Shown here: piece after piece, positions 1 through 64,000 of the stretch
Layout of the letters: every line of letters starts with the position of its first letter
How positions within the stretch are numbered: position 1 is the first letter of the stretch
IMG/VR virus record: IMGVR_UViG_3300044712_002668
Location: 186,001-250,000 of that record
Length of the DNA stretch: 64,000 nucleotides
Strand: one strand, 5' to 3'
Notes under the pieces: model-generated
What the model was told of the DNA's origin: nothing
Database searches by the model: none
The model's input: the letters and a program-made list of their open reading frames with translations, nothing else
Position numbers and translations under genes: made by a program

Positions 1-2
1 AA

Positions 3-695
3 ATGCTAAGCTTGCTTGTCAAGCTACTTAGCAAACAAAAGGTATGTATCCTATCCGGTGCTTCTTGGAAGCAGATAGAGAAACAAATTATTTCATATCT
101 TCCTACAAAAGATATCAACATACTAAATAATTTGTATGTACTACCAACAGCAGGAGCTAGTTTATTCCAATATTGGAATAAGTATGGCTGGGTAGCTATT
201 TATCAGAACAAGCTTGATAAACATGAGTCTGATAAAATTTCCAAGGTACTTGAAAAGTATTTGAAGCAGAATTCTCTATCTGACAGGTTGTGGGGTAAGC
301 AGGTGGAGAACAGAGAGTCTCAAGTAACTTTGTCTTGCCTTGGTCAAAAGGCCCCGCTTGATGATAAGGAAAATTGGGATCCTGATTTTTCCAAGCGTAA
401 AGCAATTGTTTCAGAGTTAGTAAAAGAACTGCCTAATTTTGACTTGCGTATTGCTGGGTATAATTCAATTGATATTACCCCAAAGGGTATTAATAAACAC
501 TCTGGACTTCATCAGTTGATGAAGCATTTGCATATCAGCAAAGATGAGGTTGTATTTGTTGGTGATGCAATTTTCGAGGGTGGTGTTGACTATCCTGTAG
601 TTGATATCGGTATTGAGTTTGTAAAAGTAACTTCTATTGATGAAACCAAGAAATTTTTAACTCAATTGCTTGTGGTAGCAGATAAGGCGGCATAA
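3..695 (+). CDS. HAD-superfamily IIB hydrolase (phosphomannomutase/Cof-like), 5' truncated by window edge
   Basis: Motifs SIDITPKGINK and VFVGDAIFEGGVDY resemble HAD-IIB motifs III/IV; motif I lies outside the window. Confidence 0.75.
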   Translation: MLSLLVKLLSKQKVCILSGASWKQIEKQIISYLPTKDINILNNLYVLPTAGASLFQYWNKYGWVAIYQNKLDKHESDKISKVLEKYLKQNSLSDRLWGKQVENRESQVTLSCLGQKAPLDDKENWDPDFSKRKAIVSELVKELPNFDLRIAGYNSIDITPKGINKHSGLHQLMKHLHISKDEVVFVGDAIFEGGVDYPVVDIGIEFVKVTSIDETKKFLTQLLVVADKAA

Positions 696-697
696 CC

Positions 698-934
698 ATG
701 AGAGCAGATGAGTTTTCAGTTTGGTACCATGCCTATATGGCTGGTATCCAGGCAAGAGGTAGTTCCTCTCAAGAGATTGATGCTGTTATTACCGATGCTG
801 TAACAGTTGCTTCTGTTGCCTTGGAAAAATACAAGAAAGTTGATATCGATACCGATAAAAACAAAATGATGGAAAAGGCTTTACAAGATACTGTCAATAA
901 AATATCCGAAAAGTTATCAAGTATAAAAGGTTGA
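698..934 (+). CDS. hypothetical protein
   Basis: 78-aa ORF packed directly after the upstream gene. Confidence 0.6.
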   Translation: MRADEFSVWYHAYMAGIQARGSSSQEIDAVITDAVTVASVALEKYKKVDIDTDKNKMMEKALQDTVNKISEKLSSIKG

Positions 935-968
935 TAATTTGATATATAAGCGGAACGCGAGTTTAGAA

Positions 969-1037
969 TCACCATTAGTATAATGGCAGTACGGTACTCA
1001 TATGAGTACCAGTGCAGGTTCGAATCCTGTAGGTGAT
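969..1037 (+). pseudogene. degenerate tRNA-like gene (Met-CAT-like relic)
   Basis: D arm GTAT-AATGGCA-GTAC and T arm GCAGG-TTCGAAT-CCTGT are present; acceptor is one base short; anticodon arm is the palindrome GGTACTCATATGAGTACC with no 7-nt loop. Confidence 0.6.
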
Positions 1038-1076
1038 TTATACAAATTTCGTTCCGCTTATTTATTTAAGGGTTAA

Positions 1077-1274
1077 ATGCAAGATGAATTTCTTAGAGAG
1101 AGAATATCAGCTGTTGGAAGTTATGGTAAAATACTAGAGATAGTATTTGATGATATGTATAGGGAATTTGAAACGTCTTATAATAAAAAATTTCATAAAC
1201 TTGGGAATCTTCATTGTATAATAAAATACAAAGATATAGATGATAATGTAATGTTTTATTGTGTTCCAAGGTAA
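1077..1274 (+). CDS. hypothetical protein
   Basis: 65-aa ORF with AAGG upstream, operonic packing. Confidence 0.55.
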   Translation: MQDEFLRERISAVGSYGKILEIVFDDMYREFETSYNKKFHKLGNLHCIIKYKDIDDNVMFYCVPR

Positions 1275-1275
1275 T

Positions 1276-1929
1276 ATGTCAAGCGAAAAAGTTTCTTTGG
1301 ATATTAGTTCAATATCAAATTGGATTTGTAACTATGCAACTTCTTATGGTAAGGATACATTACTAGTACCGTTTGATGGTTCAACAAATTCTGCCGTTGT
1401 AACCTGGTGTTGTTTACAATCAACTATATTAAAAACCGGTACACTTAAAGTATTATCTGTTGTTCCTAATAATGAACAAGAATTGTTCAAGAAAATATTC
1501 AATCATTCATATGCTGAATTGCCTGGGAGCCAACTGTATTATCATTCTCTAGAATTAGCTAAAAATTCAAATGGGATATGTGTTGGATGTGTTGATAAAA
1601 CATATGGTTCTTTATATCGTTCCTATAAAAAGTACAATGAGTATTTAGCTGATATTCAGCCTTTATATGATTTCCTATATTCTGAAATTGTAGAGATGTC
1701 AGAGTCTTTAGGTTTCACAAAGAACATTGCCCCGCTTGATTACAGAATATATGAATGGGCTTTACAGCAAGAATCGTATTATAAGATTATTACATCGCTA
1801 GATGCCCCAAATAAATCTTATAAGTGGTATACTTATACAGAAGAACAAAGGTCATTTATTGCAAAAATGCACCAGAGAGAAAAGAAAACAAAACATAAAG
1901 AAATAAAAGTTCCTTACTTCAAAAAATGA
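1276..1929 (+). CDS. NAD synthetase (NadE)-like protein with degenerate PP-loop
   Basis: LVPFDGSTNSAVV sits where SGGxDS is expected; ADIQPLYDFLYSEIVEMSESLG resembles the NadE DxxPLxxLxKxEVxxLAxxLG segment. Confidence 0.5.
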   Translation: MSSEKVSLDISSISNWICNYATSYGKDTLLVPFDGSTNSAVVTWCCLQSTILKTGTLKVLSVVPNNEQELFKKIFNHSYAELPGSQLYYHSLELAKNSNGICVGCVDKTYGSLYRSYKKYNEYLADIQPLYDFLYSEIVEMSESLGFTKNIAPLDYRIYEWALQQESYYKIITSLDAPNKSYKWYTYTEEQRSFIAKMHQREKKTKHKEIKVPYFKK

Positions 1930-2384
1930 GCATATTAAATAAAAATATAGCAAGTGCCAAAGCGTTTATATCTGATGGTATTTTTCAACATGTAGTTGGT
2001 TATTGTAAGCTGATTCCAACTGATAATTGGAGAACTTGGCACGATCATGATGGGAATAAAATATCTATCATGGAGAATAAGACGGTAAAAGTTTTTAATA
2101 AAAAAGCATTAAACTTTACACATGATATATTTAAAAAATCAAAGCCTGCAATTATTGTAGAAAATAGTTGCTGGCTTTGTTCTTTGTATAATAAAAATCA
2201 TAAATATGATTATTTGACTGGTAATGATAATATAATAAGATGTTGTTATTATTTAAAAAATGAATGGGTTTGTAACCAATCCCCGATAGAAAACGGGTAT
2301 CAAGAGATACATGACGTAATTAAGCGTTATATGTACAATATAGAATTTGATAGTAGATACAAGATATTAGTTAAGGAGTTATGA
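1926..2384 (+). CDS. hypothetical protein
   Basis: 152-aa ORF with ATGA overlap to the upstream stop. Confidence 0.6.
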   Translation: MSILNKNIASAKAFISDGIFQHVVGYCKLIPTDNWRTWHDHDGNKISIMENKTVKVFNKKALNFTHDIFKKSKPAIIVENSCWLCSLYNKNHKYDYLTGNDNIIRCCYYLKNEWVCNQSPIENGYQEIHDVIKRYMYNIEFDSRYKILVKEL

Positions 2385-2615
2385 GTGGCATCAGATGATA
2401 AACCAAGAGTAGAAGGCTCGATAGAGGCAGCTAGAGGAAACGGATTTTTTGTAGTTGGAGTATTAACTGAAGTTGGTACTGTGACACAAGTTCTGTGTCA
2501 GTTGTCTGGTAAAATGAGGACTCATAATATAAAAATAGTGGAAGGGGATAAGGTTGAAATAGAACTTGATCCTTACAACATGTCAAAAGGTAGAATAATA
2601 TATAGGAAAAAGTGA
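2385..2615 (+). CDS. infA: translation initiation factor IF-1
   Basis: [38 protein letters not shown] matches the IF-1 signature. Confidence 0.93.
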
Positions 2616-3124
2616 TGAAGAAGCCAAGTAATTTTATCCAAAAGGGATTGTTGAGATTTATAGAAGGTGATGCTACAAACCCTACTGGTAGTAGTATGCA
2701 ATATATTTTGCAGGTTTGTAATGATGATGGTTTATATGGGGCAGGATTTTCAGGGGCGCTATCTAAGAGATACCCTCAAGTTGAATCTGAATACAGAAAG
2801 TTTTGGAGAAACAAGTTTGGTAAACTAAAGCTTGGAGAGATTCAGGTTATACAAGTAAAGAGCGATGTTGCTGTTATCAATATGATCGCTCAAAAGGGTG
2901 TTGTTTCCAAAACAAATCCAATACCTTTAGATTTGAAAGCTCTCAAAGAATGTTTATCAAAGGCTGGTACAGAAATCAGCGATAACTCTGCGTCAGCTCA
3001 TATGCCAAGAATTGGCTGTGGTTTGGCTGGAGGTAAATGGGAAGATGTTCAACCGTTAATAGAAGAAGAGTTATTGAAACGCGGGGTAAATGTTACAGTA
3101 TATGATTTACCAGAGGAAAAATGA
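2612..3124 (+). CDS. macro domain protein (ADP-ribose / Appr-1''-p processing; Poa1p/DarG-like)
   Basis: [23 protein letters not shown] and [13 protein letters not shown] motifs. Confidence 0.88.
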
Positions 3125-3342
3125 ACTCTGAATATAAACCAATTCTTAAAAATGCTTTGGTTTCTCTATTTGTTTCTATGAACGATTTTGTCAAGGAACG
3201 GATAAGAATTACAAAAGAGGATCCTGAGGATTATATTATTTCTATTTATCCAGAATTTTCTGTATACAGAAAAGACAATAAAAAGGTTAGTAGAAAGGTT
3301 CTAAATAGTATCAAACGAGGGTTGGAAAATCGTAGTCAATAA
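3121..3342 (+). CDS. hypothetical protein
   Basis: 73-aa ORF overlapping the upstream stop. Confidence 0.55.
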   Translation: MNSEYKPILKNALVSLFVSMNDFVKERIRITKEDPEDYIISIYPEFSVYRKDNKKVSRKVLNSIKRGLENRSQ

Positions 3343-3359
3343 TTTATTATATTGTTACA

Positions 3360-3902
3360 ATGGATTATAATAGAATTTACAAGTTCGCTGATATTTTTGA
3401 TGACTCTCTCAACGAAGCTGAAAGGTTTGAGAGTGGTTTGTCAAGCGAAACACATGATACCAATACAGAATCTATTCTGTCCAAGTTGGATATTAATTTC
3501 CAACCAATTGCTCGTAATTTTTTAAATGAAGCCGAAAAACGTTTGGGTGTAAAATTAAAGGTTACTGAGGGATACAGGGATAATAAGATACAAGAGAAAT
3601 ATTGGAAAAAGGGAAGGGATGATAAGGGTAATATTATAAACCAAGCAGAGGTTGTAACAAATGCAAAGCCCGGAACATCCCTTCATAACTATGGATTGGC
3701 AATAGATGTTTTGCCAGTTCAAAAACTTAACAACCAAGAAGCTGCTACGTATTGGCCAGAATTCGGTAAGCTTGCCAAAGAGATGGGTTTGATTTGGGGT
3801 GGTGACTTTAAAGGTCTTAAAGATTATGGTCATGTCCAATGGAAATTGATGTCTGATATTGCAAAGGGTAACTATAAACCAACACTGCCCTCAGGAGTAT
3901 AA
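3360..3902 (+). CDS. M15-family peptidoglycan peptidase (L-Ala-D-Glu endolysin-like)
   Basis: EGYR..Q, SLHNYGLAID and WGGDF..KDYGHVQ zinc-peptidase motifs. Confidence 0.88.
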   Translation: MDYNRIYKFADIFDDSLNEAERFESGLSSETHDTNTESILSKLDINFQPIARNFLNEAEKRLGVKLKVTEGYRDNKIQEKYWKKGRDDKGNIINQAEVVTNAKPGTSLHNYGLAIDVLPVQKLNNQEAATYWPEFGKLAKEMGLIWGGDFKGLKDYGHVQWKLMSDIAKGNYKPTLPSGV

Positions 3903-4628
3903 ATGGGTTGTATATATGCTGTAGATAAATCTTTTGATATAGGTTGTAATGTCATAAAATGGGATGATCCCAACGGTTTTGATTTTACAGCAAAACATAA
4001 TTACATTAGACGTGATAATATATCATTTGACGAATTGTCTAATGATATCAAACAGTTTACAATACACTGGGCGGCTTCTTATAGAGCGAAGGATGTATAT
4101 ACAGGTCTTAATGCCAGGCAGTTATCTGTGAATTTTATTATAGATGATGATGAGGATGAAAATGGGTACGCTACCGTGTACCAGTGTCTGGATCTGAAGC
4201 ATGGAGCTTGGAGTCAGGGAAGCGGTTGCAACGGGATTGGGGCCGGTGTTGAGATAGCTTATATGCCTGATGCCTGGGACCATCCAAATCGTTACAGCGA
4301 GGCAAACAGAGGGGCTCACGGGGTACCGGACCATGAGGTTACTATGGGCGAGGTCCATGGAGTAAAGCTCAAGGTATTCTTGCCAACCGAGGCTCAAATA
4401 AAATCTTTGGTTCAGTTGATATGGGGTTATACAAATTTGTTCCCAATACCACTGACTTTTCCAAAAAAGGAAGATGGTTCTTATATTCTTACAACACTGC
4501 CAAATCCAACAGAGTTTTCTGGTCTATTGAATCACTACAATATCAACAGGCAAAAGGTTGATACTGTCGGTCTTGATTTGGCAGATATTGAATCTAGACT
4601 TTCGGCACAAACAGAGCTTGGATATTAG
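3903..4628 (+). CDS. N-acetylmuramoyl-L-alanine amidase (Amidase_2-like)
   Basis: IHWAA, LSVNFIID, HGAW, GVEIA, TEAQIKSL and a C-terminal H..K.D match the amidase-2 layout. Confidence 0.75.
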   Translation: MGCIYAVDKSFDIGCNVIKWDDPNGFDFTAKHNYIRRDNISFDELSNDIKQFTIHWAASYRAKDVYTGLNARQLSVNFIIDDDEDENGYATVYQCLDLKHGAWSQGSGCNGIGAGVEIAYMPDAWDHPNRYSEANRGAHGVPDHEVTMGEVHGVKLKVFLPTEAQIKSLVQLIWGYTNLFPIPLTFPKKEDGSYILTTLPNPTEFSGLLNHYNINRQKVDTVGLDLADIESRLSAQTELGY

Positions 4629-4810
4629 CGCTTGTTTTTCTTGAATAATTCCCAGCATTGAGGACATCTCCATTCTGGGAATTTTTCATTTCTTATTTTA
4701 CGTATAAACAAACGCCAACCCATTAAACTTAAAAAAGTAAAGTTCCCGTTTGTTTTAGGGGATAATAAACCACAGTCTTTACATTCGTATTGAAAGTTAT
4801 TATCATCCAT
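4625..4810 (-). CDS. small zinc-ribbon protein
   Basis: CKDC...CPQC; start placed at MDDNNF. Confidence 0.55.
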   Translation of the reverse strand: MDDNNFQYECKDCGLLSPKTNGNFTFLSLMGWRLFIRKIRNEKFPEWRCPQCWELFKKNKR

Positions 4811-4888
4811 GCGGAGAGCAGTGGTACCGCCCCACAATCCCATCAAGGATCCATTCGGTTTCCAACCGAAGCTAGCATCTCATCTAGT

Positions 4889-5374
4889 TTACTCTCCATT
4901 TAATATATATACCAAACTATCTAGTGGTAGTAAATTTTCTTTACTTGTTAAATAAAAATTATCCCAATACTTTCTTGTGTTATCAAATTTTCTTTCAACT
5001 TTCCATTTGTCTCTATTGCTTGTGTCTATCCATAGCATAGATCCTGTAATCCTCGATATCATTATATAAGCAAATGGGATTTCACTTCTTCCTGTAAATT
5101 TTTTTACAGTATCAATTATAATTGTATCGTAAGGGAATGTATTAGGGGATGTGAACCTTTCTTTTCTTGATTTTATTTCAATTCTTTTTGAATTTACTAT
5201 TAAGTCTTTTGTTTCAAAAAACTTATTAGCATCGCTTATATTTTCTCGAAACGCCATAGGAGGCATCTCAATACTGAAACCATGTAACTTGAAAAATGTT
5301 GCTGGCAATTCTTGCCACTGAAATCCATCAGTGAGTTCTTTTTTAAATAGCTCTGTATTTTCAGACCATTTCAT
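4889..5374 (-). CDS. putative PD-(D/E)xK nuclease-fold protein
   Basis: DLIVNSKRIEIKSR resembles the D-x(n)-EIK motif. Confidence 0.5.
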   Translation of the reverse strand: MKWSENTELFKKELTDGFQWQELPATFFKLHGFSIEMPPMAFRENISDANKFFETKDLIVNSKRIEIKSRKERFTSPNTFPYDTIIIDTVKKFTGRSEIPFAYIMISRITGSMLWIDTSNRDKWKVERKFDNTRKYWDNFYLTSKENLLPLDSLVYILNGE

Positions 5375-5376
5375 AA

Positions 5377-5832
5377 TTACTCCTTCATCCAATGAATAAC
5401 CATATCAGCTAATTCTTCTACAGATTCCGCAGGATATAAATTATGTTCCTTCCAGAATATCCAATCTAAATAATCGAAACTGTTTTTAGACTCTGGATTT
5501 CTTCCATAAAAGATACCATCTGTTTTGAGATAAGATCCGAATTGAACCATTGATTGAACATCTTCTGGTTTATCAAACCAGAAACAAACTACCTGGGATA
5601 GGAGCATATGAGTTCTATCCCATTCATAATATTTTTCAGAATGGTTTATAGTTAAGTATTTATTGGAAATGATAGTAGTTTTTATATATGATTTTACAAT
5701 TGCATTGTAAAATTTATCATGCCAATTATTTATGTTTTTGGAGGCTAGGAAAATGGTACCAAGACCACTTGTCATATTTTCTTGTGAGATAGAATCTGGG
5801 AAAAATATTCTATGTACTTTTTCTTGGTTCAT
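5377..5832 (-). CDS. nucleoside 2-deoxyribosyltransferase-like protein
   Basis: IFLAS..NW, EWD..H...VVCFWF pattern; the usual catalytic Glu appears as Gln (MVQFG). Confidence 0.5.
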   Translation of the reverse strand: MNQEKVHRIFFPDSISQENMTSGLGTIFLASKNINNWHDKFYNAIVKSYIKTTIISNKYLTINHSEKYYEWDRTHMLLSQVVCFWFDKPEDVQSMVQFGSYLKTDGIFYGRNPESKNSFDYLDWIFWKEHNLYPAESVEELADMVIHWMKE

Positions 5833-5835
5833 AAC

Positions 5836-5860
5836 AAAAAAGCCCACGCTATCGTGGGCT
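5836..5860 (-). terminator. rho-independent terminator
   Basis: AGCCCACG-ATAG-CGTGGGCT followed by TTTTT, downstream of tRNA-Ser. Confidence 0.8.
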
Positions 5861-5872
5861 CTCGACTATAAG

Positions 5873-5961
5873 CGGAGAATACAGGGGTCAAACCTGTAAG
5901 GCCATTACAGCTCGCCTCTTTAGCAAAGAGGTTCCGTCGTCAGCTTTCGGATTGATTCTCC
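5873..5961 (-). tRNA. tRNA-Ser(GCT)
   Basis: GGAGAAT/ATTCTCC acceptor, CCTCT-TTGCTAA-AGAGG anticodon arm, long variable arm. Confidence 0.9.
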
Positions 5962-5966
5962 AATTA

Positions 5967-6596
5967 TCAGATTTTTTTACGTGCTTGTTGTAAAAGGTAT
6001 ATGTGTCCTTCACTCTCACTTGCCTGTGACATAATCAAATCATCAAGCCCTAATGTAAGAGCCTCTTTTTCCTTTAATCTGTCATAGACTTTCTTTGCAA
6101 TAATTTGAAAAGAATGTTCTGCAGATATTGAAGATTCAATATGTTTTTCTGGAACGCCTTTATCTTCTACAATGAAGTGTTCGGCAAATTTCCCAACCAA
6201 ATCTTGGTGTACAAGCTCTCCACAAAGACCAACAACTCTTTCACCGGCATCATCAGCCATTCCTGTAGCATCTTCATATAATTGTTTGAATAATAAATGA
6301 AGACCATGATCTGTTGTTTCAAGATGATTCTGGTGGTGAACTAAATATAAAGCCCTAAGCATAGCAGCATATACTGAAAGTAATTCACAATCTTCTGCAT
6401 CAAGTTCTTTAGAAGGTTTTTGTTTACCTATAAAGCTATCAAGTATGTTTTCAGAAATAGCTGTTAATTGACTGTTGGTTGGTGTTCGTTTGGAATTTGA
6501 AACACGTTTTACAGCCCATTGTAAACGTTCCTCAGAATCATCTTTCAATGGTTTTGTGGACGCTGCATATTTGAATAGGGTATCAAAGCTTATCAT
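5967..6596 (-). CDS. Dps/ferritin-like domain protein
   Basis: LRALYLVHHQNH...HLLFKQLYE...DDAGER resembles Dps helices A/B. Confidence 0.65.
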   Translation of the reverse strand: MISFDTLFKYAASTKPLKDDSEERLQWAVKRVSNSKRTPTNSQLTAISENILDSFIGKQKPSKELDAEDCELLSVYAAMLRALYLVHHQNHLETTDHGLHLLFKQLYEDATGMADDAGERVVGLCGELVHQDLVGKFAEHFIVEDKGVPEKHIESSISAEHSFQIIAKKVYDRLKEKEALTLGLDDLIMSQASESEGHIYLLQQARKKI

Positions 6597-6620
6597 ATAG
6601 TTAAGTCAGAATAATACCAG

Positions 6621-6695
6621 AGTCCCGCAGGAGAATCAAACTCCGTTAACAGAAACGGTTTTGCAGACCGTCAGATGCATCAGCACAACGGGACC
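6621..6695 (-). tRNA. tRNA-Cys(GCA)
   Basis: ACGGT-CTGCAAA-ACCGT anticodon arm; GTCCCG/CGGGAC acceptor pairing. Confidence 0.8.
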
Positions 6696-6770
6696 TGGAG
6701 CGGATAGTGGGACTCAAACCCACAACGTTCTCGTTGGCAACGAGGAATTCTATCATTGAATTATATCCGC
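6696..6770 (-). tRNA. tRNA-Gly(GCC)
   Basis: GCGGATA/TATCCGC acceptor, TTGCCAA loop, encoded CCA. Confidence 0.92.
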
Positions 6771-6907
6771 AAATGCTGAGGTAGAATATGAGCAATCTTT
6801 CGGCCTTCATGACCTTCTAGTCCCATATCCCCTTACCCAGTCTGGCGACCTCAACTGTGTCTGTACAAACACACCAATGCATTGATTGGGGGAATCAACT
6901 TATTGGG

Positions 6908-6978
6908 AGCGGGCACCCAGGATCGAACTGGGATAGCTAGCTTGGAAGGCTAGAGCATAACCACTCTGCCATACCCGC
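6908..6978 (-). tRNA. tRNA-Gly(TCC)
   Basis: GCGGGTA/TGCCCGC acceptor, CTAGC-CTTCCAA-GCTAG. Confidence 0.92.
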
Positions 6979-6988
6979 ATATACATTA

Positions 6989-7873
6989 TTATATCACAGT
7001 ATTCATATTTTGTTGAAGGTAACCTATATAATATTCAAATGATTCATTAGGTTTCAATTCTCCATCTTCAATTTTCTTTTGAAGAACGTTTCTCAACTCA
7101 CCGATTTTTGGTCCTAATGGAATATTCAGGCTATCTGAAATAGCATTTCCCAATCCCTTTGGGAGATAGGTTGTTTTTTCATCCTCTTGTCTTATTTTTA
7201 TAATTCTCTTTTTAAGATTATCAATACCTCTTAAAATTTTATTTCTTTTACTATCATTACCTGTAGTAATATCAGCTTTAGATAGCTCAAGGATATCATC
7301 CAGGTAAGGACCCATTTCCTTGTCAAATCTTCTTACAGCATTATCTGACCATGAGTCATCATACCCCTCAGTGTACCCAAGATTGTTTATCAAAAACTTG
7401 ATGTGTTCTTTTGTTCCGGGTGAGAAGATATTGTATTTTTTCGCAAACTTCTCAAAGATTTTGGAGCTGTGGTGTTCGTGGTGATGAAACGTTACTTTAC
7501 CATTTTTCCATTCAAAAGTATACGCTTTTCCAAGATCATGAAAAAGCGCAGCCCACCTTAAAGGTACTACTGGTAATGTTTGGTTTACTACCCTTATGGT
7601 ATGCGGCCAAATATCTTTAAATACATTCTTTTCTGTACTGATTTTTTTAGTCTTCTTTAAATTATCAGCATCTTCTATTTCTGGAATAGTGATTGCAAAA
7701 AATCCACATTCCTTTAAAAGATGAAGGGCGATACCTACGTGTGTACCAAGTAATATTTTGTGAAGAAGTGATAAATCTGTGTCTGGTGATAATTCCTTTA
7801 TGTTTGGAATTATACTATTTACAGTTCCATGATTGGCAACTTCTAAAATTTGTATCAATATGTTACTAGACAT
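6989..7873 (-). CDS. HD-domain protein related to the body/tail of CCA-adding enzyme, lacking the nucleotidyltransferase head
   Basis: DIWPHTIRVV, AALFHDLGK, HHHEHHS, LSKADIT; no GG..RD.LL/DxD head motif at the N-terminus. Confidence 0.8.
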   Translation of the reverse strand: MSSNILIQILEVANHGTVNSIIPNIKELSPDTDLSLLHKILLGTHVGIALHLLKECGFFAITIPEIEDADNLKKTKKISTEKNVFKDIWPHTIRVVNQTLPVVPLRWAALFHDLGKAYTFEWKNGKVTFHHHEHHSSKIFEKFAKKYNIFSPGTKEHIKFLINNLGYTEGYDDSWSDNAVRRFDKEMGPYLDDILELSKADITTGNDSKRNKILRGIDNLKKRIIKIRQEDEKTTYLPKGLGNAISDSLNIPLGPKIGELRNVLQKKIEDGELKPNESFEYYIGYLQQNMNTVI

Positions 7874-7876
7874 ATA

Positions 7877-8152
7877 CTAGTTTTTTTTATTTGTTGGTTT
7901 ACTAGTTTTCTTTGTTTTCTTCTCATTTCCTGATAAATACGCATCAGAAAAGCTTTTTATTTTCTCACCCATTTCAGGAGTAATTGGTCCTCCCCAAACG
8001 TTGTTTACCGTAAGTGTGTAATTACCTTTATTATTGTGTAAAAACATCCATATCTGCTTGAAGTTTTGCAGTATGGCTTTTCTGAGACCATTCATTTTTA
8101 ACAGGTCTCTATTTTCGGCAACTTTGAATTCGTTTTTGTCTATACCTACCAT
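7877..8152 (-). CDS. hypothetical protein
   Basis: ORF coupled to its neighbours. Confidence 0.55.
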   Translation of the reverse strand: MVGIDKNEFKVAENRDLLKMNGLRKAILQNFKQIWMFLHNNKGNYTLTVNNVWGGPITPEMGEKIKSFSDAYLSGNEKKTKKTSKPTNKKN

Positions 8153-8865
8153 TAACTCACCTTATTTGGAATATATGATATTTTATCTTTACCACAGGTT
8201 GTTTCAAACAAAGCTTGAATCCATCTCTCTGCGGTAACATAATCTTCAATTATATCCAAACAACTCTCGACTTTTTCTAAATCGAATGTGATTTCATTTG
8301 AGTCCCTGAAGTTATCCAAACTCAACCAAACTTTATCATGTTCTTTATATTCTATAGCTTTAAGAAAATCATACACATCATTGCTATCAACTATGTAACC
8401 ATAATTATTATTGATTGTGCTATACTCTTTAGATAAAGGAAATAATGGTAATTTCTTTTTCTCTGCTAGAACCATGTAATCATTCTTGTCATCTGAATCT
8501 ACTATTATTTTTTTTCTAGTCAGGTTTAGTATATCCAGTATTTTTGGGGATGGTGGGGTATCTAATTGGATACGATGTAGGACGGCCCAGAGGGCAGGGT
8601 GTTCCAGTCGTAACGAAAGGTCTCCACGCTCTATGATATCTCGTCTCCACCTGCCGTGCAAGTGCCCGCAAACACGTAGCTTATCGCTATTGTTGATCAG
8701 GGTGTCAAGCCAGTCACTTGATGGATATGCCGTTTCGCGTTGCGTCAAGGATTTTAGATTTATGTTCCATTCTATAAAAGGATATTTTACAGATAGGTCA
8801 ACTATATCCTCTATATTAACGCTATCATCGATTCCATTAATGGATACTGTACAAACCATAAACAT
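8152..8865 (-). CDS. phage TIM-barrel-like hypothetical protein
   Basis: TVSINGIDD, YPFIEW, YPS..W and HLHG motifs recall a common phage family; function unknown. Confidence 0.45.
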   Translation of the reverse strand: MFMVCTVSINGIDDSVNIEDIVDLSVKYPFIEWNINLKSLTQRETAYPSSDWLDTLINNSDKLRVCGHLHGRWRRDIIERGDLSLRLEHPALWAVLHRIQLDTPPSPKILDILNLTRKKIIVDSDDKNDYMVLAEKKKLPLFPLSKEYSTINNNYGYIVDSNDVYDFLKAIEYKEHDKVWLSLDNFRDSNEITFDLEKVESCLDIIEDYVTAERWIQALFETTCGKDKISYIPNKVS

Positions 8866-8906
8866 CTCAGATGTTATTCATTATCTGGATGCATGTAAAT
8901 TAGTAG

Positions 8907-8981
8907 TGGTGCTGATTTGGGGATTTGAACCCCACTATTCCTACATACCAAGCAGGATGAATTCCCAAGATTCTAATCAGC
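8907..8981 (-). tRNA. tRNA-Thr(GGT)
   Basis: GCTGATT/AATCAGC acceptor, CCTGC-TTGGTAT-GTAGG, encoded CCA. Confidence 0.88.
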
Positions 8982-8985
8982 GTTT

Positions 8986-9189
8986 TTATATGTCTAAAAT
9001 ATTTTCGGCTATTCTAAGCCAAACATGTTTGTCGTATGCTTCATCAAAACTACCAGCATCAAATGGTTCCAACATTGATGGTGTTTTATCATTATCTTCG
9101 TCTATATGAGCGTCTCTTACTCCACGCATATAAAATTCACGAAGCTTCTCTGCAAACGCGGTTATTATAGCTTGTTTTACGGTTCTCAT
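8986..9189 (-). CDS. hypothetical protein
   Basis: 67-aa ORF with GAGGAG RBS. Confidence 0.6.
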   Translation of the reverse strand: MRTVKQAIITAFAEKLREFYMRGVRDAHIDEDNDKTPSMLEPFDAGSFDEAYDKHVWLRIAENILDI

Positions 9190-9370
9190 TTTGACTCCTC
9201 ACTTCATGTGGGGAGATGCTAGTGAACCTTACTAAGTATCAAAGCAGCTCCGATCTGCCTATTTTAATAATGAATTATTGATATAATAGTGGAGCCTACC
9301 GGATGTAATGCGTTTTGTATTATTATATTAGTATGTAGGTAAGCGCTTTTGCGCAAATCGAGGAGGCTAC

Positions 9371-9862
9371 ATGCTTAGAAACTGTTTGTTTTGTGATGTA
9401 GAATTTAATGCTAATGAAAAAGAGGTTAGAAGAGGTAATGGAAAGTTTTGCACTCTTAGTTGTTCTAGCAAGTTTTATAGCAGGGAAAGATCTTTGAAGA
9501 AGATTCCAAATGTAGAATGTGCTCTATGCAAAAAAAAGTTTTATAAATCAAAATCAGATTTTGCTTTATCTAAAAGTGGTCTATTTTTCTGTTGCAGAAA
9601 ACATAAAGATCAAGCTCAAAGAATTGGTGGTATTCGTGCCATTATGCCAGATCACTATGGTACCAGTTTGAAAAAATACAGACAGTTAGCTTTATCTGTA
9701 AAAGACACAAAATGTGAACGATGTGGATATGAACAAAATCCAGCGGCAATAGTTATTCATCATATTGATAAAAATAGAGATAACAATTCTATCGATAATC
9801 TTGAAGTTTTATGTTCTAATTGTCATGCTATAGAGCATTGGGATAGAGCTTGTGGAGAATAG
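9371..9862 (+). CDS. HNH homing endonuclease with N-terminal Cys-rich zinc-binding repeats
   Basis: CERC...IHHIDKNRDNNSIDNLEVLCSNCHAIEH; GAGGAGG RBS; opposite orientation to flanking tRNAs. Confidence 0.9.
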   Translation: MLRNCLFCDVEFNANEKEVRRGNGKFCTLSCSSKFYSRERSLKKIPNVECALCKKKFYKSKSDFALSKSGLFFCCRKHKDQAQRIGGIRAIMPDHYGTSLKKYRQLALSVKDTKCERCGYEQNPAAIVIHHIDKNRDNNSIDNLEVLCSNCHAIEHWDRACGE

Positions 9863-9924
9863 GGGTAACGCTCCCCTTTATCTGCATTGCAAATGCAGCG
9901 TAATACCTTGTATACTAATTCCCC
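9853..9924 (-). tRNA. tRNA-Ala(TGC)
   Basis: GGGGAAT/ATTCTCC (G3:U70), CTGCA-TTTGCAA-TGCAG; atypical T loop AGCGTTA. Confidence 0.88.
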
Positions 9925-9925
9925 G

Positions 9926-9998
9926 TCGAGCCGGGTGGAATTGAACCACCTACGTCCAAGTTATCAGCCTGGCATTCTAACCGGTGAATTACGGCTCG
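9926..9998 (-). tRNA. tRNA-Ile(GAT)
   Basis: CGAGCCG/CGGCTCG acceptor, CCAGG-CTGATAA-CTTGG. Confidence 0.88.
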
Positions 9999-10015
9999 GG
10001 TGTATTGACTATGCT

Positions 10016-10044
10016 AACATATTGGTATATATCAGCATAGTCAA
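10016..10044 (-). promoter_or_regulatory. sigma70-like promoter for tRNA-Ile/Ala
   Basis: TTGACT-N17-TATGTT, inside an 11-bp inverted repeat. Confidence 0.55.
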
Positions 10045-10048
10045 GGTT

Positions 10049-11284
10049 TTATTTTAATAATTCTTTTAGCCTGTCTTTTTTCAATGACAAAAGGTGATCA
10101 ATCAATTTTTCATTATCTAAACGGTCTTTTACTATGTCACGTGCAATTGTTCTCTTTTTTGCCGTCTTGGCATTCTTTGCAAAATCCAAAGCTGTATCCA
10201 ATTCACATTTTGCAATTGCTATTTTGTATACAGATGGGGATTTGTCTTTCAAAAAGACACCTATTTTATTTACCGGATATTTTGCAACAACTCTTTTTCT
10301 GATTTCTACAGATTTTGAGTTTATAAATAAATCAAGTTTTTCTTCTGGGATGAAATCAATAATATCAAAAACGCCCCAATAGTTAGAAGATATATCATCT
10401 TTCAGATAAACTACCAACTCATCTGCCAATGATGAAATGGTTTCTTTAGAAAGTTTTGATAGTATATCTTTTTTATTATATTGAGATATAATAATCCTTA
10501 ATAATTCTTGTGGTGTTTTATCAATACACGCCACATCCATTCTTATCTTGCTTACCCAATTCTTAGTTACATCTGATTCATCTTTGATCATTTCAACAAT
10601 TTCATTTGCTGAAAACTCACCAGAAGCTATTCTTAACAGATAATTTTTGGGCGCTTTATCAGCTACAATTGCTTGTACTGGAATGTGTAGAATCTCTATT
10701 TCTTTATCTGAAAATTCACGAGCATATGAGTCTTTTTCATCATACACATCAAACTTAAAAAGACCCTGGCGTAATATTGCGTACTTTGTTGATTTTAGAA
10801 TTGGCTTCTTTGTTATCAGAATATAAAAATTGTTTCCACGTGAAACGTAATCTTCATAATAATGACTATCTTTCATGGTTGTACACCATCTGGTGTTTGA
10901 ACCATAGATTATCATAGAGTTTTTATTATCAACTCTGATAACCTTTACATTCTCATCTTCAAATATTAATTTTGAACCTTCTTCTTTAATCTCTTTTTGT
11001 TTTTGCCTATGAGAAGGTTCTAATTCTTTTATAATATTTTCTAAATCTTTTAGATCTTTATATTGATTTATATCTTTCTTTTCAAATCTACTATTGTGTT
11101 CATGAAAGAAAGATACTGTAGCACTTATATCTTCTGGAGAATGTTTTTTGGCTAGCTGTTTAGCGATCCATAGTAAGTATTTATTTTTACCATTACTTGG
11201 ATCCTGTATAGTCAGAGCTGTGTCAATTTGATCTGGGTATTTTTTTGAAACAGTATCTATTCTTGACATATATGAAACTTTCAC
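10049..11284 (-). CDS. hypothetical phage protein (G.NTRWC motif; paralog of 37775..39067)
   Basis: KYLLWIAK, KKDINQY and IYGSNTRWCTT are shared with the 37775 ORF. Confidence 0.65.
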   Translation of the reverse strand: MKVSYMSRIDTVSKKYPDQIDTALTIQDPSNGKNKYLLWIAKQLAKKHSPEDISATVSFFHEHNSRFEKKDINQYKDLKDLENIIKELEPSHRQKQKEIKEEGSKLIFEDENVKVIRVDNKNSMIIYGSNTRWCTTMKDSHYYEDYVSRGNNFYILITKKPILKSTKYAILRQGLFKFDVYDEKDSYAREFSDKEIEILHIPVQAIVADKAPKNYLLRIASGEFSANEIVEMIKDESDVTKNWVSKIRMDVACIDKTPQELLRIIISQYNKKDILSKLSKETISSLADELVVYLKDDISSNYWGVFDIIDFIPEEKLDLFINSKSVEIRKRVVAKYPVNKIGVFLKDKSPSVYKIAIAKCELDTALDFAKNAKTAKKRTIARDIVKDRLDNEKLIDHLLSLKKDRLKELLK

Positions 11285-11628
11285 CTATGAGCGGTAGTTC
11301 TTACCGGGTTATACATCATAAGTTTGGTTATGGAGAACTTGAAGTTATCGAAGTCCTCGACAGGAGAAATTGCCTTTACATTATAGGTATTAATACAAAC
11401 CTCATATGTAATAGCCATAGCTTTTGATCCGTTTTGCGCATCCTCTTCTACAGCAATGCATTGAAGAATAAGCAAATCATCATCGTATGATGTTATCTGT
11501 CCACGCATGAATGTAAGCTTTGTTTTTTCTTCTTCTGCGTAAAATCTATTTCCTTTATTGTCCCCAAAATAAATATCTACCCATTGTCCAAGATATTTGG
11601 CTCCAACAACCTGTGCGAAATTTGACAT
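11281..11628 (-). CDS. hypothetical protein
   Basis: 115-aa ORF with AGGAG RBS. Confidence 0.6.
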   Translation of the reverse strand: MSNFAQVVGAKYLGQWVDIYFGDNKGNRFYAEEEKTKLTFMRGQITSYDDDLLILQCIAVEEDAQNGSKAMAITYEVCINTYNVKAISPVEDFDNFKFSITKLMMYNPVRTTAHR

Positions 11629-11655
11629 ATTATCTCCTGATGATACAATATCTAG

Positions 11656-11958
11656 CTATTCACATACTCTTGTGTGGTAGCTATTTTTTTTATATATCAT
11701 TTTTTGAACTGCATCTGGCATGATACCAGAGTGTTGCTCCATTATCGCATCATCACGCCAATATACCGAGACAAATATAAGTCCAGGTTCATTTAAAAAA
11801 TGATTATTTTTAGCCCACTCTGTGACAAATTTATTATCAAGTTTTGCAATTTCGATTGGTACTTTCAATGATGTTATGTACCATCCCCCACCCTCTTCAC
11901 ATACTATAAAATCTATTTTGCCATAACTACACATACATACATATGAAAATATTACCAC
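11656..11958 (-). CDS. hypothetical protein
   Basis: 100-aa ORF in operon. Confidence 0.5.
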   Translation of the reverse strand: MVIFSYVCMCSYGKIDFIVCEEGGGWYITSLKVPIEIAKLDNKFVTEWAKNNHFLNEPGLIFVSVYWRDDAIMEQHSGIMPDAVQKMIYKKNSYHTRVCE

Positions 11959-12293
11959 TCTATTTTTATGTATGGAGTTCCAAAAAACCAGATATTTCCA
12001 TCAGTTTGATGTTCTTCTGTAGAGCGTTCATTAATTCTTTTTTGAAAAGAACACTCATATCCATATGAATTTAATTCTTTTTTCAATTCTCCGTATACTA
12101 TCTGTGTTTCTTCTAATGTTTTATATTGTAGTAATTCGTGTCTATAACATGAATTTCCACTCAAAGCTTCTTTGTATATCTTATAAGCTATTATATTGAG
12201 AATATTATGTATAGCATATTGGAGTGGACTTTCAGATGATTTTCTATTTTTTGATTCATTAGTTATGTCACGAATTAATCCAGTACTAAGCAT
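11952..12293 (-). CDS. hypothetical protein
   Basis: 113-aa ORF, GAGG RBS. Confidence 0.55.
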   Translation of the reverse strand: MLSTGLIRDITNESKNRKSSESPLQYAIHNILNIIAYKIYKEALSGNSCYRHELLQYKTLEETQIVYGELKKELNSYGYECSFQKRINERSTEEHQTDGNIWFFGTPYIKIEW

Positions 12294-12308
12294 AATATCC
12301 TCATTTAG

Positions 12309-12345
12309 TATCCCAAGTAGGATTTGAACCTACAACCTCAGCTTT
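12309..12345 (-). pseudogene. 3' half (positions 37-73) of a split tRNA-Arg-like gene
   Basis: AA-AGCTG-AGGTT-GTAGG-TTCAAAT-CCTAC-TTGGGAT-A pairs with the 5' half at 12961-12995. Confidence 0.85.
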
Positions 12346-12356
12346 GATTTTGGTTG

Positions 12357-12430
12357 TACGCCTAGTAGGGCTCGAACCTACAACCATTGCGTTAGGACCG
12401 CAATACTCTATCCAATTGAGCTATAGGCGT
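12357..12430 (-). tRNA. tRNA-Arg(CCT)
   Basis: ACGCCTA/TAGGCGT acceptor, TTGCG-GTCCTAA-CGCAA, A20. Confidence 0.88.
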
Positions 12431-12431
12431 A

Positions 12432-12941
12432 TTATATTTGATCTAGTTTTATTAAACCATGATCTAATTCCCAATGACAGTTTCTACAAAGCGGAATTTG
12501 ATTTGATGGATCATTTACCGTTTCCAATAATGTGTTGTCAGGATATTCGTGTAATGGTATTTTATGTGCTAATTCAACATGAATAGAATATCCGCATTTT
12601 TTACATGGCATCTTTGTCATGTTTTTATTCCAGTAACGGTTCAAAGACCTGATCTCGTGATGTAACCAAGATGTATGCCTTCCTTTCTTTTTCTCTTTTT
12701 CTCTAAGTTCTCCGATTGTTTTTTGTTTTGTTGAATATTTTTCACGGCACGTTGCACATGTTTTTGCCCTAACAAAAAGTTCTTTACCACAATGTGTACA
12801 AAAACCTCTTGACTTTTTTAATCTTTTCGGAAACAGTTTGTTATTGTATCGTGCTGCGCAAGATTTTGAACAAAAAACAGGGTTATTTGTTGTTGTATCG
12901 CACTGTTTACACTTTATCAATATCTCATCTGATAATGCCAT
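12432..12941 (-). CDS. HNH homing endonuclease
   Basis: FCSKSCAA zinc repeat; CKKC...ELAHKIP...NQIPLCRNCHWELD. Confidence 0.88.
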   Translation of the reverse strand: MALSDEILIKCKQCDTTTNNPVFCSKSCAARYNNKLFPKRLKKSRGFCTHCGKELFVRAKTCATCREKYSTKQKTIGELREKEKKKGRHTSWLHHEIRSLNRYWNKNMTKMPCKKCGYSIHVELAHKIPLHEYPDNTLLETVNDPSNQIPLCRNCHWELDHGLIKLDQI

Positions 12942-12960
12942 TGCTAGGTCTCTGTTTGTG

Positions 12961-12995
12961 GGAAAGCTGCACTCTATCCGTTGAGTTATTGGGAC
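12961..12995 (-). pseudogene. 5' half (positions 1-35) of a split tRNA-Arg-like gene
   Basis: GTCCCAA-TA-ACTC-AACGGATA-GAGT-G-CAGCT-TT-CC. Confidence 0.85.
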
Positions 12996-13023
12996 ATGAT
13001 TCCCTTTCTATTACCGTTTGTGG

Positions 13024-13155
13024 TCAAGCAGCAATAGAAAGGGAATCATTTTTCCAAGCGTTGTTTCTTGGACGATCTTTTCTTCCTTTTCCTTTTTCAG
13101 GTTTTACCGTTCTATCCCTCAGCCTTGAAGGATCATTCTCCTGAAAGTAGGTCAT
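13024..13155 (-). CDS. ArfA-like small basic protein (not in the supplied ORF track)
   Basis: MTYFQENDPSRLRDRTVKPEKGKGRKDRPRNNAWKNDSLSIAA resembles the ArfA core FRQRVEKNKKGKGSY.RK. Confidence 0.5.
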   Translation of the reverse strand: MTYFQENDPSRLRDRTVKPEKGKGRKDRPRNNAWKNDSLSIAA

Positions 13156-13162
13156 GATTTTG

Positions 13163-13381
13163 TTACGTTTTTTTGTCATTGTTCTTTTCCTCCATATCTA
13201 AAACTTCCCAGTAAGCCTCATCAGTATCCCAATATTTACATTCTTTTACGGTATCAAATAAAGCCGCTTTCTTAATTGTTTTTCCTTCTGGATGTACCCA
13301 TCCATGATACTCATACCTCCAACCATAATGCACAAGCATTGATACTTTATATGCATCCATAAACCCCATTACATTTATCAT
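13163..13381 (-). CDS. hypothetical protein
   Basis: 72-aa ORF overlapping the AAA stop. Confidence 0.55.
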   Translation of the reverse strand: MINVMGFMDAYKVSMLVHYGWRYEYHGWVHPEGKTIKKAALFDTVKECKYWDTDEAYWEVLDMEEKNNDKKT

Positions 13382-14709
13382 ACATACTCCTTATCATTAA
13401 AGGACATTGTTGCTTCATATTTTTCTTTTAAGTTTTCAATTTGTTTCAATTGATCAAAATATTCCTTAGCCGTTATTCTCATAAGTCTAATACACAGGTC
13501 CTTTAAATCAGCACCTGTTAATTCATCTGATCTTTCTATACACAAATTGAAATCTTCATCTGATAATGTAATATTGAATTTCTTTAAGTATTCTTTTAAT
13601 ATTATAGTTCTATCTTCTTTGTTTGGTGGTGGAATTTCGATTATCTGATCTATCCTACCTTTTCTTATTATAGCATCATCTTTCAAGATTCCATTGAAAG
13701 TGTTAGCTGTGAATAATAAGGTTGTTTGTGGACAGATTTCTTTTATTTCTTCAAGCATTACAAGAGTATCTCGAATAATTGTACTTGAAGATAAACCTCT
13801 ATCACAATCTTCAAAAACAATAAAGTCAGGGTTCAATAAAGAAAAGGTTGTTTTAAGGTTGTCTATTGATGAGTTTGAAAAACCTGAAACCAAACAAGAT
13901 TTTCCACCAATCTTTTTAATAAACTCTCTTATGATTGATGTTTTACCAGTTCCCGGTTTACCGATTAATAAATATGTTCGCGATATATTATTGTTTTTAT
14001 AAAACAAATGATTATCACATAGGGTATTAACGATTTCTAATGAAGATCCAAACAGGTCTTTGTCATTTAGTTTTGTTTGGGGACATTTAATACCAGTTTC
14101 AGAATCTTCCTCTTCAACATATGAAGAAGGATGGGAAAACTCTAAAGATATTGAGTTATTCCATTTTGACCATAAGAAATTTACTAAGTATTCTTGTGTA
14201 ATATTGTTACTTATTGCAATGAACCTTGAGTTACCTTCAAAGGTTTTGCTTTCATATAAAAAACCGTCCCCAATAGGATAGCTTGTAATAGATCCGATAG
14301 CACTCCATCTTCTACGATCTGATTTATAGACCTCGCAAGGTTCTATTCCCAAATCAGATATAAGTGACATAATGATATTGCTAGCACCTTTTAATTCCAA
14401 AGGATTTGAATGTGGAAGAGCTTTATCAATCTGTTTTAATGGGGAGGCCACAGAACTCCAGATAGAATACATATATGCCGACATCCTGAACAGTTTAACA
14501 GGAGCAGAATCTTCTGAAGTTGGTAATTGATGAACGTGTTCTGATAAAGCATCAACAAGTGATAATAAAGGTAATACTGCGTTTTGATGTCTGAATATAG
14601 AATATTTATTGAATATTTTTGATAAAGAAAAACCAATAAGATCTTTGTTATTATCTGTTTTTTGCATTGAATATCTTCTTAGTTTTTTGTAAAATTTTCT
14701 GAAAGACAC
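13378..14709 (-). CDS. AAA+ ATPase (BCS1-like)
   Basis: Walker A GKPGTGKT, Walker B FEDCD, SRH TAN...DDAIIRKGRIDQIIE. Confidence 0.9.
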   Translation of the reverse strand: MSFRKFYKKLRRYSMQKTDNNKDLIGFSLSKIFNKYSIFRHQNAVLPLLSLVDALSEHVHQLPTSEDSAPVKLFRMSAYMYSIWSSVASPLKQIDKALPHSNPLELKGASNIIMSLISDLGIEPCEVYKSDRRRWSAIGSITSYPIGDGFLYESKTFEGNSRFIAISNNITQEYLVNFLWSKWNNSISLEFSHPSSYVEEEDSETGIKCPQTKLNDKDLFGSSLEIVNTLCDNHLFYKNNNISRTYLLIGKPGTGKTSIIREFIKKIGGKSCLVSGFSNSSIDNLKTTFSLLNPDFIVFEDCDRGLSSSTIIRDTLVMLEEIKEICPQTTLLFTANTFNGILKDDAIIRKGRIDQIIEIPPPNKEDRTIILKEYLKKFNITLSDEDFNLCIERSDELTGADLKDLCIRLMRITAKEYFDQLKQIENLKEKYEATMSFNDKEYV

Positions 14710-14745
14710 ATTTACTATGGGGTATGAGGCTCAAGGCTCGACGGC

Positions 14746-14775
14746 AAAAAAAAAGCTGGGCATAATGCCCAGCTT
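14746..14775 (-). terminator. rho-independent terminator
   Basis: AAGCTGGGC-ATTAT-GCCCAGCTT plus a T run. Confidence 0.8.
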
Positions 14776-14798
14776 TCATACGGAAACCGTGTAGTTTA

Positions 14799-15212
14799 CT
14801 ACTTGGTAGATTTCTTTAGTTCCCTATAAGGCTGAATGCTCTTAGCTCCAGACAGCCATTGTGGAACACCAATGTCCAAACCACTTGTCTCTGGGTTTTT
14901 ACTTAATCTTTCAAAGGCATCAGTGATTACCTTTGTGTAGCTTGGTTTGTCTTTATATGATATGACAACCTTTTGCTTTACACGGTCTGAACTTGCTCTG
15001 GAATCGCAAATCCTTCTTGCTACTATCCTACTGAAACTATCAGTTGGGGAGCAAAAAGAATACGTGATTGTATACTTACAATTTTTTGTAACCTCTTTCG
15101 GAGGTCTGGCAATTCTCAAACAGACAAATCCGGTGCCAATCTTAGTAGTTACTTTGAAATATGAATAAACGGTATCCATGTCTTTTTTTTCCATTATGAT
15201 GCCCTCGTTCAA
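14799..15212 (-). CDS. hypothetical protein
   Basis: about 130-aa basic ORF. Confidence 0.55.
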   Translation of the reverse strand: MNEGIIMEKKDMDTVYSYFKVTTKIGTGFVCLRIARPPKEVTKNCKYTITYSFCSPTDSFSRIVARRICDSRASSDRVKQKVVISYKDKPSYTKVITDAFERLSKNPETSGLDIGVPQWLSGAKSIQPYRELKKSTK

Positions 15213-15216
15213 AAAG

Positions 15217-15289
15217 TGGGACCGGTGGGGCTCGAACCCACGACTAAAGGATTAAAAATCCTCTACTCTACCGACTGAGTTACGATCCC
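15217..15289 (-). tRNA. tRNA-Lys(TTT)
   Basis: GGGATCG/CGGTCCC, GAGGA-TTTTTAA-TCCTT. Confidence 0.92.
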
Positions 15290-15297
15290 GAAATTGT

Positions 15298-15666
15298 CTA
15301 CTTTCCAGTGTAAGTTGCTATGTGTCGTTCAAAAACGTGACTCCATCCCCATTCATCCAAAACATATTGGCTGAACTGTTTTTCTGTAATGGTAATGGTA
15401 TCGGCTTGGCTCATTTCAAGCATTCTGATTACTCTATCGTAATCTTTAGTATAATTACAAGGAGTTTCCAGATCGATTACTGTTTTTATTGACGCTCCTT
15501 CCCGAGCATCTTTTAACATCTTCTCAAGATGTTCAATAACAGCAACACGATATCCAGTTTGCGCTTTCATGAAAGCTTCATGATGAGCTTCACGATTCTT
15601 TCTGATAGCTTCCAGCAATTCATCTTTTTTTACTGTTACTTTGCTGGTTCCAAAATCATCTAACAT
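15298..15666 (-). CDS. hypothetical protein
   Basis: 122-aa ORF between tRNAs. Confidence 0.65.
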   Translation of the reverse strand: MLDDFGTSKVTVKKDELLEAIRKNREAHHEAFMKAQTGYRVAVIEHLEKMLKDAREGASIKTVIDLETPCNYTKDYDRVIRMLEMSQADTITITEKQFSQYVLDEWGWSHVFERHIATYTGK

Positions 15667-15687
15667 ATATTTATCTTTCGTATTGGG

Positions 15688-15759
15688 TGCGGAGTGGCTG
15701 ACTTGAACAGCCGACCTATTCCTTGTAAGGGAATCACTCTACCACTGAGTTAACCCCGC
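15688..15759 (-). tRNA. tRNA-Val(TAC)
   Basis: ATTCC-CTTACAA-GGAAT. Confidence 0.9.
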
Positions 15760-15767
15760 GTCTAGTG

Positions 15768-15848
15768 TGAAGTTAAAGAGATTCGAACTCCCACGCCTTT
15801 CGGCAACAGGGCCTAAGCCTGTCGTGTCTGCCATTCCACCATAACTTC
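15768..15848 (-). tRNA. tRNA-Leu(TAG)
   Basis: ACAGG-CTTAGGC-CCTGT, long variable arm. Confidence 0.9.
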
Positions 15849-15849
15849 G

Positions 15850-15933
15850 TGCGCAAGGAGGGACTTGAACCCCCACGCTTTTTGAGCAGCAGATTTTGAG
15901 TCTGCCGTGTCTGCCGAATTCCACCACTTGCGC
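15850..15933 (-). tRNA. tRNA-Leu(CAA)
   Basis: GCAGA-CTCAAAA-TCTGC, long variable arm. Confidence 0.92.
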
Positions 15934-16049
15934 ATTCGTTTATCAACAATTATCAAACATGAGTTTGGTATTTAATAACTGTTATAAACAACTGAGAGCG
16001 TACATAAGATTGTTTGCCAAACCAATACAACTCATTTCTTGCTTTCTCA

Positions 16050-16134
16050 TGGTAGCCCCTCCCGGACTCGAACCGGGATGCCCGAAGGCGACGGATTTTA
16101 AATCCGTTGCGTCTGCCAATTTCGCCAAGAGGCC
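16050..16134 (-). tRNA. tRNA-Leu(TAA)
   Basis: ACGGA-TTTAAAA-TCCGT, encoded CCA. Confidence 0.92.
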
Positions 16135-16143
16135 ATATAAACG

Positions 16144-16215
16144 TGACCCCAACGGGACTTGAACCCGTACTCCAGCCTTGAAAGGGCCGTCACCTAACCA
16201 TTAGTGGATGGGGCC
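16144..16215 (-). tRNA. tRNA-Glu(TTC)
   Basis: CGGCC-CTTTCAA-GGCTG. Confidence 0.9.
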
Positions 16216-16219
16216 AAAA

Positions 16220-16369
16220 AAGCAACGAAAATGGTGAGACCCTACATGCCTTTCGGCTCCGTCGTGTCTGCCAATTTCACCATACCTCTCTTGCGAGAGA
16301 TAGCGGGACTCGAACCCGCACATCTTTTGGATAACAGTTTTGCAGATGAAAGATCTCAGTCGCGTTGTT
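16220..16369 (-). ncRNA. scaffold RNA copy 1 carrying a circularly permuted class-II tRNA(GCA)
   Basis: P1-GCG-P2-UUUCA|UC scaffold; cargo 16259-16346 is 3' half, GCAA loop, then 5' half. Confidence 0.8.
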
Positions 16370-16372
16370 TAG

Positions 16373-16443
16373 TTGGGGAACTAGGATTCGAACCTAGATA
16401 ACAAGCACCAAAAACTCGTGTCCTGCCATTGGACGATTCCCCA
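16373..16443 (-). tRNA. tRNA-Gln(TTG)
   Basis: TGGGGAA/TTCCCCA, CGAGT-TTTTGGT-GCTTG. Confidence 0.88.
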
Positions 16444-16463
16444 ATATTCAATTATCAAATAAC

Positions 16464-16537
16464 GGAGCCGAAAGTGAGATTTGAACTCACGACCACCAGT
16501 TTACAAAACTGATGCTCTACCGCTGAGCTATTTCGGC
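16464..16537 (-). tRNA. tRNA-Thr(TGT)
   Basis: GCCGAAA/TTTCGGC, TCAGT-TTTGTAA-ACTGG. Confidence 0.92.
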
Positions 16538-16548
16538 AAGGAATCTGT

Positions 16549-16578
16549 ATATTACAATACAGATCCAAAACTTGTCAA
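16549..16578 (-). promoter_or_regulatory. sigma70-like promoter of the 15.2-16.5 kb tRNA block
   Basis: TTGACA-N18-TAATAT with an overlapping palindrome ATCTGTAT...ATACAGAT. Confidence 0.55.
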
Positions 16579-16774
16579 GTATATATCAAATTATTGATAT
16601 TTTTGACCTTTAATCTTCTTTTTGAGAAATCTTTTTACTTTAGCAGCCGCTTGATTCACTGCTTCATTTATAGCAACATTAATTGCTATCTTAACTGCTG
16701 TTTTTACAATTGTTCCTATCATGTCAATCTCCTATGGACCCGCATCCTAGCACTAACCCCAGGGATTGCAAGCC

Positions 16775-18055
16775 CTATTCGTCATCCCAGATGCTATCCG
16801 TCTTGTCCTCTGCCATCGCCCCCATCGACTCCAATTTTACCTCTATCTCAAAAAATGTTGATAACCACTTCTTAAAACTAAGAAATGTTGATGTAACATT
16901 TTCTGTTTTATGTGGTCCTAGTAAAAATTCAGTTATTTCTGGTGTTCCAAAAACTTTCCATAATCCATTATCTGATAAAAATTTCTTTGGAACAACATAA
17001 TCTGAATATGTAAAATTACAAGATAATTTATCTATATGAGTAAACCCTAAAGAAAAATCAGGATCTATTTTACTATTATCTTTAATTATGTTAGAAGCTC
17101 TAAGGGCGTAAAACATAAGCTGTAGATCAAAGTAACCAGTTCTAAGTTTACCCTGCCAAGTACCAGTTACATTATGATCGTCAGAATAAATATGATCTAG
17201 TTTATCTGACTCTGTAGGAAAAGGCCCAGGTCCATGTCTTGTGGGATAAACCCTCAACAAGCCTAATTTCTTAATAGGATCATCATAGTTAGCTTCTTCT
17301 AACAAGGAATAAACGTTATTGAATGTGGTATCAGTCCAAGTATTATATGGAGTGAAACCTACATTCTCATCAAGAAGAACTCCTTGAGCACCTTCAAATA
17401 GAATATTTTCTTGCTGATGTTCAAATACATGTCTTAGATATGCCGAATCAGTTATGTGTAATCCTGACTCAATAAACTGCTGACATCTTTCAATAAAATA
17501 ATCTATCTCTTCTTCAGTACAGCAAATGTCAAAATTGTTTTTTACAATTTCATTTTGAATTCTTACTTTATTGAGTAGAATATTTTTAGTTTGTAAATCT
17601 TTTACTCTTAAAGAGAGATCTGGATAATCTATATTATACTTTACAGTTTCACCGATACCCATACCACAAGAACCATGGCGTTGATTACCACGATCTTGTT
17701 CTCTTTTTTTATTCAGTAGAATATGTACTGGAGTTGTTACTAAAGCTTCCCTATCTACAGATAAACGAAATAGAGGATTGTAAGGTAGGTCTGTTGCTTC
17801 ATTGAGAAGCGCCCCAGGATTTACAATCATATATTTTGACAAGTGTGTAAATACACTAGGCAAAAATGAACCAGCACCAAATTGTGCAAAGGTATGGTGT
17901 TGATCTTTAGTAACTACATTATGAGCGGCTTGTGCGCCGCCATTATATCTTATAACATGTTTTATGTCATATTTTCTGCACAAATAATCTGTAACAGAGC
18001 CTTTGCCCTCATCACCGAAACCAAGCCCGGCAACAGCAATTACTTTTCTGTTCAT
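16775..18055 (-). CDS. purA: adenylosuccinate synthetase
   Basis: GLGFGDEGKG P-loop, RYNGGAQAAH, EGAQG, TRHGPGPFP. Confidence 0.9.
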   Translation of the reverse strand: MNRKVIAVAGLGFGDEGKGSVTDYLCRKYDIKHVIRYNGGAQAAHNVVTKDQHHTFAQFGAGSFLPSVFTHLSKYMIVNPGALLNEATDLPYNPLFRLSVDREALVTTPVHILLNKKREQDRGNQRHGSCGMGIGETVKYNIDYPDLSLRVKDLQTKNILLNKVRIQNEIVKNNFDICCTEEEIDYFIERCQQFIESGLHITDSAYLRHVFEHQQENILFEGAQGVLLDENVGFTPYNTWTDTTFNNVYSLLEEANYDDPIKKLGLLRVYPTRHGPGPFPTESDKLDHIYSDDHNVTGTWQGKLRTGYFDLQLMFYALRASNIIKDNSKIDPDFSLGFTHIDKLSCNFTYSDYVVPKKFLSDNGLWKVFGTPEITEFLLGPHKTENVTSTFLSFKKWLSTFFEIEVKLESMGAMAEDKTDSIWDDE

Positions 18056-18058
18056 TAG

Positions 18059-18130
18059 AGACTCAGGTAGGGATTGAACCTACGACCAGCGACTTAACAG
18101 GCCACCGCTCTACCACTGAGCTACTGAGTC
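18059..18130 (-). tRNA. tRNA-Asn(GTT)
   Basis: GACTCAG/CTGAGTC, GTGGC-CTGTTAA-GTCGC. Confidence 0.9.
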
Positions 18131-18136
18131 AATGAG

Positions 18137-18206
18137 TCGGCTTGTCAGGATTTCCACCTGAATCGCCCTGTACAATCAGGGGCTTTGAGAATTAAGCTAC
18201 AAGCCG
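18137..18206 (-). pseudogene. tRNA-Pro-like gene with aberrant 6-nt anticodon loop
   Basis: CGGCTTG/CAAGCCG-A73 (Pro identity); anticodon arm CCCTG-ATTGTA-CAGGG. Confidence 0.6.
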
Positions 18207-18237
18207 TTTTTATTCAGGTGTTACTAAAGATACCTTT

Positions 18238-19179
18238 TCATGTACCAGTAGAAACACCAGAAGCTTTTGATTTGGCCAGAGCATCAAGAGCGCCAGTTAC
18301 AACACTAATGGCATCCTTTGATACACCGGACTCTTCCAAATCTTTTGCCATATCTCCAGCAGTTCCCTCAATCAAAGCGATTGATAAACCAATGGATTCG
18401 CAAACAAGACTTGGATCTTGTAGCATGATAACGTTCTCACCACCAAGAAGATCTACCCATGTCTTTTTTAGAACAGGATCTGAGTAGTGGCTTGTACCAG
18501 AAGGGATGACAAAGAAGATGTGATACTTCTTTTGAGCCTCAGCAATGACATCCTTGATTGGCAAATCTTGCGGAACATCATCACCAAATAGACGGGCAAT
18601 CTCTGCTTTTGTACATTTCGGATATGGCTTTTCATCGCCAATCAAAAACAGATAACCTTTTTTATTTCGCTTTTCAAGGCAATCAATGGAAGTGTGATGA
18701 GCCATGAAGTAAATGGCGTTTTGATAGCTCTCTTCATACGAGCCACCTCCACCACCTTCAAGCCACATATTTGTAAGATCATTATCCATCTCAATTCCAG
18801 ATTCAAACTGTCCAATCTGGATTGACCCATGATCTGAATAATAATCCCCTACAGCACCAAATAGTACCTGAGGATCTTTAATGTATCCTCTTTGTAAAAG
18901 AAGTTCCATAAGCTTGGGAAGCTTCTTTTGCATTTGATGAGGAACCCTATGCATGGATCCTGTTACATCAAAAATTACAGCAATTGCGGTAGATTCAGGA
19001 TGAGCTTCAGAATCACGGCTTTCGCGATTCTTTCCAAATGGATTCAAAGACTCATGTACTTTGGCTGCTGTTTGACCGGATCTGATTTTATCAGAATATT
19101 CAAACGCATCCACACCACGGCGAGAACGGTCTGCTGTTCTACTGACGTAGTGATCATCACTCCAACTGGAACTTCCCAT
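18238..19179 (-). CDS. von Willebrand factor A domain protein
   Basis: MIDAS-like FDVTGSM; GGGGSYEESY; LFLIGDE. Confidence 0.85.
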   Translation of the reverse strand: MGSSSWSDDHYVSRTADRSRRGVDAFEYSDKIRSGQTAAKVHESLNPFGKNRESRDSEAHPESTAIAVIFDVTGSMHRVPHQMQKKLPKLMELLLQRGYIKDPQVLFGAVGDYYSDHGSIQIGQFESGIEMDNDLTNMWLEGGGGGSYEESYQNAIYFMAHHTSIDCLEKRNKKGYLFLIGDEKPYPKCTKAEIARLFGDDVPQDLPIKDVIAEAQKKYHIFFVIPSGTSHYSDPVLKKTWVDLLGGENVIMLQDPSLVCESIGLSIALIEGTAGDMAKDLEESGVSKDAISVVTGALDALAKSKASGVSTGT

Positions 19180-19196
19180 TGTATCAGCCTTCTTTC

Positions 19197-19643
19197 TTAT
19201 GTAACTTTGAAATTAGATTTTTCTCTACCCATTTCAAAGAATCTTGGAACCATATACCAATCATTAGGATCAAACCCGGCTTTATCATCAATCAAGATTG
19301 AGAAGTACGGTTTTAGATCAAAACAACCAGTTTTTGTGTTTTGAATGGGTGTTTTGTTTACTGCTTTAAACTCAACACCAAGTTCCTTTAGCTTATCAAG
19401 ATATTTTGAATAATCTTGTTCATAACAAGATGTCCAAAGAACCAGATAAACCTCAGGCAGTTTTGACAGCTTTTTCAATGCATCTATAGCATGGGGAAAA
19501 AACTTTACTACATCACTTGTGTAGTTTGAATCTGCTATCGTATCATGAACATCTACTAAAACATAAATAGTGTTCCATTCTCTTTGGACCGCTGTTTTAT
19601 ATGCTTTGGTAATGGATTGTAGTAGACTCATTTTACTTGGCAC
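19197..19643 (-). CDS. HAD-like phosphatase
   Basis: VDVHDTI, LWTS, and KPYFSILIDDKAGF; true start is probably the internal MSLLQ. Confidence 0.65.
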   Translation of the reverse strand: MPSKMSLLQSITKAYKTAVQREWNTIYVLVDVHDTIADSNYTSDVVKFFPHAIDALKKLSKLPEVYLVLWTSCYEQDYSKYLDKLKELGVEFKAVNKTPIQNTKTGCFDLKPYFSILIDDKAGFDPNDWYMVPRFFEMGREKSNFKVT

Positions 19644-19713
19644 CCCCGGTAGGATTCGAACCTACGATGGGAAGATTAGAAATCTTCTGCCTTATCCACT
19701 AGGCAACGGAGGC
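19638..19713 (-). tRNA. tRNA-Arg(TCT)
   Basis: GAAGA-TTTCTAA-TCTTC, encoded CCA. Confidence 0.9.
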
Positions 19714-20046
19714 GTAATGTCTCAGTCTGTGACAGTTAGAGCATAAAAGCACACATTTGTCAAGCTCTTCCTTAATCTGTTTCGCAGATTTTAATCTTAA
19801 TTTAGTCCATTCAACATCTTTATCAGTTAGATGATGAAAATCATATACAGAATAGTGATATTCATTATTACAATCAAAACATTTTCCACCCATCATTTGT
19901 ATAGCTTGTATTTTTCTATTAATCCACCTTTGTATACAATACTTGTTAAAACAATCTTTGCATTTAGATGCTGGTACACCAGGTTTTCTTTCGTAAAAAT
20001 CGGATATTTTTTTGTCAGTTTTACATGTAGGACATTTCTTGATCAT
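19699..20046 (-). CDS. HNH homing endonuclease
   Basis: CPTC/CKDC, CFDC...YDFHH...CVLLCSNCHRLRH; last five codons lie inside tRNA-Arg(TCT). Confidence 0.85.
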   Translation of the reverse strand: MIKKCPTCKTDKKISDFYERKPGVPASKCKDCFNKYCIQRWINRKIQAIQMMGGKCFDCNNEYHYSVYDFHHLTDKDVEWTKLRLKSAKQIKEELDKCVLLCSNCHRLRHYASVA

Positions 20047-20067
20047 ATCCTATTGCAAGGATATGCA

Positions 20068-20104
20068 TAGAAAGATAATTTCTATCCGGCTGAGCTATGG
20101 AGGC
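20068..20104 (-). pseudogene. 5' half remnant of tRNA-Arg(TCT)
   Basis: GCCTCCA-TA-GCTC-AGCCGGATA-GAAA-TTATC-TT-TCT-A, ending just after the anticodon. Confidence 0.7.
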
Positions 20105-20110
20105 ATAGTT

Positions 20111-20500
20111 TTAAATTATCAGACTACCTTTGGGTTCTTTTGGCATTTCTTTTTCTACAGAAAGACCAGAACGTTCGGCACGATTTTTAAGCATGATGTC
20201 ATGAAATTCTGCAAGCATGCGTTCATAACGCATCCCCTTATCATTCATGTCTTTAAAATACCTTATATTATCAATGACAGCAAAAATAGTTACGGGACCA
20301 TCTTCGGCATCCACAGGGACAATATGAGTTTTATAACTCAACCCCAGTCCATTCGGAGTTGGAATCATAATCATATCAGAACGGATTTCAAAACAATTTT
20401 CAAGTTTTACCGGGTTGGTAATTGGTAGCGAAATATTAAGATCCTCACCGATCTCACAAATCAATTTACGACAACCAGAACATACAATTGCTTTTTCCAT
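20111..20500 (-). CDS. hypothetical protein
   Basis: 129-aa ORF with CSGC. Confidence 0.55.
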   Translation of the reverse strand: MEKAIVCSGCRKLICEIGEDLNISLPITNPVKLENCFEIRSDMIMIPTPNGLGLSYKTHIVPVDAEDGPVTIFAVIDNIRYFKDMNDKGMRYERMLAEFHDIMLKNRAERSGLSVEKEMPKEPKGSLII

Positions 20501-20502
20501 TA

Positions 20503-21321
20503 TTATTCCTTGAATTCTTTTGGCAAGATATCTACAAAACGTTTTAGATCAAAGTTCTTTGGATCTGAAACCTGACCATCACCTATTTCAATGATACGGA
20601 ATTTTCCGTCAGTTCTTCTCGCTATATCAACAGAGAAAAAACCGTTTGCAAAACCAATTTTATGTACACATTCTGTAAGTATCTCTGGTATGGTATACGG
20701 ATTTGTAGCATGTTTGGGAGAGAATTTCTCCGTATTTGAATATGCTATACCTTTTACTACAAAGAATCTTTGTTCAGAGTTTGTAAGATAATCTTCACCA
20801 TGTCTTACACATACCCCACCCTCAATGCATCCTCGATATTTTTTGATTGCTAAAACAACTTCTTGAATATCATCTTTGGATTTTACCAAAGAACCCGGTG
20901 ACATTGAGTTGGATTTTACAAAATCTTTTATAAAGTAACTAGGCCACTTTAAATTGGCCAAAGCTTCTTTGAAGTTTGCGTTTTCATCTAGTATGATGGT
21001 TTCAGCAGTAAGATGTGCAATCTTCGGATACCAGAATGGTAGGTGATGACAGAATCTATATGACTCTGTAGTAGTAAAAAGCTTGGCTCCGTATTTCTTT
21101 ATTTCATATTCAAGAATTTGATACTCATCGATATTGAGCATCCAGCCACGATATAGCACAGTATCGCCAGCTTTGATCGCTGGCTTGATAGAGATCTGTT
21201 GTCCGATAGTTATAACAGAGGCTTCGTAGCCGTTAGACTGTATAGTATCGAACTCTTCTCGCCAAACACAATCTGGCAAAAAGTCTTTTACTGGATCTGC
21301 TGGATAGAGTATTCGTAACAT
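20503..21321 (-). CDS. ATP-grasp domain protein (R2K-like)
   Basis: FIKDFVKS, EQRFFVV, FFSVDIA, IIEIGDGQVSD. Confidence 0.8.
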   Translation of the reverse strand: MLRILYPADPVKDFLPDCVWREEFDTIQSNGYEASVITIGQQISIKPAIKAGDTVLYRGWMLNIDEYQILEYEIKKYGAKLFTTTESYRFCHHLPFWYPKIAHLTAETIILDENANFKEALANLKWPSYFIKDFVKSNSMSPGSLVKSKDDIQEVVLAIKKYRGCIEGGVCVRHGEDYLTNSEQRFFVVKGIAYSNTEKFSPKHATNPYTIPEILTECVHKIGFANGFFSVDIARRTDGKFRIIEIGDGQVSDPKNFDLKRFVDILPKEFKE

Positions 21322-21328
21322 AAATCAG

Positions 21329-21415
21329 CGGAGAATGAGGGAGTCGAACCCCCGGTAGAGTTTCCCCTACGTCGGTTTTCAAAACCGATGCCATAAACCA
21401 CTCGGCCAATTCTCC
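21329..21415 (-). tRNA. tRNA-Ser(TGA)
   Basis: TCGGT-TTTGAAA-ACCGA, long variable arm, G73. Confidence 0.92.
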
Positions 21416-21428
21416 ATATACAATATAG

Positions 21429-21502
21429 TGGGCTCACTCGGGTTCGAACCGAGAACATCCCGGTTATGAGCCGGGGGCTCTGACCGATTGAGCTATGAGC
21501 CC
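21429..21502 (-). tRNA. tRNA-Ile2/Met(CAT)
   Basis: GGGCTCA/TGAGCCC, CCCGG-CTCATAA-CCGGG; body looks Ile2-like. Confidence 0.85.
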
Positions 21503-21512
21503 AGATGCAGTC

Positions 21513-22535
21513 CTATAGACCAACTCGCGCCCCCAGGTATAGACCGAAGTTGCCACCTGTGTCAACCGAAACTGCTGGGCCAAGGTGTAAATTGCGCATA
21601 CCGGGTAGGTGATGACCTACATTGTAGTTTACTGGAGCAAACACAAAACCAACAGTCTGTCTCTGGGTAGCGTATCCTACTCCGACATCCAGAAAAGTCC
21701 AGTCAGGATCGGTCTTGGTTTTTCCGTAAGATAAAAAAGAAACCATAATTCCTGGAAGTACTTCTCCCTTAATATCTTTTCCAGATGTTGTTATTCCTGA
21801 ATCTACGCTCAAGTAGATACGTGGATCTAGTCTGAAACTAGATGATGGAACTTCTTGCTTTAGTGTAGATTTAATAGGAATTGTTTCAGTTTTACCATTA
21901 GCTGTAATTGAGAATTTAGAATAAGCATAATGTCTTCCTTCTTCATCTTGTCCAAGTACAGTAGTTACATCATATTTTCTTGGATAAATTTTTAATGACC
22001 AAGGATCTTTATCAGCCCCTGTGAACTTGACGGTTCCTAGTGGTATTTTTTGTTTATCAAAATTTTCGTCAAAATTCAAAATTAAAGTTCTGGTAAGATA
22101 ATTATATTTGTCAGGGTTTGGGCAGGTTACAGATGTTCCATCGGGACATTTTACTTTATCTGGAACAATAGGTTTTTCATTATTTGGGTTGAGAGCTTGA
22201 CTTCCAGAAGATGGAATGTGTTCTTGATCCTGTCCAATTGATTCGGCATCTATTGTCAAAAGATCATCTACACTTGCCCCCATCTTGGCAAGATCTTTTT
22301 TTATAGCATCTAGATTGACATCCCTCTCTTTTATCATTCTTTCTAGATCAGATTTGTTTACATAGGAGCCCTGGGCTCGCATCAGGTTGTTACCAAGGTT
22401 TTTGGCTTCAACTACTGATGTTTCTATTGTTTTTAATTTCTGTATTGTATCATATTGAATTTTTATTATAAAAGCTAATATTGATAATATTAAAGCTATA
22501 ATTGCGCCGATAATAGTTTTGGTTTTCCAGTCCAT
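21513..22535 (-). CDS. membrane-anchored hypothetical protein with beta-strand-rich C-terminus
   Basis: N-terminal TM segment (IIGAIIALILSILAFII), coiled coil, amphipathic beta strands at the end. Confidence 0.6.
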   Translation of the reverse strand: MDWKTKTIIGAIIALILSILAFIIKIQYDTIQKLKTIETSVVEAKNLGNNLMRAQGSYVNKSDLERMIKERDVNLDAIKKDLAKMGASVDDLLTIDAESIGQDQEHIPSSGSQALNPNNEKPIVPDKVKCPDGTSVTCPNPDKYNYLTRTLILNFDENFDKQKIPLGTVKFTGADKDPWSLKIYPRKYDVTTVLGQDEEGRHYAYSKFSITANGKTETIPIKSTLKQEVPSSSFRLDPRIYLSVDSGITTSGKDIKGEVLPGIMVSFLSYGKTKTDPDWTFLDVGVGYATQRQTVGFVFAPVNYNVGHHLPGMRNLHLGPAVSVDTGGNFGLYLGARVGL

Positions 22536-22583
22536 AGCCTGTTATATATCTATCAATTTGAACGAATTTATATAAGGTGAATT

Positions 22584-22967
22584 ATGTCTAGATCAATGAA
22601 ATCAGTTTTTGCAGGAGCCCCACAACCACCAGCAAACCAACAAGCAGCAGTACGTCAACCAGTACAACCCCCTGCTGTAACGCCTCCAGTACAGCCTCCA
22701 GCTCCAACACCACCAGCACAGCCACAACCACCAGTTCCTCCTGCACCACCACCAGCACAGCCACAGGATGCAGAAAAGGCAAATATTATAATCTCTGATG
22801 TTAAAAACTTAACCGTTCAAAATCCATCTAAAGGGGTTGTGTTTCCACAGAATCCAAAAGCCAAGCCTGGACAAAAACCAGCCACACCACCGGTAACAGT
22901 ACTACCTGATTCGGTGCCACAAAAAGCAGCCTCTCTAGAAGATATACTCAAAGCTTTAAGGAAATAA
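22584..22967 (+). CDS. Pro/Gln-rich hypothetical protein
   Basis: low-complexity PPAP/QP repeats, AAGG RBS. Confidence 0.6.
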   Translation: MSRSMKSVFAGAPQPPANQQAAVRQPVQPPAVTPPVQPPAPTPPAQPQPPVPPAPPPAQPQDAEKANIIISDVKNLTVQNPSKGVVFPQNPKAKPGQKPATPPVTVLPDSVPQKAASLEDILKALRK

Positions 22968-23944
22968 TGGTATTAGATAATTTTCCACCTGACAATTGTG
23001 CAGAACGTGAGCAGATGATTCTTGATTCCGTTATAAACGGAACAGCTACTTTCGGCTTCACTACAATTACCTCTGAATATAATGGGCACCAAGCTACGTT
23101 TTATGTTTTTGAAGATGCTTTGAAACTTGAAGGAGTAAGACTTAATGTAAGTGCTAGAAATATGCAAAAAATAGCTGACTTGCTATATTGTATATTACCA
23201 ACCCCAAGATTATATGATTTGATGTGGTATCAATGTCCAGCAAAAATTGAACCACAACCTAGATCAATTACATCTTCAACAGCCGCTATGATTGATTATA
23301 GTAAAGTGGTTGATGCAGAGTTAGCAAAAGCCAACTGCCCGGATGGTGTTGTTAAATCTACCATAGGAAAAATCTGGGTTGTTGATAATTCAATGCAAGG
23401 CTCACAGATGGCTTGCAACTATGGATGGCATTTTATAAAAGGTAATAATTATAAAGGTATATCTGGAGATGTAAATCAAAGCTTTTTAAAAAATCCATCT
23501 ACTGGTCAATATTATTATATGATACAAAGCACCGGACATGCCCACGATGCTAGCCATATTGATTATAGCCAAATATGCATTTTGGTATCAAGACATTGTG
23601 TTGTGGATGGTAAGGATATGGATATCCTTGATGTGTTGACGGATTCTTTATTATCACCCCTTGCTAATAACGGCGGTATATTAAAGGTGTTGAGACAGCC
23701 TGGAATAGAGGAATTACAACCACTACCCACAGCCCCTTATCTTCCAAAACCACCACAAACATTTCCAGAAACTGAGAGTCCTACATTACCATCAGAACAA
23801 ACTCCAGTAGAAATTCCAATTGAAGTTGGAACACCTGAGAATGGGACGGAGGTTATTGCTAAGCAACCTGTTGTTGCCTCTTTAGGCTTTGTGGCTATAA
23901 TAATATCAATTATAAAATTTATATTATCATTCTTCAGAAAGTGA
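22967..23944 (+). CDS. hypothetical protein with C-terminal TM anchor
   Basis: 325 aa; NYGWH and HDASHIDYSQ motifs, Pro-rich linker, hydrophobic tail. Confidence 0.6.
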   Translation: MVLDNFPPDNCAEREQMILDSVINGTATFGFTTITSEYNGHQATFYVFEDALKLEGVRLNVSARNMQKIADLLYCILPTPRLYDLMWYQCPAKIEPQPRSITSSTAAMIDYSKVVDAELAKANCPDGVVKSTIGKIWVVDNSMQGSQMACNYGWHFIKGNNYKGISGDVNQSFLKNPSTGQYYYMIQSTGHAHDASHIDYSQICILVSRHCVVDGKDMDILDVLTDSLLSPLANNGGILKVLRQPGIEELQPLPTAPYLPKPPQTFPETESPTLPSEQTPVEIPIEVGTPENGTEVIAKQPVVASLGFVAIIISIIKFILSFFRK

Positions 23945-24799
23945 AACATTCTCATGCCATAGTCTGTAAATTTCATTATCAATTTCTTCCATATCCAGGT
24001 TTGGCATCTCAGCATTTCCGGTTTGTATAGCTTGTCCAGATTCATTCAAGAATGGATAGGTTGCCAAGAAATAATCAATTACTCTTTGATCTGTGGTTAC
24101 AGGAAGGGCGGAAGTTGATTTTATAAACACAGCTTGTGGTTCATTATTACCAGCGGCAATTGTTTTGATATGATTTTCTAAACCTTTGGCATGGTTTGTA
24201 ATTCTTATTTTGAAGTTATCTCCAAAGCCACCATAGTATCCAGTAAAGTACATAGCTCTTGAAAAAGCAAAGATATCACCTTGTTCTGCGGCTTGCATAC
24301 ATAGTTCAGCACGTCCGGGGCCTGGAATTCCTGGCTTATTCCAATCAGGAAGCTGGCGTTCTTTAGTCAAGAACCTTTGTTGTGGGTTTTGTTTGAAACA
24401 GATTCTTATTACATCTGCTGCTCCATCAACATCATTGGAGTATACTTTAAATTTGGTAACGTATGTTTGTGTTTTGACGTTACCTGTACCTGGCAATGAA
24501 TCTTGATTTTTGAATCCAGGTAAATGTTGTTTTGATGATGCTAATTGAACGGCACCCCAGTTATGAGCTGCATTACCTTCAGTAGATTTCCACCCTCTAC
24601 CATAGGAGCTTTCCAATCTGCACACAGCTTGTACTAGTTGCGCTTGTTGTACGGTTGGTTCGGTGCCAAAAACTTGCTTCCAAGCTTCGGTTATAATTTT
24701 TCTGGCCCATACTTCATTGGCACCTGATAATGCATTTTTTATAAAGCTGTAATAACTGGATGCATATTTTTCAATTCTAGCTACAGAACGCATATTCAT
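23927..24799 (-). CDS. lysozyme-fold glucosaminidase (GH73-like)
   Basis: LESSYG, HNWGAVQ, FKVYSNDVDGAAD, GYY; start moved to MNMRS because the longer ORF overlaps tRNA-Val. Confidence 0.55.
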   Translation of the reverse strand: MNMRSVARIEKYASSYYSFIKNALSGANEVWARKIITEAWKQVFGTEPTVQQAQLVQAVCRLESSYGRGWKSTEGNAAHNWGAVQLASSKQHLPGFKNQDSLPGTGNVKTQTYVTKFKVYSNDVDGAADVIRICFKQNPQQRFLTKERQLPDWNKPGIPGPGRAELCMQAAEQGDIFAFSRAMYFTGYYGGFGDNFKIRITNHAKGLENHIKTIAAGNNEPQAVFIKSTSALPVTTDQRVIDYFLATYPFLNESGQAIQTGNAEMPNLDMEEIDNEIYRLWHENVSLSEE

Positions 24800-24820
24800 A
24801 TGAGTATATATGCAGTTAAG

Positions 24821-24892
24821 TCTCCCCTGAAGGATTCGAACCTTCGGATTTCCGCAAGTCAAACGGACGATATACCACTTATCTAAGAGGAG
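24821..24892 (-). tRNA. tRNA-Val(GAC)
   Basis: TCCGT-TTGACTT-GCGGA, T arm GAAGG-TTCGAAT-CCTTC. Confidence 0.8.
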
Positions 24893-24921
24893 ATATAGGA
24901 ATAAATAGTTATAGTATTAGT

Positions 24922-25314
24922 TTGGAGAAAAGTATGAGTAATCTTAAAAAAATAGCAATGTTGGCCGCCAGAAAAGCTGCAGTAGAAACATATAAATCTA
25001 TTATGAAAATGGCCGATCAACCATGGGAAGCTCCAATCTTAAAAGATGATCTGGGTAAAGAGATGGGTATTGATGATGCTGCTGTTTGTAAATTTTTGAC
25101 TGATAATGGGGCTCCAAATGTTGCTGAAACATACAGGGGTGCAAATATAAATCTACAAACTAACGAACCTGTACGTAAAGACGTTGCTACTTTGAGTGGT
25201 GAATGGGCCAATGTAAATAAAAAAGTAAAAATTGGAATCAAGACTCAAACAATTATAAGCAATAGTGTTTACAGACAAACAAAACCACCTGTAAGACTTG
25301 CTATTTATAGATAG
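24922..25314 (+). CDS. hypothetical protein sharing its N-terminus with 54538..54951
   Basis: NLKKIA..AA.KAA.ETY.SIMKMA. Confidence 0.65.
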   Translation: MEKSMSNLKKIAMLAARKAAVETYKSIMKMADQPWEAPILKDDLGKEMGIDDAAVCKFLTDNGAPNVAETYRGANINLQTNEPVRKDVATLSGEWANVNKKVKIGIKTQTIISNSVYRQTKPPVRLAIYR

Positions 25315-25315
25315 G

Positions 25316-25387
25316 GTGGCATACGGGTTACGCTCCCGTCAATGAGATGTTCACAGCATCCCGGCTTCGCTAGCTGCCTCATGCCAC
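25316..25387 (-). tRNA. tRNA-His(GTG)
   Basis: encoded G-1, GGATG-CTGTGAA-CATCT; T loop AGCGTAA. Confidence 0.85.
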
Positions 25388-25389
25388 AG

Positions 25390-25460
25390 TTCGGGTATCT
25401 GGACTCGAACCAGAATCAAGAGCTTCAGAGACTCTTATGTTGCCATTACATAATACCCGA
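25390..25460 (-). tRNA. tRNA-Gln(CTG)
   Basis: TCGGGTA/TACCCGA, AGAGT-CTCTGAA-GCTCT. Confidence 0.9.
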
Positions 25461-25471
25461 ATTTATTTTAA

Positions 25472-25765
25472 TTATCTATCTAAATCTTCTACTTCAATAC
25501 CTTTTTCTTTAAAAAAAGACATTATATCCATATCACACATAATCTCATCTCTATCAGCTAAAAAGCTGTAGACTTCATCATTCTCATACATACTCCAGTT
25601 GTGTACACTATAAGAATTTTGAGAATAGTTGTATCCACCATATTTATTACCAATTTCTTTGGTGAAGTTTTTTATAAAATTTATTTGATCTTGTGTGAGA
25701 TTGGTTTTCTGTATGATAAAGGAACAGCTTGAAGAATTTGAAACAAAACCAGTACGAACTTTCAT
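25472..25765 (-). CDS. phage protein of the MK.R.GFVSNSSS family
   Basis: N-terminus MKVRTGFVSNSSSCSFII; GGAG RBS. Confidence 0.7.
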   Translation of the reverse strand: MKVRTGFVSNSSSCSFIIQKTNLTQDQINFIKNFTKEIGNKYGGYNYSQNSYSVHNWSMYENDEVYSFLADRDEIMCDMDIMSFFKEKGIEVEDLDR

Positions 25766-25783
25766 AACTTATACTCCTGTGAA

Positions 25784-25860
25784 TGGTTGAGAAGGTGGGA
25801 CTCGAACCCACAAAAATAACAGCTTCAAAGACTGTTGCCTTGCCATTAGACTACTTCTCA
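25784..25860 (-). tRNA. tRNA-Gln(TTG)
   Basis: ACAGT-CTTTGAA-GCTGT, encoded CCA. Confidence 0.9.
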
Positions 25861-25861
25861 G

Positions 25862-25934
25862 TGACCCTAACCGGATTTGAACCGGTATGTTCTGGCTGAG
25901 AACCAAAAATCCTTAACCGTTAGATGATAGGGCC
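25862..25934 (-). tRNA. tRNA-Glu(CTC)
   Basis: GGCCCTA/TAGGGTC, TTTGG-TTCTCAG-CCAGA. Confidence 0.88.
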
Positions 25935-25977
25935 AAAATCGTGATGACAATTGCCAGCGCTGGTAAATATCATCACT

Positions 25978-26033
25978 AAATCTTGTTGAGGAATCGAACC
26001 CCCTTGTGCGCACTGCCAGTCCAGGCCAAGATT
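25978..26033 (-). ncRNA. 56-nt tRNA-like RNA lacking an anticodon arm
   Basis: AATCTTG/CAAGATT acceptor, T arm GGGG-TTCGATT-CCTC, middle only TGCGCA. Confidence 0.55.
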
Positions 26034-26036
26034 CTG

Positions 26037-26124
26037 TGCCTCTGGAGGGATTCGAACCCTCAAGCTCTTATATTGAGCGGCAGTTTTTGAAACTGCTGTG
26101 TATACCAAATTCCACCACATAGGC
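26037..26124 (-). tRNA. tRNA-Leu(CAA)
   Basis: GCAGT-TTCAAAA-ACTGC, long variable arm. Confidence 0.88.
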
Positions 26125-26130
26125 AAAAAC

Positions 26131-26308
26131 GGGGCTGCTCTACCGTTGAGCTACTCAACCTGTATTCAAACATTTCTTCGAACGGCACCTTCGCAAAGTG
26201 ATATCCCTTTGCACTCCAGGCTTTAGCTTACGCTTAACGTTGAGAGGAAATTGCCTTCCCAGGACTGTCATACATGTTGATACTGGATTCGAACCAGTGA
26301 CCAACCCC
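26131..26308 (-). ncRNA. circularly permuted tRNA-like gene without scaffold
   Basis: 3' half 26275-26308 precedes 5' half 26131-26160; GTTGA/TCAAC and GCCCC/GGGGT pair across the halves. Confidence 0.65.
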
Positions 26309-26312
26309 TCAG

Positions 26313-26386
26313 TACCGCAAAGTGGACTCGAACCACCATCCTTTTTCTTATGAGGAAAACGCTCAAACCAATTGAGCTATTGCGGT
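26313..26386 (-). tRNA. tRNA-Met(CAT)
   Basis: ACCGCAA/TTGCGGT, TTTTC-CTCATAA-GAAAA. Confidence 0.88.
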
Positions 26387-26391
26387 ATATA

Positions 26392-26496
26392 ATAGCGAAA
26401 ATGGTGTGACAAATGGGAACCGTCCCGTATTTAGGCCCGGAGTCGAACCGATGCCCTCCAATTTTGGCGGAGATGAAATGTCACGAACGCGCTACT
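26392..26496 (-). ncRNA. scaffold RNA copy 2 (degenerate T-arm cargo)
   Basis: UAGC-GCG...GACA-UUUCAUC...UGUC...UUUC-GCUA. Confidence 0.75.
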
Positions 26497-26498
26497 AG

Positions 26499-26581
26499 TG
26501 CCATTGACAGGATTCGAACCTGCATGAGAAAACTCGTCACGTTCTTAGCGTGATATGTATACCAAATTCCATCACAATGGC
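26499..26581 (-). tRNA. tRNA-Leu(AAG)
   Basis: TCACG-CTAAGAA-CGTGA, Leu-type D arm and variable arm. Confidence 0.85.
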
Positions 26582-26586
26582 ATGAA

Positions 26587-26760
26587 GATAACGAAAAGAT
26601 TGTCAGACGGGGTTTTTGCACTAGCCTCCCCGATGATTGTAAATTGAGACTTATTTACTACTAGCAAAACTAGCATCTCAATTTTGGTCGGGGCCGGGAA
26701 TCGCACCACGGTTTCTGTATTTTTCTGATATAGATGAACCATCCAACTATGCGCGTTATC
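26587..26760 (-). ncRNA. scaffold RNA copy 3 carrying a permuted tRNA-Pro-like cargo
   Basis: GAUAAC-GCG...GAUGG-UUCAUC; T arm + CCCCGACCA, hairpin linker, then UCGGGG. Confidence 0.75.
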
Positions 26761-26762
26761 TG

Positions 26763-26845
26763 TGCCGTCAACAGGACTCGAACCTGCATGAGAAATCTCG
26801 ATAGTTTTTAAAACTATTGTGTATACCAAATTCCACCATAACGGC
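26763..26845 (-). tRNA. tRNA-Leu(TAA)
   Basis: ATAGT-TTTAAAA-ACTAT. Confidence 0.9.
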
Positions 26846-26852
26846 TAAAATT

Positions 26853-27060
26853 AAAACAACGAAAAGGGCTCAGACGAAGTTTTTCCAGCATCCGGCCACC
26901 GCAAAAAGCATATTTTAGTTTCGGTTATGTTTCCGAACTCATCTCATCTCTGTCATTCCTGAATAGAAATCGGGGATGAGTACCGCGCGGCGTAAGGGAG
27001 TCGAACCCTCATCGTTTGATTCGTAGTTCAAGATGAATCGTCCAAAAATCGCGTTGTTTT
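26853..27060 (-). ncRNA. scaffold RNA copy 4 carrying a permuted tRNA-Arg(ACG)-like cargo
   Basis: AACAAC-GCG...GACGA-UUCAUC; CU-ACG-AA loop, T arm, ACGCCGC, linker, GCGGUG. Confidence 0.75.
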
Positions 27061-27063
27061 TAG

Positions 27064-27139
27064 ATGCGGGTCTTGGATTTGAACCAAGGGAACTAGGCTT
27101 ATGAGACCCAGGAGTTAGGCCGGACTACTCTAACCCGCA
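27064..27139 (-). tRNA. tRNA-Met(CAT), initiator-like
   Basis: TGCGGGT/ACCCGCA, TGGGT-CTCATAA-GCCTA, fMet-like D arm GAGT/ACTC. Confidence 0.82.
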
Positions 27140-27146
27140 ATAATGT

Positions 27147-27268
27147 AAGTAACGTAAAGATCGAGACCCTACATGCCCACATGGGCGATTCCCCAGGTAA
27201 AGAACCTCGAAAGGTTCGGCGGGGAATTAAGTTTCGAGCTTAGATGAAAGATCCCTAACGCGTTACTT
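27147..27268 (-). ncRNA. scaffold RNA copy 5 (structured non-tRNA cargo)
   Basis: AAGUAAC-GCG...GAUC-UUUCAUC...GGUC...UUAC-GUUACUU. Confidence 0.75.
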
Positions 27269-27305
27269 GGTATAACATATAACATTATATTATATGTTAT
27301 TTAGA

Positions 27306-27427
27306 AACAACGAAATTATATTGACAATGGGCCGGTATTTTTAGCACCGTTCTCCTTTGACCCAGACCGGAATTGAACCGGTTCTCGCCCTAATTTTTGA
27401 TGGATGTAATGTCAATAGCGCGTTGTT
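27306..27427 (-). ncRNA. scaffold RNA copy 6 (T arm plus acceptor-strand cargo)
   Basis: AACAAC-GCG...GACA-UUACAUC...ACCGG-UUCAAUU-CCGGU...UGUC...UUUC-GUUGUU. Confidence 0.75.
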
Positions 27428-27429
27428 AG

Positions 27430-27502
27430 TCTCCCAGGAAGGATTTAAACCTCCGGCCTAAACGTTCGTAGCGTTCCGCTCTATTCGCTGAGCTACTGGG
27501 AG
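27430..27502 (-). tRNA. tRNA-Arg(ACG)
   Basis: CTCCCAG/CTGGGAG, GAACG-CTACGAA-CGTTT. Confidence 0.88.
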
Positions 27503-27867
27503 AATTTATATAAATCTCTATCATTGCCTTTTTTACAAAGTACAAACCCTAACTTTGTATGTGACTTTATCGATGCAATATTATCATGTTTTATAATTGC
27601 GTATAAATGATCCAACTTTTCTGTTTTTATCAGCTCATCATACATTATATTTGAATATCCTTTACCTCTATATTCTGGTTTTATTTCAATATGAGAGCAC
27701 TTTTTACCATCGTATTCAAACACACCAACTTCACCTATTTGTTTATCATTACTGTAAACTGAATATAAATGACCTGGCAGATTATATATAGTATTGCCAA
27801 CAAGTTTTAATTGGGTTTTAATTGACGCTTGTTTGTAATAAATGTTTATATAATCATCAAGATACAT
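27493..27867 (-). CDS. GNAT-family acetyltransferase
   Basis: IEIKPEYRGKGYS acetyl-CoA motif, NIASIKSHTKLGF. Confidence 0.85.
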   Translation of the reverse strand: MYLDDYINIYYKQASIKTQLKLVGNTIYNLPGHLYSVYSNDKQIGEVGVFEYDGKKCSHIEIKPEYRGKGYSNIMYDELIKTEKLDHLYAIIKHDNIASIKSHTKLGFVLCKKGNDRDLYKFSQ

Positions 27868-27900
27868 ATTGTAAAGTTACAAAAATATGCATATAACAGG

Positions 27901-27983
27901 CTCCTGAGGAAAGACTCGAACTTCCATAATCCTTACGGATGACACGTTAACAGCGTGCTGCATTACCATTATGCTACCCAGGA
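27901..27983 (-). tRNA. tRNA-Asn(GTT) with long variable arm
   Basis: TCCTGGG/CTCAGGA-G73, GCACG-CTGTTAA-CGTGT, extra arm ATCC-GTAA-GGAT. Confidence 0.8.
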
Positions 27984-27988
27984 ATAAA

Positions 27989-28130
27989 CTTGACGAAAAG
28001 CTTGAAGACCATTTTTTTTCGCGCTTTACTATTAAGCTATATGAGCAAGAGTTTGATTTGCGCTCATATCGGGACTTGCACCCGAAACTTCGTCATTAAC
28101 AGTGATGAACGATCTTCTAATCGCGTCAAG
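27989..28130 (-). ncRNA. scaffold RNA copy 7 carrying a circularly permuted tRNA-Asn(GUU)
   Basis: cargo 28020-28105; joining CG|UCA gives an unbroken cloverleaf. Confidence 0.85.
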
Positions 28131-28132
28131 AG

Positions 28133-28205
28133 CGATCTGGACGGGAGTTGAACCCGCACAATACACTTCGACAGAGTGTTGCACTACCAATTGTGCTACC
28201 AGACC
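28133..28205 (-). tRNA. tRNA-Asp(GTC)
   Basis: ACACT-CTGTCGA-AGTGT, G73. Confidence 0.9.
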
Positions 28206-28210
28206 AAACG

Positions 28211-28285
28211 TGGGTTATCCCGGTAACGATCCGGGGAATTCTTCTACTTAAGAGGTAGTTGCTGTTCCATTCTAGCTTATAACCC
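28211..28285 (-). tRNA. tRNA-Lys(CTT)
   Basis: GGGTTAT/ATAACCC, CTAC-CTCTTAA-GTAG; T loop ATCGTTA. Confidence 0.8.
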
Positions 28286-28289
28286 ATAA

Positions 28290-28369
28290 CTTAACGAAAA
28301 TGTAAAAGACCTTTTTGTTTTTTAATTTTTCATATTAATTTTAGATGAAAGATCCTTCAGCGCGTTAAG
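28290..28369 (-). ncRNA. scaffold RNA copy 8 (minimal AU-rich cargo)
   Basis: CUUAAC-GCG...GAUC-UUUCAUC-(about 30 nt AU-rich)-GGUC...UUUC-GUUAAG. Confidence 0.75.
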
Positions 28370-28371
28370 AG

Positions 28372-28446
28372 TGGGCCCAGCCGGTAACGATCCGGCGAAT
28401 TCTTCTGCTTAAAAGGCAGCTGCTGTTCCATTCTAGCTTTAGGCCC
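28372..28446 (-). tRNA. tRNA-Lys(TTT)
   Basis: GGGCCTA/TGGGCCC, CTGC-CTTTTAA-GCAG; T loop ATCGTTA. Confidence 0.8.
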
Positions 28447-28452
28447 AATATG

Positions 28453-28568
28453 ATATGACGAAAAATTAATGACCTGTTTTTTCAGCGGGACTTGAACCCA
28501 CAAATGTTTCCGTATAGGGGAAATGCTTTAACCAATTTAGCGATGAAAGGTCATTCAGCGCGTCATAT
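28453..28568 (-). ncRNA. scaffold RNA copy 9 carrying an acceptor-less tRNA body (UAU)
   Basis: D arm, UUUCC-CCUAUAC-GGAAA and T arm lie directly between UUUCAUC and GGUC. Confidence 0.75.
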
Positions 28569-28644
28569 TGGTCCCGTCCCCTGGTTTCGCGCCAGGCTCC
28601 CTTGCTCTTCAGGCAAATGCTTTCACTAGATTAGCTTAGACGGG
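28569..28644 (-). tRNA. tRNA-Phe(GAA)
   Basis: TTTGC-CTGAAGA-GCAAG, encoded CCA; T loop CGCGAAA. Confidence 0.82.
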
Positions 28645-28652
28645 ATAATAGT

Positions 28653-28808
28653 AGATAACGAAAAATTGAAAAACCCTTTTTTACGCGCTCTGACCAACTG
28701 AGCTATCTGCCTATTTTGGGTTCAATTAAGAACCTTGTAGGCAGAATTGGATTCGAACCAATGACATCGTCCTTATAATGGATGAAAGATTTTTCTACCG
28801 CGTTATCT
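28653..28808 (-). ncRNA. scaffold RNA copy 10 carrying a circularly permuted tRNA-Ile(UAU)
   Basis: cargo 28684-28782; joining CG|UCC restores CGUCC/GGACG. Confidence 0.82.
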
Positions 28809-28809
28809 G

Positions 28810-28894
28810 TGGGGCTGATAGGATTCGAACCTACTAGGCCAATCGGCCGACAGTTTTACAGACTGTTGCAACTCTCCCGCTTTGCCGCAACCCC
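28810..28894 (-). tRNA. tRNA-Tyr(GTA)
   Basis: ACAGT-CTGTAAA-ACTGT, long variable arm. Confidence 0.9.
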
Positions 28895-28949
28895 ATAAAT
28901 AAATTCAGTTTTCAGTGATCAATGTTTTCTTTCTGCTTTTTTAGCAGAG

Positions 28950-29020
28950 CAGGCCCCTCCCGATTCGAACGGGAATTCACAGACTTGGAAACTATGCGGT
29001 TACCATTACCTCAGAGACCC
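28950..29020 (-). tRNA. tRNA-Trp(CCA)
   Basis: GGGTCTC/GGGGCCT-G73, ATAGT-TTCCAAG-TCTGT. Confidence 0.75.
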
Positions 29021-29159
29021 ATTTATCATATTGTCTTCTTTTCTTATTTGATTGTTTCTTGTATGCCCTCTTCGCTTCTCGTTCTTCTTTCTTTGTTCTA
29101 TAATTTCTTTTTAATGTTTTTTCTTTCAACCACTTTAGATCATTTTCCAACTCATCCAT
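28992..29159 (-). CDS. small basic hypothetical protein (not in the supplied track)
   Basis: 55-aa ORF MDELENDLKW...KRAYKKQSNKKRRQ; stop lies inside tRNA-Trp. Confidence 0.45.
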   Translation of the reverse strand: MDELENDLKWLKEKTLKRNYRTKKEEREAKRAYKKQSNKKRRQYDKWVSEVMVTA

Positions 29160-29474
29160 TCAAAACCCCTTTAAGCACTAAAACCAGCTTCGCTTTCGCT
29201 CTGCTGGTTTTATGATCCTAAAAAGGTTAATCATTCAACAGAGCGAACTTCGGTATCTATTAAAATTATCCCAATGACGATAATCTCCCATAGAAGCATC
29301 ACGCTTCTCTTGGAGGTTTACTTTTGATAACTGTTTAATAGACATAATGATCTCGTTCGTGTGATAATATACCCAGCTATGCGTAGACCGTCAAGAAAAA
29401 TTCGTCACTACCTCAAAAAAATCGTATCCACCGAGCAATCCTGCCAATCTACGCATCTTTTGATACTTTCATAT

Positions 29475-29756
29475 ATGGCAAAACCATCAAACAAAATTCA
29501 AAGATTTGCTTTATCTGTAAAAAATAAGCAGGATGAACTTGATATTGAAATAGCCAAGAAGCGTGAGCTGTCTCGACACCTTCTTTCAAAAGATGATGAA
29601 GATATTTCCAACATTATAGATGTTCCAAATTTAGAAGAAGATAAAGATGAAGGAAATCCAGAAGAAGATGTTTCAAATATTTTTGATGAAGGACAAGGAG
29701 AAGAAGTTCTTGTAAATAAAATGGCACAATATTTATCTTTAAAAAGGTATAAATGA
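29475..29756 (+). CDS. acidic hypothetical protein
   Basis: start placed at MAKPSNKIQRFA; overlaps the next start. Confidence 0.55.
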   Translation: MAKPSNKIQRFALSVKNKQDELDIEIAKKRELSRHLLSKDDEDISNIIDVPNLEEDKDEGNPEEDVSNIFDEGQGEEVLVNKMAQYLSLKRYK

Positions 29757-30370
29757 GTTCTATAAATGGATCAATATCTGTTCCTGGTGCATTGATACTG
29801 GTAAATAATGATTTATCAAGTACAATACAATCTCGTTTAATGACTCAATTATATATAGATGAGGCAATTACTGGAACAGAATTTGATGCTAGAATGATAG
29901 CAGATCCTAATTACGCCCATAATGTTAGAGTTCTAAGAAATAGAATAATGGTAATACGAAGCTTTCAAGATAGTTTTGACAGATCACCTTTTGATGTGGT
30001 TATATTTGTAAAGTTTGCATTAGCTTCAATAGAGAAAAATTGCTTCGGCCCACCACATCAAACTTTTCAAATAAAAAATTTGTACTGGGGTCAATTGTGT
30101 ATCCATGATATCGATACTACAAGATCTTGCCAAAATAAAGCTTGCGGTTGCTACACCGGACAATGTCCCCAAAATAGTTGCTGTACCCCTTGTAATACAA
30201 ATGGCCCTCTATATCCAGATCCTAACCCATTCCTTCCAAAAGATTATAACAAATACCATCCATTCTCATCACAACCTAATTGTGGATGTTGTAATGAAAA
30301 CCGCCCAAGAGAACTATGGTGTACCGCCGATGGTTGTGTTCCCTATATAGATATACCTCTCAAGAAATAA
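29753..30370 (+). CDS. hypothetical protein with Cys-rich C-terminus
   Basis: 205 aa; about 12 Cys in the last 95 aa. Confidence 0.6.
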   Translation: MSSINGSISVPGALILVNNDLSSTIQSRLMTQLYIDEAITGTEFDARMIADPNYAHNVRVLRNRIMVIRSFQDSFDRSPFDVVIFVKFALASIEKNCFGPPHQTFQIKNLYWGQLCIHDIDTTRSCQNKACGCYTGQCPQNSCCTPCNTNGPLYPDPNPFLPKDYNKYHPFSSQPNCGCCNENRPRELWCTADGCVPYIDIPLKK

Positions 30371-30938
30371 ATGTTGGTATCTTTATACAACACTCATTTA
30401 TCTTATTAAATAATTTGTTTTCCCATTGATACTTTACAGTGTCAGTAGAAACATATGGCATATACATTTGACGGAATGAATCAACATTATTTTTAAGACT
30501 AGAAACTTTATATTTCAGATTATTATTATCAGTAGTGTTGGTTGTGGTAGCATCAAGAGCACCTGGAGCAGGGGGAGTAGATGAGGTTGCCGGGGTGTTT
30601 TCTGGGGTACTAGGGGTTTGGGCATTAGGGTCTATGACAGGAGTTGTAGGAAGGGATTGAACACCAACAGATTTTAATATACCCACCGCTGACTCTTTGA
30701 GATTCTTTGCTAATCTCAGAGCTTCCGGGTTTGTTATTTTATTAGAATAGTTTTTTGTTTGATTTGCTACATCTTGATTTTTTTGAACATATTTCAATAA
30801 ATCATCAAGCTGTTGAGCCAACACCATTGTCCAGTTTTTCAACTGCATGGCGGAAGTAGCGTTAACAGCTTTAATATACAACTCAGCAAATTTCTCAACT
30901 CTCATATCATTATAAGTAAAATTTACCATGTTAAACAA
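30360..30938 (-). CDS. hypothetical protein
   Basis: 192-aa ORF with a Thr/Pro-rich linker. Confidence 0.6.
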   Translation of the reverse strand: MFNMVNFTYNDMRVEKFAELYIKAVNATSAMQLKNWTMVLAQQLDDLLKYVQKNQDVANQTKNYSNKITNPEALRLAKNLKESAVGILKSVGVQSLPTTPVIDPNAQTPSTPENTPATSSTPPAPGALDATTTNTTDNNNLKYKVSSLKNNVDSFRQMYMPYVSTDTVKYQWENKLFNKINECCIKIPTFIS

Positions 30939-30960
30939 AAAAGCCCTCTTGCGAGGGCTT
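30937..30960 (-). terminator. rho-independent terminator
   Basis: AGCCCTC-GCAA-GAGGGCT plus TTTTT. Confidence 0.8.
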
Positions 30961-30983
30961 TCGGAGAAAATACGTTGTCTACT

Positions 30984-31523
30984 CTACTGTAGCCTTGGAT
31001 CAAACTTCCAGATCAACTTCTTTCCACCTTTGTATCCAGGTGGAGGAGTGACTTCTTCTGGCTTACAAGTATCCCTGAGATGAGCATATAGTTTCTGATA
31101 GTTGATATCAGGCTGATTCAAAGCATCTTTGATTTCATTGATGCTCATGGGTTTCTTTGATAGAAGCGCCTTGATCTTATCCACTGGCAATGGCGGATAT
31201 ACCTTTGATTTCTTCTTCTCACCCCTGCGCTTTTCTACTTGCCTTACATTGACAGAGGAACTTATACCCTTCAATGTCTTGGCCGCTTCCATCATCTTTA
31301 TAGCTTGCTCGCCAATAAAGTTGATGACCTTCTCCCTGAATTGAGAATCATTCAACCACTTGGAAGTGAATTGGGCTTCTGCAATATGAGTTGGAATCTC
31401 AGCCCCTTCTACCATCCAATTGGTATCTTCCCACATCAAATCCCAAATTCCACTTTTTTGAAAAGTGTTAAAAAGAATATCTTTGATATTGAGAAAAGCT
31501 TGATTCTCATGCTGCGAAGACAT
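30984..31523 (-). CDS. hypothetical protein, possible C-terminal winged helix
   Basis: KALLSKKPMSINEIKDAL...YQKLYAHL pattern. Confidence 0.5.
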   Translation of the reverse strand: MSSQHENQAFLNIKDILFNTFQKSGIWDLMWEDTNWMVEGAEIPTHIAEAQFTSKWLNDSQFREKVINFIGEQAIKMMEAAKTLKGISSSVNVRQVEKRRGEKKKSKVYPPLPVDKIKALLSKKPMSINEIKDALNQPDINYQKLYAHLRDTCKPEEVTPPPGYKGGKKLIWKFDPRLQ

Positions 31524-32142
31524 CTTTATTCTTCCCTTCCAGGTACTCGCTCAGAATGGCTACCAATAATTGATTATCATTCAAGTTTTGACCAAAATCC
31601 TTACGAGCCTGTTTAATAGCTTTCTTGAATATCCTCTCTTCAGAAATCTGAATCTTCACAAAGCTTTTCTTTATTGCCTTCTTGTGCGGCTTCAAGAATG
31701 ACTTGAAAGCTTCACTTGAAACCTTCTTGGCAAGCTTCATGTATTCTTTGAAATTGCCGCTATCAATGATTGGCGTTAATGCAATCATTTTATGAATATC
31801 CAGCATATGTTTCTCTGGATCAAACAAATCCACAAGTTCTACACAGAACTTGGAATAGACATCTGCATATTTCTTGGCCTTGCTGTACAAAAGCAAAAGC
31901 TCGTTTTCAATATAATCCTTCCATGATTCGTATCCGTAGAATTCGTATAGCGGAATCTTGTCATTACCATAATTTACATATGAAATCTTTGAAAAAAACA
32001 GGAACTTACAGAACTCAAGATCTTGAGATCCTTTTGTAAGAATAATATTCTTTATTCTTGTCTTGAATTCTTTAGCAGAATTTTGGGATAACGCTTCTTC
32101 AACAGGATTGATGGTTAGATCGCCAATCTTGATCGTATGCAT
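31507..32142 (-). CDS. hypothetical protein
   Basis: 211-aa ORF. Confidence 0.6.
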   Translation of the reverse strand: MHTIKIGDLTINPVEEALSQNSAKEFKTRIKNIILTKGSQDLEFCKFLFFSKISYVNYGNDKIPLYEFYGYESWKDYIENELLLLYSKAKKYADVYSKFCVELVDLFDPEKHMLDIHKMIALTPIIDSGNFKEYMKLAKKVSSEAFKSFLKPHKKAIKKSFVKIQISEERIFKKAIKQARKDFGQNLNDNQLLVAILSEYLEGKNKDVFAA

Positions 32143-32160
32143 TTCTCTGTCTTTCTTCTT

Positions 32161-32349
32161 CTATTTGGAGGCGTAGAGGTCTTTTCCCCAACCGCCTCCT
32201 TGTAACGCAAAACCTGTTCCGCCAGATACCAAGCGCTTGGCTGTCTCTTCCTTGCACTCAGGGCAGATCTCTACCGCCTTTTCTGTTATCTTCTGCTCTA
32301 ATTCCCATTCATGTTTGCATTTTGTGCATAAATATTCGTATGTTGGCAT
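32161..32349 (-). CDS. FmdB-family zinc-ribbon protein
   Basis: MPTYEYLCTKCKHEWE...CPEC...KRLVS..GFALQGGGW. Confidence 0.88.
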   Translation of the reverse strand: MPTYEYLCTKCKHEWELEQKITEKAVEICPECKEETAKRLVSGGTGFALQGGGWGKDLYASK

Positions 32350-32373
32350 ATTATCCTTCTGCGTATCCTCCAA

Positions 32374-32402
32374 ACCATATATCCACTCTTACTGCCTGTC
32401 AA
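32374..32402 (-). promoter_or_regulatory. sigma70-like promoter
   Basis: TTGACA-N17-TATGGT upstream of the FmdB-like gene. Confidence 0.6.
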
Positions 32403-32432
32403 CTGATTTTTTAGATTACAGCACAACTGTAA

Positions 32433-33791
32433 TTATAGTTTTGCAGCAGCCAATTCGGCCAACGGGGAACGTTCGCATTTTGATAAAGTAATATGTCCAA
32501 CCATTTCTTCATCTTTCATCTTCTCTATAGCTAAAGAAAAACCGTTTGTTTTCTTATCAAGATAGTGAGCATCGATTTGTTCTGGGTCACCGGTCAATAC
32601 TATTTTTGTTTTCTCACCACATCTTGTAATCAAAGTTTTAATCTCATGTAATGTAGTATTCTGCATTTCATCGGCTATGATGAATTGACATGGTAAGCTT
32701 CTTCCACGAATGTATGTCAATGGTTCAACTTTGATTTTCTCTTGTTCGAATAGTTGTCCATAATCCATTCCTGTTTTTTTCTTTCCACCCAACATCATAA
32801 TCAATTCAAGGTTGTCATAGATGGGCTGCATCCAGGGATCCATCTTCTCTCCCATATCTCCAGGTAGGAATCCTAAATCCTTTCCCATTGGCATAACCGG
32901 ACGGCTTACAATCATCTTCGTATAACCACCCTCTATAAATGTTTTATAGAACCCAGCACAAATGGCAAGTAAACTTTTACCACCACCAGCCGATCCAGAT
33001 AGGGTTACCATTTTAACATCGTCATCCAATAATAAATCCAATGCAAATTGTTGTTCCCTGTTCTTTGGTTTGATTCCCATCACCCCCTCTTTAGGAACTT
33101 TCAATGGACATATCTTTTTATATTTTCCAATGTACCTTCCTAAAGCTGTCCTTCCCATATCACTTCTCATCGCAATACAGGCATTAGGATATAAATCAAT
33201 ACCAGCAGGAGGAAGGATAGCTCCAGCTTTAAACATCTCATTTATATAAGAATCTTCAACCTCTAAATCTATAATGCCAGATATAAGCTGATCAGGGTCT
33301 ATTGATTGATTTTCATATGAAGCCGATTGTATTCCTAGACTGTCAGCACGAATGCGTAAGTTTACATCCATGGTGACTAGAATAGCTCTCAACTCTTGGC
33401 TCTCCTTTATATCAAGAGCTGATTGTAGGATGGCGTTGTCCATGCTGTTGTTCTCCATGCCAACACCAAGAAAACGTCTCTCACGGGGCACGTAGACCTT
33501 TAAAATACCATCCCCTACCGGTACTCCGTCTGATAAACTTCCTTCGCAACGCAACTCGTCAATCAAACGGCAGGCTTCCCGCGCTCCTCTCCCACGTATG
33601 CTCTGCTCTGATTTCAATTTATCAAGCTCTTCAAGCACATATATGGGGACATATAAATTGTTATCCTCAAATTTAAAAATAGATCTTGGATCGTGAATTA
33701 AAACATTCGTATCAAGAATATAACTTTTTTTTGTCAAAAGGACCTCTTTAGGGAGAATTTTATCTCCCTTCTTAATACCAGTATATGCCAA
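32433..33791 (-). CDS. phoH: PIN-PhoH (PhoH2/YlaK-like) protein
   Basis: PIN ILDTNVLIHD...VLEELD; PhoH GSAGGGKS, PLTYIRGRSL, DEMQN, LTGDPEQID. Confidence 0.9.
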   Translation of the reverse strand: MAYTGIKKGDKILPKEVLLTKKSYILDTNVLIHDPRSIFKFEDNNLYVPIYVLEELDKLKSEQSIRGRGAREACRLIDELRCEGSLSDGVPVGDGILKVYVPRERRFLGVGMENNSMDNAILQSALDIKESQELRAILVTMDVNLRIRADSLGIQSASYENQSIDPDQLISGIIDLEVEDSYINEMFKAGAILPPAGIDLYPNACIAMRSDMGRTALGRYIGKYKKICPLKVPKEGVMGIKPKNREQQFALDLLLDDDVKMVTLSGSAGGGKSLLAICAGFYKTFIEGGYTKMIVSRPVMPMGKDLGFLPGDMGEKMDPWMQPIYDNLELIMMLGGKKKTGMDYGQLFEQEKIKVEPLTYIRGRSLPCQFIIADEMQNTTLHEIKTLITRCGEKTKIVLTGDPEQIDAHYLDKKTNGFSLAIEKMKDEEMVGHITLSKCERSPLAELAAAKL

Positions 33792-33808
33792 TTGTTACGT
33801 ATTCTTAC

Positions 33809-34354
33809 ATGAACTTCGCCAAATTAGAAAAATTTGCTACAACCTTTTTTAAAAAAGCAACTCAGATAAAAATTACTCCCAATAAAACAGAAGTTGCTAC
33901 TGCTTTGCGTATAATCCAGGCATGGCCAGGTTCAAATAATCTGTTTATACCATATTATAATGCTAATGTGCAAAATATTATAGTAGGCCCAATCCAAGGC
34001 GCTGTTGGGTTTGTACAAGCCGTACCAGCTTTACAACCAGAACCACCAAAAGAAATACATGTTGACTCAGATAAAATACAGTCTTCAGCTGGTGGTAAAC
34101 CAACCAGACAAACCGTTCTAGCTATTGCTGAAACCATTGCCCATGAATGGGGTCATATCAAAAATCACAAATTGTTCAGCCAATCAAAAAATCCAAACCC
34201 CCAAAACGCAACAACCCCTCCCCCTCAGGATCCTACAGGTGGAATCCAAGGAGGAGAGGGTGCCGCTGATTCTGTTGCCCAACAATTCATCTCATGGATG
34301 AATGGCCCAGGACAAAATACCGTTGAGAATATCCTCAGAGGAGCTAACCTCTAA
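33809..34354 (+). CDS. putative zinc metallopeptidase
   Basis: ETIAHEWGH (HExxH). Confidence 0.55.
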   Translation: MNFAKLEKFATTFFKKATQIKITPNKTEVATALRIIQAWPGSNNLFIPYYNANVQNIIVGPIQGAVGFVQAVPALQPEPPKEIHVDSDKIQSSAGGKPTRQTVLAIAETIAHEWGHIKNHKLFSQSKNPNPQNATTPPPQDPTGGIQGGEGAADSVAQQFISWMNGPGQNTVENILRGANL

Positions 34355-36927
34355 GCTTTTGCACTTGTTGTGGTCTTGGCAACATCTACTTCCTCATGTT
34401 GCTCTTCCATAACACGTACCTTGTTTTCCAAGTCCGGTAAGCCTTGAATAATCTTCAAAGCTTCTGGTAGAATAAACTTGGTTACCTGTCCGATAATTTC
34501 ATTACCAGCCGTAGTCATCCCACCAATACGGAACTCCTCACTCAACTTTGAGACACGAGGATCATCCTTGATCATTGGCGCGTATACCAATCCATATCCA
34601 AGAAGCATCGCTATAAACGCTTCTCCCAATGGACTATCAAGTAGTTGAGATAATGCTTTAACCATTCCCTCATCTACATCATTCTTACACATGGCTACTA
34701 TGCCATTCTTTATCACCTGTGATAATTGCGTTGCCGCAACTCTGTAGGCCGCATTCTTAGCATCTTGTTGCAACATATCTAACATGGTCTTCTCTTTCTT
34801 TGGTTGAATCTTGACTTCTTCGGAACTTTCAACTATCTCACTCTTATCGCCATATATCTTTTTCCATTTGGCTACAGCATCTGGATGTATTCCATATTTT
34901 GATAAAAGCTCAACTTCTTCTTTTTTCAATTTGCCGGATTCAATCTCGGCTTGTATCGCTTTTACTTGCGTTTCTATGAATCTTTCGGTTGCCTCTACAT
35001 ATTTTGGTTTTGCCGCCATTTCCATTATACCTTTAACATCAAGCCCTAGTTTTACAAAGTCTTCTTCTTTCCACCCTTTTTTATACAGCTCATCTATACT
35101 GGTTATTTCTTTAACATCATATTCTAATAGTTTTGGTTTATTTTCTTTATAACAGAAATCTCTCAAATGACGGGCCATGTCTTTTATTTGAGCTGTACTA
35201 TGTCCTAATTTCATCATCTCTTCAAAAGATGAATGATGACCAGGGCTGTGTATATCTGCAAAATCAACCCACTGTTTACACGCATTCTCCCGTTCAATAA
35301 GATTCTTCTTCTCTATCTCTATATGCTCTTTTATCTTATCTACATCATTCTTAGCTATTTGTGCAATATATGAGGCACCCATGGCATGGGCTGTCCCAGG
35401 ATACACCCTCTTTTTCAGATTGGCAAGCTCCGTGGCCAGATCAATTTTCTCTTGGTCCACTGCCTCTTTATTAAGATTTTTATTTTCCATTATCGTTGTC
35501 AGTTCATTGACCTTGGCAATCAACTCTTCTTTTTCATATCCCAATAATTGTATCTTGTCATATTTTCGACCTATTTTATCATAAATAGTCATCAAACTAT
35601 TAATGACATCAAGATACTCTTTACTACTCTTAAGTATCCTTTTACAAATATTTTCATAAGTCAATACCAGAATCTTTGTTACCAAATCATCTGATTCTAA
35701 ACTCATTCCCCCATTATTATAGATATCAAATAATATCTTGGCTAATTTATTTTTCTCTGTAAGCTTTATTTTATCTTTAATATCAGAAGCGTTATGCCCA
35801 CGAGCAAAAGCCCTTATTGCGTCATTGTTCATCAATAAGGGATCGTTGGATGTCATCGCTAGTTGACATGCCAATAATACCCTGTTTACATAATCTTTAT
35901 TTGACTCAAGCCAAGCTAACTTATAGTTCAATACATATAAAAAACTTCTTTTATCTTTTTCGGAAAATGAACTATATCCAAACTTTTCAAGATCCAAATC
36001 CGTCTTGAATAGCTTGACCATACACTCCAATAGACGAATAGGATATGCCGTCTTCATCAACTCTGGAGTGACTATCTCTTCCCCTATAATTCGTATATTA
36101 CCGTAATCATCCTTGAATAATATTCTTTCATTACCATCAGATATGATTACCCCAAAATTTTTATCAATATATTTTTCTTCTTTAAACGTTGGATATGGAG
36201 GTAAACGGGCATAGTACCGTTTAGACCACTCCGCTGCTGTCTCCAATATCTCAATTGGAATATCATTGAAATCTGGGTTTAAATCAATTTCCTTGGTATT
36301 CTTTGCATTAATGATATATTGTTCCCGTAAAGATTTTATCTTCTGTTCAAGTTCCAATTCTAAACGTGATACCATCTTTATCAGTTGAGGTTTTGAAAAA
36401 CTACTAACTGATGGTAACATTTTACCATAACTTAAATTATCATATTTTTTCCTCAATTCAGGTTCTGATAAACTCATATTTATATCAGTAAACTTCTTAT
36501 CATCCAATGTAAGATTCATCAACCTTTCAACATTGGTATCAATCTCATCTTTACTTAATTGAAGAAATTTGGTATGTGTATAGATCAGGTCATCTATACC
36601 CATTTCCAATAATTGCCTCTTGAACTTTTCTCCCCTGTCCCCGAATAGATTATAAATATCTGATTTTGCTTTATCAAATATCTTCCTATTCTCTTTTATC
36701 GTTTCTATTGGATTATATTTCTTTGATGCTAAGTCAAAAGAGGCAAACTTTACACCCAAATAGCCTTCTGCTTTCTTGATCTCCCCAAGAAGCTCATTGT
36801 TTATTTTATCTAATTCATTTATTGTATATGTTTTTCCACCAAGGGTGTAATGTGCATAGTCACTAGGAACCTTTACAAAATCAGATTTTTCATTCAAAAC
36901 AGCCTTTACAAAATCTGAGGAACTCAT
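34351..36927 (-). CDS. large coiled-coil hypothetical protein
   Basis: 858-aa ORF, Glu/Lys-rich, with a hydrophobic segment near the C-terminus. Confidence 0.7.
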   Translation of the reverse strand: MSSSDFVKAVLNEKSDFVKVPSDYAHYTLGGKTYTINELDKINNELLGEIKKAEGYLGVKFASFDLASKKYNPIETIKENRKIFDKAKSDIYNLFGDRGEKFKRQLLEMGIDDLIYTHTKFLQLSKDEIDTNVERLMNLTLDDKKFTDINMSLSEPELRKKYDNLSYGKMLPSVSSFSKPQLIKMVSRLELELEQKIKSLREQYIINAKNTKEIDLNPDFNDIPIEILETAAEWSKRYYARLPPYPTFKEEKYIDKNFGVIISDGNERILFKDDYGNIRIIGEEIVTPELMKTAYPIRLLECMVKLFKTDLDLEKFGYSSFSEKDKRSFLYVLNYKLAWLESNKDYVNRVLLACQLAMTSNDPLLMNNDAIRAFARGHNASDIKDKIKLTEKNKLAKILFDIYNNGGMSLESDDLVTKILVLTYENICKRILKSSKEYLDVINSLMTIYDKIGRKYDKIQLLGYEKEELIAKVNELTTIMENKNLNKEAVDQEKIDLATELANLKKRVYPGTAHAMGASYIAQIAKNDVDKIKEHIEIEKKNLIERENACKQWVDFADIHSPGHHSSFEEMMKLGHSTAQIKDMARHLRDFCYKENKPKLLEYDVKEITSIDELYKKGWKEEDFVKLGLDVKGIMEMAAKPKYVEATERFIETQVKAIQAEIESGKLKKEEVELLSKYGIHPDAVAKWKKIYGDKSEIVESSEEVKIQPKKEKTMLDMLQQDAKNAAYRVAATQLSQVIKNGIVAMCKNDVDEGMVKALSQLLDSPLGEAFIAMLLGYGLVYAPMIKDDPRVSKLSEEFRIGGMTTAGNEIIGQVTKFILPEALKIIQGLPDLENKVRVMEEQHEEVDVAKTTTSAKA

Positions 36928-36931
36928 TTCA

Positions 36932-37477
36932 TCATTCTTCCACGTATGGGATCAAGGCTATGTACTTTGGCTCAACCTCTTCTACCAACCATACACCATT
37001 GTCACTACAATAAAACTTCTTCCCAGCCTTATACATCTTCCCGGCATCTACAGATAATAACATCGGCTTCCCATGTCTTTTTCCAACCTCCCAGGCTACA
37101 CTCTTGTCCTTACTCAAATGTACATGATGCCTGTCCCCCTTGATTATACCCTTCTCAAATATGGATTTTACATTCCTTGTAGCCGTTCCATGATACAATT
37201 CCTCCGGCGGCTCTGTCTCCTTATACCCCAAATCTACATCTATACTATGCCCCTGTACCGCCCTTATCTTCTTTCCATCTTCACTGAAACTAAATCTCTT
37301 TTTGTTGTTGTTCTCTACTATTTCTTTCAATTCATCCAAACTAATACTTTTCCCTACACTCTTCAAACCTTTCAATAAATCAGATACACTTACCCACCCA
37401 CCAGCATCCAATACTATCCCGGCTTTTGATGGTTCATGCCTCAATACCAAACTTAAAAAACGGCTCAAATTTTTCAT
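36932..37477 (-). CDS. kptA: RNA 2'-phosphotransferase (Tpt1/KptA)
   Basis: SRFLSLVLRH, KKRF, IRAVQGHS, LYHGT, RHHVHLS and NGVWL motifs. Confidence 0.95.
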   Translation of the reverse strand: MKNLSRFLSLVLRHEPSKAGIVLDAGGWVSVSDLLKGLKSVGKSISLDELKEIVENNNKKRFSFSEDGKKIRAVQGHSIDVDLGYKETEPPEELYHGTATRNVKSIFEKGIIKGDRHHVHLSKDKSVAWEVGKRHGKPMLLSVDAGKMYKAGKKFYCSDNGVWLVEEVEPKYIALIPYVEE

Positions 37478-37782
37478 CCAAAAATCATCCTGTATATAAT
37501 GTAAAGGATTCCAACTTGCAAAAACCATTGCATTCTTAAAAAAATCCCCCTAATCCATAACCTCCTATAACATCGTAATAATAAATTAATTCTCAATCCC
37601 TCAAGCTCATCCAATGTCAATTCTTGATTGAGCTGTTTATAGTTTATCATTACCGCAAAGATAAATTTATCTATCTTGCCCTTCATCTCTATCCAGGCAA
37701 AATATGGAGAAAATATCACTATCGGATGTGCCCCCAAAACCAATTCTATCTTCTCCTCTAAATACTTCTCTACATCATCCAT
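37474..37782 (-). CDS. hypothetical protein
   Basis: ORF coupled to its neighbours. Confidence 0.45.
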   Translation of the reverse strand: MDDVEKYLEEKIELVLGAHPIVIFSPYFAWIEMKGKIDKFIFAVMINYKQLNQELTLDELEGLRINLLLRCYRRLWIRGIFLRMQWFLQVGILYIIYRMIFG

Positions 37783-39067
37783 AAAATTCTTTTATCTTGT
37801 CATTGTCCTGCTTCAATACCCAGTTTATAACCTTATTCGTATTGATCCCTCCCGTTATCTTTTCCTTGATCTGCTTGCGATTACACTCAGGTACACTCTT
37901 GTCTTTATACAATTGAATCAAATCGTCAATCTCAAGTATCTGTATAGCATTCTTTACATACGAACTCTCTTTGTTCTTTATCTCACCAAATGCTACATTC
38001 TTATCCTTCTCCATCTTCATCTTCATCGCTATCGTCTTACTTACCATCTTATCTATCTGATCTATACTCATCAATTTCAAACACTCCTCCTTCCTCAATA
38101 AAGTCCTGAGATGTACTATTGCATTGTTATAATCCATCTCATTACTGTATTTTTTATACTTTTCTTGCCATTCTTTATTGTTGTTATTATGATTGTCAGG
38201 ATATTGCGGCGGCTTCATCTTCTTCGATGTTACCTCCAATATCTTATCCAATAATCCTTCATGAGATTTCAATATGTTCGCTAATACAGTAGCTGTATTT
38301 ATATTGATGAAACCAAGTATCGTTGATTTCATATCCGAAATATCAATTGAGTAGATAGGACATACTTTCTTGATGTATTTCTTTACATCTTCACTCTGCC
38401 CACCCAACCAATCCAATGCCTCCTTCAATGGATACTTGCCCAATAATATCTGAAGCAATTTAGGCTCTTCATAGTCAGATAATACCGCACTCAATCCCTC
38501 ACGGTATTTTTGATTCTCCCTAAGAAAATCTGCAATATTAAGCTGCAAATCACTTACTGACCATATGTCCAATCTTAATGTGTATATGTTTTTCTGAATA
38601 CACCATTTCTTAGCACCATCAATCAATACATAAAAAATGCTCCCATCCATCATGTATTGCTCAAAATAATGCCCGCTCTTCTGCGTGATACACCACCGGC
38701 TCCCACGACCGTAAACCCCCATCGCCTCCCGGCTGTCTATCCGGATTATCTTATATTCCTTACTCCAAATCTCTACACTCCCATCCTCACTCGCTTCCCC
38801 CTTCTTCTCCCTACGACTCTCCCCTATCCTCTTTATCTCCTCCTCCAATTCCTTCAGTTCCCATACGTATATGTCCTTCTTCTCCAACTTGTCCTTGTTT
38901 CTGTGGAACCATTCCACACTCCCCATTATGTCCCCTCTCATATACCCTAAATCCAAATTCTTCGCTATCCAATATATATACTTCTTTCCCCATTCCTTCA
39001 AACTCATCTCTAGCGCTATTTCTACATAACTCGGATAATCAACTCTCGCTTGCTTCATCGTTGTCAT
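37775..39067 (-). CDS. hypothetical phage protein (paralog of 10049..11284)
   Basis: KYIYWIAK, KKDIY, YGRGSRWCIT. Confidence 0.65.
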   Translation of the reverse strand: MTTMKQARVDYPSYVEIALEMSLKEWGKKYIYWIAKNLDLGYMRGDIMGSVEWFHRNKDKLEKKDIYVWELKELEEEIKRIGESRREKKGEASEDGSVEIWSKEYKIIRIDSREAMGVYGRGSRWCITQKSGHYFEQYMMDGSIFYVLIDGAKKWCIQKNIYTLRLDIWSVSDLQLNIADFLRENQKYREGLSAVLSDYEEPKLLQILLGKYPLKEALDWLGGQSEDVKKYIKKVCPIYSIDISDMKSTILGFININTATVLANILKSHEGLLDKILEVTSKKMKPPQYPDNHNNNNKEWQEKYKKYSNEMDYNNAIVHLRTLLRKEECLKLMSIDQIDKMVSKTIAMKMKMEKDKNVAFGEIKNKESSYVKNAIQILEIDDLIQLYKDKSVPECNRKQIKEKITGGINTNKVINWVLKQDNDKIKEFYG

Positions 39068-39429
39068 TTTTTTATTTCTCCATCTTTTATCAAAAGATCA
39101 ATTTATCTTTTCGTAAAAGATCAAATATGCGGGCTATTCCGCTCTACCACGCAACCCCCACAAGGTCAACCATGAATCTTATCTACCTTCTTCTAGTTCT
39201 AATGCTTCTTCTTTCCTGTAAAGTCTGGATCCCTCCAACCGATCCAAAACATAATCATAAAAATAACATCGAAAAACATCCCCCAACAAACATCCCATAA
39301 AAAAATATAACCCCTATACCCAATAAAATTATCTTTATCGCTTCTTCTTCCATCTCTCAATTCCAAAAAAAAAATTGGCGGCCCTCTTGAACCGCCAATC
39401 TCCACCAAACCCTCGACCTCTCAATCAAC

Positions 39430-39786
39430 TCAGAACTTTCTCATCTTGCTCTCTATGATCGCTGCACTTCTCAATAAGTCATCTACATATGCATTCCCAT
39501 CAGATGCATCCCCTACATCCAACTCCACCTTCTCCTCTGGCTTCACTTCTTTATTGTATTTAGATGATATCATATCGTATATCTTTCCAACTACATCTTC
39601 ACATATTGCTTTTCTTACCTTAGGACTTATTGCCTTGAACTTATCCACTTTCCTTCCAAGCTTCTCTTCATGCTTGATATCAGATTCCCTCTTCTCTTCA
39701 AGTAAATCTACCACCTTTCCACAAAAATTCTCAGCTAATTCATTAAGGTTTATACTTTTCATATTCCTATGTTTCATTATCCCCAT
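39430..39786 (-). CDS. hypothetical protein
   Basis: 118-aa ORF on the G/A-rich strand. Confidence 0.55.
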   Translation of the reverse strand: MGIMKHRNMKSINLNELAENFCGKVVDLLEEKRESDIKHEEKLGRKVDKFKAISPKVRKAICEDVVGKIYDMISSKYNKEVKPEEKVELDVGDASDGNAYVDDLLRSAAIIESKMRKF

Positions 39787-39810
39787 AAACGCATAAATTC
39801 ATATTACTAC

Positions 39811-40611
39811 ATGCTAAAGAAATCTCTCCTATTTGCCGAAATTTTCAAAGAAGCTGCCGCCCTCCCAGCTCAAATCCATCATGCCAAAATCATCCTCGGC
39901 TTGAACCCACTTCAACAATATTCTATCCAAGAACTGTCTGCCAAATTCCGCGAACTCGCTAAATCCCTACACCCTGATACCAATCCCCAGAATCAACAAG
40001 AACTTACCTCCCTCTTTCAAAAAGTATCCGAAGCCTATCACCTACTCCTTCAACACCCGGAAAACCCTAAACCAAAAATCCAACCAGAACCCGATGAACC
40101 CCTCGATCCCAATGTCCAGGCTATCCTCGATCTCCCCCTCCATAAGTTCCAAACTATATTCAATGCTATCATCAATCAAGCTAAAAAAAATAAACTAAAT
40201 AATCTCATCTCCCCCTCCGATCACCCCATCCCTATTCTCAGAAATATTCTAAATTCCTTAAATAAAAACTCCAACGCTTTTATCCATGCTACCAAAATAA
40301 GACAGGTAACCGATAATACCCCCTACCTCGCTCTCCTGTTCCATGCCGTAAACTCTATCCCGCCTTCCCTGAATCCTCAATCCATTTCCCATCCCTCCTA
40401 TATCTCACTCCCTCCTTCCTTCGTTCCATATGATTCCCCAGATGGTATCTTTATCCTCTTTCCTACACCTACAGATTTCTCTCCCTCCGATCCCCTCCCT
40501 CATAAACCTTCCTTCATCCCTAATCAATTCCTTCTCTCCTATAACCCTCCTGGCTCTATCCTACCCGTTATCGTTAATAAACAATTTGCCCAAAATATCA
40601 ACCTTATCTGA
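39811..40611 (+). CDS. J-domain (DnaJ-like) protein
   Basis: ILGL...KFRELAKSLHPD...FQKVSEAYHLL. Confidence 0.8.
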   Translation: MLKKSLLFAEIFKEAAALPAQIHHAKIILGLNPLQQYSIQELSAKFRELAKSLHPDTNPQNQQELTSLFQKVSEAYHLLLQHPENPKPKIQPEPDEPLDPNVQAILDLPLHKFQTIFNAIINQAKKNKLNNLISPSDHPIPILRNILNSLNKNSNAFIHATKIRQVTDNTPYLALLFHAVNSIPPSLNPQSISHPSYISLPPSFVPYDSPDGIFILFPTPTDFSPSDPLPHKPSFIPNQFLLSYNPPGSILPVIVNKQFAQNINLI

Positions 40612-40859
40612 CCTATCTGTATGTTATTATTCGGTTTTTGATTGGTATTACCACTAAAAACTTGAACTGAATAATAACATAGTTATTTTATAGGGGCAAA
40701 CAACGATTGTTTTAAATATCATTTTTTCGTACCCACTTTAAAACACTTTTTGGGAAATTCTCCCACAATCCAAAAATAAAACTCTTAAAAAATAAACATA
40801 TCAAAAGTAAACAAGTATATAATGGATAGTAGATATAAATACTATCCGTTTTCATTATA

Positions 40860-41050
40860 ACACATAAGGTATATAAGCAGAGGTTATAAGTAAACGGTTA
40901 GGTATATAAGGTAAGGTATAGGTAAGGTTAAGTGGTATATAAGTTTTGTGCTATGTAAGGTATATAAGTTATTTTAGGTGGTATATAAGTTTTGTGCCAT
41001 GTATATTTTAGGTGGTATAAGTTTTATGGTATATAAGTTTTGTGCCATAA
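40860..41050. repeat. iterated GGTATATAAG / TATAAGTTTTGTGCCAT repeats (candidate origin)
   Basis: six GGTATATAAG copies and three TGGTATATAAGTTTTGTGC copies at the skew inversion. Confidence 0.65.
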
Positions 41051-41264
41051 ACCCCTTTTGTGGGGCGCCCGCCGTCCTAGACACAATCCGCCCACCGCGC
41101 GTAACTCGCAATCCTCCGCCCTAACCCTGGGGGTAGCCACCGGGAATCCCCCTCGCGTTGGCTGGCCAGAAAAGCGTCCTGCATGGTGCGGCACCTTTAA
41201 TGGCTAGCTAATGATACCCGTGGTTAACATGAATAATGTTTCGAGGGGGAATACGAGGTACACC

Positions 41265-41813
41265 ATGGCCGGTTCCAACGCTTCCAAGTCTTCCAAGCCC
41301 GTCAACCCCGCTACCACCACCGAGGAGGTTACCATGAATGACGTTCCCCCCGCTCCCCCTGCTCCCCCTGCTGAGATCGACGATGAGCTGCCCGAGGGCG
41401 ATGGCCCTGCCGGGGATGGCTCCTTCAGCGCCACGGATCGTAAGTCCCTCCAGTATTGGGGGGCTCAGGTTCTGCACGCCAGGAACTATGGGCCGATCTT
41501 CCCCACCTGCAGGAGGATCGCTGAGGTGGCCTTCGCCGCCTCGGAGGAGGAGGCGGCGGACCGGGCTGGCCCCCGGTCCTACACCAACAAGAAGGGTGAG
41601 AAGGTTCAGGTCAGGTCGATCACGCCGACTGAAGTGAAGGCGGTTGAGTGGCTCCGCCGTAACGGCCCGAAGCACCTGGCCTCGGCCCGCATCCAGTACG
41701 CCGAGTGGATGGAGCAGGATGGTCAGAAGAAGCTGGACAAGGCGAAGAAGATCGCCAATGCCGCTGGGTCTGGCTCTGCTCCGGCGTTCGCTCCGTCCCC
41801 CCGTCGCCGCTAA
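41265..41813 (+). CDS. GC-rich hypothetical protein
   Basis: GAGG RBS; strong G/C third-position bias. Confidence 0.7.
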   Translation: MAGSNASKSSKPVNPATTTEEVTMNDVPPAPPAPPAEIDDELPEGDGPAGDGSFSATDRKSLQYWGAQVLHARNYGPIFPTCRRIAEVAFAASEEEAADRAGPRSYTNKKGEKVQVRSITPTEVKAVEWLRRNGPKHLASARIQYAEWMEQDGQKKLDKAKKIANAAGSGSAPAFAPSPRRR

Positions 41814-42620
41814 TCCCGGCGAATGGGGACTCCCGTTTGGGTAACCATCATTGACAGTGCCCCCACCCTGGCCTGTCTGTGTGGTTACCCTTACGGGTTG
41901 TCTGCGTTTAATCCGGGCTGATTCTTATCAGCCCGTCAACCCTGCTCGCAGCGTTCAATCGCTCGCGAGCTTTTTTTGCGCCGTAAGAAATTGCGGTGCT
42001 TTTTTTGTGCCCACTTTTTGAAAGTGGGTTTAAATTTTTGCCCCGAATCCGAGTATGTTGCCGTTGCCTCTCTCCCGAGACGCTCAACGTTATGCCAACA
42101 TACCCAATCGGGCTCCCGACCCCACGATTTATATCACAGGGAATATAACGTGGGTATATGAACAGGCGACTTCCTAACACCCAATTCCTTCGGGAAATGT
42201 GTTAGATTGTGTCGTTCTGTTTTCCCTGTCCCGAAATGAGTTTCCTATATGGAAATTTCAAAAAACCTCGGGAAATTCTCAACCTCGTGTCGCTCTGAAT
42301 GTCGGGCTGAAAAGCTGACATGGGGCGACGAATGGGTAGAGAGTTATATAAGGGTGACCGCTTTATAAAGGGAAGCGGAATATAAATGGAATATCAACGG
42401 CTTTTGGGTAGGGCTGTTGAATATAAGGGTGTTCGGACGGCGGACGAAAAGAAAAGATCCGTTTCCGGCCCAATAATTCCCAGGTACCCTACTCCGGTAC
42501 CCCTCCCTTAATACCCCCTATTTCTCTCCCTAATACACCTACATCCCCACACATGTAGGTGGATACACTTCTGTAGGAGTGTACATATAAACCTGTATGT
42601 GTGTGGAATTGGAGAATGGA

Positions 42621-43007
42621 ATGTCCCAGCACAGGAATTTGAAGCTCCCGATTCGCAGGCTTTCGAGGAACTGGGGCGGCGCATACTGCCGCTGCTCCAG
42701 CTACCTGAAGACGGTCAGTCACCGGATTGACCGGAGGGATGCGAAGGATGAGATTCGGGAGATGATGTCCGAGGAGATCGAGATGCCCAAGAACGCAAAC
42801 CGCTGGATCAAGAATTCCGCCGCTCAGGTCTGCACCGTTCGGACGGTTCGGACCATGGCGGTTGCCGCCCCGACCCCGGCTCCGGTTGCAGCTTCCGCCG
42901 TTCCGGCCCCGGCCCCCAAGCCCCGGATCCACCGGGAAGTGAACCGTAGCTTCTTCGATGGTCTGGTCCGTGAGGCCCGGACGAAGGGCTCCCACCACCT
43001 GCTGTAG
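42621..43007 (+). CDS. GC-rich hypothetical protein
   Basis: GGAG RBS; Ala/Pro linker. Confidence 0.65.
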   Translation: MSQHRNLKLPIRRLSRNWGGAYCRCSSYLKTVSHRIDRRDAKDEIREMMSEEIEMPKNANRWIKNSAAQVCTVRTVRTMAVAAPTPAPVAASAVPAPAPKPRIHREVNRSFFDGLVREARTKGSHHLL

Positions 43008-43125
43008 GGGACGGACATGTTCGAGACTGTAAGGGCTACTCCCTGCCGCCTGTCATGGCGGCTTTCATTCCACCGCAACGGACCGATCATCACCTTGATC
43101 GATTGGTCCTGAGCGGAGTCCGATT

Positions 43126-43156
43126 GCCCCAACGGTTGAGAGCCGTTGGGGCTTTT
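43126..43156 (+). terminator. rho-independent terminator
   Basis: GCCCCAACGG-N7-CCGTTGGGGC-TTTT. Confidence 0.75.
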
Positions 43157-43313
43157 GGGCATTGTAACGTATCTTGCTTCTTAGATTGCTTCCGCTTCTC
43201 GCTTCTCCCTTAAACTCCTTGAATTCTTAAAAAAGATTCTTGGGAGCTTAGGATTGCACTGATAACTTATAAACCCGTCAACCCAAGACAGCACGATTCA
43301 GGAGATAGACACC

Positions 43314-44207
43314 ATGACCTTCACCAACAACACCAAGGCCGTCCGCACCCTGTCCCTCAGCAACCACCTCGCCAATGGGGCGAAGGTCTCCCAGGATCCG
43401 GAGCTGGCCATCCAGGCCCTCCGGAAGTTCGCGGCGAGCCAGCCCAGCACCATGATCGGCAAGAAGCTGGCGCTGTTCAGCCAGCACTTCGCCGGTATGT
43501 TGGCCGGTGCCGTCCAGGCGGCGAAGGAGAACAGGCACTTGGAGAGCCTCATCGCCCTGTGCCGGATCGAGAGCAGCATCGATGGGGCGATCAACGGAGG
43601 TGCTGACCTCCGCCCCATCCTGGGGCTCTCCTTCGACGGGTTCTACCGGCAGGACTTGAACCCGGCTGTCCGGGCAACCCAGAAGGCCCCGACCCGTTAC
43701 GTCGGTGCCGTGATCCGGTGGTTCAGCGGACTCCAGTACAGGCTCGTGACCAACACCATCGAGGCATCGGTCAAGGAGTCCCAAGCGGAGCTTTCGCTCT
43801 GCGAGGGTCTGGTGGACGGTGACGAGTTCGCATCTCAGCTCCGGACGGCCCACGAATCGGCCGTTGCGGCGGCGGCGAAGTGGGAGGCAATCAAGGCCGG
43901 TCAGGCTGTGGAGGGTGTGTCCGAGACGGATGCTGGGAAGATCCAGCATCAGCTCACCAAGATCGCTGCCCGTCTCGATGACATCGCCGCCAAGAAGGCG
44001 GCTCCCCCCGCTGTCGAGGCTCCCAAGGCCGAGACGGCTCCGGTCGAAGCGGCTCCGGTCGAGGCCAAGGCCGAGAAGATCACCCACAACCCCTTCGCAT
44101 CCCTCGCCGGGATGAAGGCGGACATGGAAGCCGAGGAGGCAGCCCGGACGGCGGCCAATGCGGCTGCCAAGCCCGCCAAGAAGCGGGCCGCCAAGAAGGC
44201 CGTCTGA
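43314..44207 (+). CDS. GC-rich hypothetical protein with Ala/Lys-rich basic tail
   Basis: AGGAG RBS; C-terminus AAKPAKKRAAKKAV. Confidence 0.75.
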   Translation: MTFTNNTKAVRTLSLSNHLANGAKVSQDPELAIQALRKFAASQPSTMIGKKLALFSQHFAGMLAGAVQAAKENRHLESLIALCRIESSIDGAINGGADLRPILGLSFDGFYRQDLNPAVRATQKAPTRYVGAVIRWFSGLQYRLVTNTIEASVKESQAELSLCEGLVDGDEFASQLRTAHESAVAAAAKWEAIKAGQAVEGVSETDAGKIQHQLTKIAARLDDIAAKKAAPPAVEAPKAETAPVEAAPVEAKAEKITHNPFASLAGMKADMEAEEAARTAANAAAKPAKKRAAKKAV

Positions 44208-44609
44208 CGGTCTAACGGTCTTTCTTGGCTTTCTCCGGGGCGGTCCGTTGTTGGATCGCCCCGTCCGTAGAGGGGTGTGGGGACCCCTTCTTTTGATTCA
44301 TCGTTGAGAGCCCGGTGTGTTTATACACATCGGGTTCTTGGCGTTTAAGGCGCGTTGTCTTCGGACTTCGCGCCTTTTTTTGCGCCCTGGGAAACCATGG
44401 CGCTTTTTTGTTGGCCTTAAATTCCCCGGCCAAAAAACCAAATTTCTTTAAAAAATTTCCTTCCCGCGAAGGTTCGCTTTATTCGCCTCTATAAACGATT
44501 TTCAACTCTTATAGGGCTCCGATACCTACGAGAGTTGAAAGTTGATTATAGGGGGAAGCAGATAGGTTTATAGGCCAAGAGATTGATTGATTCGGGAGAC
44601 GGTAACAAC

Positions 44610-44864
44610 ATGAAGACCACTACTGCACAGATTTGTTTTCACGTGTTCGTTCTTTCGGCGTGTGTGTTTTTCGGGTACTTTGGGTGGCACGCCGTGAATG
44701 GTGTGCAGTTGAAGGTGGCCGAGTTGACGGCAGAGCCGGAGCGGCGGATTCCGGTTGCCCGAGTTGAGGGGAATGTTGAGAGCGTTGTGAGTGCTGGGGA
44801 GGTTGTGATTGGGGAACCGCTTGTGGTGACACCGCCTGCGGCATATGCCCGGCGTCAGCGGTAG
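44610..44864 (+). CDS. small membrane protein
   Basis: GGGAG RBS, N-terminal TM segment. Confidence 0.55.
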   Translation: MKTTTAQICFHVFVLSACVFFGYFGWHAVNGVQLKVAELTAEPERRIPVARVEGNVESVVSAGEVVIGEPLVVTPPAAYARRQR

Positions 44865-44979
44865 GGGTATTTTTAAGAGATTTGGGAATTTTGGGAGAGC
44901 GCGGGAGGAGAGGGGGATCCTCTTTGCGCTCTTCCTTAATATGGATGGAGAATTTGAGTGCATACGTGAGGAGGCGCAT

Positions 44980-45315
44980 ATGAGTGCCATTCAGAAGTAC
45001 AAGCAGCAAGCTCAGACTTTGCAGGAGAAGGTTACGAAGTTGGAGGAGGAGGTTGCGTTTTTGAGGGAGCGGCTGCAGGGTGGCAATCTGGTCACCCATG
45101 CTTTGTACGCTTTGTGTTTTGCTGGGATTGAGGATTACGCTGCGAATGAGAAGTTGATTCGCAGCATTCCCAAGTTGGAGAGCTGGTTGAGTGACCAATC
45201 TTCTTTGAAGCTGACGTATGAGACGTCTGTTAGCATCCTGAAAAAGGAGTTTCGTCAGATCAGTGTTACGCAAACTTTGTCCGAGAGTTTGGAGAAGATA
45301 TTGAGGGAATCATGA
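44980..45315 (+). CDS. hypothetical coiled-coil protein
   Basis: GAGGAGG RBS. Confidence 0.6.
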   Translation: MSAIQKYKQQAQTLQEKVTKLEEEVAFLRERLQGGNLVTHALYALCFAGIEDYAANEKLIRSIPKLESWLSDQSSLKLTYETSVSILKKEFRQISVTQTLSESLEKILRES

Positions 45316-45554
45316 TTAACGTGGTCAGGACGGTTAGGGATATTGAGAAGAATTGGATCCCATATGAGAGGGCGAAGTTTTTGGTGATTGGATTTGGACC
45401 GAAGGGAGGTGGATTGTTGGCCACGGCATTGGATGAGTTTACGGCTCATCGGTATGCCAGGATTTATAAGGAGGCTGGTTATACGATGGTGATGGTTCAG
45501 CCCATGACCGAATTGAAAAAGGTTCATGATAAGATTTGTGAGTTTTATTTCTGA
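45312..45554 (+). CDS. hypothetical protein
   Basis: coupled start, G-rich strand. Confidence 0.55.
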   Translation: MINVVRTVRDIEKNWIPYERAKFLVIGFGPKGGGLLATALDEFTAHRYARIYKEAGYTMVMVQPMTELKKVHDKICEFYF

Positions 45555-45566
45555 GATGGAGACGGC

Positions 45567-46010
45567 ATGATGGCTGAAGTATACCACGTAGATTTCGGAA
45601 ACTTTGCCCAAACCCCTTATGGTGAGGTGCGAGGGTTTGAGGTGACGGCTTACCTGTTCGACCGTTATCAACCGCTTTGTCCTTGGGATAAGCGGACCGG
45701 TACGGAGGTTTTGAAGGAACTGGTTGGTTCGGTTGTTCAGTGTTTGAATGAAGAGGGTTTGCACGATTTTCAGGTTTCTACTTATTGCGTTTCCATTTCT
45801 TGCATGCATATCGTTTATGATGATGGAGATGAGGAAGTTGAACTGACAGCGGAATTCAATGGGAACGGAATTGAAGTGGAGGATATGAGGAGGATTGACA
45901 GGGGAGGGGTTAAGGGGATGGTTGATGGGAATGCTTTGTTGGATGAATTGATGGGGATGGGAGGATTGGACGATAAGGATATTGAGAGAGGGATGGTGGT
46001 GGTAGAATGA
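45567..46010 (+). CDS. acidic hypothetical protein
   Basis: GGAG RBS. Confidence 0.6.
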   Translation: MMAEVYHVDFGNFAQTPYGEVRGFEVTAYLFDRYQPLCPWDKRTGTEVLKELVGSVVQCLNEEGLHDFQVSTYCVSISCMHIVYDDGDEEVELTAEFNGNGIEVEDMRRIDRGGVKGMVDGNALLDELMGMGGLDDKDIERGMVVVE

Positions 46011-46037
46011 TTATCCCGTGGTACTGGAGGTGATGAT

Positions 46038-46358
46038 ATGAGCCAATACGTCTCCAAGATTTATACGATGGGAGTTGGGTTTGGTGGGAAGATATACAAG
46101 GTGGAATACGCCTTGGTATACATTATGGATCATGATTATCAGATGAGATTGGGAGGGTATTGGGTTCGGGAGAACCGGGTTATGAATCGGGGAGGGGATT
46201 GTCCGGACCCTACGGGGGAATGGAAATTGGTACCTTGGTCCCGAGTAAGGGAGGAGGTTCGGATTGATTTGATTGGACGTTTGCCTGGCAATGATGAGGG
46301 TTGGGGAGAGCGATTGGAGGACCCTGAGAATTATCCCCCGGAGGATTATGAACGATAA
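46038..46358 (+). CDS. hypothetical protein
   Basis: GGAGG RBS. Confidence 0.55.
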   Translation: MSQYVSKIYTMGVGFGGKIYKVEYALVYIMDHDYQMRLGGYWVRENRVMNRGGDCPDPTGEWKLVPWSRVREEVRIDLIGRLPGNDEGWGERLEDPENYPPEDYER

Positions 46359-46557
46359 ACGAGAGAAGATTTTGAAGAAGTTGATTGAGGAATTGCGGAA
46401 TATGAGGGAGCCCGGCAGCGGGTGTTCTTGTGGTGAATGTTGCTCTGATTTCGGGAAAGCGATCATTGCGAATAAGACTGCTAACATTTTGGAAAACATT
46501 ATTAATGGTACTTATGATGATATTGAGGATCCTGATGATTTCTATCTGATGGACTGA
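46348..46557 (+). CDS. hypothetical protein
   Basis: GGAGG RBS, CSCGEC. Confidence 0.5.
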   Translation: MNDKREKILKKLIEELRNMREPGSGCSCGECCSDFGKAIIANKTANILENIINGTYDDIEDPDDFYLMD

Positions 46558-46559
46558 TT

Positions 46560-46748
46560 ATGGCAAAGAACCGCAAACGAGATTTCATTCCTCAGAATAT
46601 TGATATTCGGGAGGATTTGAAGATTGAGAGAAGTTTGATGGAGATTCCGCCTCCTCGGAGGGACGGGGAGAGATTGAAGCGGTTGGGGGTTTTTGAGAGC
46701 CGCAAGGATTATGAAGCACGTTGTTCCGAGGAGTGGGATTCCACATGA
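46560..46748 (+). CDS. hypothetical protein
   Basis: operonic packing. Confidence 0.5.
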   Translation: MAKNRKRDFIPQNIDIREDLKIERSLMEIPPPRRDGERLKRLGVFESRKDYEARCSEEWDST

Positions 46749-46927
46749 TTTGCAAATATATAGTAATTGGTCATTACGGAATTAATAGAAAGGATCCTGA
46801 TTGGCATGTTACTAGTCATACATTTTATTCAAAAGATAGTCTTGATGAAAGTATTGAGTTCAAGAATATTTTGGAGGAAATGGAAAAATATCCTAATTGG
46901 GTATTTGTGTGTGTTATGCCTGTTTGA
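46745..46927 (+). CDS. hypothetical protein
   Basis: ATGA overlap. Confidence 0.45.
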   Translation: MICKYIVIGHYGINRKDPDWHVTSHTFYSKDSLDESIEFKNILEEMEKYPNWVFVCVMPV

Positions 46928-46963
46928 TTTTTAAGAAAATTTCTTTTTGGAAAGGAGAGAGCT

Positions 46964-47146
46964 ATGGACTGGGTATACGTAGTAGTCCATCACGGAAGAG
47001 GTTTGGTTGACATTGTATTTCAGGAACCGGATTATGATTCTGATTGGCAATGCCAAGTTGGATACAGTGGGGAGAGGGCATGGGAAGGTGCCACTCACTG
47101 TGCCAAGGCATTGGCGAGCAAGTTGGGATATGATTGTTTGGTCTGA
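46964..47146 (+). CDS. hypothetical protein
   Basis: AGGAG RBS. Confidence 0.55.
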   Translation: MDWVYVVVHHGRGLVDIVFQEPDYDSDWQCQVGYSGERAWEGATHCAKALASKLGYDCLV

Positions 47147-47154
47147 GAGAAGCC

Positions 47155-47817
47155 ATGATGGAAGACACCTCCCCAGATTTTGGAAACGATGACATTAAGT
47201 TTGAGACAACGCCGGTTCCGATTGATACGGCGTTTATTCAAACCATTGTGGTATTTTTGAATAAGATGAATTGGAAGGAGTGGATTGACCAGTTCAATCC
47301 AGCCGGGCCGCTTCCGGAGTTGGAGGGATTCATTTCCCGGTTGCAGGATTATGTTGGGAAGCAGATATTGGCGGAAGATGCTTTGAAGTATGAGGCATTG
47401 AAGAACCTTGAAGGATTCAAGTCGAAGGAATTGGAGGCTCTTGCGGATAGGATCCGGGCATCCAGTGAAGGATGCTGGGATTGCATTCCGGAGAGGATGG
47501 GAGTTATGTTTGAGGGGAAGCTTGTTGTGATGCAGAGTTTGTATGTGGGGTTGAATTCCTCGCATTCATTCTACATTGGACATGATGTTGATGGAAACTT
47601 TTACAAGATCAGGATTGGCGATGACATGGTTGAGGTTGAGGATTTTGATTTGCAGGATTTCTATTATCGACTTTATGCGCAGCGTGATAAGTTTGTTTAT
47701 CATGAGACTGTTGTGAAGAATAAGTCCGGTGAGGTTGGACTGATTTGTCCGAAGATTCATTGTAGTAAGTTCTCATCTTTGGAGTATGCTTATTCGGGAT
47801 ATGTGGGACATTGGTGA
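47155..47817 (+). CDS. hypothetical protein
   Basis: about 220-aa ORF. Confidence 0.65.
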   Translation: MMEDTSPDFGNDDIKFETTPVPIDTAFIQTIVVFLNKMNWKEWIDQFNPAGPLPELEGFISRLQDYVGKQILAEDALKYEALKNLEGFKSKELEALADRIRASSEGCWDCIPERMGVMFEGKLVVMQSLYVGLNSSHSFYIGHDVDGNFYKIRIGDDMVEVEDFDLQDFYYRLYAQRDKFVYHETVVKNKSGEVGLICPKIHCSKFSSLEYAYSGYVGHW

Positions 47818-47820
47818 TAT

Positions 47821-48066
47821 ATGCATTCTAAGATGGATGCTATTGATGATTTTATAAGGGATTTGAGGGAAGCGGTTGAGAGGGTGGGATTGAGTGAAGA
47901 GGAGTGTGCCATATTGGATAAGGAACATCCAATAGGTCCATCATCCTGGTTGGCGTTTAAATTTTTGGAGTTGCATGAGACTCCGAGAGTATTGAAAACT
48001 TACAAGTATATTGTAAGTGAGAGTATGAGCAAGAGAGTATACGTGGAACCAATGATTCTTAAATGA
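47821..48066 (+). CDS. hypothetical protein
   Basis: 81-aa ORF. Confidence 0.5.
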   Translation: MHSKMDAIDDFIRDLREAVERVGLSEEECAILDKEHPIGPSSWLAFKFLELHETPRVLKTYKYIVSESMSKRVYVEPMILK

Positions 48067-48448
48067 ATCTTGGTTCTTAAATAAGACTCATATCGGACGT
48101 AAAGTCCGGACGGCACTTGGGGGGATTTGGGGGATAGCTTTTATTTTACTTTACACATATTCCTCTGGGACACCTTCGGGTCACCAGGCGGAATTATTCC
48201 GGCAACGAGTTACTAACAGTCTCCTTTAAGTGGGAGAGAATTAACGGGCCTTTGGTGGTCTCGGCTTCGGTATCCAAGGATGCTAGAAGTCAAGACCTCG
48301 CATAGCGCCCGTTTTTTCGCGCCTTGTTTCCGGTTCGCGGATCAGGGCGCGAAAAAAATTGTCTTAAATTTTTAGAGTTTTTTCCGGCCGAAAAAAAATT
48401 CCTTAATAGGTCGAATAAGAGGCCGGGCTTGCAAAGGCAGAATGTATC

Positions 48449-48886
48449 ATGGTCCCAACAAACAACACACGAGAATTTCTTATTCCGGATATCCGTGGAG
48501 AAGGATGCTCCAATACGGAAGCCGGTCTTAACGGGGAATATTGTACGATGTTGGCGGACGAATTGGGGGAACGATTCACTATCACACAACTTCAAGGTGT
48601 GATAGCTTATATTGAAAGAGTTTTGTCTGGTAAGCTTTATCCCGGTGATGAGATTTATAAGCTCGGTATCAATCCTTATAGCTATAATAAACATGACCTG
48701 ATTGCGGTTGAGAACCGGGTGGCTCTTGCTATCTGGAAGCAAGAGAAATTGGCTGAGGACCGTGCGGTGAAAGCTGCTCGGATGAAGATTGCTTCCGTTG
48801 CCGATCATAAATATGATTGGGAATGTTCCTGCAATCATTGCAAAGACGAAAGGGAATGCCTCCGCAATTTGAAATATGTAGGGTGA
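48449..48886 (+). CDS. hypothetical protein
   Basis: 145-aa ORF with a C-terminal CSC.HC. Confidence 0.55.
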   Translation: MVPTNNTREFLIPDIRGEGCSNTEAGLNGEYCTMLADELGERFTITQLQGVIAYIERVLSGKLYPGDEIYKLGINPYSYNKHDLIAVENRVALAIWKQEKLAEDRAVKAARMKIASVADHKYDWECSCNHCKDERECLRNLKYVG

Positions 48887-48911
48887 TGTAAGTTTTGTTT
48901 GATATGGGAGA

Positions 48912-49244
48912 GTGAGTGTGTGTATGAGCAAGTACGGACAAGTAGAGAATTTGGAAGCGGTTGTATATTTGATTCAGAGGTACAACCCGCATTGTGTGGA
49001 TGAGAGTTGGGCCAGGGATTGTGTAACAACGTTGATTGATATGGTTGTTGAGGCTTATGAGAAGGAGAGGGCGGCAGGGAATACGGGATTGGTAGTGAAG
49101 ACGGCCAGGACGGGGATGGCGTTTGTGACATTGATGGCATATCAGGCGAATCTGATGCCTAATGGGGAGTATATTGAAATCAGGGCATGTTTTGATCCAT
49201 TGACTACGGTTGAAAATATGAAGGTTATTGACCATGCGTTGTAA
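48912..49244 (+). CDS. hypothetical protein
   Basis: 110-aa ORF. Confidence 0.55.
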   Translation: MSVCMSKYGQVENLEAVVYLIQRYNPHCVDESWARDCVTTLIDMVVEAYEKERAAGNTGLVVKTARTGMAFVTLMAYQANLMPNGEYIEIRACFDPLTTVENMKVIDHAL

Positions 49245-49506
49245 TTGTGGGAAAGAGATTGATGAGGAGTTTATTCTTGGGGAGGAGGTTGTTTGCGAAA
49301 CCTGTTATAATGAATGGGTAACGCATCGTAACATTTGGTATAAGGGAAGTTATCAAAACATTGATATGTTGCATATGAGGGAGGAGGAGGATAGGGTGGG
49401 GAGTGAGGAGTATAAGAAGAAGATTGATGAGGAGTACAGATTGATGGGGATTTCGGCGGAGGAGGATGAGAGGAGCAATGAAGAGTTCTGGGCCGGGGAG
49501 ATATGA
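49234..49506 (+). CDS. hypothetical zinc-finger protein
   Basis: CNCG...CETC. Confidence 0.5.
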   Translation: MRCNCGKEIDEEFILGEEVVCETCYNEWVTHRNIWYKGSYQNIDMLHMREEEDRVGSEEYKKKIDEEYRLMGISAEEDERSNEEFWAGEI

Positions 49507-49519
49507 ATTATGTTTGGGG

Positions 49520-49720
49520 GTGATTATTCTTGATAAAGAGGATTGGATGACCCCTGAGAAAAATGGTTATGGATTTGGAATTGGTTATGGGAGTGGAGAA
49601 GGGGCAGAGATTAATGGCACTGGAAATGGTTATGGTAATGGAGCTGGTGGAGGGCGGGGGTTTGGAGTTGGAAGCGGTGCTTGTTTAGGAGCAGGAAACG
49701 GCGAAGGATTTAGCAGATGA
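49520..49720 (+). CDS. Gly-rich paralog 1 (VIILDKEDW leader; start uncertain)
   Basis: family leader plus G-x repeats. Confidence 0.6.
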   Translation: MIILDKEDWMTPEKNGYGFGIGYGSGEGAEINGTGNGYGNGAGGGRGFGVGSGACLGAGNGEGFSR

Positions 49721-49926
49721 AAGTATTGATTCTGGATAAGAAGGATTGGATGACGCCTGAGGATAATGGTTTGGAAGGTGAGAGTCATAGAGATGGGAGT
49801 GGAAGGGGAGAGGGGGCAAGGTGGAGTGGCGATGGTTATGGTTATGGAGCTGGTAATGGTGCGGTGCTTGGAACTGGCTATGGTGCTTGTTTAGGAGCTG
49901 GCAACGGCCAAGGATTTAGCAGATGA
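49717..49926 (+). CDS. Gly-rich paralog 2
   Basis: MKVLILDKKDW leader. Confidence 0.75.
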   Translation: MKVLILDKKDWMTPEDNGLEGESHRDGSGRGEGARWSGDGYGYGAGNGAVLGTGYGACLGAGNGQGFSR

Positions 49927-50156
49927 AAGTCTTGATTCTTGATAAAGAGGATTGGCAGATACGGGAGCAGCAAGACGGCAGCAGTACTACCTCAGATTAC
50001 GGTTTTGGAAACGGGATTGGAACTGGATTTGGGTATGGCGCAGGACGTAGCAACGGCATTGGAACCGGAGATGGGGAAGGTGAGGCGGGAGGCTTCCTTG
50101 TTGGTTGGGGTGCTGGAGGCGGCACGCACAATGGCTGTGGGGATTTTGAGGAATGA
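49923..50156 (+). CDS. Gly-rich paralog 3
   Basis: MKVLILDKEDW leader. Confidence 0.75.
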   Translation: MKVLILDKEDWQIREQQDGSSTTSDYGFGNGIGTGFGYGAGRSNGIGTGDGEGEAGGFLVGWGAGGGTHNGCGDFEE

Positions 50157-50407
50157 AAGTATTGATTCTTGATAAAGAGGATTGGCAGATAAAAGAGAAT
50201 GGTAACGGTGATAACTGGTTTTATAGTAATGGCGATGGTATGGGTTACGATGGTGGTTGTACTCAAGGTAGGGGCAGAGGAACTGGTAAGGGTTGTGGCC
50301 AGGGCGATGGTGATGGCAGCCGTGGTGATTATGGTTTGGTTATTGGTAGTGGAGATGGTAGTGGTCTGGGTAGTGGAGATGGTAGTGGTCTGGGCCGAGG
50401 AAGATAA
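50153..50407 (+). CDS. Gly-rich paralog 4
   Basis: MKVLILDKEDW leader. Confidence 0.75.
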   Translation: MKVLILDKEDWQIKENGNGDNWFYSNGDGMGYDGGCTQGRGRGTGKGCGQGDGDGSRGDYGLVIGSGDGSGLGSGDGSGLGRGR

Positions 50408-50607
50408 TGATAATCAAAGATGTAAAAGATTTATTGGCCAAGGTTGATAAGATGGGGGAATCGTATATGGAGAGCAATGTTTTATTGGCAACGATAGCGG
50501 TATGCATTGATAATCAGAATGATATTTTGAAGAGACAGAATGAATTGTTGGGGAGGCACAATGAATTGTTATCGGAACAGAATATGATATTGAGGAGTCA
50601 CAAGTGA
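50407..50607 (+). CDS. hypothetical coiled-coil protein
   Basis: TAATG overlap. Confidence 0.5.
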   Translation: MIIKDVKDLLAKVDKMGESYMESNVLLATIAVCIDNQNDILKRQNELLGRHNELLSEQNMILRSHK

Positions 50608-50781
50608 CATGGAAACGGAAGATAAGGAGAGGCTTGAGAGATTATTGGAGGTGGTAGCTGAATATTACAGGCAACATAAGAAGGGGATTGAGAGGTGTGA
50701 GGAATTTGTGAAGAAGGGTTATATGAAGAAGGTTGGCGGGGCATATGTATCGAGAGCAACGGGAAGGGTGATGTTGCCGGT

Positions 50782-50988
50782 ATGACAACGGATAATGATG
50801 GTGAGCCGATTCCAACCAGTTATGAGGGTATTTATTGGAAGGAGAGATGGAGCAGGATGAAGAAATTATATGATTATGAACATAAGGAATATGCAGACAA
50901 ATTTCAAACATTTACTGTTCTGGTTTTCGGTGGTGTTATTTTTGTGATTCTGGTTATGCTGACTATTCCTTTGCTGCGAGGATGCTAA
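50782..50988 (+). CDS. small membrane protein
   Basis: C-terminal TM segment. Confidence 0.5.
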   Translation: MTTDNDGEPIPTSYEGIYWKERWSRMKKLYDYEHKEYADKFQTFTVLVFGGVIFVILVMLTIPLLRGC

Positions 50989-50992
50989 GAAC

Positions 50993-51709
50993 ATGCAAAA
51001 CATCAACATCAGTAATTTTACTATTATCGGTGGCAGAATTATTGATGGTAAACCTTTTACTGAGCAACAAGCGCAGTCGAAAGTTCCGGTTCAGGAGATT
51101 GGGCCGCGTCAAGTTTGTTTCATATGTGTTCATAAAGATGGGACGCCATATACTATAGAGGCCAGAACGGCGGCTGAAGCAGAGCAAGAGTTTTTTAAGA
51201 CTTATAAGAGTTATCCTAGTTGTATTAATGATGGCATTGGTAATGGTTTTTTTGTCAATGAGGGTACCAGCAAGTATCAGAAAGAACCTGAGGCTCCGAA
51301 GCATAGCGAATTGAAGAATGAAATAGTTTATACCAATGGTATTAGATTGAAAAATCATCCTGGTTTGTATTATCGGTTAGTAACTAATCATAACAATACA
51401 AAAATAGTAAAGCCAAATATTAGATATCTAGTTTATTATATTCTATCCACTGTTGGTGAAAATCGTTTGAGTGAGACACAGATACATGAAATAGCAGAAA
51501 AGATCTGGCCGGGTATTATAGATTATTATAGTTGTATACTGATACAAAAATATCTTTGTTGTAGCAATTATGTATCTTATAATTATAAACTTGGTGGATA
51601 TTTTCTACTGCCATCCGGTTATAGTTATCTAGCTTTTCATAATAGAAAAAAGAATAACCGTAGAGTTGCTCGTAATTTGGCTAAGCAAAACACCAAGGGT
51701 TATAATTAA
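50993..51709 (+). CDS. hypothetical protein
   Basis: 238-aa ORF. Confidence 0.6.
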   Translation: MQNINISNFTIIGGRIIDGKPFTEQQAQSKVPVQEIGPRQVCFICVHKDGTPYTIEARTAAEAEQEFFKTYKSYPSCINDGIGNGFFVNEGTSKYQKEPEAPKHSELKNEIVYTNGIRLKNHPGLYYRLVTNHNNTKIVKPNIRYLVYYILSTVGENRLSETQIHEIAEKIWPGIIDYYSCILIQKYLCCSNYVSYNYKLGGYFLLPSGYSYLAFHNRKKNNRRVARNLAKQNTKGYN

Positions 51710-52104
51710 TGAATAATTATAAAAGATATTTTATTTTCCTTCTATGTTTTATGGTCTCATCCATAGCACTGGGTGATACTAATAAAGATCCTTTGTTTCG
51801 TTTGACTGTGACAATTCATTTCAAAGGAAAGCGAATAAGCGATTATACAGTAGATCTTGAAAAAGATAAGATTACACCAGTAGTGCTTCCCACATCATCG
51901 TGGGATTGTGCAACAATGGCTACCAGAATTTCTGGAGAGTACAGAACAAAAAGTATCAACTGTACTATTTGGGATCAGAAAGAGAAAAAACCAATAGTAC
52001 AAGTTGCAAGCAGAGCTTTTCGTAAAGAGAGGGTTTGTAATTCTGGTAACCTGATATTGCATGAGGGTGATAGGCAAATAATTTTGGTTTTAGAATGTAA
52101 ATGA
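51709..52104 (+). CDS. exported hypothetical protein
   Basis: signal-peptide-like N-terminus, four Cys after the signal. Confidence 0.55.
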   Translation: MNNYKRYFIFLLCFMVSSIALGDTNKDPLFRLTVTIHFKGKRISDYTVDLEKDKITPVVLPTSSWDCATMATRISGEYRTKSINCTIWDQKEKKPIVQVASRAFRKERVCNSGNLILHEGDRQIILVLECK

Positions 52105-52379
52105 TACACTATACCAGTATGACCAACACCACGAGCATCAAGGCTTTCCGCAAGAATTCCCGCCGCAACTTCCACGATGGGGATGGAGGCGAGGATCTTG
52201 TTATCAAGATGTATTGCAACCCTGACATTCGATGGCTGTGTCAGAGGATTGTCAATGAGAGCGGAGGAAAGATTGTTTTCATCGAGGATGATTACAGCCT
52301 GCCGAGTGGCAATATTGTTTTCGAGCTTATGAGCGGAAAGCGGATTGAGAAGCACTTCTACTTCCCGAATGGAAACTGA
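52101..52379 (+). CDS. hypothetical protein
   Basis: 92-aa ORF. Confidence 0.55.
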   Translation: MIHYTSMTNTTSIKAFRKNSRRNFHDGDGGEDLVIKMYCNPDIRWLCQRIVNESGGKIVFIEDDYSLPSGNIVFELMSGKRIEKHFYFPNGN

Positions 52380-52718
52380 ATGAAAAGAAACTGCAATATT
52401 TGCGGGGAAGAGTTTGATACACAATCTCCGGAGAAGCGAGCGGTTGGGGGATTGATAACAACCTGTCCTGATTGTTCTGAGGAACATACGGTGAAGTATG
52501 CCGGGGTACAATCTGCCGATGGAAAGCAAGCCCAGGCAACAATCCTGAAGTTCAATAACGAAGCAGATAAGAAAGCATATATAAGATTCTGGAAGAACAA
52601 TACAGGATGGAACAAAGGCAAATCCTGTCAGCTTGGAAATCATTTATCAACAACGCCGGGGATTTCTTTTGAAAGTGTTCAAACGTTCCATGCAACGAAT
52701 CACAAGGGCAAAGCATGA
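52380..52718 (+). CDS. zinc-ribbon hypothetical protein
   Basis: CNIC...CPDC. Confidence 0.65.
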   Translation: MKRNCNICGEEFDTQSPEKRAVGGLITTCPDCSEEHTVKYAGVQSADGKQAQATILKFNNEADKKAYIRFWKNNTGWNKGKSCQLGNHLSTTPGISFESVQTFHATNHKGKA

Positions 52719-53434
52719 ACATCCAAGAGATCAAGAGGGTTGTGAGTGAGAACTGTGAGCGGGTTGCGAAGCTCGGCAATTGGCCGAGGTATATTTCTCC
52801 CGATAGTTTGCTTTCAAGGATTCCCGATGGAGGTAAGGCTCCGGGTTTCGATGCAGGGATTGCTTGCTGTCTGGGATTGATTCCCGAGGATAAGCAGAAG
52901 TTGTCAGCAACGTTGCATGCGGCTTATACGCCAGCAGCGGTTGAGCAGGTTCGTAGGGAGATTGCGCTGGATGATGATAAGTTTTATGGGACGGAAACTT
53001 TCTATTGGTTGCTAGCCTGTTCATATTGTACTGAGGAACAGACTGAGGATCAGTTTTTCAATGCATGTCTTCTTGTAAGATTCATTCAGGCTCCTGAATC
53101 TATTGAGCGTGCTCGCAAGGAATATAAGAAGATGACGAGCAATTATAAGGTAGCTGACAATGTGGCTTGGGCCGTTGTTGATGGAGGGATTCAGGGAGCA
53201 TACTTGGACGGTTTGGATTTGGGGGTTCAATTCAATCATGGGATATTCTTTGTGAGTACTTATAAGGAGAGCTTGGGGATTCCGGAAAATTTCAAGTGGG
53301 TTGATCCTCCAACGAAGGAGCGGCCGATGAGCAATTCGGGACCGGTTTGGGGAAGCAAGCAGTATGTAAAGTGTGCAACTGCTGCTGAGCTGTTTGTGGT
53401 GTTGCTTTTGGCCAGGAGTTATCTTGGAGTATAA
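52715..53434 (+). CDS. hypothetical protein
   Basis: 239-aa ORF. Confidence 0.65.
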   Translation: MNIQEIKRVVSENCERVAKLGNWPRYISPDSLLSRIPDGGKAPGFDAGIACCLGLIPEDKQKLSATLHAAYTPAAVEQVRREIALDDDKFYGTETFYWLLACSYCTEEQTEDQFFNACLLVRFIQAPESIERARKEYKKMTSNYKVADNVAWAVVDGGIQGAYLDGLDLGVQFNHGIFFVSTYKESLGIPENFKWVDPPTKERPMSNSGPVWGSKQYVKCATAAELFVVLLLARSYLGV

Positions 53435-53507
53435 AAGGAATAGTTTGTAAATAGGCCAAATAATTCCTGGGTCCCACCCGTCAAGATATTAAATAGGAGG
53501 AAAGCAA

Positions 53508-53864
53508 ATGATCATAAAAGAGATACCCAAGGGTAAGATAACATTGATTAATGAGATATTATTGAAGTATGATCCGGCGGGGACAACGAGTCCTGATACG
53601 GATGAGTACTTGACGGAGGCAACGGATATTCTGTTGGAGATCCGCAAGGCAATCAAGGACCGAAAGATGTTTGGTTCTCATCAGGTTTCTTTGGAATCTG
53701 TCATTTGCAATATCGTATATGGCGAGTTGATAAAGAAATTTGCGATTGGAAGGAATGCGATTACTTATGATATTAGCATTCATGAGAAGTTGGTAGATAA
53801 GGGATCATGTGTTGAAGCTGGCAAAGAGATTTATGAATTGTTCAAAGGAGCGGAGACAACATGA
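53508..53864 (+). CDS. hypothetical protein
   Basis: AGGAGG RBS; LLKYDPAG...DEY motif. Confidence 0.6.
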   Translation: MIIKEIPKGKITLINEILLKYDPAGTTSPDTDEYLTEATDILLEIRKAIKDRKMFGSHQVSLESVICNIVYGELIKKFAIGRNAITYDISIHEKLVDKGSCVEAGKEIYELFKGAETT

Positions 53865-54133
53865 CAACCCCAACAGCAAAGAGTTTGGTTCAGATTATTC
53901 GTGAAGCTGTTGAGGCATTTGAGAATAAGTGGTTTATTGTAATCAGGAAGCGATGAAAAAGATAAAGGCTAAAGATTTGAGCATTGGAGATATTATAAAG
54001 CGCAACAAGAATAAGTGGAAGGTTGTTGGGATGGAGCCTATGATTGAAGGTGTTTGCCGATTCAAATTGGAGAACAAGAAAATTGTAGGTAACTGGAGTG
54101 TGATGAGCCATTCGGAAGTGGTGAGGCTCTAAA

Positions 54134-54514
54134 ATGTCAGATAAAGATGACGAGGTTTCTGTTACTGAATTCAAGAACAATGTAGATATGGTTATAAATG
54201 CTATTATGTCTAATGGATTGAAGCTTGATGCCTTTTTCGGTATCTTCAAAACCCGTCATGGTGAGAGTTATCTTCATAAGGTTTACGCTACGTCATATTT
54301 GATGGTAGCGAGTGCCTTTGCGGTGCAGCATTTGACGGTTCAGGATTTCTTGAAACTTGTAGTGAAGGCATGTAACATTCCTGAGGATGTGGTTTTGGAG
54401 TATGCAGCGGAGATAGTATTGAAGAGGGCTGAGGATATGATGCCTGACATTTGTGATAAGTGTGATAAGAAGGAAACCTGCTTGAAGCGATGTGATAAGA
54501 AACAGATGAATTGA
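54134..54514 (+). CDS. hypothetical protein
   Basis: C-terminal CDKC. Confidence 0.6.
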   Translation: MSDKDDEVSVTEFKNNVDMVINAIMSNGLKLDAFFGIFKTRHGESYLHKVYATSYLMVASAFAVQHLTVQDFLKLVVKACNIPEDVVLEYAAEIVLKRAEDMMPDICDKCDKKETCLKRCDKKQMN

Positions 54515-54537
54515 TGGCAATAATGAGATATTGAAGT

Positions 54538-54951
54538 ATGAACTTGAAGAAGATAGCAAAGGCTGCTGCGAAGCAAGCTGCGATTGAGACATATCGTAGT
54601 ATAATGAAGATGGCTGAGGATCGTATTCCTGAGGGGAACGTTGATACTTGGAACGTGGATAAAGGACCTGGTGGAAACGAGGCTTATTCTTTTTATAGAA
54701 GGGATGCTGGTGGTGGCAGGACATCTGATTGGTATAAAGACAAGGTACCTGCTGACAGGCAGGGAAGAGCGCAGCTTTTGAGCCGATGGGACAGTGCAGT
54801 ATATACTGATGATTCGCTTATCAGTGGGGGATATAAATTCCTGGGAACTGTACCAGGTGAGACAGGTTCTAAACTATGGTTACAGGATGGTGTGGCAGGG
54901 GTGAAGTTATTTATAACATCGCCTAGTTCCATGAGGCGGCCGAACTGGTAA
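54538..54951 (+). CDS. hypothetical protein sharing its N-terminus with 24922..25314
   Basis: MNLKKIAKAAAKQAAIETYRSIMKMAE. Confidence 0.65.
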   Translation: MNLKKIAKAAAKQAAIETYRSIMKMAEDRIPEGNVDTWNVDKGPGGNEAYSFYRRDAGGGRTSDWYKDKVPADRQGRAQLLSRWDSAVYTDDSLISGGYKFLGTVPGETGSKLWLQDGVAGVKLFITSPSSMRRPNW

Positions 54952-55071
54952 ACTTACAAAGAACCTTGATATGAAAATATCAAGGTTTTTTCATATAAGG
55001 AGGACGAACATGACAAATACAAATACCAAGTTTTTTGAAGATGAAGAGGCTCTGGATGATTGGGGTACCAA

Positions 55072-55326
55072 GTGAGGAATAAAGCAGAACGCCGCAGGTT
55101 TGACAATTTGTCAAAGGAGAAAGCAAAGAAAGTAATGAAGTTATGGGGATTGACGAAGATTGATCCGAAGAATATTGGAAGGAATGCGGCGGTACATTGT
55201 AGAAAGTGTGCATGTTCAATGTGTCAGGGAAGCAATCGTTCAACGAACTGTACTACAGAGCTTTCTATTCAGGAATTGAAGGCGAAGGAATCTGCGGAAA
55301 GCGAGTGGTACGATAGTGATGGTTGA
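55072..55326 (+). CDS. small basic Cys-containing protein
   Basis: RNKAERRR...HCRKCACSMC. Confidence 0.55.
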   Translation: MRNKAERRRFDNLSKEKAKKVMKLWGLTKIDPKNIGRNAAVHCRKCACSMCQGSNRSTNCTTELSIQELKAKESAESEWYDSDG

Positions 55327-55537
55327 AATAGAGATCGGTGGTCATCTCAAAACCATTGATACTAAACATGTCAGAGTGGTCATACCACTTATCAGACATC
55401 ACCGGAATATTTTTATAACGGAGGAGGGTATAGAGATAGAGGTGATGGACAAGGATGGGGAGGTAGCGGCATGTGGTAATGTAAATTACGATGAGGTTGT
55501 GCCGTTTTCGGAGGATGTGTTGGAAGATGACCTTTGA
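55316..55537 (+). CDS. hypothetical protein
   Basis: operonic packing. Confidence 0.5.
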   Translation: MMVEIEIGGHLKTIDTKHVRVVIPLIRHHRNIFITEEGIEIEVMDKDGEVAACGNVNYDEVVPFSEDVLEDDL

Positions 55538-55684
55538 TATGATTTGTCATTCGATAGCATTGAGTGCATTGACGGTGTGGATATTTTTTGAGAACAGGAA
55601 TCGTATAAATAAGCAGAGAGAGTTGGAGTTGAGGATCAAGAAACTGGAAGATGGTTCTTATGATTACTCTGAGCAAAGGTTCCC

Positions 55685-55954
55685 ATGAGTACCCTGAGCA
55701 GTAGAGGAGTTATCGTAAAGATTCTAAAGCACAACGGGGATATGAATCTTGGGGAGGAATATCCGATGATTGTACATGCCTTGATTCAATATACCAGTGG
55801 GTTCGGGACGGTATGTTGGAAGGCATGTTATAAGCCATTGGATGAGGTTCGGTTTTTGAAGGATGGGAACATTGATAGGAGAGTTCCTGTTGTGTATTTG
55901 TTTTTGAATGGGAAGGTTACGAAGGATGGGATTGAGTTCCTGGGAGCTAGCTGA
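55685..55954 (+). CDS. hypothetical protein
   Basis: operonic packing. Confidence 0.5.
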   Translation: MSTLSSRGVIVKILKHNGDMNLGEEYPMIVHALIQYTSGFGTVCWKACYKPLDEVRFLKDGNIDRRVPVVYLFLNGKVTKDGIEFLGAS

Positions 55955-56352
55955 TGAGAAGCAAAGCCGATATAGGCTTGGTTATCCAGCAGGAATTGTT
56001 TTATAAGCTGAGCAAGAATGCCAGGCAATATATCTTGGAGGTTCTTGGATGTTCCGATGATCCTTTTCCTGAGAATCCTGGCGAAGCCAGTTTGGATTTC
56101 CAACAAGTTGATAACGTATGGTTTTATTTGTTTATCAAGAAAGATTTCAGGGTAAAGATTGATGAGGAGGATATTGTCAGGGAGATATCATTGGAAGGAG
56201 TTATTGATGAGATGTTGGAGAAGGGCGTTGATGATTTCTATATTGTGATAGCATATCATAATTTGGATGAGCAGAGTTATAGTTTTGGAAGTGGTAAGGA
56301 CCCATACGGGTTGAAGATGGTGAAGAGTGTGAGGCTGTCCTATGGTACCTGA
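55954..56352 (+). CDS. hypothetical protein
   Basis: TGATG overlap. Confidence 0.55.
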   Translation: MRSKADIGLVIQQELFYKLSKNARQYILEVLGCSDDPFPENPGEASLDFQQVDNVWFYLFIKKDFRVKIDEEDIVREISLEGVIDEMLEKGVDDFYIVIAYHNLDEQSYSFGSGKDPYGLKMVKSVRLSYGT

Positions 56353-56647
56353 CAAGACTGACAATAGGATTATGACTACTGATGACGTGATTGATTCGAG
56401 CCGGATCGTGGTGGAAAAGGGGTGTCTGGCAAAGCGGATTGTCTTGAGGGATTTGGGTCATGAGTATGCGGTTCATACTGAGTACCTGCGTACTGTGGCT
56501 GGGGATGATGCTGTGAAGTGCAGGTTCCAGCATGAATCGTTTGAGAGTGGTGGTTACTTCCAGTATGGGGATGGTTGGGAGCTTACGAAGGAGAAGGCAT
56601 TGAAGCGGGCTACTGAGGCTTTCGAGGGACTGATGAGGATGCTATGA
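56342..56647 (+). CDS. hypothetical protein
   Basis: operonic packing. Confidence 0.55.
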   Translation: MVPDKTDNRIMTTDDVIDSSRIVVEKGCLAKRIVLRDLGHEYAVHTEYLRTVAGDDAVKCRFQHESFESGGYFQYGDGWELTKEKALKRATEAFEGLMRML

Positions 56648-56877
56648 TATATTTGAATGTATATGATATTGGGCGAGTGTATGGGGGTCCTGAGGAGGGA
56701 GGGTGGTGGTATGATACAGGGATTCCGGTAGCATCGATTCCGTTTGAGGAGGGAGATAAGCTTATTGAAGCTGTGACGGTGTATCTGGAGAATAGGTATC
56801 AGGCTCCTCGATACCGGGTGATACCTGAGGACAAGTTTGCTGAGTATTTTCCGTTGGTGAAGCCGCACTACGAGTAG
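56644..56877 (+). CDS. conserved-looking phage hypothetical protein
   Basis: YGGPEEGGWWYDTG motif. Confidence 0.6.
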   Translation: MIYLNVYDIGRVYGGPEEGGWWYDTGIPVASIPFEEGDKLIEAVTVYLENRYQAPRYRVIPEDKFAEYFPLVKPHYE

Positions 56878-56956
56878 TGTGCAGAGTTCAACCCATTGGG
56901 TTTCTCTCTGTGAAAGTACGAAAGTAGAAACCCAATGGGTTGGTACTGAGGACCGA

Positions 56957-57550
56957 ATGGAACTAACCAAAACCAAAGAATGGTTTGAGATACAAGACGA
57001 ATTGGGAGTTGATTTTGATTATACGAAACGTGGCGTTTATGAAAGAGAAAGACGTTGGGAAACCAAATTGATTCGTTTGAGTTTGACTGGATATGAGAAG
57101 CATGCGGTTTCCGGAGTTTCAAAACATTTATGTTCTTGTTGTAAGAATATAAATCCTGAGCTTACCAAGAGGGTGGTAAGGTATGTAAGGGATAACATTT
57201 GGGGAGCCAAGAGATACGATCATGACTGTGATAGTTGTGAATTTCTTGGTCAGTTCGGGGAGGTTGATTTGTGGTTCTGTCCAGGGGAACCAACGATTAT
57301 AATCCGGCGCAGTTCGGAAGTATCAGATTACAGTTCCGGTTTGGAATTTATTGATACGGCATTTCTGATAATGAATGAGAGGCATCCTCAAAGTAAGGAA
57401 TTCAGGATATCTGCAAATTGTTTGTTTCGTTCGGCGGCTAAGGCCGAATGTGTTATCAGAGCTATGCAGCTTGGAATTCTACCGTATAACTGGAATGTGT
57501 TGACATTGAAAGAATTGAAGAAGAAGGTAATGAGGATGTACAAGAGGTGA
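56957..57550 (+). CDS. hypothetical protein
   Basis: GAGG RBS; HDCDSC motif. Confidence 0.6.
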   Translation: MELTKTKEWFEIQDELGVDFDYTKRGVYERERRWETKLIRLSLTGYEKHAVSGVSKHLCSCCKNINPELTKRVVRYVRDNIWGAKRYDHDCDSCEFLGQFGEVDLWFCPGEPTIIIRRSSEVSDYSSGLEFIDTAFLIMNERHPQSKEFRISANCLFRSAAKAECVIRAMQLGILPYNWNVLTLKELKKKVMRMYKR

Positions 57551-57551
57551 T

Positions 57552-57791
57552 ATGAAGGTCTTAATTCTTAACAAGGAAGAATGGCTGGAACGGGAGGGGT
57601 ATAGCCATGGATTTGGGAGTGGTGATGCTCATGGGGAAGGGGATGGTAATGGTGAGGGCGGTGGTGGGGGATACGGCTACATCAATGATGGATCTGGCTG
57701 TTGTAAAAATACTGCTGGATGTGGTTATGCTTATGGACAGGGAAATGGCCATGGTGGTGGGTTTGGAAATCTGGGAGATCTAAGAAGATGA
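57552..57791 (+). CDS. Gly-rich paralog 5
   Basis: MKVLILNKEEW leader. Confidence 0.75.
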   Translation: MKVLILNKEEWLEREGYSHGFGSGDAHGEGDGNGEGGGGGYGYINDGSGCCKNTAGCGYAYGQGNGHGGGFGNLGDLRR

Positions 57792-58531
57792 GAACCGCAA
57801 GAGATAACAGTATTCTGGAAGTCAAGGGTAAGTCCTCGAAGAAGCCGAGGGGTGTTGTTGGAGTCAATCTGGGGGCTGATTACTGTGCAGAGCATGAGTG
57901 GGGAATCAAGAGGATTCGGGATAAGTTCGGGATGACCTCGGATGGGATTGGGATTGAGAACAAGAGGATTCGTTATGTATCCGAGGATTTGGTTTTCGTA
58001 ACTGATAAGTATACGGGTTTGTTTTGCGATCATCTTTATGAAAGAACTCCAACGCAGTATCTGGATAATTATCATGTATCCAGGCAGGGATTATGGACGG
58101 CATGGGATGAGAAGTCCTTTGCGGTTATAACGATGGATGGGACGCATCACGATGATTTGAGGACGATACATCAGGCGTTTTTGGATTTGGATATTGCGAT
58201 ATGGTTGGGAGGAGGCGGGGTGTTTCAGAATGCGGGTTTGTGTTTCGGTATCATATCAAAGTTGTCGAAGGACATTACTGATATGTGGGCCAAGCATGAT
58301 TTGGAAGCCAAGCAGTTGGATGAAGATGTAAAGAAGCTTGGGATTCTGGAGAGGCTTGCAGCGGCAGGGCTTGGGCCTTTCAAGGGATATTTCGCATGCA
58401 GTCCTAAGAGGATTGATGGAAAGATTATGTTCTGGTTGAATCCATTTGATCAACAGAATAATAATTATGGTTGGTATACGGTGAAGGATTTGGATGATTG
58501 GATTGCTGGCAAGGGTAAGGTGATCAAGTGA
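57788..58531 (+). CDS. hypothetical protein
   Basis: 247-aa ORF; AEHEWGI motif. Confidence 0.65.
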   Translation: MRTARDNSILEVKGKSSKKPRGVVGVNLGADYCAEHEWGIKRIRDKFGMTSDGIGIENKRIRYVSEDLVFVTDKYTGLFCDHLYERTPTQYLDNYHVSRQGLWTAWDEKSFAVITMDGTHHDDLRTIHQAFLDLDIAIWLGGGGVFQNAGLCFGIISKLSKDITDMWAKHDLEAKQLDEDVKKLGILERLAAAGLGPFKGYFACSPKRIDGKIMFWLNPFDQQNNNYGWYTVKDLDDWIAGKGKVIK

Positions 58532-58986
58532 AGCAATCAACCAGGAACAAGATTTATCGTTTCGTCAAGGATAAGGATGGTTTTACAAAGCACATTGAAA
58601 AACTTGATAAGTTGTATGAGGCATACAAGAAGTATTCTGGAAAATATGTTACATTTACTTTGCGTCATAAATGTGAGATTGGGGATATTTATGTTAGTTA
58701 TCCTGATGGTCAGGTTTATGATAAGATTTTGATTGATGACCATGAGAAATTTGATAAGTTTGTTCGTAAGTTTGAAGATGATATGAAGAAGTTGTTCAAG
58801 AGGATTTTGGATTATATCTGGAAGATCTCTTCTGATTTGCATAAGAGAAATGGTTTCAGTGATGTTTTCAAGAATAAGGTTCTTGGAGATAATAAGTATG
58901 ACGATAATGATTTGCCTGTTGTTTTTTCGGATTTCATTATTTATGCTGTGTTTGGCTTTGAGACATCTTTTGGTAGGGATGTTTGA
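58528..58986 (+). CDS. hypothetical protein
   Basis: GTGA overlap. Confidence 0.55.
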   Translation: MKQSTRNKIYRFVKDKDGFTKHIEKLDKLYEAYKKYSGKYVTFTLRHKCEIGDIYVSYPDGQVYDKILIDDHEKFDKFVRKFEDDMKKLFKRILDYIWKISSDLHKRNGFSDVFKNKVLGDNKYDDNDLPVVFSDFIIYAVFGFETSFGRDV

Positions 58987-59295
58987 AAGAGGTCCAACCT
59001 CTTTGTTGGCATGGAAGTTGCTCTTAATGTCTTAATTAATAGTTAATATATATATACTTAATTGGCGCAGCTTTTTCGATTTATTTATTGATTACGAAAA
59101 GATCAGAATCCGGGAATTGTTTAAGGGATTTGGTTTTATGAGAAAAGATGGCCCGTGGGAAGAAGCCAATGGGGTTGGGAAGCGTTTTCAATAAAAGGAT
59201 GGGGAGCAGGTGGTCCTGGTAGGAAATACGTTTGTAGGGCATTCTAAAAGTTCTCTTCCGAGAAATAAAAAGAAAGTCTAAAAAGAAAGAAAAAG

Positions 59296-59568
59296 ATGAT
59301 GGCGAATATAGTAAAGATTAAAGATGATGGTGAGAATAATTTTGACATTATCCGAATAGGAAACATCAAGCTAGGGGAAGGGTATCGACCTTACAGATGG
59401 TCAGTAAGGAAAGTAGATAACGAATTTATAGTTGCAAAAGATTTCTTCGAAATAACGGTAAGTGATAATGTTATTCAGGCAGAGCTTGTTGAGGTACTGA
59501 CAATCAAATCATTCGAGAAAGAAGAAAAAGCAATTCATATGTTCGACCAGAAGGAGTGGTACCTGTGA
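59296..59568 (+). CDS. hypothetical protein
   Basis: 90-aa ORF. Confidence 0.5.
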   Translation: MMANIVKIKDDGENNFDIIRIGNIKLGEGYRPYRWSVRKVDNEFIVAKDFFEITVSDNVIQAELVEVLTIKSFEKEEKAIHMFDQKEWYL

Positions 59569-59801
59569 AAATCGTCATCGAATTCGAGAGTAATAACGAT
59601 GCCTTTCAGGACGATATCTTCTGCGGAGGATATCCGAAGTTCTTCTGGGAGGTATTCAGGATCTTGCAGCATTGTTCAAATGTTATCGGTGATCATCGTA
59701 ACAAGTTCGGGCTACAACTTGATACTGTAAATAAGGGTTTGGAATATGGTTTGAAGGATGAGAATGGAAATACCATTGGAAAGTTGAAGATTGAAGTATG
59801 A
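59556..59801 (+). CDS. hypothetical protein
   Basis: operonic packing. Confidence 0.55.
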   Translation: MVPVKIVIEFESNNDAFQDDIFCGGYPKFFWEVFRILQHCSNVIGDHRNKFGLQLDTVNKGLEYGLKDENGNTIGKLKIEV

Positions 59802-60172
59802 AGATAAACATATCACATGAAGAGTTTGTTGTTTTTGTGGAAAGTGATTATGGTGATGAGGTTGAAATGCCGGATGAGTTGGCGGAAAAGGTCCGCCGTG
59901 CTGAAACTGAGTTCTTCAATGTTCAAAAAGAATTGAAACATTTCTTTACGGAACGTAGGTTTGGAGAGGTAGTGAGGGGATTGAAGTCAGCGAACAAGGA
60001 ATTGGAAGCGAGGATAGAGGGAGGTGAGGTAATATTCATTACCAAGTTGAAGAATGGTAGGGAAGTTAGAAAGGTATTGAAGCAGCGGGATGTGGTGAAT
60101 TATGAAACGATAAAGAGGGCATGGCGGGATTTCTGTAATTACAATAGGATGTTGAGGTTGATGAATGGATAA
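59798..60172 (+). CDS. hypothetical protein
   Basis: ATGA overlap. Confidence 0.55.
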   Translation: MKINISHEEFVVFVESDYGDEVEMPDELAEKVRRAETEFFNVQKELKHFFTERRFGEVVRGLKSANKELEARIEGGEVIFITKLKNGREVRKVLKQRDVVNYETIKRAWRDFCNYNRMLRLMNG

Positions 60173-60758
60173 CACAGAAACAGAAAGAATTATTGAAAAT
60201 AGGAAGATGTGGGAAGAGTATATGAAGACGCATCATCTTATTAGAGATGATGAACTTCAAAAGCTCTTTAATGATGAAAGTTTCAAGTTTGAACTTGAGA
60301 GTGGTTTCAAGGTAGCAAAGATTGTACATAATGAACTTGAACTAAAGAAACTTATTTTGAGATTCGGGAACTGGGATAAATCAACCGTTCCTAGTTCTTT
60401 CAATAACCTTGATGTTCTTGAATACTTCGAAGGCGTTATTAAAGGAAAGACTAAGAATTACAAAGATGAAGATGGTTATGATGTAGAAGAAAATCCTGAT
60501 TTGACTAAGTTCGGCCCATGCAAGGTAGCTTATTTCAATCAGTTCAGTCGGCCTCCATGGGCCTGGGACGAGGCGGAGTTTATTGGATTGAGGGAGGAGG
60601 ATATAGAGATAGATGAGGGGTTTGAGATTGAGTATCCGGCGGTGGTCAGGATCTGGATGGAGGACGGTTGGGATCGCGGTGGAAATTTCAAGTTCCGGAT
60701 TGTGACGTGTTTATCATTGAATAGGTTGCTGTATGGGGACGTGATAGTATCGATATGA
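60165..60758 (+). CDS. hypothetical protein
   Basis: 197-aa ORF. Confidence 0.6.
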   Translation: MDNTETERIIENRKMWEEYMKTHHLIRDDELQKLFNDESFKFELESGFKVAKIVHNELELKKLILRFGNWDKSTVPSSFNNLDVLEYFEGVIKGKTKNYKDEDGYDVEENPDLTKFGPCKVAYFNQFSRPPWAWDEAEFIGLREEDIEIDEGFEIEYPAVVRIWMEDGWDRGGNFKFRIVTCLSLNRLLYGDVIVSI

Positions 60759-61084
60759 AAAAGAAAACGGAGGATGAGGATTTTGTTCCGTATCATTACA
60801 GGAATCCGTTTTCGGGATACAGGGGAATTAGTTTGGAGTATATAGCATTCAAGATGTCACCATTTGATATTAGAACGTTGATTGAAGATATGGTATCACA
60901 CATTGATGCCTTGAACAAGAAGCAGCAGGAGACTGACGAGCAGCTTTTTGGGATGGTTAATGGGAGTATGAAGAGTGGCAATACGTTGTTGGCGGCAACG
61001 ATGGCGGGGGTATTGATAGCCACTCCTGAGAAAGAGCGGACGCCAGAGCTTCTTGATTTGGTAGATAAGATAGCCAAGATATGA
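60755..61084 (+). CDS. hypothetical protein
   Basis: ATGA overlap. Confidence 0.55.
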   Translation: MKKKTEDEDFVPYHYRNPFSGYRGISLEYIAFKMSPFDIRTLIEDMVSHIDALNKKQQETDEQLFGMVNGSMKSGNTLLAATMAGVLIATPEKERTPELLDLVDKIAKI

Positions 61085-61250
61085 ATTCTCTGGAGGATCC
61101 ATATTTCTGGACATCGATCATGGGGGTGGGAGCGGCTTGGTATTGGATGATGGTAGCAAGACATTGGCGTGATAAGTGTGATAAGAATTGATTTTTTTTA
61201 TAAACGTCCGATCCACAAACAACAACCACAGAACAAGAAAGATAAATCAA

Positions 61251-61604
61251 ATGCCCAACGCCACCAGCAAGAAGACTTCTTCCGCCGCCACCGCTTCCAT
61301 TTTCGACGATTACATTGGACAGTACTGCATTGTTCGCAGCCGTGACCAGGGTGTGATGGCAGGATATGTTGAGGGAGTTGTTGGACAGGCAGTGAAGCTG
61401 CGTGAGGCTCGGCAGCTTTATGCGTGGTCTTCCAAGTTCGTTCTGGTTGAGCTTGCGGCTCAGGGTCCTCGTCGGGCCAATGAGCAGCGTTATTCTATTC
61501 CTTCTGCCAAGCCGGTGATGATGCTGGAGGCATGTGGGATCATTCCTTGTACTGATGAGGCTGCGAAGGCGATTCGTGAGATTCCGGCCGAGGCTCACGA
61601 GTAA
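61251..61604 (+). CDS. DUF6948-like small beta-barrel protein
   Basis: IGQYCIVRSRDQGVMAGYV...VKLREARQLYAW...LAAQG...EACGIIPCTDEA matches my recollection of this phage family. Confidence 0.65.
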   Translation: MPNATSKKTSSAATASIFDDYIGQYCIVRSRDQGVMAGYVEGVVGQAVKLREARQLYAWSSKFVLVELAAQGPRRANEQRYSIPSAKPVMMLEACGIIPCTDEAAKAIREIPAEAHE

Positions 61605-61661
61605 GGGTTGATATTGAGGAGGTCGGGGGAAACCCCGGCCTCTTCGGGGGAATGGAGGAAG

Positions 61662-61907
61662 ATGAAGGTAGCTATTCTAGATAAAGAAGAATGGGTAGTG
61701 AGTGAATCAAAGTTAGGATACAATAAAGGGGCTGGGTGTAATTTATCACTAACTGGTAAGTGTTATGGATGTGGCCAGGGTGCTGGTCAAGGTAATGGTG
61801 ATGGGTTTGGTCATGACCAAACTGATACTCAGGCTTATTGGTGTGGTTGTGGATATGAAATAACTGGTAAAGGAAATGGGGATGGAAATGGAAGCGGGAT
61901 TGATTGA
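61662..61907 (+). CDS. Gly-rich paralog 6
   Basis: MKVAILDKEEW leader; GGAGG RBS. Confidence 0.75.
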   Translation: MKVAILDKEEWVVSESKLGYNKGAGCNLSLTGKCYGCGQGAGQGNGDGFGHDQTDTQAYWCGCGYEITGKGNGDGNGSGID

Positions 61908-62152
61908 TGAAAGTATTGATTCTTGATAAGAATAGGTGGCAAGAAAATGAGAATGGGTGGGGAGAGGGTAGTGGTAATTTAATTTCATGGGGCAGGGGTC
62001 TTGGAGGTGGTGCTGAACAATGGTTGCCTATGCGGGGTGCAGGTTTTGCTGGGGGTGCGGGTTTTAATGCTCCTCAAAATTGTGTTCAGAATGATGGGGC
62101 CGGGGGTAGTTATGGAGCTGGCAGTGGGGATGGTCGTGGACTTGAAGAATGA
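61907..62152 (+). CDS. Gly-rich paralog 7
   Basis: MKVLILDKNRW leader. Confidence 0.75.
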   Translation: MKVLILDKNRWQENENGWGEGSGNLISWGRGLGGGAEQWLPMRGAGFAGGAGFNAPQNCVQNDGAGGSYGAGSGDGRGLEE

Positions 62153-62367
62153 AAGTAATAATCCTGAATAAAGAGCATTGGCAGATGCCAGAGAATAAAA
62201 GTTATTTTCAAAGCGGTCACGGGACTGGAACTGGAATTGGTTTGGGTTTGGGATATGGATCTGGTGGTTTTGGAGTTGATAATGAGATGGGTAGTGGTAG
62301 TGGTCTTGCTGATGGTGGTGGTAATGGGATGGGTGTTGGAAATGGCGGCGAGATACATGAAGAATGA
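62149..62367 (+). CDS. Gly-rich paralog 8
   Basis: MKVIILNKEHW leader. Confidence 0.75.
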   Translation: MKVIILNKEHWQMPENKSYFQSGHGTGTGIGLGLGYGSGGFGVDNEMGSGSGLADGGGNGMGVGNGGEIHEE

Positions 62368-62603
62368 AAGTATTGATTCTTAAAAAAGATGATTGGATGA
62401 TACCGGAATCTTATTGTCATTATACAAAGGGAAATGGTGATACTGAGACTGGTGGCTGGGGAGATGGTTCTGGTAATGGGATCGGAGATTTGGGAGGAAT
62501 AAATCGTCATGGTTTTGTAAATGGTGAAGGTCAGGCGAGTGGTATGGCAAATGGAGATGGCCAAGGTTGGGGCGATGGATGTTCAGAACTCCTAATGATA
62601 TGA
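62364..62603 (+). CDS. Gly-rich paralog 9
   Basis: MKVLILKKDDW leader. Confidence 0.75.
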   Translation: MKVLILKKDDWMIPESYCHYTKGNGDTETGGWGDGSGNGIGDLGGINRHGFVNGEGQASGMANGDGQGWGDGCSELLMI

Positions 62604-62791
62604 AAATAAAAAACATTCTAGATTTTCTCGTAACAACAATAATAAAATTGATTGGATTTGAGGACATCAGGGATGCCGAATTGTTTTTTGGTAAACCGAT
62701 ATCAAATTGTTATAATGATGATTTGTCATTGACTGAAAATAAAAATATAATCGTAGAATTTATTAAGAAGAAAAACTTTGGTAGAAACTAA
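62600..62791 (+). CDS. hypothetical protein interrupting the array
   Basis: 63-aa ORF with ATGA overlap. Confidence 0.5.
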   Translation: MKIKNILDFLVTTIIKLIGFEDIRDAELFFGKPISNCYNDDLSLTENKNIIVEFIKKKNFGRN

Positions 62792-62792
62792 T

Positions 62793-63038
62793 ATGAAAGT
62801 TATTATCCTGAATAAAGAGGATTGGCAGCTACCAGAAGAGAGAGGGCGTGCGCAAGGTTCTGGATTTGGAAGTGGTATAGATGGTTTTTATATTGCCAAT
62901 GGTTCCGGTGTATCTTCCGAATTTATAACTGGCAGGGGTCAAGGTTGCGGCAATCACCATTTCAATAATGGTAGTCATGGAATGGGATTTGGAAATGCTA
63001 GGGGACATGGTGAAGGTAACGGACTAGGTTGGGAATAA
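62793..63038 (+). CDS. Gly-rich paralog 10
   Basis: MKVIILNKEDW leader. Confidence 0.75.
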   Translation: MKVIILNKEDWQLPEERGRAQGSGFGSGIDGFYIANGSGVSSEFITGRGQGCGNHHFNNGSHGMGFGNARGHGEGNGLGWE

Positions 63039-63274
63039 TGAAAGTTATTATCCTGAATAAAGAGGATTGGATGATAGAAGATAGTGGTTTTGGTGGTGGT
63101 CACGGTGAAGGCTGGCCAAATGTAACTGGTAAAGGTTATGGCGATTATAAAACAGCACATAATTATGGCCGTGGAGCCGCCGATGGAATTGCCGATAATA
63201 TTGATACTCTAAATTATGGGGATGGAAATGCTATTGGTTGTGGTGATGGAGATGGTCAAGGTTTTGGAAATTGA
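63038..63274 (+). CDS. Gly-rich paralog 11
   Basis: MKVIILNKEDW leader. Confidence 0.75.
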   Translation: MKVIILNKEDWMIEDSGFGGGHGEGWPNVTGKGYGDYKTAHNYGRGAADGIADNIDTLNYGDGNAIGCGDGDGQGFGN

Positions 63275-63276
63275 TT

Positions 63277-63516
63277 ATGAAAGTAATGATTCTTAAGAAA
63301 GAAGATTGGATGATAAAGGAAGATAGAGGCTTTGGTGAAGGTGAAGGTTGTGGCGGGGTTCCTAGTTATCATCTTGCTTCTGTTGGATATGGAGAAAGTT
63401 CTTCTTTTCGGAAGGGGGATGGAAACGGTCTGGGGGAAGGTCAAGATGCATGCAACGGACGCGGCTTCTGTCACTATGGTTGTGGAGATGGCTCCGGTTG
63501 TGGATATGGAAAATGA
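63277..63516 (+). CDS. Gly-rich paralog 12
   Basis: MKVMILKKEDW leader. Confidence 0.75.
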   Translation: MKVMILKKEDWMIKEDRGFGEGEGCGGVPSYHLASVGYGESSSFRKGDGNGLGEGQDACNGRGFCHYGCGDGSGCGYGK

Positions 63517-63749
63517 AAGTAATTATTTTAGATAAAGAAGATTGGTTAAAGAAAGAATGTAGTTTTGGATGTGGTTATTGCGCTCAATATGGTATAGCCG
63601 AAGGTAGTGGTGTTTATTCTGGTAATTGCCTTGATTCTGGTATTACTCAAGATGGATCTGGAGAAGCTGATGGTTCCAGCTGTGGTGAAATGTTTTCTTG
63701 TTTAGGAAGAGGGTATTGTACAGGATCTGGTGGTGTATATTTGAGGTGA
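63513..63749 (+). CDS. Gly-rich paralog 13
   Basis: MKVIILDKEDW leader. Confidence 0.75.
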   Translation: MKVIILDKEDWLKKECSFGCGYCAQYGIAEGSGVYSGNCLDSGITQDGSGEADGSSCGEMFSCLGRGYCTGSGGVYLR

Positions 63750-63762
63750 TTGGTATTGAATA

Positions 63763-63996
63763 ATGAAAGTGCTAATCCTAAACAAAGAACAATGGTTATG
63801 GGAACAGCTTGGAGCTGGTTCAGGTAGTGGTGCTAATTATGATAGATATGCAACTGAAGGATATGGCTCTACATGTGATATAACTTATGGTTTTGGTTAT
63901 GGAAGAGCTGATGGTAGTGGAGATTGTAAATATGGAACAAGTACTGGGAGCGGGTATATTTTAGGTTCTGGTGATGGTCGTGGTAGCGGTGAATGA
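63763..63996 (+). CDS. Gly-rich paralog 14
   Basis: MKVLILNKEQW leader. Confidence 0.75.
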   Translation: MKVLILNKEQWLWEQLGAGSGSGANYDRYATEGYGSTCDITYGFGYGRADGSGDCKYGTSTGSGYILGSGDGRGSGE

Positions 63997-64000
63997 TTCT

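What the first reader, a model, noticed from the sequence alone, without database searches (positions are those of the whole stretch)
19638..20104. Second HNH plus replacement-tRNA cassette at tRNA-Arg(TCT)
Seen: a decayed 5' half of tRNA-Arg(TCT) (20104-20068) stops one base after the anticodon. It is followed by an HNH gene whose last codons (ASVA-stop) are the first 15 nt of an intact, different tRNA-Arg(TCT). No old 3' half is visible. Inference: the same strategy as at 12.3-13.0 kb, with the same break region and matching isoacceptor. The overlap physically locks nuclease and tRNA together.
Basis: partly seen in the sequence, partly recalled or inferred. Interest (0 to 1): 0.72.

Follow-up and report, generated by a model that had tools for sequence, protein, structure and literature searches.

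The report
HNH nuclease with spare tRNA-Arg gene
In this giant phage a selfish HNH nuclease gene sits between the dead front half of one arginine-tRNA gene and a working, re-coded copy, one case of a widespread but apparently undescribed nuclease-plus-rescue-tRNA module of phages.

Summary
The layout is real. Reading the minus strand: a tRNA-like 5' piece (20104-20067), a 115-aa HNH endonuclease gene (20046-19699), and an intact tRNA-Arg(TCT) (19713-19638) that shares 15 nt with the end of the HNH gene. No 3' half of the old tRNA is present.

Positions 1-23 are a perfect acceptor strand plus D-arm. The "anticodon" part is a palindrome, TAGAA-N7-TTCTA, which lies upstream of homologous HNH genes in many phages.

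Comparisons support the cassette idea at family level:
- 40 of 80 viral contigs with a homologue have tRNA-Arg(TCT) within 150 nt.
- Many of them show an old tRNA-Arg split around positions 23-35 by HNH plus a new tRNA.
- Coliphage LAMP has the intact empty site where Bas92 has the split one (its HNH is 58% identical to ours).
- Old pieces keep the canonical D-arm (10 of 11). HNH-linked intact tRNAs have a re-coded D-stem (31 of 34).

For this phage itself no HNH-free near relative was found, so insertion between two pre-existing tandem tRNAs is not excluded. Cleavage specificity is inferred, not shown. I rate it a new variant of a known kind (free-standing homing endonucleases in tRNA clusters).

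The parts
20081..20104 (-). 5' piece of an old, canonical-type tRNA-Arg gene: acceptor 5' strand (GCCTCCA), U8 A9, D-stem 5' strand GCTC, and a D-loop with G18 G19 A20
   Evidence: Exact match to TAGCTCAGNNGGATAGA. BLAST matches to 5' ends of annotated tRNAs. Begins 6 nt after the stop of ORF129, where the relative L004 has an intact tRNA-Arg(TCT) 8 nt after the orthologous stop.
20067..20085 (-). It starts 38 nt before the HNH start codon.
   Evidence: TAGAA-N7-TTCTA (up to 1 mismatch) lies 20-130 nt upstream of the HNH start in 29 of 67 unique homologous loci, against 19 hits in the remaining ~170 kb.
20044..20065 (-). Second hairpin, CATATCCT / AGGATATG, that encloses the AGGA and the ATG of the HNH gene
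   Evidence: It is part of the minimum-free-energy fold, -18 kcal/mol, z -1.9. Hairpins that sequester the start region are described for T4 homing endonucleases (PMC2988022).
19699..20046 (-). HNH endonuclease gene, 115 aa, with an N-terminal CxxC...CxxC zinc ribbon and a C-terminal HNH motif
   Evidence: PHROG 2255, E 4e-26. All invariant Cys and His columns of 34 homologues are present. AF2 model pLDDT 94.6. Foldseek top hits are HNH nucleases but weak, E 0.3 or worse.
19699..19713 (-). 15-nt overlap: the last five HNH codons and the stop are nt 1-15 of the tRNA
   Evidence: Read directly from the sequence. Homologues align only to residue ~110, so the tail is read-through into the tRNA.
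19638..19713 (-). Intact tRNA-Arg(TCT) with a re-coded but paired D-stem (GCCT/AGGC instead of GCTC/GAGC). It is the only tRNA-Arg(TCT) in the genome.
   Evidence: ARAGORN. Rfam 60 bits. 84% identical to the L004 A-type tRNA and 75% to the L078 HNH-linked tRNA.
20111..20500 (-). Upstream flank, ORF129 (no known family); the anchor for orthology of the site
   Evidence: 41% identical over the full length to L004:1645-2034 and 50% to P0040.
19197..19631 (-). Downstream flank, a 144-aa gene that starts 6 nt after the tRNA
   Evidence: PHROG 1238, E 2e-13. Homologues occur in other huge-phage contigs, but not next to tRNA-Arg.

Best explanation
The locus is a free-standing HNH homing-endonuclease gene lodged in a tRNA-Arg(UCU) gene of a giant phage's tRNA array.

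Shown:
- The nuclease belongs to a clade that, across many unrelated phages, sits beside tRNA-Arg(TCT) genes.
- In those phages a resident tRNA-Arg with the canonical D-arm (GCTCA..GGATAGAGC) is found split between the D-arm and the anticodon loop.
- An intact tRNA-Arg(TCT) with a D-stem re-coded by compensatory changes lies next to the nuclease.
- Here the old gene survives only as its first ~23 nt, fused to a palindrome that belongs to the HNH upstream region.
- The re-coded tRNA (GCCT/AGGC) follows the nuclease and overlaps its stop.

Inferred:
- The nuclease cuts canonical tRNA-Arg(UCU) genes of nuclease-free relatives during co-infection, in or near the D-stem 3' strand and anticodon-stem 5' strand.
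- Recombinational repair copies the nuclease together with the uncuttable tRNA. The phage, in which AGA is 42% of arginine codons, keeps its tRNA while the element spreads: cleave and rescue.
- RNase P processing at the tRNA 5' end would remove the last five codons and the stop from the HNH mRNA.
- The hairpin over the start codon would further limit expression.
For: - HNH identity and an intact motif.
- Anatomy of the locus.
- Clade-wide link to tRNA-Arg(TCT): 40 of 80 IMG/VR loci within 150 nt, in four layouts. 36 of 66 distinct proteins; the label clusters on the tree, with a separate tRNA-Val(TAC) clade.
- Split old tRNAs flanking [new tRNA + HNH]: of 68 unique loci, 11 have 5' pieces, 26 have 3' hits (some of them complete rewired tRNA-like genes) and 9 have both. 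Checked by eye in L026, L057 and L088.
- Natural empty and occupied sites: LAMP has an intact tRNA-Arg(TCT). Bas92 has the same gene split after GGATAG by an HNH (58% identical to ours) plus a different tRNA-Arg(TCT).
- D-arm contrast: old 10 of 11 canonical, new 31 of 34 non-canonical, p 9e-7.
- Control: of 88 phage loci with a canonical tRNA-Arg(TCT), only 2 have such an HNH within 300 nt.
- The orthologous site in L004 has an intact tRNA and no remnant.
- L078 has the same layout as ours: remnant, palindrome, HNH, overlapping tRNA.
- AGA usage.
- T4 precedent for a stop-codon/tRNA-Arg overlap and processing: PMC2330249.
Against: - No cleavage data exist for any member of this clade.
- No HNH-free near relative of this phage was found. 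L009-L011 are 100% identical, and read data are too thin to use.
- The intact tRNA is of a type native to the lineage: 84% identical to the L004 A-type at the same locus. It need not have arrived with the nuclease.
- The remnant is not detected by any general tRNA tool.
- The TCT is one base out of register.
- The old 3' half is missing here, unlike in many family members.
- The palindrome is found in only 29 of 67 loci.
Confidence: 0.6

Rival explanations
1. The nuclease gene inserted on its own into the first of two pre-existing tandem tRNA-Arg(UCU) genes and deleted its 3' half. The intact tRNA is an old resident, not a passenger, so there is no 'replacement cassette' at this locus.
For: The relative L004 has two tandem intact tRNA-Arg(TCT) genes right after the ORF129 orthologue and no HNH. 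Its A-type copy is the closest known relative of our intact tRNA, at 84%. No old 3' half remains here.
Against: In L004 the A-type comes first and the canonical-like B-type second, the reverse of our order. In the family, tRNA and HNH are repeatedly found together between the two halves of one old gene. L078 shares the whole layout although its HNH is only 43% identical.
Confidence: 0.22
2. The nuclease acts mainly as a driver of local rearrangement and duplication of tRNA genes, as SegB does in T6. It is not a site-specific homing element. The 5' piece would be a scar of nuclease-induced segmental duplication or deletion in the array.
For: SegB cuts inside tRNA genes and drives amplification of tRNA loci (PMC13096335). 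The window is littered with orphan tRNA pieces. It holds three different HNH genes that abut tRNAs.
Against: The remnant has a different D-arm from the intact copy, so it is not a recent duplicate of it. The clade's isoacceptor specificity and the D-arm contrast point to a defined target.
Confidence: 0.12
3. The 5' piece is not derived from a tRNA gene; the resemblance is chance or convergent.
For: ARAGORN, Rfam and nhmmer profiles do not report it.
Against: A 15-base specified D-arm motif matches exactly, with 0.12 expected at up to 2 mismatches. It is on the strand of the array, 6 nt after ORF129, where the relative has a tRNA. Homologous loci have clear old pieces in the same place.
Confidence: 0.03
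4. It is an intron-containing tRNA gene: a group I intron with an HNH ORF in the anticodon loop.
For: Group I introns sit in the anticodon loops of some bacterial tRNA genes (established knowledge).
Against: No intron family hit at E up to 10 in 19400-20300 or 12100-13200. There is no 3' exon here. The space between the pieces is filled by the ORF and a complete tRNA, which leaves no room for a ribozyme core.
Confidence: 0.01

Closest known systems
T4/T6 SegB, a GIY-YIG free-standing homing endonuclease in the tRNA cluster
   Same: It is a free-standing nuclease gene inside a phage tRNA array, next to tRNA-Arg. [quoted passage not shown] It cuts inside tRNA genes and promotes inheritance or amplification of the tRNA region (PMC13096335; PMC2988022).
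   Different: The nuclease fold is different (GIY-YIG versus HNH). SegB recognises a T-loop-like motif shared by many tRNAs. No split resident tRNA and no re-coded isoacceptor partner has been described for it.
T5 F-TflI/II/IV and other HNH genes in phage tRNA clusters (Felix O1, mycobacteriophages)
   Same: These are HNH ORFs scattered within tRNA clusters (PMC2330249; PMC3185647; PMC6409571). Felix O1 p088 is a 45% identical homologue of ours.
   Different: The papers I could search note the co-location only. None describes an isoacceptor-specific link, split old tRNAs, re-coded D-stems or the upstream palindrome.
Collaborative or intronless homing with an immune allele (T4 mobE, segG), and synthetic 'cleave and rescue' gene drives
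   Same: The logic is the same: cut the sensitive allele, then copy the nuclease together with a flanking resistant version of the needed gene (from memory, not tested here).
   Different: Here the rescue is a complete second gene for a tRNA, and the damaged resident gene is left behind as halves. It is not a converted flank of the same gene.
I-TevI autorepression through an operator that mimics its homing site
   Same: A partial copy of the presumed target (TAGA..TCTA of the D-arm and anticodon loop) sits at a fixed distance upstream of the nuclease gene.
   Different: Binding has not been tested. The comparison is a lead recalled from memory.

Membership tests
HNH (beta-beta-alpha-metal) endonucleases | His-Asn-His catalytic motif with zinc-binding cysteines | tested here: met
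   FHH at 70-72 and CSNCHRLRH at 102-110 are present, and all invariant Cys and His columns of 34 homologues are kept. PHROG 2255, E 4e-26.
HNH (beta-beta-alpha-metal) endonucleases | Recognised by curated Pfam or NCBIfam HNH models, or by fold | tested here: inconclusive
   No Pfam or NCBIfam HNH hit at threshold. PDB sequence search gives only McrA at E 0.27. Foldseek top hits are Cas9 HNH, T4 endonuclease VII, Cap5 and Gme HNH, but at E 0.3-1.
Free-standing homing endonuclease genes | Not inside an intron or intein | tested here: met
   No intron model hit. The ORF is separate from its neighbours.
Free-standing homing endonuclease genes | Present or absent among otherwise collinear relatives | tested here: met
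   LAMP and Bas94 lack it and Bas92 has it at one locus. L004 lacks it after the ORF129 orthologue. No near relative of this phage itself was found.
Free-standing homing endonuclease genes | Cuts the nuclease-free allele near the insertion point and is over-inherited in crosses | not testable with these tools
   Needs enzyme assays and phage crosses. The protein-DNA prediction was not run by the tool.
Group I intron in a tRNA anticodon loop | Ribozyme core and two exons that join into one tRNA | tested here: not met
   No intron family at E up to 10 and no 3' exon at this locus.
Integrase-type islands at tRNA genes | Integrase gene, and a duplicated 3' part of the tRNA as the attachment site | tested here: not met
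   No integrase in the flanks. The left-over piece is the 5' part, not the 3' part.
SegB-like GIY-YIG endonucleases | GIY-YIG catalytic domain | tested here: not met
   Family hits are to HNH only.

The most novel reading that the evidence does not exclude
This HNH clade is a natural, isoacceptor-specific 'cleave and rescue' drive. It recognises the D-stem/anticodon-stem region of canonical tRNA-Arg(UCU) genes. It carries a rescue tRNA made immune by compensatory D-stem changes or, in Felix O1, Bas93/94 and several metagenomic phages, by a rewired tRNA whose D-stem 3' strand and D-loop lie after the anticodon arm. It also keeps a non-cleavable palindromic mimic of its target upstream of its own gene as an operator.
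Probability: 0.35. Interest if true: 0.82.

Novelty: new variant of a known kind. Interest (0 to 1): 0.66.

Why it matters
Homing endonucleases in phage tRNA clusters are known, but how they coexist with genes the phage needs is not well understood.

If the module works as inferred, it has several consequences:
- It shows a selfish nuclease that destroys a resident tRNA gene and supplies a re-coded substitute.
- This would explain why phage tRNA arrays are full of tRNA fragments and oddly coded tRNAs.
- It would explain why tRNA-Arg(UCU) is so mobile among phages.
- It gives a natural counterpart to engineered cleave-and-rescue drives.

It is directly testable with culturable coliphages, because Bas92 carries the module and LAMP has the empty site. 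It also suggests that some unusual phage tRNA sequences are shaped by nuclease avoidance at the DNA level, not only by host anticodon nucleases.

Tried and rejected
- General detection of the remnant gave nothing, so its tRNA origin rests on the motif test, BLAST and context. Tried: Rfam on the region and on a 60-nt cut-out, nhmmer with a profile of all the genome's tRNA halves, and nhmmer with a tRNA-Arg(TCT) profile, genome-wide and local.
- Searches for near relatives found nothing useful. The flank DNA and proteins found nothing in INPHARED. The flank proteins found nothing in IMG/VR. An exact 24-mer of the remnant had no match in IMG/VR. An alignment of ORF129 found only the L004 contig.
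- The look-up of the identical 144-aa protein gave three contigs that are 100% identical to the window.
- Population variants: four metagenome runs were laid on 18000-22500. Coverage is 2-5x in short contigs. One run's contig stops exactly at 20109, but a hole proves nothing.
- The protein-DNA complex prediction for the palindrome was not folded by the tool. It is not evidence either way.
- Group I intron, integrase island and chance were considered and rejected (see the rival explanations and membership tests).
- Reading the remnant as an amber-suppressor half (CTA by strict numbering) was considered and dropped. The stretch is the conserved palindrome.
- The tree row for Felix O1 p088 was translated from a wrong start and should be ignored.

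Full report
**Setting.** The window is bases 186001-250000 of a 335,988-bp, 37.9% G+C virus record. It carries 36 tRNA genes, nearly all on the minus strand between 6.7 and 29 kb of the window. Three metagenome contigs, one of them 454,833 bp long, are 100% identical to the window over the locus. The DNA is found in rhizosphere, freshwater and wetland metagenomes.

**Anatomy of the locus, read on the minus strand.**
- ORF129 ends at 20111.
- Six bases later, 20104-20081 reads as a tRNA acceptor 5' strand, U8 A9 and a complete D-arm start.
- 20085-20067 is an inverted repeat, ATAGAA-N7-TTCTAT.
- 20065-20044 is a second hairpin that encloses AGGA and the ATG. It is in the minimum-energy fold, -18 kcal/mol, z -1.9.
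- The ORF 20046-19699 encodes 115 aa.
- Its last 15 nt are the first 15 nt of tRNA-Arg(TCT) at 19713-19638 (Rfam 60 bits).
- The next gene starts 6 nt after the tRNA.
- No 3' tRNA half follows.

**The nuclease.**
- The ORF matches PHROG 2255 (HNH endonuclease) at E 4e-26.
- It is 45-58% identical to annotated HNH endonucleases of coliphage Bas92 and Felix O1-like phages.
- It keeps every invariant Cys and His column of an alignment of 34 homologues.
- The AlphaFold model is confident, pLDDT 94.6.
- Its best structural matches are HNH nucleases (Cas9 HNH, T4 endonuclease VII, Cap5, Gme HNH), but only at E 0.3-1.
- Pfam, NCBIfam and PDB sequence searches do not reach threshold.
- Homologues align only to about residue 110, so the ASVA tail is read-through into the tRNA.

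**The 5' piece.**
- TAGCTCAGNNGGATAGA matches exactly at 20097-20081. Dinucleotide shuffles give 0.12 matches per window even at up to 2 mismatches.
- BLAST hits of 20106-20081 fall on the 5' ends of annotated phage tRNA genes.
- Beyond position 23 the piece departs from a tRNA. The D-stem 3' strand is GAAA, and the segment up to the TCT is AT-rich and one base short.
- No general tRNA detector reports the piece.
- Arg identity is suggested by A20 in GGATAGA (an arginine identity element, from established knowledge), by TCT, and by 6 of 7 acceptor bases shared with the intact neighbour.

**Relatives of this phage.**
- Only distant relatives exist in the collections.
- In L004 (a 218-kb IMG/VR contig) the ORF129 orthologue is 41% identical over the same length and has the same C-terminus.
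- It is followed, 8 nt after its stop, by two tandem intact tRNA-Arg(TCT) genes, with no HNH and no remnant.
- The first, the A-type, is 84% identical to our intact tRNA. The second has a near-canonical D-arm.
- In L017 the orthologue is followed directly by another gene.
- So a tRNA-Arg at this site is ancestral to at least part of the group, and the remnant goes with the HNH. The order of tRNA types differs between L004 and our phage, however.

**The nuclease clade across phages.** A profile of the homologues retrieved 80 IMG/VR loci.
- An intact tRNA-Arg(TCT) lies within 150 nt of the HNH in 40 of them.
- The layouts are downstream antisense (19), upstream sense (11), upstream antisense (7) and downstream sense as here (3).
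- On a tree of 66 distinct proteins the Arg label covers 36 rows and is clustered. A separate clade sits next to tRNA-Val(TAC).
- A tRNA-Arg(TCT) profile finds partial copies outside the called tRNAs. Of 68 unique loci, 11 have 5' pieces, 26 have 3' hits and 9 have both. Some of the 3' hits are complete rewired tRNA-like genes (see below), not remnants.
- The 5' pieces end at profile positions 23-34, and the 3' pieces mostly start at 25-37.
- Read by eye, L026, L057 and L088 show an old tRNA whose acceptor halves pair, interrupted by [new tRNA + HNH] or by the HNH alone.
- L078 has the same layout as the window: 5' piece, palindrome, HNH in sense, and a tRNA overlapping the ORF end by 9 nt.

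**A natural empty site.** In Kuravirus-like coliphages the locus between two conserved genes differs from phage to phage.
- LAMP holds one intact canonical tRNA-Arg(TCT).
- Bas92 holds that same gene split after GGATAG. Inserted are the HNH (58% identical to ours, in antisense) and a different tRNA-Arg(TCT). GGATAG is repeated at the far side, and positions 24-31 are replaced by an AT-rich stretch one base shorter.
- Bas93 holds the same old gene cut after position 27 by an unrelated HNH.

**Old versus new tRNAs.**
- Old 5' pieces have the canonical D-arm GCTCA..GGATAGAGC in 10 of 11 cases.
- Intact HNH-linked tRNAs lack it in 31 of 34 unique cases. They keep a paired D-stem through double changes such as GCTT/AAGC, GTTA/TAAC and GCAT/ATGC, or GCCT/AGGC in the window. 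Fisher p is 9e-7.
- As a control, of 88 IMG/VR loci with a canonical tRNA-Arg(TCT) and enough flank, only 2 have a hit to this HNH family within 300 nt. Those two hits cover only the C-terminal motif.
- This points to the D-stem 3' strand and the adjoining anticodon-stem 5' strand as the recognised region. It also points to the re-coded tRNAs as immune alleles. Both points are inference.

**The palindrome.**
- TAGAA-N7-TTCTA (up to 1 mismatch) lies 20-130 nt, mostly 33-54 nt, upstream of the HNH start in 29 of 67 unique loci. The remaining ~170 kb of those loci holds 19 hits.
- It keeps this position whichever way the HNH faces relative to the old tRNA.
- One arm coincides with the old D-arm (sense layouts, as here) or with the old anticodon loop (antisense layouts).
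- The stem sequence is conserved and the loop is not.
- It may be a disabled copy of the target kept as a binding site or an RNA hairpin. This is untested.

**Expression.** In T4 the segB ORF meets the 5' end of tRNA-Arg, and tRNA maturation cuts between its last and stop codons. This is read as a brake on nuclease synthesis (PMC2330249). Start-codon hairpins are usual for T4 homing endonucleases (PMC2988022). The same two features occur here. Because the family uses four HNH/tRNA layouts, the overlap is not what keeps nuclease and tRNA together.

**Why a rescue copy would be needed.** AGA makes up 42% and AGG 19% of arginine codons in 177 long ORFs. The genome has a single tRNA-Arg(TCT).

**The other cassettes.**
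- At 12.3-13.0 kb an unrelated HNH (Pfam HNH_2) and tRNA-Arg(CCT) lie between two halves of an old tRNA.
- Its acceptor and anticodon stems pair, and the joined halves fold as a tRNA. The old anticodon depends on where the joint is placed.
- A third HNH at 9371-9862 (+) overlaps, tail to tail, a tRNA-Ala(TGC) that ARAGORN missed.

**Literature.** In the searchable library, nucleases in tRNA clusters are described for T4/T6 SegB, T5, Felix O1, mycobacteriophages and cyanobacterial arrays. I found no description of an isoacceptor-specific HNH with a re-coded rescue tRNA and split resident genes. Absence from that library is not proof of novelty.

**Verdict.** For this locus it is the most likely reading (about 0.6). 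The main rival (about 0.2) is insertion between two pre-existing tRNA-Arg genes.

Noticed in passing
L001:2407-2485 (+), L024:846-924 (-), L023:846-924 (-), L098:1565-1639 (-), L081:1564-1638 (-), L092:1103-1178 (+), L030:1112-1188 (-), L033:1546-1627 (-): A family of tRNA-Arg(UCU)-like genes that ARAGORN does not call. The order of parts is: acceptor stem, UA, 4 nt, anticodon arm, spacer, 3-4 nt complementary to those 4 nt, a GUAAUGGA D-loop-like stretch, then the T arm. The long-range helix is 100% paired in 9 sequences, with changes on both sides in all 3 pairs (alignment A4). These genes sit beside HNH genes of this clade. In Bas94 one replaces the canonical tRNA-Arg.
   Followed up: partly
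window 12305-12997 (-): Cassette with both old halves: a 5' half near 12997-12960, an HNH of an unrelated family (12941-12432, Pfam HNH_2), tRNA-Arg(CCT) at 12430-12356, and a 3' half at 12344-12308. The old anticodon cannot be read.
   Followed up: partly
window 9371-9924: A third HNH gene (9371-9862, +; Pfam HNH and HNH_3) overlaps by 10 nt, tail to tail, a tRNA-Ala(TGC) at 9853-9924 (-). That tRNA scores 47.6 bits in Rfam but was missed by ARAGORN, and it has an unusual T-loop.
   Followed up: partly
window 16299-16325, 26133-26155, 26282-26303, 26987-27018, 28689-28705, 28738-28771 (all -): Orphan tRNA-like pieces (T-arm/acceptor or D-arm matches) lie outside the called tRNA genes. This suggests much turnover in the array.
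   Followed up: no
window 967-1039 (+) and 18136-18206 (-): ARAGORN calls two tRNAs with two-base anticodons (type undetermined).
   Followed up: no
L023:936-1385 (Bas93): A different, unrelated HNH gene cuts the same Kuravirus tRNA-Arg(TCT) after position 27. The same tRNA gene has therefore been invaded independently by two nuclease families.
   Followed up: partly
L106:1410-2902: In the relative with the HNH-free Arg site, a homologous HNH ORF (1992-1462, -) overlaps the 5' end of tRNA-Pro(TGG) by 21 nt. A second tRNA-Pro(TGG) lies 0.8 kb upstream.
   Followed up: no
L019:587-1111 (Pseudomonas phage SW_PA2862_14_24): tRNA-Arg(TCT) overlaps the start of the annotated HNH ORF. The ORF tail runs over what looks like the 3' two-thirds of a tRNA-Lys(TTT).
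   Followed up: no
window 20109: In one freshwater run that holds a ~99.5% identical strain, a 391-nt contig ends exactly at 20109, two bases below the ORF129 stop. Nothing from that run covers 19128-20108. This is compatible with a different allele, but coverage is only about 5x.
   Followed up: partly
whole record: The 336-kb record is classed as a provirus at 78% completeness. An identical stretch lies in a 454,833-bp metagenome contig. The record may be a cut from a larger contig.
   Followed up: no

What the first reader, a model, noticed from the sequence alone, without database searches (positions are those of the whole stretch)
26392..28369. Scaffold copies with non-tRNA, decayed or nearly empty cargo (copies 2, 5, 6, 8)
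Seen: copy 8 has only about 30 nt of AU-rich cargo. Copy 5 carries nested hairpins (AUUCCCC/GGGGAAU, GAACCU-UUCG-AGGUUC). Copies 2 and 6 keep little more than a T arm. The scaffold core is intact in all four, and copies 1 and 5 share GGC-AUGUAG-GGUCUC, suggesting duplication. Inference: selection acts on the scaffold itself, so it may be a mobile or selfish RNA unit, or a protein-binding RNA, rather than only a tRNA maturation aid. Copy 8 is the natural minimal construct.
Basis: partly seen in the sequence, partly recalled or inferred. Interest (0 to 1): 0.6.

Follow-up and report, generated by a model that had tools for sequence, protein, structure and literature searches.

The report
Conserved RNA handle in phage tRNA arrays
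A giant phage carries about a dozen small structured RNAs between its tRNA genes; all share one conserved two-helix "handle" but carry different inserts, an architecture closest to bacterial Y RNAs, and no library searched here describes the family.

Summary
Copies 2, 5, 6 and 8 lie on the minus strand, as do the tRNAs, and each keeps the same handle: a 7-bp P1, an asymmetric internal loop (CG opposite UUU), P2 (..GAUC/GGUC..), then UUCAUC. The insert ranges from 31 to 76 nt.

The handle occurs 13-14 times in this 336-kb phage record and about 12 times in each of three related jumbo-phage records. Across 44 distinct copies, P1 and P2 covary strongly and about 12 unpaired bases are invariant or nearly so.

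The inserts are not decay products. Copy 5 has a 94% identical ortholog with a compensatory change. Copies 2 and 6 belong to a T-arm class found in four genomes. Minimal copies like copy 8 recur.

Units usually start 1-2 nt after one tRNA and end about 2-11 nt before the next, but some stand alone.

The closest known relative is YrlA (Y RNA-like). Full-length matches stay below threshold (45 bits at most, cut-off 69). The YrlA motif is absent and no Ro60 gene was found, so this is not a member.

Best reading: a modular small RNA whose handle is a protein-binding or end-clamping platform. A new ribozyme or processing stalk is not excluded. A mobile element is not supported.

The parts
28344..28369 (-). 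Copy 8, 5' half of the handle: P1a CUUAACG, CG, J12, P2a, UUCAUC
   Evidence: (74.8 bits, best match to model R1)
28313..28343 (-). Copy 8 cargo: 31 nt, A/U-rich, with no conserved structure
28290..28312 (-). Copy 8, 3' half of the handle: P2b AGGUCUUU, J21 ..UUUU, P1b CGUUAAG
27148..27267 (-). Copy 5. Handle halves at 27243-27267 and 27148-27169. The 73-nt cargo holds three hairpins plus AUGUAG and no T arm. U-to-A change in the UUU(U) stretch.
   Evidence: Ortholog at L204:8086-8204 has 94% cargo identity.
27306..27427 (-). Copy 6. Handle halves at 27403-27427 and 27306-27326. The cargo is class B: a T arm inside an enclosing GGGC/GCCC stem plus one hairpin. Core reads UUACAUC.
   Evidence: Relatives in G001, G002 and G004.
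26391..26496 (-). Copy 2. Handle halves at 26472-26496 and 26391-26411. The class B-like cargo has a hairpin, a T-arm-like hairpin and a GGGA/UCCC hairpin. P1 has a compensated G-C pair.
   Evidence: (25.1 bits)
26587..26760 (-). Copy 3: handle plus a permuted tRNA-like cargo (T arm, acceptor-like stem with a long insert, degenerate D region)
   Evidence: Ortholog at L204:7822-8000.
26855..27058 (-). Copy 4: handle plus a permuted tRNA-like cargo with an 84-nt insert in the acceptor loop
27989..28130 (-). Copy 7: handle plus a permuted tRNA-like cargo (anticodon-like hairpin with loop CUGUUAA, T arm, 7-bp acceptor stem closed by a linker, D arm)
28454..28567 (-). Copy 9: handle around a normal-order tRNA-like cargo (UAU loop). 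ARAGORN and Rfam call it a tRNA.
28654..28807 (-). Copy 10: handle plus a permuted tRNA-like cargo (loop AUUAUAA, T arm, acceptor with a 26-nt linker, D arm)
   Evidence: (YrlA 33.1 bits)
16221..16369 (-). Copy 1: handle plus a permuted tRNA-like cargo with its acceptor closed by GCAA, and the GNRA hairpin + AUGUAG module shared with copy 5
   Evidence: Orthologs in G001, G002 and G004.
951..1056 (+). Variant copy on the other strand. P1, CG and UUU are kept and UUCAUC is missing. P2 doubles as the acceptor stem of a tRNA-like RNA with a 4-nt 'anticodon' loop.
   Evidence: (23.3 bits, E 0.004)

Best explanation
The 'scaffold copies' are genes for a family of modular small RNAs that jumbo phages encode inside their tRNA arrays.

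Each RNA closes its own 5' and 3' ends in a conserved handle: P1 (7 bp, ..AACG/CGUU..), an asymmetric internal loop (CG plus 2-5 nt opposite 3-4 nt plus UUU), P2 (6-8 bp with a near-invariant GAUC/GGUC top that includes a U-G wobble), then single-stranded UUCAUC. From the top of the handle a variable module protrudes. It can be a circularly permuted tRNA mimic (T arm, acceptor stem, D arm), a T-arm-only module (copies 2 and 6), other hairpins (copy 5) or almost nothing (copy 8).

Shown: the fold, its conservation, the cargo classes, the placement between tRNAs, and an architecture that matches YrlA element by element.

Inferred:
- The units are cut out of the polycistronic transcript by RNase Z, acting after the upstream CCA-less tRNA, and by RNase P, acting before the downstream tRNA.
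- The handle works as in Y RNAs. It is an end-protecting clamp and a sequence-specific docking site for one common protein, of phage or host. The different modules then present tRNA-like or other surfaces to tRNA-handling enzymes.
- Permuted modules with 7-bp acceptor stems and tRNA-junction-like linkers are probably also cut by RNase P and RNase Z and given CCA, as reported for Mycobacterium smegmatis YrlA.
For: - Fold: P1 and P2 covary in 44 distinct copies. 93.9% of cells pair against 72.3% in shuffles, the covariation score is 0.555 against 0.155, 0 of 500 shuffles reach it, and slid controls collapse to 34-51%. Mutual information finds only P1 and P2 pairs. Unconstrained folding recovers P1 and P2 in 11 of 13 copies.
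- Invariant unpaired bases: CG, UUCAUC and UUU.
- Copy number: about 12 per genome in four records. The family is present in five IMG/VR jumbo-phage records.
- Cargo under selection.
- Placement: an ARAGORN-called tRNA ends within 4 nt upstream of 27 of 52 units and starts within 11 nt downstream of 27 of 52. The upstream spacers read N73-CUA, CA or CU, never CCA, and the downstream leaders are AU-rich. A CCA-adding head domain is present in 4 of 5 records.
- Stand-alone units lie between an AT-rich region and a terminator-like hairpin with no tRNA nearby, so the unit is a gene, not only a spacer.
- YrlA-like architecture: Rfam YrlA gives full-length matches at 45.2, 42.3, 37.8 and 33.1 bits. 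In the alignment, P1 maps to stem 1, the 5-nt and 8-nt loop strands match, P2 maps to stem 2, CUUU/AAAG to stem 3, followed by T arm, acceptor, UA and D arm. The cargo alone scores 28.7 bits against 45.2 with the handle.
- Precedent (PMC4201824): Y RNAs come as several RNAs per locus with a shared Ro-binding stem. YrlB may also contain a T arm. M. smegmatis YrlA is cut by RNase P and gains CCA in vivo.
Against: - All YrlA scores lie below Rfam's gathering cut-off (69 bits).
- The Ro60-contacting motif GNCGAAN0-1G is replaced by RACGCG.
- No TROVE/Ro60 gene was found in any of five records, two of them rated 100% complete, whereas known YrlA genes lie within 4 kb of Ro60.
- No partner protein was identified. 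The small conserved ORFs inside the arrays are acidic and match no RNA-binding family.
- Twelve paralogs per genome interleaved with tRNAs has no precedent among Y RNAs.
- Invariant unpaired bases next to a conserved U-G wobble would suit a catalytic core equally well.
Confidence: 0.42

Rival explanations
1. The handle is a new small self-cleaving ribozyme placed directly 3' of CCA-less tRNAs. It would cut at or near its own 5' edge, and perhaps its 3' edge, to free the tRNA ends, in the way HDV-like theta ribozymes do next to phage tRNAs. The cargo would sit in a tolerated peripheral position.
For: - About 12 invariant unpaired bases sit in an internal loop and at a helix end, beside a conserved U-G wobble.
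- P1 starts 1-2 nt after the upstream tRNA, and the spacer is a conserved C-U or C-A.
- Minimal units of 58-80 nt keep the whole core.
- End-healing enzymes that could act on 2',3'-cyclic phosphate ends are present without any known RNA ligase: KptA/Tpt1 and a conserved HD-domain protein resembling the C-terminal part of CCA-adding enzymes.
- There is precedent for ribozymes beside phage tRNAs (PMC10879173).
Against: - No Rfam ribozyme family matches at E up to 10, even on minimal copies.
- Hatchet topology differs: its P1 is a local hairpin (PMC4604424). HDV-like folds need pseudoknots, for which there is no covariation here.
- Stand-alone units without tRNAs exist.
- Many tRNA-tRNA junctions in the same arrays have no handle.
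- Conserved, structured cargo is not explained by this reading.
Confidence: 0.15
2. The handle is a processing stalk. The sequences flanking the cargo pair into a two-turn helix with an internal loop, which a host or phage endonuclease cuts to excise the cargo RNA or to punctuate the tRNA polycistron. Candidates are an RNase III-type enzyme or the PIN-PhoH protein encoded nearby. The rRNA stalks and the T7 RNase III sites work this way.
For: - P1 plus loop plus P2 spans about 20 bp-equivalents with an asymmetric internal loop.
- The unit is placed precisely between tRNAs.
- A PIN-PhoH gene lies 3.5 kb away and is 59% identical between G000 and G001.
- That rRNA stalks and T7 sites work this way is my own knowledge.
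Against: - RNase III does not need invariant single-stranded bases such as UUCAUC.
- PIN-PhoH is absent from G003, which is rated complete and carries handles.
- The handle aligns with the retained stems of YrlA.
Confidence: 0.15
3. The handle is a device for maturing circularly permuted tRNA genes. Cleavage at the P2/cargo junctions and end-joining would circularise the cargo. RNase P and RNase Z would then remove the acceptor linker to give a normal tRNA, as in the red alga Cyanidioschyzon merolae.
For: - Several cargoes are complete permuted cloverleaves with 7-bp acceptor stems.
- Their 24-26-nt linkers are built like real inter-tRNA junctions: N73-C-N, a hairpin, then an AU-rich leader.
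- Some have anticodon-like 7-nt loops: CUGUUAA, AUUAUAA, CUCAUAA.
- ARAGORN calls tRNA-Asn, Met, Phe and Ile on some re-circularised, trimmed cargoes.
- KptA/Tpt1, which removes the 2'-phosphate left by one kind of tRNA ligase, is encoded in G000 and G001.
Against: - Rnl1, Rnl2 and RtcB ligases are absent from G000, G001 (complete), G002 and G004.
- The junction is not a bulge-helix-bulge (sequence).
- The same UCAUC would have to serve as the 5' strand of every anticodon stem.
- Many cargoes cannot give a tRNA: copies 2, 5, 6 and 8, and those whose acceptor is closed by GNRA-like loops.
- The anticodons are redundant with canonical tRNAs in the same genome.
- The ARAGORN calls came from 64 trims per copy, so multiple testing applies.
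Confidence: 0.08
4. One reading: a selfish, mobile RNA or DNA unit that spreads within tRNA arrays and picks up tRNA fragments.
For: - There are many copies per genome.
- The order of units differs between G000 and G004.
- Cargo content is heterogeneous and includes tRNA pieces.
Against: - Copies within one genome share only the functional core, and P1 and P2 differ by compensated changes.
- Cargo classes are orthologous across four genomes.
- No reverse transcriptase was found.
- No match in one representative genome for each of 185,579 bacterial and archaeal species, using a minimal-copy pattern.
- No target duplications or fixed terminal repeats are seen.
Confidence: 0.05

Closest known systems
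YrlA / YrlB bacterial and phage Y RNAs (Rfam RF02553; Chen et al. 2014, PMC4201824)
   Same: - The 5' and 3' ends pair into stem, asymmetric bulge (5 nt and 8 nt), stem.
- The module on top is a permuted tRNA mimic in the order T arm, acceptor stem, UA, D arm.
- Several RNAs per locus share one handle and differ in their modules, and YrlB may also carry a T arm.
[quoted passage not shown]
- Full-length sub-threshold matches to the Rfam model.
   Different: - Scores of 33-45 bits lie below the 69-bit cut-off.
- The handle reads RACGCG...UUCAUC...GGUC...UUUCGU instead of GNCGAAN0-1G.
- No Ro60/TROVE gene in five phage records.
- About 12 copies per genome, interleaved with tRNAs.
- Many copies have no tRNA-like module at all (copies 5 and 8).
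HDV-like theta ribozymes next to phage tRNAs (PMC10879173)
   Same: A small structured RNA encoded directly beside phage tRNA genes, with a possible role in tRNA end formation.
   Different: There is no HDV-like double pseudoknot and no Rfam match. The ends of this element pair with each other and enclose a variable cargo.
Circularly permuted tRNA genes of Cyanidioschyzon merolae, and split tRNAs of Nanoarchaeum (my own knowledge; reviewed in PMC3400036 and PMC4238349, which were listed but not read)
   Same: The 3' half of a tRNA lies upstream of the 5' half, with a linker between the acceptor strands. The flanking sequences pair with each other.
   Different: There is no bulge-helix-bulge motif. 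No splicing endonuclease or ligase was found. The break lies at the D-stem/anticodon-stem junction, and many cargoes cannot form a tRNA.
Phage T4 RNAC and RNAD (PMC9697503; their location in the tRNA cluster is my own knowledge)
   Same: Small stable non-tRNA RNAs of unknown function, encoded with phage tRNAs.
   Different: No sequence resemblance to the part of RNAC printed in that paper. There is one copy of each in T4, and no shared handle is known.

Membership tests
YrlA (Rfam RF02553) | Score at or above the curated gathering cut-off (69 bits) | tested here: not met
   The best score is 45.2 bits (L011:10921-11033). Copy 10 scores 33.1 bits. Copies 2, 5, 6 and 8 give no match at E up to 10.
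YrlA (Rfam RF02553) | GNCGAAN0-1G motif near the 5' end (the putative Ro60 contact) | tested here: not met
   The 5' strand reads RACGCG in 43 of 44 distinct copies. CGAA appears only on the opposite DNA strand, which U-G wobbles and the T and D loops rule out as the RNA strand.
YrlA (Rfam RF02553) | tRNA-like domain in the order T arm, acceptor stem-loop, D arm, on a stem-bulge-stem | tested here: met
   Met by copies 1, 3, 4, 7 and 10 and by many relatives. Not met by the four copies of this finding: copies 2 and 6 have a T arm only, and copies 5 and 8 have none.
YrlA (Rfam RF02553) | Encoded within about 4 kb of a Ro60 (TROVE) gene on the same strand | tested here: not met
   No TROVE match at E up to 1 in G000-G004, two of them rated 100% complete.
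YrlA (Rfam RF02553) | Bound by Ro60/Rsr | not testable with these tools
   This needs an immunoprecipitation or gel-shift assay. The host is unknown.
Canonical tRNA | Cloverleaf in normal order that passes ARAGORN or the Rfam tRNA model | tested here: not met
   Copies 2, 5, 6 and 8 are not called by either program. Only copy 9 is called.
Known self-cleaving ribozymes (hammerhead, HDV-like, twister, twister-sister, pistol, hatchet, hairpin) | Match to the family's covariance model or core topology | tested here: not met
   No Rfam match at E up to 10 over 26100-29050, nor at E up to 0.1 over L100 with its minimal copies. Hatchet's P1 is a local hairpin. There is no pseudoknot covariation. The hammerhead core CUGAUGA/GAAA is absent from the RNA strand.
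Permuted tRNA genes matured by splicing | Bulge-helix-bulge at the junction of leader and trailer, with a splicing endonuclease and an RNA ligase available | tested here: not met
   The junction has one 5-9-nt single strand on the 3' side only. Rnl1, Rnl2 and RtcB are absent from G000, G001, G002 and G004. The endonuclease family was not searched.
Mobile element (MITE-like or retroelement) | Near-identical copies, fixed terminal repeats, target duplications, or a transposase or reverse transcriptase | tested here: not met
   P1 varies by compensated changes. The flanks are tRNA ends, not duplications. No RVT_1 match.

The most novel reading that the evidence does not exclude
The handle is a new catalytic or enzyme-recognised RNA module that excises and end-joins whatever it encloses. 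Jumbo phages would then make circular RNAs and, from the permuted cargoes, functional tRNAs. These would be the first permuted tRNA genes in bacterial viruses, with KptA/Tpt1 and the HD phosphoesterase cleaning up the RNA ends.
Probability: 0.1. Interest if true: 0.9.

Novelty: new variant of a known kind. Interest (0 to 1): 0.66.

Why it matters
Y RNAs are known as partners of Ro60, present as one to a few genes beside the Ro60 gene. Here an RNA with the same architecture but a different conserved handle is kept at about a dozen copies per genome. It is woven between tRNA genes in phages that have no Ro60.

Either Y-RNA-like ribonucleoproteins are broader than the Ro60 paradigm, or this is a new functional RNA core: a ribozyme, or a recognition module for processing. 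In both cases it bears on how giant phages manage, protect or imitate tRNAs during infection, for instance by acting as decoys or tethers for tRNA-targeting host enzymes.

It also supplies a natural series of constructs, 58-204 nt long, with one constant handle and exchangeable modules. That series is directly usable for biochemistry.

Tried and rejected
- Plus-strand reading as a hammerhead or box C/D RNA (GAUGAA, CGAAA): the order of elements does not fit, and U-G wobbles and the T and D loops fix the RNA on the minus strand.
- K-turn, triple-helix and pseudoknot ideas: no G-A pairs, and no covariation outside P1 and P2.
- Pairing between the P1b of one unit and the P1a of the next (a 'giant intron' reading): rejected, because P2 pairs only within a unit.
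- Retron-like RNA: no reverse transcriptase.
- Phage-encoded Ro60, RtcB, Rnl1, Rnl2: absent, except Rnl1 and Rnl2 in G003.
- Partner hunt by shared proteins. The nine ORFs shared by all four genomes all lie in or beside the tRNA region, but G002 and G004 are about 50%-complete fragments that cover this region. One of the nine resembles a tail/cap protein, one is an HD-domain protein, one is an HNH endonuclease and the rest are unknown.
- Cultured relatives: no DNA match and no match for an 858-aa protein. A helicase is only 28% identical to those of Rhodothermus and Thermus phages.
- Bacterial and archaeal species representatives: 27 pattern hits, none confirmed by the model.
The family's true spread is therefore unknown.
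- Re-circularising cargoes and running ARAGORN gave mixed, multiply-tested calls, which I do not rely on.
- Thermodynamic z-scores of the four copies are modest, -1.6 to -2.9. The case rests on covariation.
Full report
**Where we are.** The window is bases 186001-250000 of a single 335,988-bp IMG/VR virus record (G000, 38% G+C, rated 78% complete). ARAGORN finds 34 tRNA genes in the window, nearly all on the minus strand. The finding concerns repeats among them. No public phage record matches the DNA, and an 858-aa protein finds nothing. A helicase is 28% identical to those of Rhodothermus phage RM378 and Thermus phages. This is therefore an uncultured jumbo phage with an unknown host.

**The observation.** I read the region on the minus strand. 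Ten units in the window share one frame. Three more lie just left of the window on the other strand, next to tRNAs of that strand. The frame is:
- P1a (NNNAACG), then CG and 2-5 further nt
- P2a (ending GAUC or a covarying variant), then UUCAUC
- the cargo
- P2b (starting GGUC), then 3-4 nt and UUU
- P1b (CGUUNNN)

The 5' motif occurs 8 times against 0.21 expected by chance. The corrections are listed in the observation check.

**The handle is a real, selected RNA structure.**
- Pattern scans of IMG/VR, filtered for both halves, found the same element in four further jumbo-phage records: G001 (169 kb, complete), G002 (208 kb), G003 (459 kb, complete, three minimal copies only) and G004 (219 kb, the closest relative).
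- A covariance model built from seven minimal copies retrieved 83 matches, 44 of them distinct.
- On that alignment 93.9% of cells form pairs, against 72.3% after shuffling. Thirteen of 15 pairs show changes on both sides. The covariation score is 0.555 against 0.155, with 0 of 500 shuffles as high. Sliding the partner by 1-3 columns drops pairing to 34-51%. The alignment was fitted to the model's structure, which favours pairing. However, the slid controls and the independent unconstrained folds, which recover P1 and P2 in 11 of 13 copies, agree with it.
- Among unpaired bases, C8, the CAUC of UUCAUC and two U's before P1b are invariant in all 44. G9, the two U's of UUCAUC and a third U miss in one copy each. 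The closing pairs C-G and G-C of P1 are invariant too. The top of P2 is G-C, A-U, U-G (or C-G), C-G in nearly all.
- Mutual information finds no pairs other than P1 and P2.
- Each of the four larger records holds about 12 copies alongside 31-40 tRNAs.
The core is held.

**The cargo is not debris.**
- Copy 5 has an ortholog in G004 with 94% cargo identity. The one hairpin that differs has lost a base pair on both sides, and P1 carries a U-A to C-G exchange.
- Copies 2, 6 and 11 belong to a class with relatives in G001, G002 and G004, at 0.65-0.80 cargo identity against a background of about 0.5. Their T arm covaries.
- Copy 1's class, with the GNRA hairpin and AUGUAG that copy 5 shares, is present in all four genomes.
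- Minimal units like copy 8 occur in every record, down to 58-59 nt.
- In G000 the classes are: permuted tRNA-like (copies 1, 3, 4, 7, 10), T-arm class (2, 6, 11), hairpins only (5), minimal (8, 12, 13) and normal-order tRNA-like (9). There is also a variant on the plus strand at 951-1056 that lacks UUCAUC.

**Placement.**
- An ARAGORN-called tRNA ends 0-4 nt before P1a in 27 of 52 units, and one starts 2-11 nt after P1b in 27 of 52. Several of the remaining units abut unconventional tRNAs that only Rfam calls, for example around copies 8 and 9.
- The upstream spacer reads N73-CUA, CA, CU or CAA, never CCA. The downstream leader is AU-rich.
- This is the layout expected for RNase Z cleavage after a CCA-less tRNA and RNase P cleavage before the next one (established knowledge of these enzymes). 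A CCA-adding head domain is encoded in 4 of 5 records.
- The unit is more than a spacer. In G002 two units form their own block between an AT-rich region and a terminator-like hairpin, with no tRNA. Many tRNA-tRNA junctions have no handle.

**Closest known thing.**
- The only non-tRNA Rfam family that responds is YrlA, the Y RNA-like tRNA mimic. It gives full-length matches at 45.2, 42.3, 37.8 and 33.1 bits, plus partial ones, all below the 69-bit cut-off.
- The alignment is element by element: P1 with stem 1, the 5-nt and 8-nt strands of the internal loop, P2 with stem 2, CUUU/AAAG with stem 3, CAUC in place of the joiner, then T arm, acceptor stem, UA and D arm.
- The cargo alone scores 28.7 bits and the whole unit 45.2, so the handle adds to the match. 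Part of that difference may be a truncation penalty.
- Here many permuted cargoes have 7-bp acceptor stems closed by 24-26-nt linkers built like true inter-tRNA junctions: N73-C-N, a 5-bp hairpin, then an AU-rich leader.
- Y RNA-like RNAs and Ro60 are already known in some large phages (PMC12135203; PMC7824862).

**Why it is not simply YrlA.**
- The scores are sub-threshold.
- The Ro60-contact motif GNCGAAN0-1G is replaced by RACGCG.
- No TROVE domain is found in any of the five records, two of them rated complete.
- The four copies of this finding lack the full tRNA-like domain.
- I therefore file it as working like a Y RNA, not as a member of the family.

**Other readings.**
- Ribozyme. Invariant loop bases, a conserved wobble and the position right after tRNAs would also fit a new self-cleaving RNA. 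Theta ribozymes set a precedent for ribozymes beside phage tRNAs (PMC10879173). The genome also encodes end-healing enzymes without any known ligase: KptA/Tpt1 at 36932-37528 (E 1e-50), also present in G001, and a conserved HD-domain protein resembling the C-terminal part of CCA-adding enzymes. But no known ribozyme model or topology fits.
- Processing stalk. This reading fits the dimensions but not the invariant single strand.
- Permuted-tRNA maturation by circularisation. This is attractive for copies 7 and 10 and their relatives. But Rnl1, Rnl2 and RtcB are absent from G000, G001, G002 and G004. The junction is not a bulge-helix-bulge. The anticodons duplicate canonical tRNAs. Most cargoes cannot become tRNAs.
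- Mobile element. Nothing supports it.

**Limits.**
- G002 and G004 are about half complete.
- The partner protein and the host are unknown.

**Verdict.** The elements form a family that matches no Rfam 15 family above threshold and no paper found here. They are modular phage RNAs with a Y-RNA-like architecture and a new conserved handle.

Noticed in passing
window 36932-37528 (-): A 198-aa RNA 2'-phosphotransferase (Tpt1/KptA, PF01885, E 1e-50), also present in G001. No Rnl1, Rnl2 or RtcB ligase was found in either record, so its substrate here is unclear.
   Followed up: partly
window 26125-26311 (-): A permuted tRNA-like element without the handle. A 7-bp closing stem encloses a T arm, an acceptor-like stem holding an insert of about 115 nt, and a D arm. 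It sits between tRNA-Met and tRNA-Leu. YrlA scores 22 bits over the tRNA-like part (E 0.011).
   Followed up: partly
window 951-1056 (+): A handle variant on the opposite strand. It lacks UUCAUC and encloses a normal-order tRNA-like RNA whose 'anticodon' hairpin has a 4-nt loop. ARAGORN calls it tRNA-??? at 967-1039.
   Followed up: partly
window 28206-28283, 28372-28446, 28572-28644 (-): tRNA-like genes with unusual T loops. ARAGORN misses all three; Rfam calls the last two at 37-39 bits and does not call 28206-28283. The one at 28572-28644 appears to encode its own CCA, unlike its neighbours.
   Followed up: no
window 27899-27983 (-): An 85-nt tRNA-Asn(GUU) with a long extra arm that starts CAUCC, echoing the handle's CAUC. 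It lies directly downstream of copy 7, whose cargo also has a GUU loop.
   Followed up: no
window 27493-27867 (-): A 124-aa GNAT acetyltransferase ORF embedded in the tRNA/handle array.
   Followed up: no
window 32433-33791 (-): A PIN-PhoH (PhoH2-like) protein: a nuclease domain plus an ATPase domain. It is 59% identical to its G001 homolog and is absent from G003.
   Followed up: partly
window 6989-7873 (-); G000:19993-20376 (+), outside the window: An HD-domain protein resembling the C-terminal part of CCA-adding enzymes is conserved in all four genomes. It is encoded separately from a 247-aa PolyA_pol head-domain protein, which suggests a split CCA-adding or end-repair enzyme.
   Followed up: partly
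window 16775-18055 (-), 20503-21321 (-): An adenylosuccinate synthetase and an R2K-clade ATP-grasp enzyme lie among the tRNA genes.
   Followed up: no
window 27268-27305: A 38-nt AT-rich near-palindrome lies between copies 6 and 5, where other units have a tRNA.
   Followed up: no
G000:1-190000, outside the window: No ORF in the first 190 kb or so of the record has a homolog in G001, although the rest shares 48 ORFs with it. IMG/VR labels the record 'provirus'. Part of the record may not belong to the phage, or may be a highly variable arm.
   Followed up: no

What the first reader, a model, noticed from the sequence alone, without database searches (positions are those of the whole stretch)
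26587..27060. Copies 3 and 4: permuted Pro-like and Arg(ACG)-like cargo with long hairpin linkers and shrunken D arms
Seen: both have T arm, acceptor 3' strand (CCCCGA-CCA; ACGCCGC-G), a 60-90-nt hairpin-rich linker (AAAUUGAGA/UCUCAAUUU; ACUCAUC/GAUGAGU), the matching acceptor 5' strand, a short D remnant, and AAAAA before P2'. The break lies in or near the D arm, unlike copies 1, 7 and 10. Inference: the scaffold has captured tRNAs at several independent positions, as expected for insertion in front of UC dinucleotides.
Basis: partly seen in the sequence, partly recalled or inferred. Interest (0 to 1): 0.6.

Follow-up and report, generated by a model that had tools for sequence, protein, structure and literature searches.

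The report
Phage Y RNAs that mimic tRNA
The two "permuted tRNA" elements are real and belong to a 13-copy family of small tRNA-mimicking Y RNA-like genes that fill the gaps between tRNA genes of a giant phage, which also encodes the matching Ro60 RNA-binding protein: a known kind of RNA in an unusually expanded form.

Summary
On the minus strand, 26853-27061 (C7, "Arg-like") and 26585-26763 (C8, "Pro-like") each carry a T arm, then an acceptor 3' strand, a hairpin linker, the matching acceptor 5' strand, a reduced D region and an A-run. All of this sits inside a conserved two-helix stem.

This is the topology of YrlA-type Y RNAs: circularly permuted tRNA mimics with a closed acceptor. The stem (P1, an internal loop with invariant ACG-CG / UUUU-CGU, P2, invariant CAUC) occurs 13 times in this 336-kb phage. 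A model of it found 31 copies in the sequences searched, with strong covariation.

The phage encodes a divergent Ro60/Rsr protein about 1 kb upstream of three copies, on the same strand. That linkage recurs in 5 of 6 phage contigs carrying this Ro60 clade.

Orthologues of C7 and C8 in a related phage keep the T stem and the acceptor pairing through compensatory or different sequences. Their anticodon-like loops differ.

I found no support for a mobile scaffold that captures tRNAs in front of UC. True permuted tRNA genes and ribozymes are also unlikely.

Verdict: a new variant of a known kind, namely a variant Ro-binding motif and a large paralogue family interleaved with tRNA genes. Binding, processing and function are inferred, not shown.

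The parts
26585..26763 (-).
   Evidence: Sequence. MFE fold. Model R1 scores 27.2 bits, E 6e-4. Orthologue at L006 7820-8002.
26754..26761 (-). C8 P1 5' strand AGAUAACG. It is followed by the invariant unpaired CG (ACG-CG motif, 26752-26756).
   Evidence: Pairs with 26586-26593. Family covariation.
26586..26593 (-). C8 P1 3' strand CGUUAUCU, preceded by the invariant UUUU
26739..26747 (-). C8 P2 5' strand GUUGGAUGG
   Evidence: Pairs with 26602-26610. P2 covaries across 31 copies.
26602..26610 (-). C8 P2 3' strand CCGUCUGAC, preceded by the A-run at 26613-26617
26714..26736 (-). C8 invariant CAUC (26733-26736) and the hairpin that follows it, in the V / anticodon-like position. Its loop is CAGAAAA.
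   Evidence: The loop differs in the orthologue (UUCCAAC).
26694..26711 (-). C8 T arm CCG(U)GG-UGCGAUU-CCCGG, degenerate
   Evidence: The orthologue has a canonical UAAGG-UUCGAUU-CCUUA, with two compensatory pairs.
26685..26693 (-). C8 acceptor 3' strand CCCCGA plus CCA
   Evidence: Pairs with 26628-26633. p about 0.05 against shuffles.
26641..26684 (-). C8 linker hairpin AAAUUGAGA...UCUCAAUUU, which closes the acceptor stem
   Evidence: Conserved in the orthologue with one compensatory pair, A-U to G-C.
26618..26633 (-). C8 acceptor 5' strand UCGGGG (26628-26633) and the 10-nt D remnant AGGCUAGUGC
26762..26845 (-). tRNA-Leu(taa), an ordinary tRNA gene between the two elements
   Evidence: ARAGORN. 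Rfam tRNA 55.3 bits.
26853..27061 (-).
   Evidence: Sequence. Fold. Orthologue at L006 2348-2501. R1 misses it, probably because the insert is about 160 nt long.
27052..27060 (-). C7 P1 5' strand AAAACAACG, followed by the unpaired CG
   Evidence: Pairs with 26853-26861. Two compensatory pairs relative to the orthologue.
26853..26861 (-). C7 P1 3' strand CGUUGUUUU
27038..27046 (-). C7 P2 5' strand UUUGGACGA
   Evidence: Complementary to 26869-26877 (UCGUCUGAG), read directly from the sequence. This is the family P2 register. The MFE fold chose an alternative pairing here.
26869..26877 (-). C7 P2 3' strand UCGUCUGAG, preceded by the A-run at 26880-26884
   Evidence: The A-run is 6 nt in a freshwater variant and in the orthologue.
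27010..27035 (-). C7 invariant CAUC and hairpin CAUC-UUGA-ACUACGAA-UCAA-AC-GAUG. It carries the 'ACG' anticodon-like loop.
   Evidence: The orthologue's loop is CCGAUAA, so it is not conserved.
26994..27010 (-). C7 T arm GAGGG-UUCGACU-CCCUU
   Evidence: Three compensatory pairs relative to the orthologue.
26986..26993 (-). C7 acceptor 3' strand ACGCCGC plus G
   Evidence: Pairs with 26896-26902. The orthologue has GCGCCGC-A-CCA.
26903..26985 (-). C7 83-nt linker with hairpins ACUCAUC/GAUGAGU and UUCGG/CCGAA
   Evidence: It is replaced by a 20-nt hairpin in the orthologue. One pair is broken in a natural variant.
26885..26902 (-). C7 acceptor 5' strand GCGGUGG (26896-26902) and D remnant CCGGAUGCUGG, which can form a 4-bp mini-hairpin
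28652..28810 (-). C1: sister copy with a complete permuted tRNA-like module. This is the best Rfam YrlA match in the window.
   Evidence: RF02553 33.1 bits, full model, E 1.4e-4. ARAGORN calls a tRNA after rotation.
28452..28570 (-). C2: sister copy whose apical module is a tRNA-like cloverleaf in normal order. ARAGORN called it tRNA-Ile(tat).
28288..28372 (-). C3: 'empty' copy, scaffold only
   Evidence: R1 88.9 bits.
27987..28133 (-). C4: sister copy with a complete permuted Asn(GUU)-like module
27304..27430 (-). C5: sister copy with a T arm and closed acceptor but no D arm
27146..27270 (-). C6: sister copy whose apical module is not tRNA-like
26389..26499 (-). C9: small sister copy (hairpin, T arm, short hairpin)
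16219..16372 (-). C12: sister copy with its acceptor closed by a GCAA tetraloop

Best explanation
C7 and C8 are two paralogues of a phage-encoded family of Y RNA-like small RNAs of the YrlA type.

Architecture:
- Each RNA's 5' and 3' ends pair into a stem - internal loop - stem (P1, invariant ACG-CG opposite UUUU-CGU, P2).
- I take this stem to be the docking site for the phage's own Ro60/Rsr protein.
- The apical part is a tRNA mimic in circularly permuted order: hairpin, T arm, an acceptor stem closed by a loop or hairpin, and a D region that is reduced in C7 and C8.

Likely maturation: the genes fill the spacers of the tRNA array. P1 starts 0-3 nt after the upstream tRNA and ends 4-9 nt before the next one. 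Ordinary tRNA end-processing (RNase P, 3' trimming) would therefore release them as stable RNAs with paired ends.

Likely function: by analogy with characterised Y RNAs, they would tether or gate Ro60. The conserved neighbouring DEDD exonuclease or host exonucleases may be involved, and the partners would be factors that recognise tRNA shape.

Shown here: the anatomy, the covariation, the orthology, the Ro60 gene and its linkage to the scaffold.

Inferred: Ro60 binding, the processing route and the cellular role.
For: 1. Topology and homology signal
- Rfam YrlA (RF02553) aligns over its full length to sister copy C1: 33.1 bits, E 1.4e-4.

2. Scaffold structure
- 31 copies were found by model R1.
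- 92% of cells are paired versus 68% in shuffles.
- 124 cells changed on both sides versus 33 in shuffles.
- Slid controls give 31-51% paired.

3. Ro60 partner
- The gene at G000 181732-183327 (531 aa) hits Pfam vWA_Ro60 above its cut-off.
- It aligns over residues 33-494 to D. radiodurans Rsr, PDB 2NVO, E 1.6e-8.
- It hits NCBIfam Rsr, E 4.5e-10.
- Its model's 13 best PDB matches are all Ro60/Rsr (E 2.6e-10 to 2.6e-7), and the next hit is at 4e-3.

4. Linkage
- Copies Pa, Pb and Pc lie 1.0-1.6 kb downstream of the Ro60 gene on the same strand.
- In 4 of 5 further IMG/VR contigs with this Ro60 clade, R1 copies lie 0.7-3.7 kb downstream on the same strand.
- Every large scaffold-positive contig has one Rsr-like gene.

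5. C7 and C8 specifically
- Orthologues in G001 keep P1, the T stem, the acceptor, the linker hairpin and the reduced D region. There are compensatory changes in P1, the T stem and the linker hairpin, and the acceptor is kept with a different sequence (C8) or a near-identical one (C7).

6. Precedent
- In Gordonia phage Mareelih a Ro-like gene sits directly upstream of a 35-tRNA array that contains a YrlA match.
- Thermus phage phiLo Ro60 binds two phage Y RNA-like RNAs that have a CGAA bulge (PMC12135203).
Against: - C7 and C8 lie about 29 kb from the Ro60 gene, on the other strand.
- No copy reaches the Rfam gathering score (69 bits), and C7 and C8 get no YrlA match at all.
- The published Ro-recognition motif GNCGAAN0-1G / CGAA is replaced here by RNCGCG. 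Binding is therefore an extrapolation.
- One Ro60-clade contig (G005, 49% complete) shows no scaffold copy.
- The TROVE Pfam model itself did not hit.
- There is no RNA data: all five runs holding this DNA are DNA runs.
- The Ro60 structure model has low confidence (pLDDT 58).
Confidence: 0.72

Rival explanations
1. These are genuine circularly permuted tRNA genes, as in Cyanidioschyzon. The scaffold stem would be cut, the ends ligated into a circle, and RNase P and 3' processing would then remove the linker to give working tRNA-Arg and tRNA-Pro.
For: - The order is right: 3' half, linker, 5' half.
- N73-CCA is encoded directly after the acceptor 3' strand in C8 and in both G001 orthologues, while only 5 of 36 ordinary tRNAs of this phage show CCA.
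- Sister copies C1, C4 and C12 become ARAGORN-callable tRNAs after rotation.
Against: - C7, C8 and their orthologues are never called as tRNAs after rotation and scaffold excision.
- Their D arms are reduced to 10-11 nt.
- The anticodon-like loops differ between orthologues: ACG versus GAU, and GAA versus CCA.
- There is no bulge-helix-bulge at the junction; instead there is a long covarying stem with sequence-invariant loops that is also present in empty copies.
- No RtcB, Rnl-type ligase or splicing endonuclease was found in three phage records.
- The Ro60 linkage explains the scaffold.
Confidence: 0.06
2. This is the reader's model: a mobile or ribozyme-like scaffold that has repeatedly captured tRNAs by inserting in front of UC dinucleotides.
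For: - The element is repeated with variable inserts.
- One copy (C2) holds a tRNA-like module in normal order while the others are permuted. The tRNA-like modules may therefore have more than one origin.
Against: - No ribozyme or intron family matched at E up to 10, apart from a weak chance-level group II fragment elsewhere in the array.
- The insert sits at the same place in every copy, after the invariant CAUC.
- Orthologous copies with the same modules occur in related phages.
- The copies exactly fill tRNA spacers rather than interrupting genes.
- I noticed no transposase-like gene among the neighbours scanned.
Confidence: 0.05
3. These are structured spacer elements whose main job is to organise processing of the polycistronic tRNA precursor, or decayed tRNA duplicates with no trans-acting role and no Ro60 involvement.
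For: - The copies sit precisely between tRNAs.
- C7 and C8 lie far from the Ro60 gene.
- C8's T loop is degenerate, and the linker varies in length. One of its pairs is broken in a natural variant.
Against: - Three copies next to Ro60 are not flanked by tRNAs on both sides.
- The loop nucleotides ACG-CG, UUUU and CAUC are invariant across five phage lineages, which points to a specific ligand rather than a mere hairpin.
- Compensatory changes maintain the T and acceptor helices, which argues against decay.
Confidence: 0.12
4. These are two-piece (permuted) tmRNA-like genes. A T arm, acceptor 3' strand with CCA, an intervening segment, an acceptor 5' strand, a reduced D loop and a long helix are also the gene order of permuted tmRNA.
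For: The gene order matches, and the D loop is reduced (CUGGA-like in C7).
Against: - ARAGORN finds no tmRNA, and Rfam tmRNA gives only a 7-bit fragment elsewhere.
- After the helix the RNA simply ends: there are no pseudoknots and no tag reading frame.
- The same scaffold carries non-tRNA or empty tips.
Confidence: 0.02

Closest known systems
YrlA (Y RNA-like A; Rfam RF02553; Chen et al. 2014, PMC4201824; structure in bioRxiv 10.1101/312249)
   Same: - The 5' and 3' ends pair into a stem with an internal loop that holds a conserved NCG-containing motif.
- The apical domain is a permuted tRNA mimic: optional V hairpin, T arm, closed acceptor stem, D region.
- It is encoded near a Ro60/Rsr gene on the same strand, and it is found in phages.
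- M. smegmatis YrlA is cut by RNase P and receives CCA. The encoded N73-CCA seen here may echo that.
   Different: - The motif is RNCGCG opposite UUUU, not GNCGAAN0-1G.
- No copy reaches the Rfam threshold.
- There are 13 paralogues per genome rather than the one to a few described in the papers read here, and most lie in a tRNA array 17-31 kb from Ro60.
- C7 and C8 have 10-11-nt D remnants and 50-80-nt hairpin inserts in the acceptor loop.
- Some copies have empty, non-tRNA or normal-order tRNA tips.
Phage Ro60 with phage Y RNA-like RNAs (Thermus phage phiLo Yrl1/Yrl2, PMC12135203; actinophages such as Gordonia phage Mareelih)
   Same: - A phage-encoded Ro60 has adjacent small stem-bulge-stem RNAs.
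- In Mareelih the Ro-like gene heads a tRNA array that contains a YrlA match.
   Different: - The Ro60 here is only 16-25% identical to those proteins.
- Model R1 finds nothing in Mareelih or in two huge-phage records.
- phiLo has two Yrls with a CGAA bulge, and the passages I read do not describe a tRNA-like domain.
Circularly permuted tRNA genes of Cyanidioschyzon and some green algae and archaea (PMC3978253)
   Same: The 3' half precedes the 5' half, and a linker joins the acceptor strands.
   Different: Those mature into real tRNAs through a BHB motif, the splicing endonuclease and a ligase. Here there is no BHB, no such enzymes were found, and the anticodon-like loops are not conserved.
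D. radiodurans Yrn1 and two-piece tmRNA
   Same: Both are tRNA-like domains with a T arm but only a rudimentary D region.
   Different: In Yrn1 the T and D arms are oriented differently relative to the RNA's 5' end, and the stem-loop between them may sit in the anticodon-arm rather than the acceptor position. tmRNA carries pseudoknots and a tag reading frame.

Membership tests
Y RNA / YrlA | Encoded close to (within about 4 kb of) a Ro60/Rsr gene and on the same strand | tested here: met
   Met for the family. Pa, Pb and Pc lie 1.0-1.6 kb downstream of the Ro60 homologue on the same strand. The same holds in 4 of 5 other contigs of this Ro60 clade. C7 and C8 themselves lie about 29 kb away on the opposite strand.
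Y RNA / YrlA | 5' and 3' ends pair into a stem interrupted by an internal loop or bulge | tested here: met
   P1 and P2 covary: 92% of cells paired versus 68% in shuffles, and 15 of 18 pairs show changes on both sides.
Y RNA / YrlA | Conserved Ro-recognition motif GNCGAAN0-1G (CGAA) near the 5' end | tested here: not met
   The invariant motif here is (A/G)NCG-CG. The NCG is shared, but CG stands in place of AA.
Y RNA / YrlA | tRNA-like module in the order (V) - T arm - closed acceptor stem - D arm | tested here: met
   C7 and C8 have a hairpin, T arm, closed acceptor and reduced D region. Full versions occur in C1, C4 and C12. The acceptor complement is present in 12 of 17 T-arm-bearing copies.
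Y RNA / YrlA | Score at or above the Rfam RF02553 gathering threshold (69 bits) | tested here: not met
   The best copy, C1, scores 33.1 bits. C7 and C8 are not matched.
Y RNA / YrlA | Physical binding to Ro60; tRNA-type modifications; RNase P cleavage | not testable with these tools
   No RNA runs hold this sequence. The complex predictor takes proteins only.
Ro60/Rsr protein (the proposed partner) | HEAT-repeat ring plus C-terminal vWA domain; homology to solved Ro60 structures | tested here: met
   Pfam vWA_Ro60 33 bits against a 27.7 cut-off. 2NVO E 1.6e-8 over residues 33-494. NCBIfam Rsr E 4.5e-10, far below its equivalog cut-off. The Foldseek top 13 hits are all Ro60. The TROVE Pfam model did not hit.
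Circularly permuted tRNA gene | Rotation restores a canonical cloverleaf with a conserved anticodon | tested here: not met
   ARAGORN made no call in any of 840 junction variants for C7, C8 or either orthologue. The anticodon-like loops differ between orthologues.
Circularly permuted tRNA gene | BHB motif at the junction, with a splicing endonuclease and an RNA ligase available | tested here: inconclusive
   No 3-4-3 bulge-helix-bulge is seen by inspection. No tRNA_int_endo, RtcB or RNA_ligase gene was found in three phage records. The host is unknown and the records are 10-78% complete.
Two-piece tmRNA | Tag reading frame and pseudoknots; detection by ARAGORN or Rfam | tested here: not met
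Self-cleaving ribozyme or intron scaffold | Match to a known catalytic RNA family | tested here: not met
   The E-value scan of 25200-29100 against 4227 Rfam families gave no ribozyme match.

The most novel reading that the evidence does not exclude
The giant phage uses its tRNA array as a production line for a battery of about 13 different Ro60-bound tRNA mimics. Some of them (C8 and the G001 orthologues of C7 and C8) encode N73-CCA straight after a closed acceptor stem. These would be opened by RNase P in the acceptor loop to give two-piece, CCA-ended tRNA look-alikes. Such look-alikes would act as decoys or adaptors: they could soak up host tRNA-targeting defence nucleases, or steer Ro60 and the adjacent DEDD exonuclease onto host tRNAs or tRNA-binding enzymes.
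Probability: 0.12. Interest if true: 0.8.

Novelty: new variant of a known kind. Interest (0 to 1): 0.5.

Why it matters

This phage lineage offers a natural series on one Ro60-docking stem:
- empty tips;
- full permuted tRNAs with anticodon-like loops;
- versions with a reduced D region and long inserts in the acceptor loop;
- a normal-order cloverleaf;
- non-tRNA tips.

Alongside these it has a divergent Ro60 and a variant docking motif (CGCG in place of CGAA). Together these make direct tests possible of motif-protein co-variation and of partner specificity.

There is also a practical point for annotation. At least one ARAGORN "tRNA" in such arrays (Ile-tat at 28476-28550) is probably a Y RNA module, and the "spacers" of phage tRNA arrays can be genes.

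Tried and rejected
- **Rfam at gathering thresholds:** only tRNAs.
- **Nucleotide search of GenBank phages with the array:** only tRNA-sized matches. The neighbouring 858-aa protein has no phage match.
- **TROVE Pfam model in six frames:** no hit in G000, G001 or G002. This at first argued against a Y RNA reading. It was overturned when synteny analysis led to the 531-aa protein and its vWA_Ro60 / Rsr matches.
- **Exact 17-20-nt patterns from C7 and C8 in IMG/VR:** found only the one orthologous contig.
- **Generic pattern scan of bacterial genomes and metagenomes:** Only L071, L145 and L160 look genuine, so absence from bacteria is not shown.
- **Model R1:** misses C7 and the G001 orthologue of C8, and with filters off also C8, because of the long inserts.
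- **R1 on huge-phage record LR745208 and on loci from LR745206 and Gordonia phage Mareelih:** nothing.
- **Laying DNA contigs of four metagenome runs:** gave a few variants but no RNA information. The "joints" reported there come from tRNA-like similarity to other organisms and were ignored.
- **BLASTN for a third orthologue of C7 or C8 in G004 and other loci:** nothing.
- **AlphaFold model of Ro60:** built from only 3 sequences and of low confidence. I used it only for the fold search.
- **Technical failures:** one script call returned no answer, and the Sim et al. 2020 review was not held.
Full report
**Setting**

The window is part of a 335,988-bp IMG/VR virus record (window = G000 186001-250000). 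The DNA comes from a rhizosphere metagenome, with close variants in freshwater samples, and no RNA run holds it. ARAGORN finds 34 tRNA genes in the window, nearly all on the minus strand, and Rfam adds a few more.

The finding (26587-27060) covers two inter-tRNA spacers read on the minus strand, with tRNA-Leu(taa) (26762-26845) between them:
- C7 = 26853-27061, between tRNA-Met and tRNA-Leu(taa).
- C8 = 26585-26763, between tRNA-Leu(taa) and tRNA-Leu(aag).

Its copy 3 is then C8 ("Pro-like") and its copy 4 is C7 ("Arg-like").

**Observation**

C8 reads, 5' to 3':
- AGAUAACG (P1), CG plus a few nt, GUUGGAUGG (P2), UU, CAUC, a weak hairpin;
- an irregular T arm CCG(U)GG-UGCGAUU-CCCGG;
- CCCCGA, CCA;
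- the hairpin AAAUUGAGA...UCUCAAUUU;
- UCGGGG, AGGCUAGUGC, AAAAA;
- CCGUCUGAC (P2'), CAAUCUUUU, CGUUAUCU (P1').

The MFE fold gives exactly this layout (z = -2.7).

C7 has the same order, with T arm GAGGG-UUCGACU-CCCUU, ACGCCGC-G, an 83-nt linker, GCGGUGG, CCGGAUGCUGG and AAAAA.

Small corrections: the C8 linker is about 51 nt, and both copies also have a hairpin between CAUC and the T arm.

Each acceptor complement alone is only modestly improbable (p about 0.13 and 0.05 against shuffles). The weight comes from its fixed position and from comparison with relatives.

**The scaffold is a family**

Motif and pairing scans found 13 copies in this genome. Ten lie on the minus strand of the window (C1-C9, C12). 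Three (Pa, Pb, Pc) lie on the plus strand just upstream of the window, at G000 184342-184900.

A pattern scan of IMG/VR found true relatives in two other large phage contigs (L006 = G001, L003 = G002). A few short metagenome contigs also carry it.

A covariance model built from seven "empty" copies (R1) recovers 31 copies. On that alignment:
- P1 and P2 are 92% paired, against 68% in shuffles and 31-51% when the partner is slid.
- 124 cells changed on both sides, against 33 in shuffles.

The alignment was fitted to the model, so these numbers lean towards the structure, but the margin is large.

The consensus is nnnnnAACG-CG-n(3-7)-[P2, with an invariant A-U pair]-UU-CAUC ... A-rich-[P2']-n(3-7)-UUUU-CGUUnnnnn. 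ACG-CG, UUUU and CAUC are invariant even in copies whose tip is only about 15-30 nt.

**What the tips are**

Rfam's YrlA model aligns over its full length to C1: 33.1 bits, E 1.4e-4, below the 69-bit threshold.

The YrlA papers describe exactly this design:
- a 5'/3' stem with a conserved motif near the 5' end;
- an optional V hairpin, a T arm, an acceptor-like stem-loop and a D arm;
- one member (M. smegmatis) is opened by RNase P and receives CCA.

I rotated each copy in silico and removed the scaffold. ARAGORN then calls tRNAs for C1 (mostly Ile-UAU), C4 (Asn-GUU), C12 and two G001 copies. It makes no call for C7, C8, their orthologues, C5, C6, C9 or Pa. Shuffled controls gave no call in 10 tries for any copy.

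The difference, though, is a reduced D region, not a different break point. Nearly every copy with a tRNA-like module has the order P2, CAUC, hairpin, T, closed acceptor, D, P2'; the clear exception is C2, whose module is a normal-order cloverleaf.

**Orthologues**

G001 carries orthologues of C8 (L006 7820-8002, 87% column identity) and C7 (L006 2348-2501, 76%).
- They fold independently into the same architecture.
- The T stems show two (C8) and three (C7) compensatory pairs. P1 of C7 shows two, and the C8 linker hairpin shows one.
- The acceptor helix is kept with a different sequence in C8 (CCCCGA/UCGGGG versus CUGCCCG/UGGGCAG). In C7's orthologue it is perfect (GCGCCGC / GCGGCGG read with A73).
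- Both orthologues encode N73-CCA, as does C8 in slightly shifted form. Only 5 of 36 ordinary tRNAs of this phage show CCA.
- The 10-11-nt D remnants are conserved in length and can form mini-hairpins.
- The hairpin loops that looked like anticodons differ: ACG versus GAU, and GAA versus CCA.
- The long C7 linker is replaced by a 20-nt hairpin in the orthologue.

Across three phages, the 7 nt just 3' of the T stem has a 6-7-bp complement in 12 of 17 T-arm-bearing copies, with a different sequence in nearly every copy (C7 and its orthologue share most of theirs).

A freshwater variant differs by one extra A in each A-run, one extra C in the C8 acceptor 3' strand and one unpaired change in the C7 linker.

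**The partner**

The TROVE Pfam model found nothing. Synteny analysis between the phages then pointed to a 531-aa protein at G000 181732-183327. It lies next to the Pa/Pb/Pc cluster and is conserved next to scaffold clusters in G001 and G002. The evidence that it is Ro60/Rsr:
- Pfam vWA_Ro60 above its cut-off.
- Alignment over residues 33-494 to D. radiodurans Rsr, PDB 2NVO, E 1.6e-8.
- NCBIfam Rsr at E 4.5e-10; all three orthologues hit this model.
- Its (low-confidence) model's 13 best PDB matches are all Ro60/Rsr, including Thermus phage phiLo Ro60. The next hit is five orders of magnitude worse.

Each phage has one such gene.

A search with the three-protein alignment found five IMG/VR contigs with this clade. 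In four of them R1 copies lie 0.7-3.7 kb downstream on the same strand. One contig (G005, 49% complete) has none. G004 also has a second cluster of cargo-bearing copies with the same topology.

A DEDD (RNase T-like) exonuclease gene sits just upstream of Ro60 in all three phages.

This satisfies the published operational criterion for Y RNA candidates: within 4 kb of Ro60, on the same strand.

**Mechanism**

Shown:
- the stem and its covariation;
- the tRNA-mimic topology and its conservation;
- the Ro60 homologue and its linkage to the scaffold;
- P1 begins 0-3 nt after the upstream tRNA and ends 4-9 nt before the next tRNA.

Inferred:
- The array is transcribed as a precursor, and RNase P together with tRNA 3'-end processing frees the Y RNAs with protected, paired ends.
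- The ACG-CG / UUUU-CGU internal loop is the Ro60 docking site. It would be the analogue of the CGAA bulge of phiLo Yrls and of GNCGAAN0-1G in YrlA.
- The tRNA-like tips engage factors that read tRNA shape. Some may be opened by RNase P to expose CCA.
- The biological role is open. Candidates are tethering Ro60 to an exonuclease, gating Ro60, or acting as a decoy for tRNA-directed enzymes.

**Rivals**

- *True permuted tRNA genes.* Unlikely, because D arms are missing, the anticodon-like loops are not conserved and there is no BHB. No ligase or endonuclease was found. The scaffold's invariant loops also occur in empty copies.
- *A mobile or ribozyme scaffold.* No family match. The copies are orthologous between phages and fit the spacers exactly.
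- *Mere processing spacers or decayed duplicates.* These do not explain the invariant loop nucleotides, the compensatory changes or the Ro60 linkage. This rival keeps some weight, because C7 and C8 are far from Ro60 and no RNA data exist.

**Comparison and novelty**

Phage Ro60 genes with YrlA-like RNAs are known: mycobacteriophages, phage G and CcrColossus (as cited), and phiLo. In Gordonia phage Mareelih I found a Ro-like gene heading a 35-tRNA array that contains one YrlA match of 52 bits. The kind is therefore known.

What is new here:
- a sequence family that neither Rfam nor R1 connects to the known ones;
- a changed docking motif, paired with a Ro60 only 16-25% identical to characterised ones;
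- expansion to 13 paralogues, at least 13 in G001 and at least 11 in G004, interleaved with tRNA genes;
- a graded series of tips.

I rate it a new variant of a known kind, of moderate interest.

Noticed in passing
window 26125-26311 (-): Another permuted tRNA-like RNA, this one without the ACG-CG/UUUU-CGU scaffold. It reads GGGGU, variable loop, T arm ACUGG-UUCGAAU-CCAGU, acceptor 3' strand, a structured insert of about 105 nt, acceptor 5' strand, a full D arm UAGCUCAACGGUAGAGCA, then GCCCC. Its ends pair like an anticodon stem opened at the loop. G001 has a similar start after its tRNA-Met. ARAGORN does not call it after rotation.
   Followed up: partly
window 28476-28550 (-): ARAGORN's 'tRNA-Ile(tat)' lies inside scaffold copy C2. 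Its short acceptor helix continues directly into P2, and position 33 of its loop is C. It is probably a Y RNA tip rather than a free tRNA.
   Followed up: partly
window 25935-26035 (-) and 25296-25388 (-): Two further structured tRNA-like spacers. One has acceptor, D and T arms but no anticodon arm, followed by a long hairpin. The other is a cloverleaf with a 7-bp closing stem and a CUGUGAA (His-like) loop that neither ARAGORN nor Rfam called.
   Followed up: partly
window 28210-28290 (-) and 28372-28446 (-): Two paralogous odd tRNAs with an unusual T loop, AUCGUUA. One reaches only 38.7 bits with Rfam and the other is not called at all. The first has a CUU (Lys-like) anticodon loop.
   Followed up: no
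G000 180655-181347 (+), outside the window (L252 4656-5348): A DEDD / RNase T-like 3'-5' exonuclease gene lies immediately upstream of the Ro60 homologue. It is conserved in the same position in G001 and G002 (62% and 45% identity). It is a candidate nuclease partner of the Ro60 RNP.
   Followed up: partly
window 32433-33791 (-), 27493-27867 (-), 20503-21321 (-), 16775-18055 (-), 2612-3124 (+): Genes in and around the tRNA array: a PIN-PhoH (PhoH2-type) protein, a small GNAT acetyltransferase inside the array, an R2K-clade ATP-grasp protein, adenylosuccinate synthetase and a macro-domain protein.
   Followed up: no
window 967-1039 (+) and 18136-18206 (-): ARAGORN reports two tRNA-like genes with 2-nt 'anticodons' (ta, tg), meaning abnormal anticodon loops.
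   Followed up: no
window 26612, 26689, 26879: A freshwater-metagenome variant (run X3) has one extra A in the A-run of both C8 and C7, and one extra C in the C8 acceptor 3' strand. The A-run length therefore varies between 5 and 6, as it does in the G001 orthologue of C7.
   Followed up: partly
L253 (Gordonia phage Mareelih, OP820470.1) 8647-8746: A YrlA match of 52 bits overlaps the annotated tRNA-Leu(gag) (locus 8607-8695) inside the tRNA array downstream of the Ro-like gene. That annotated tRNA may be a Y RNA.
   Followed up: no
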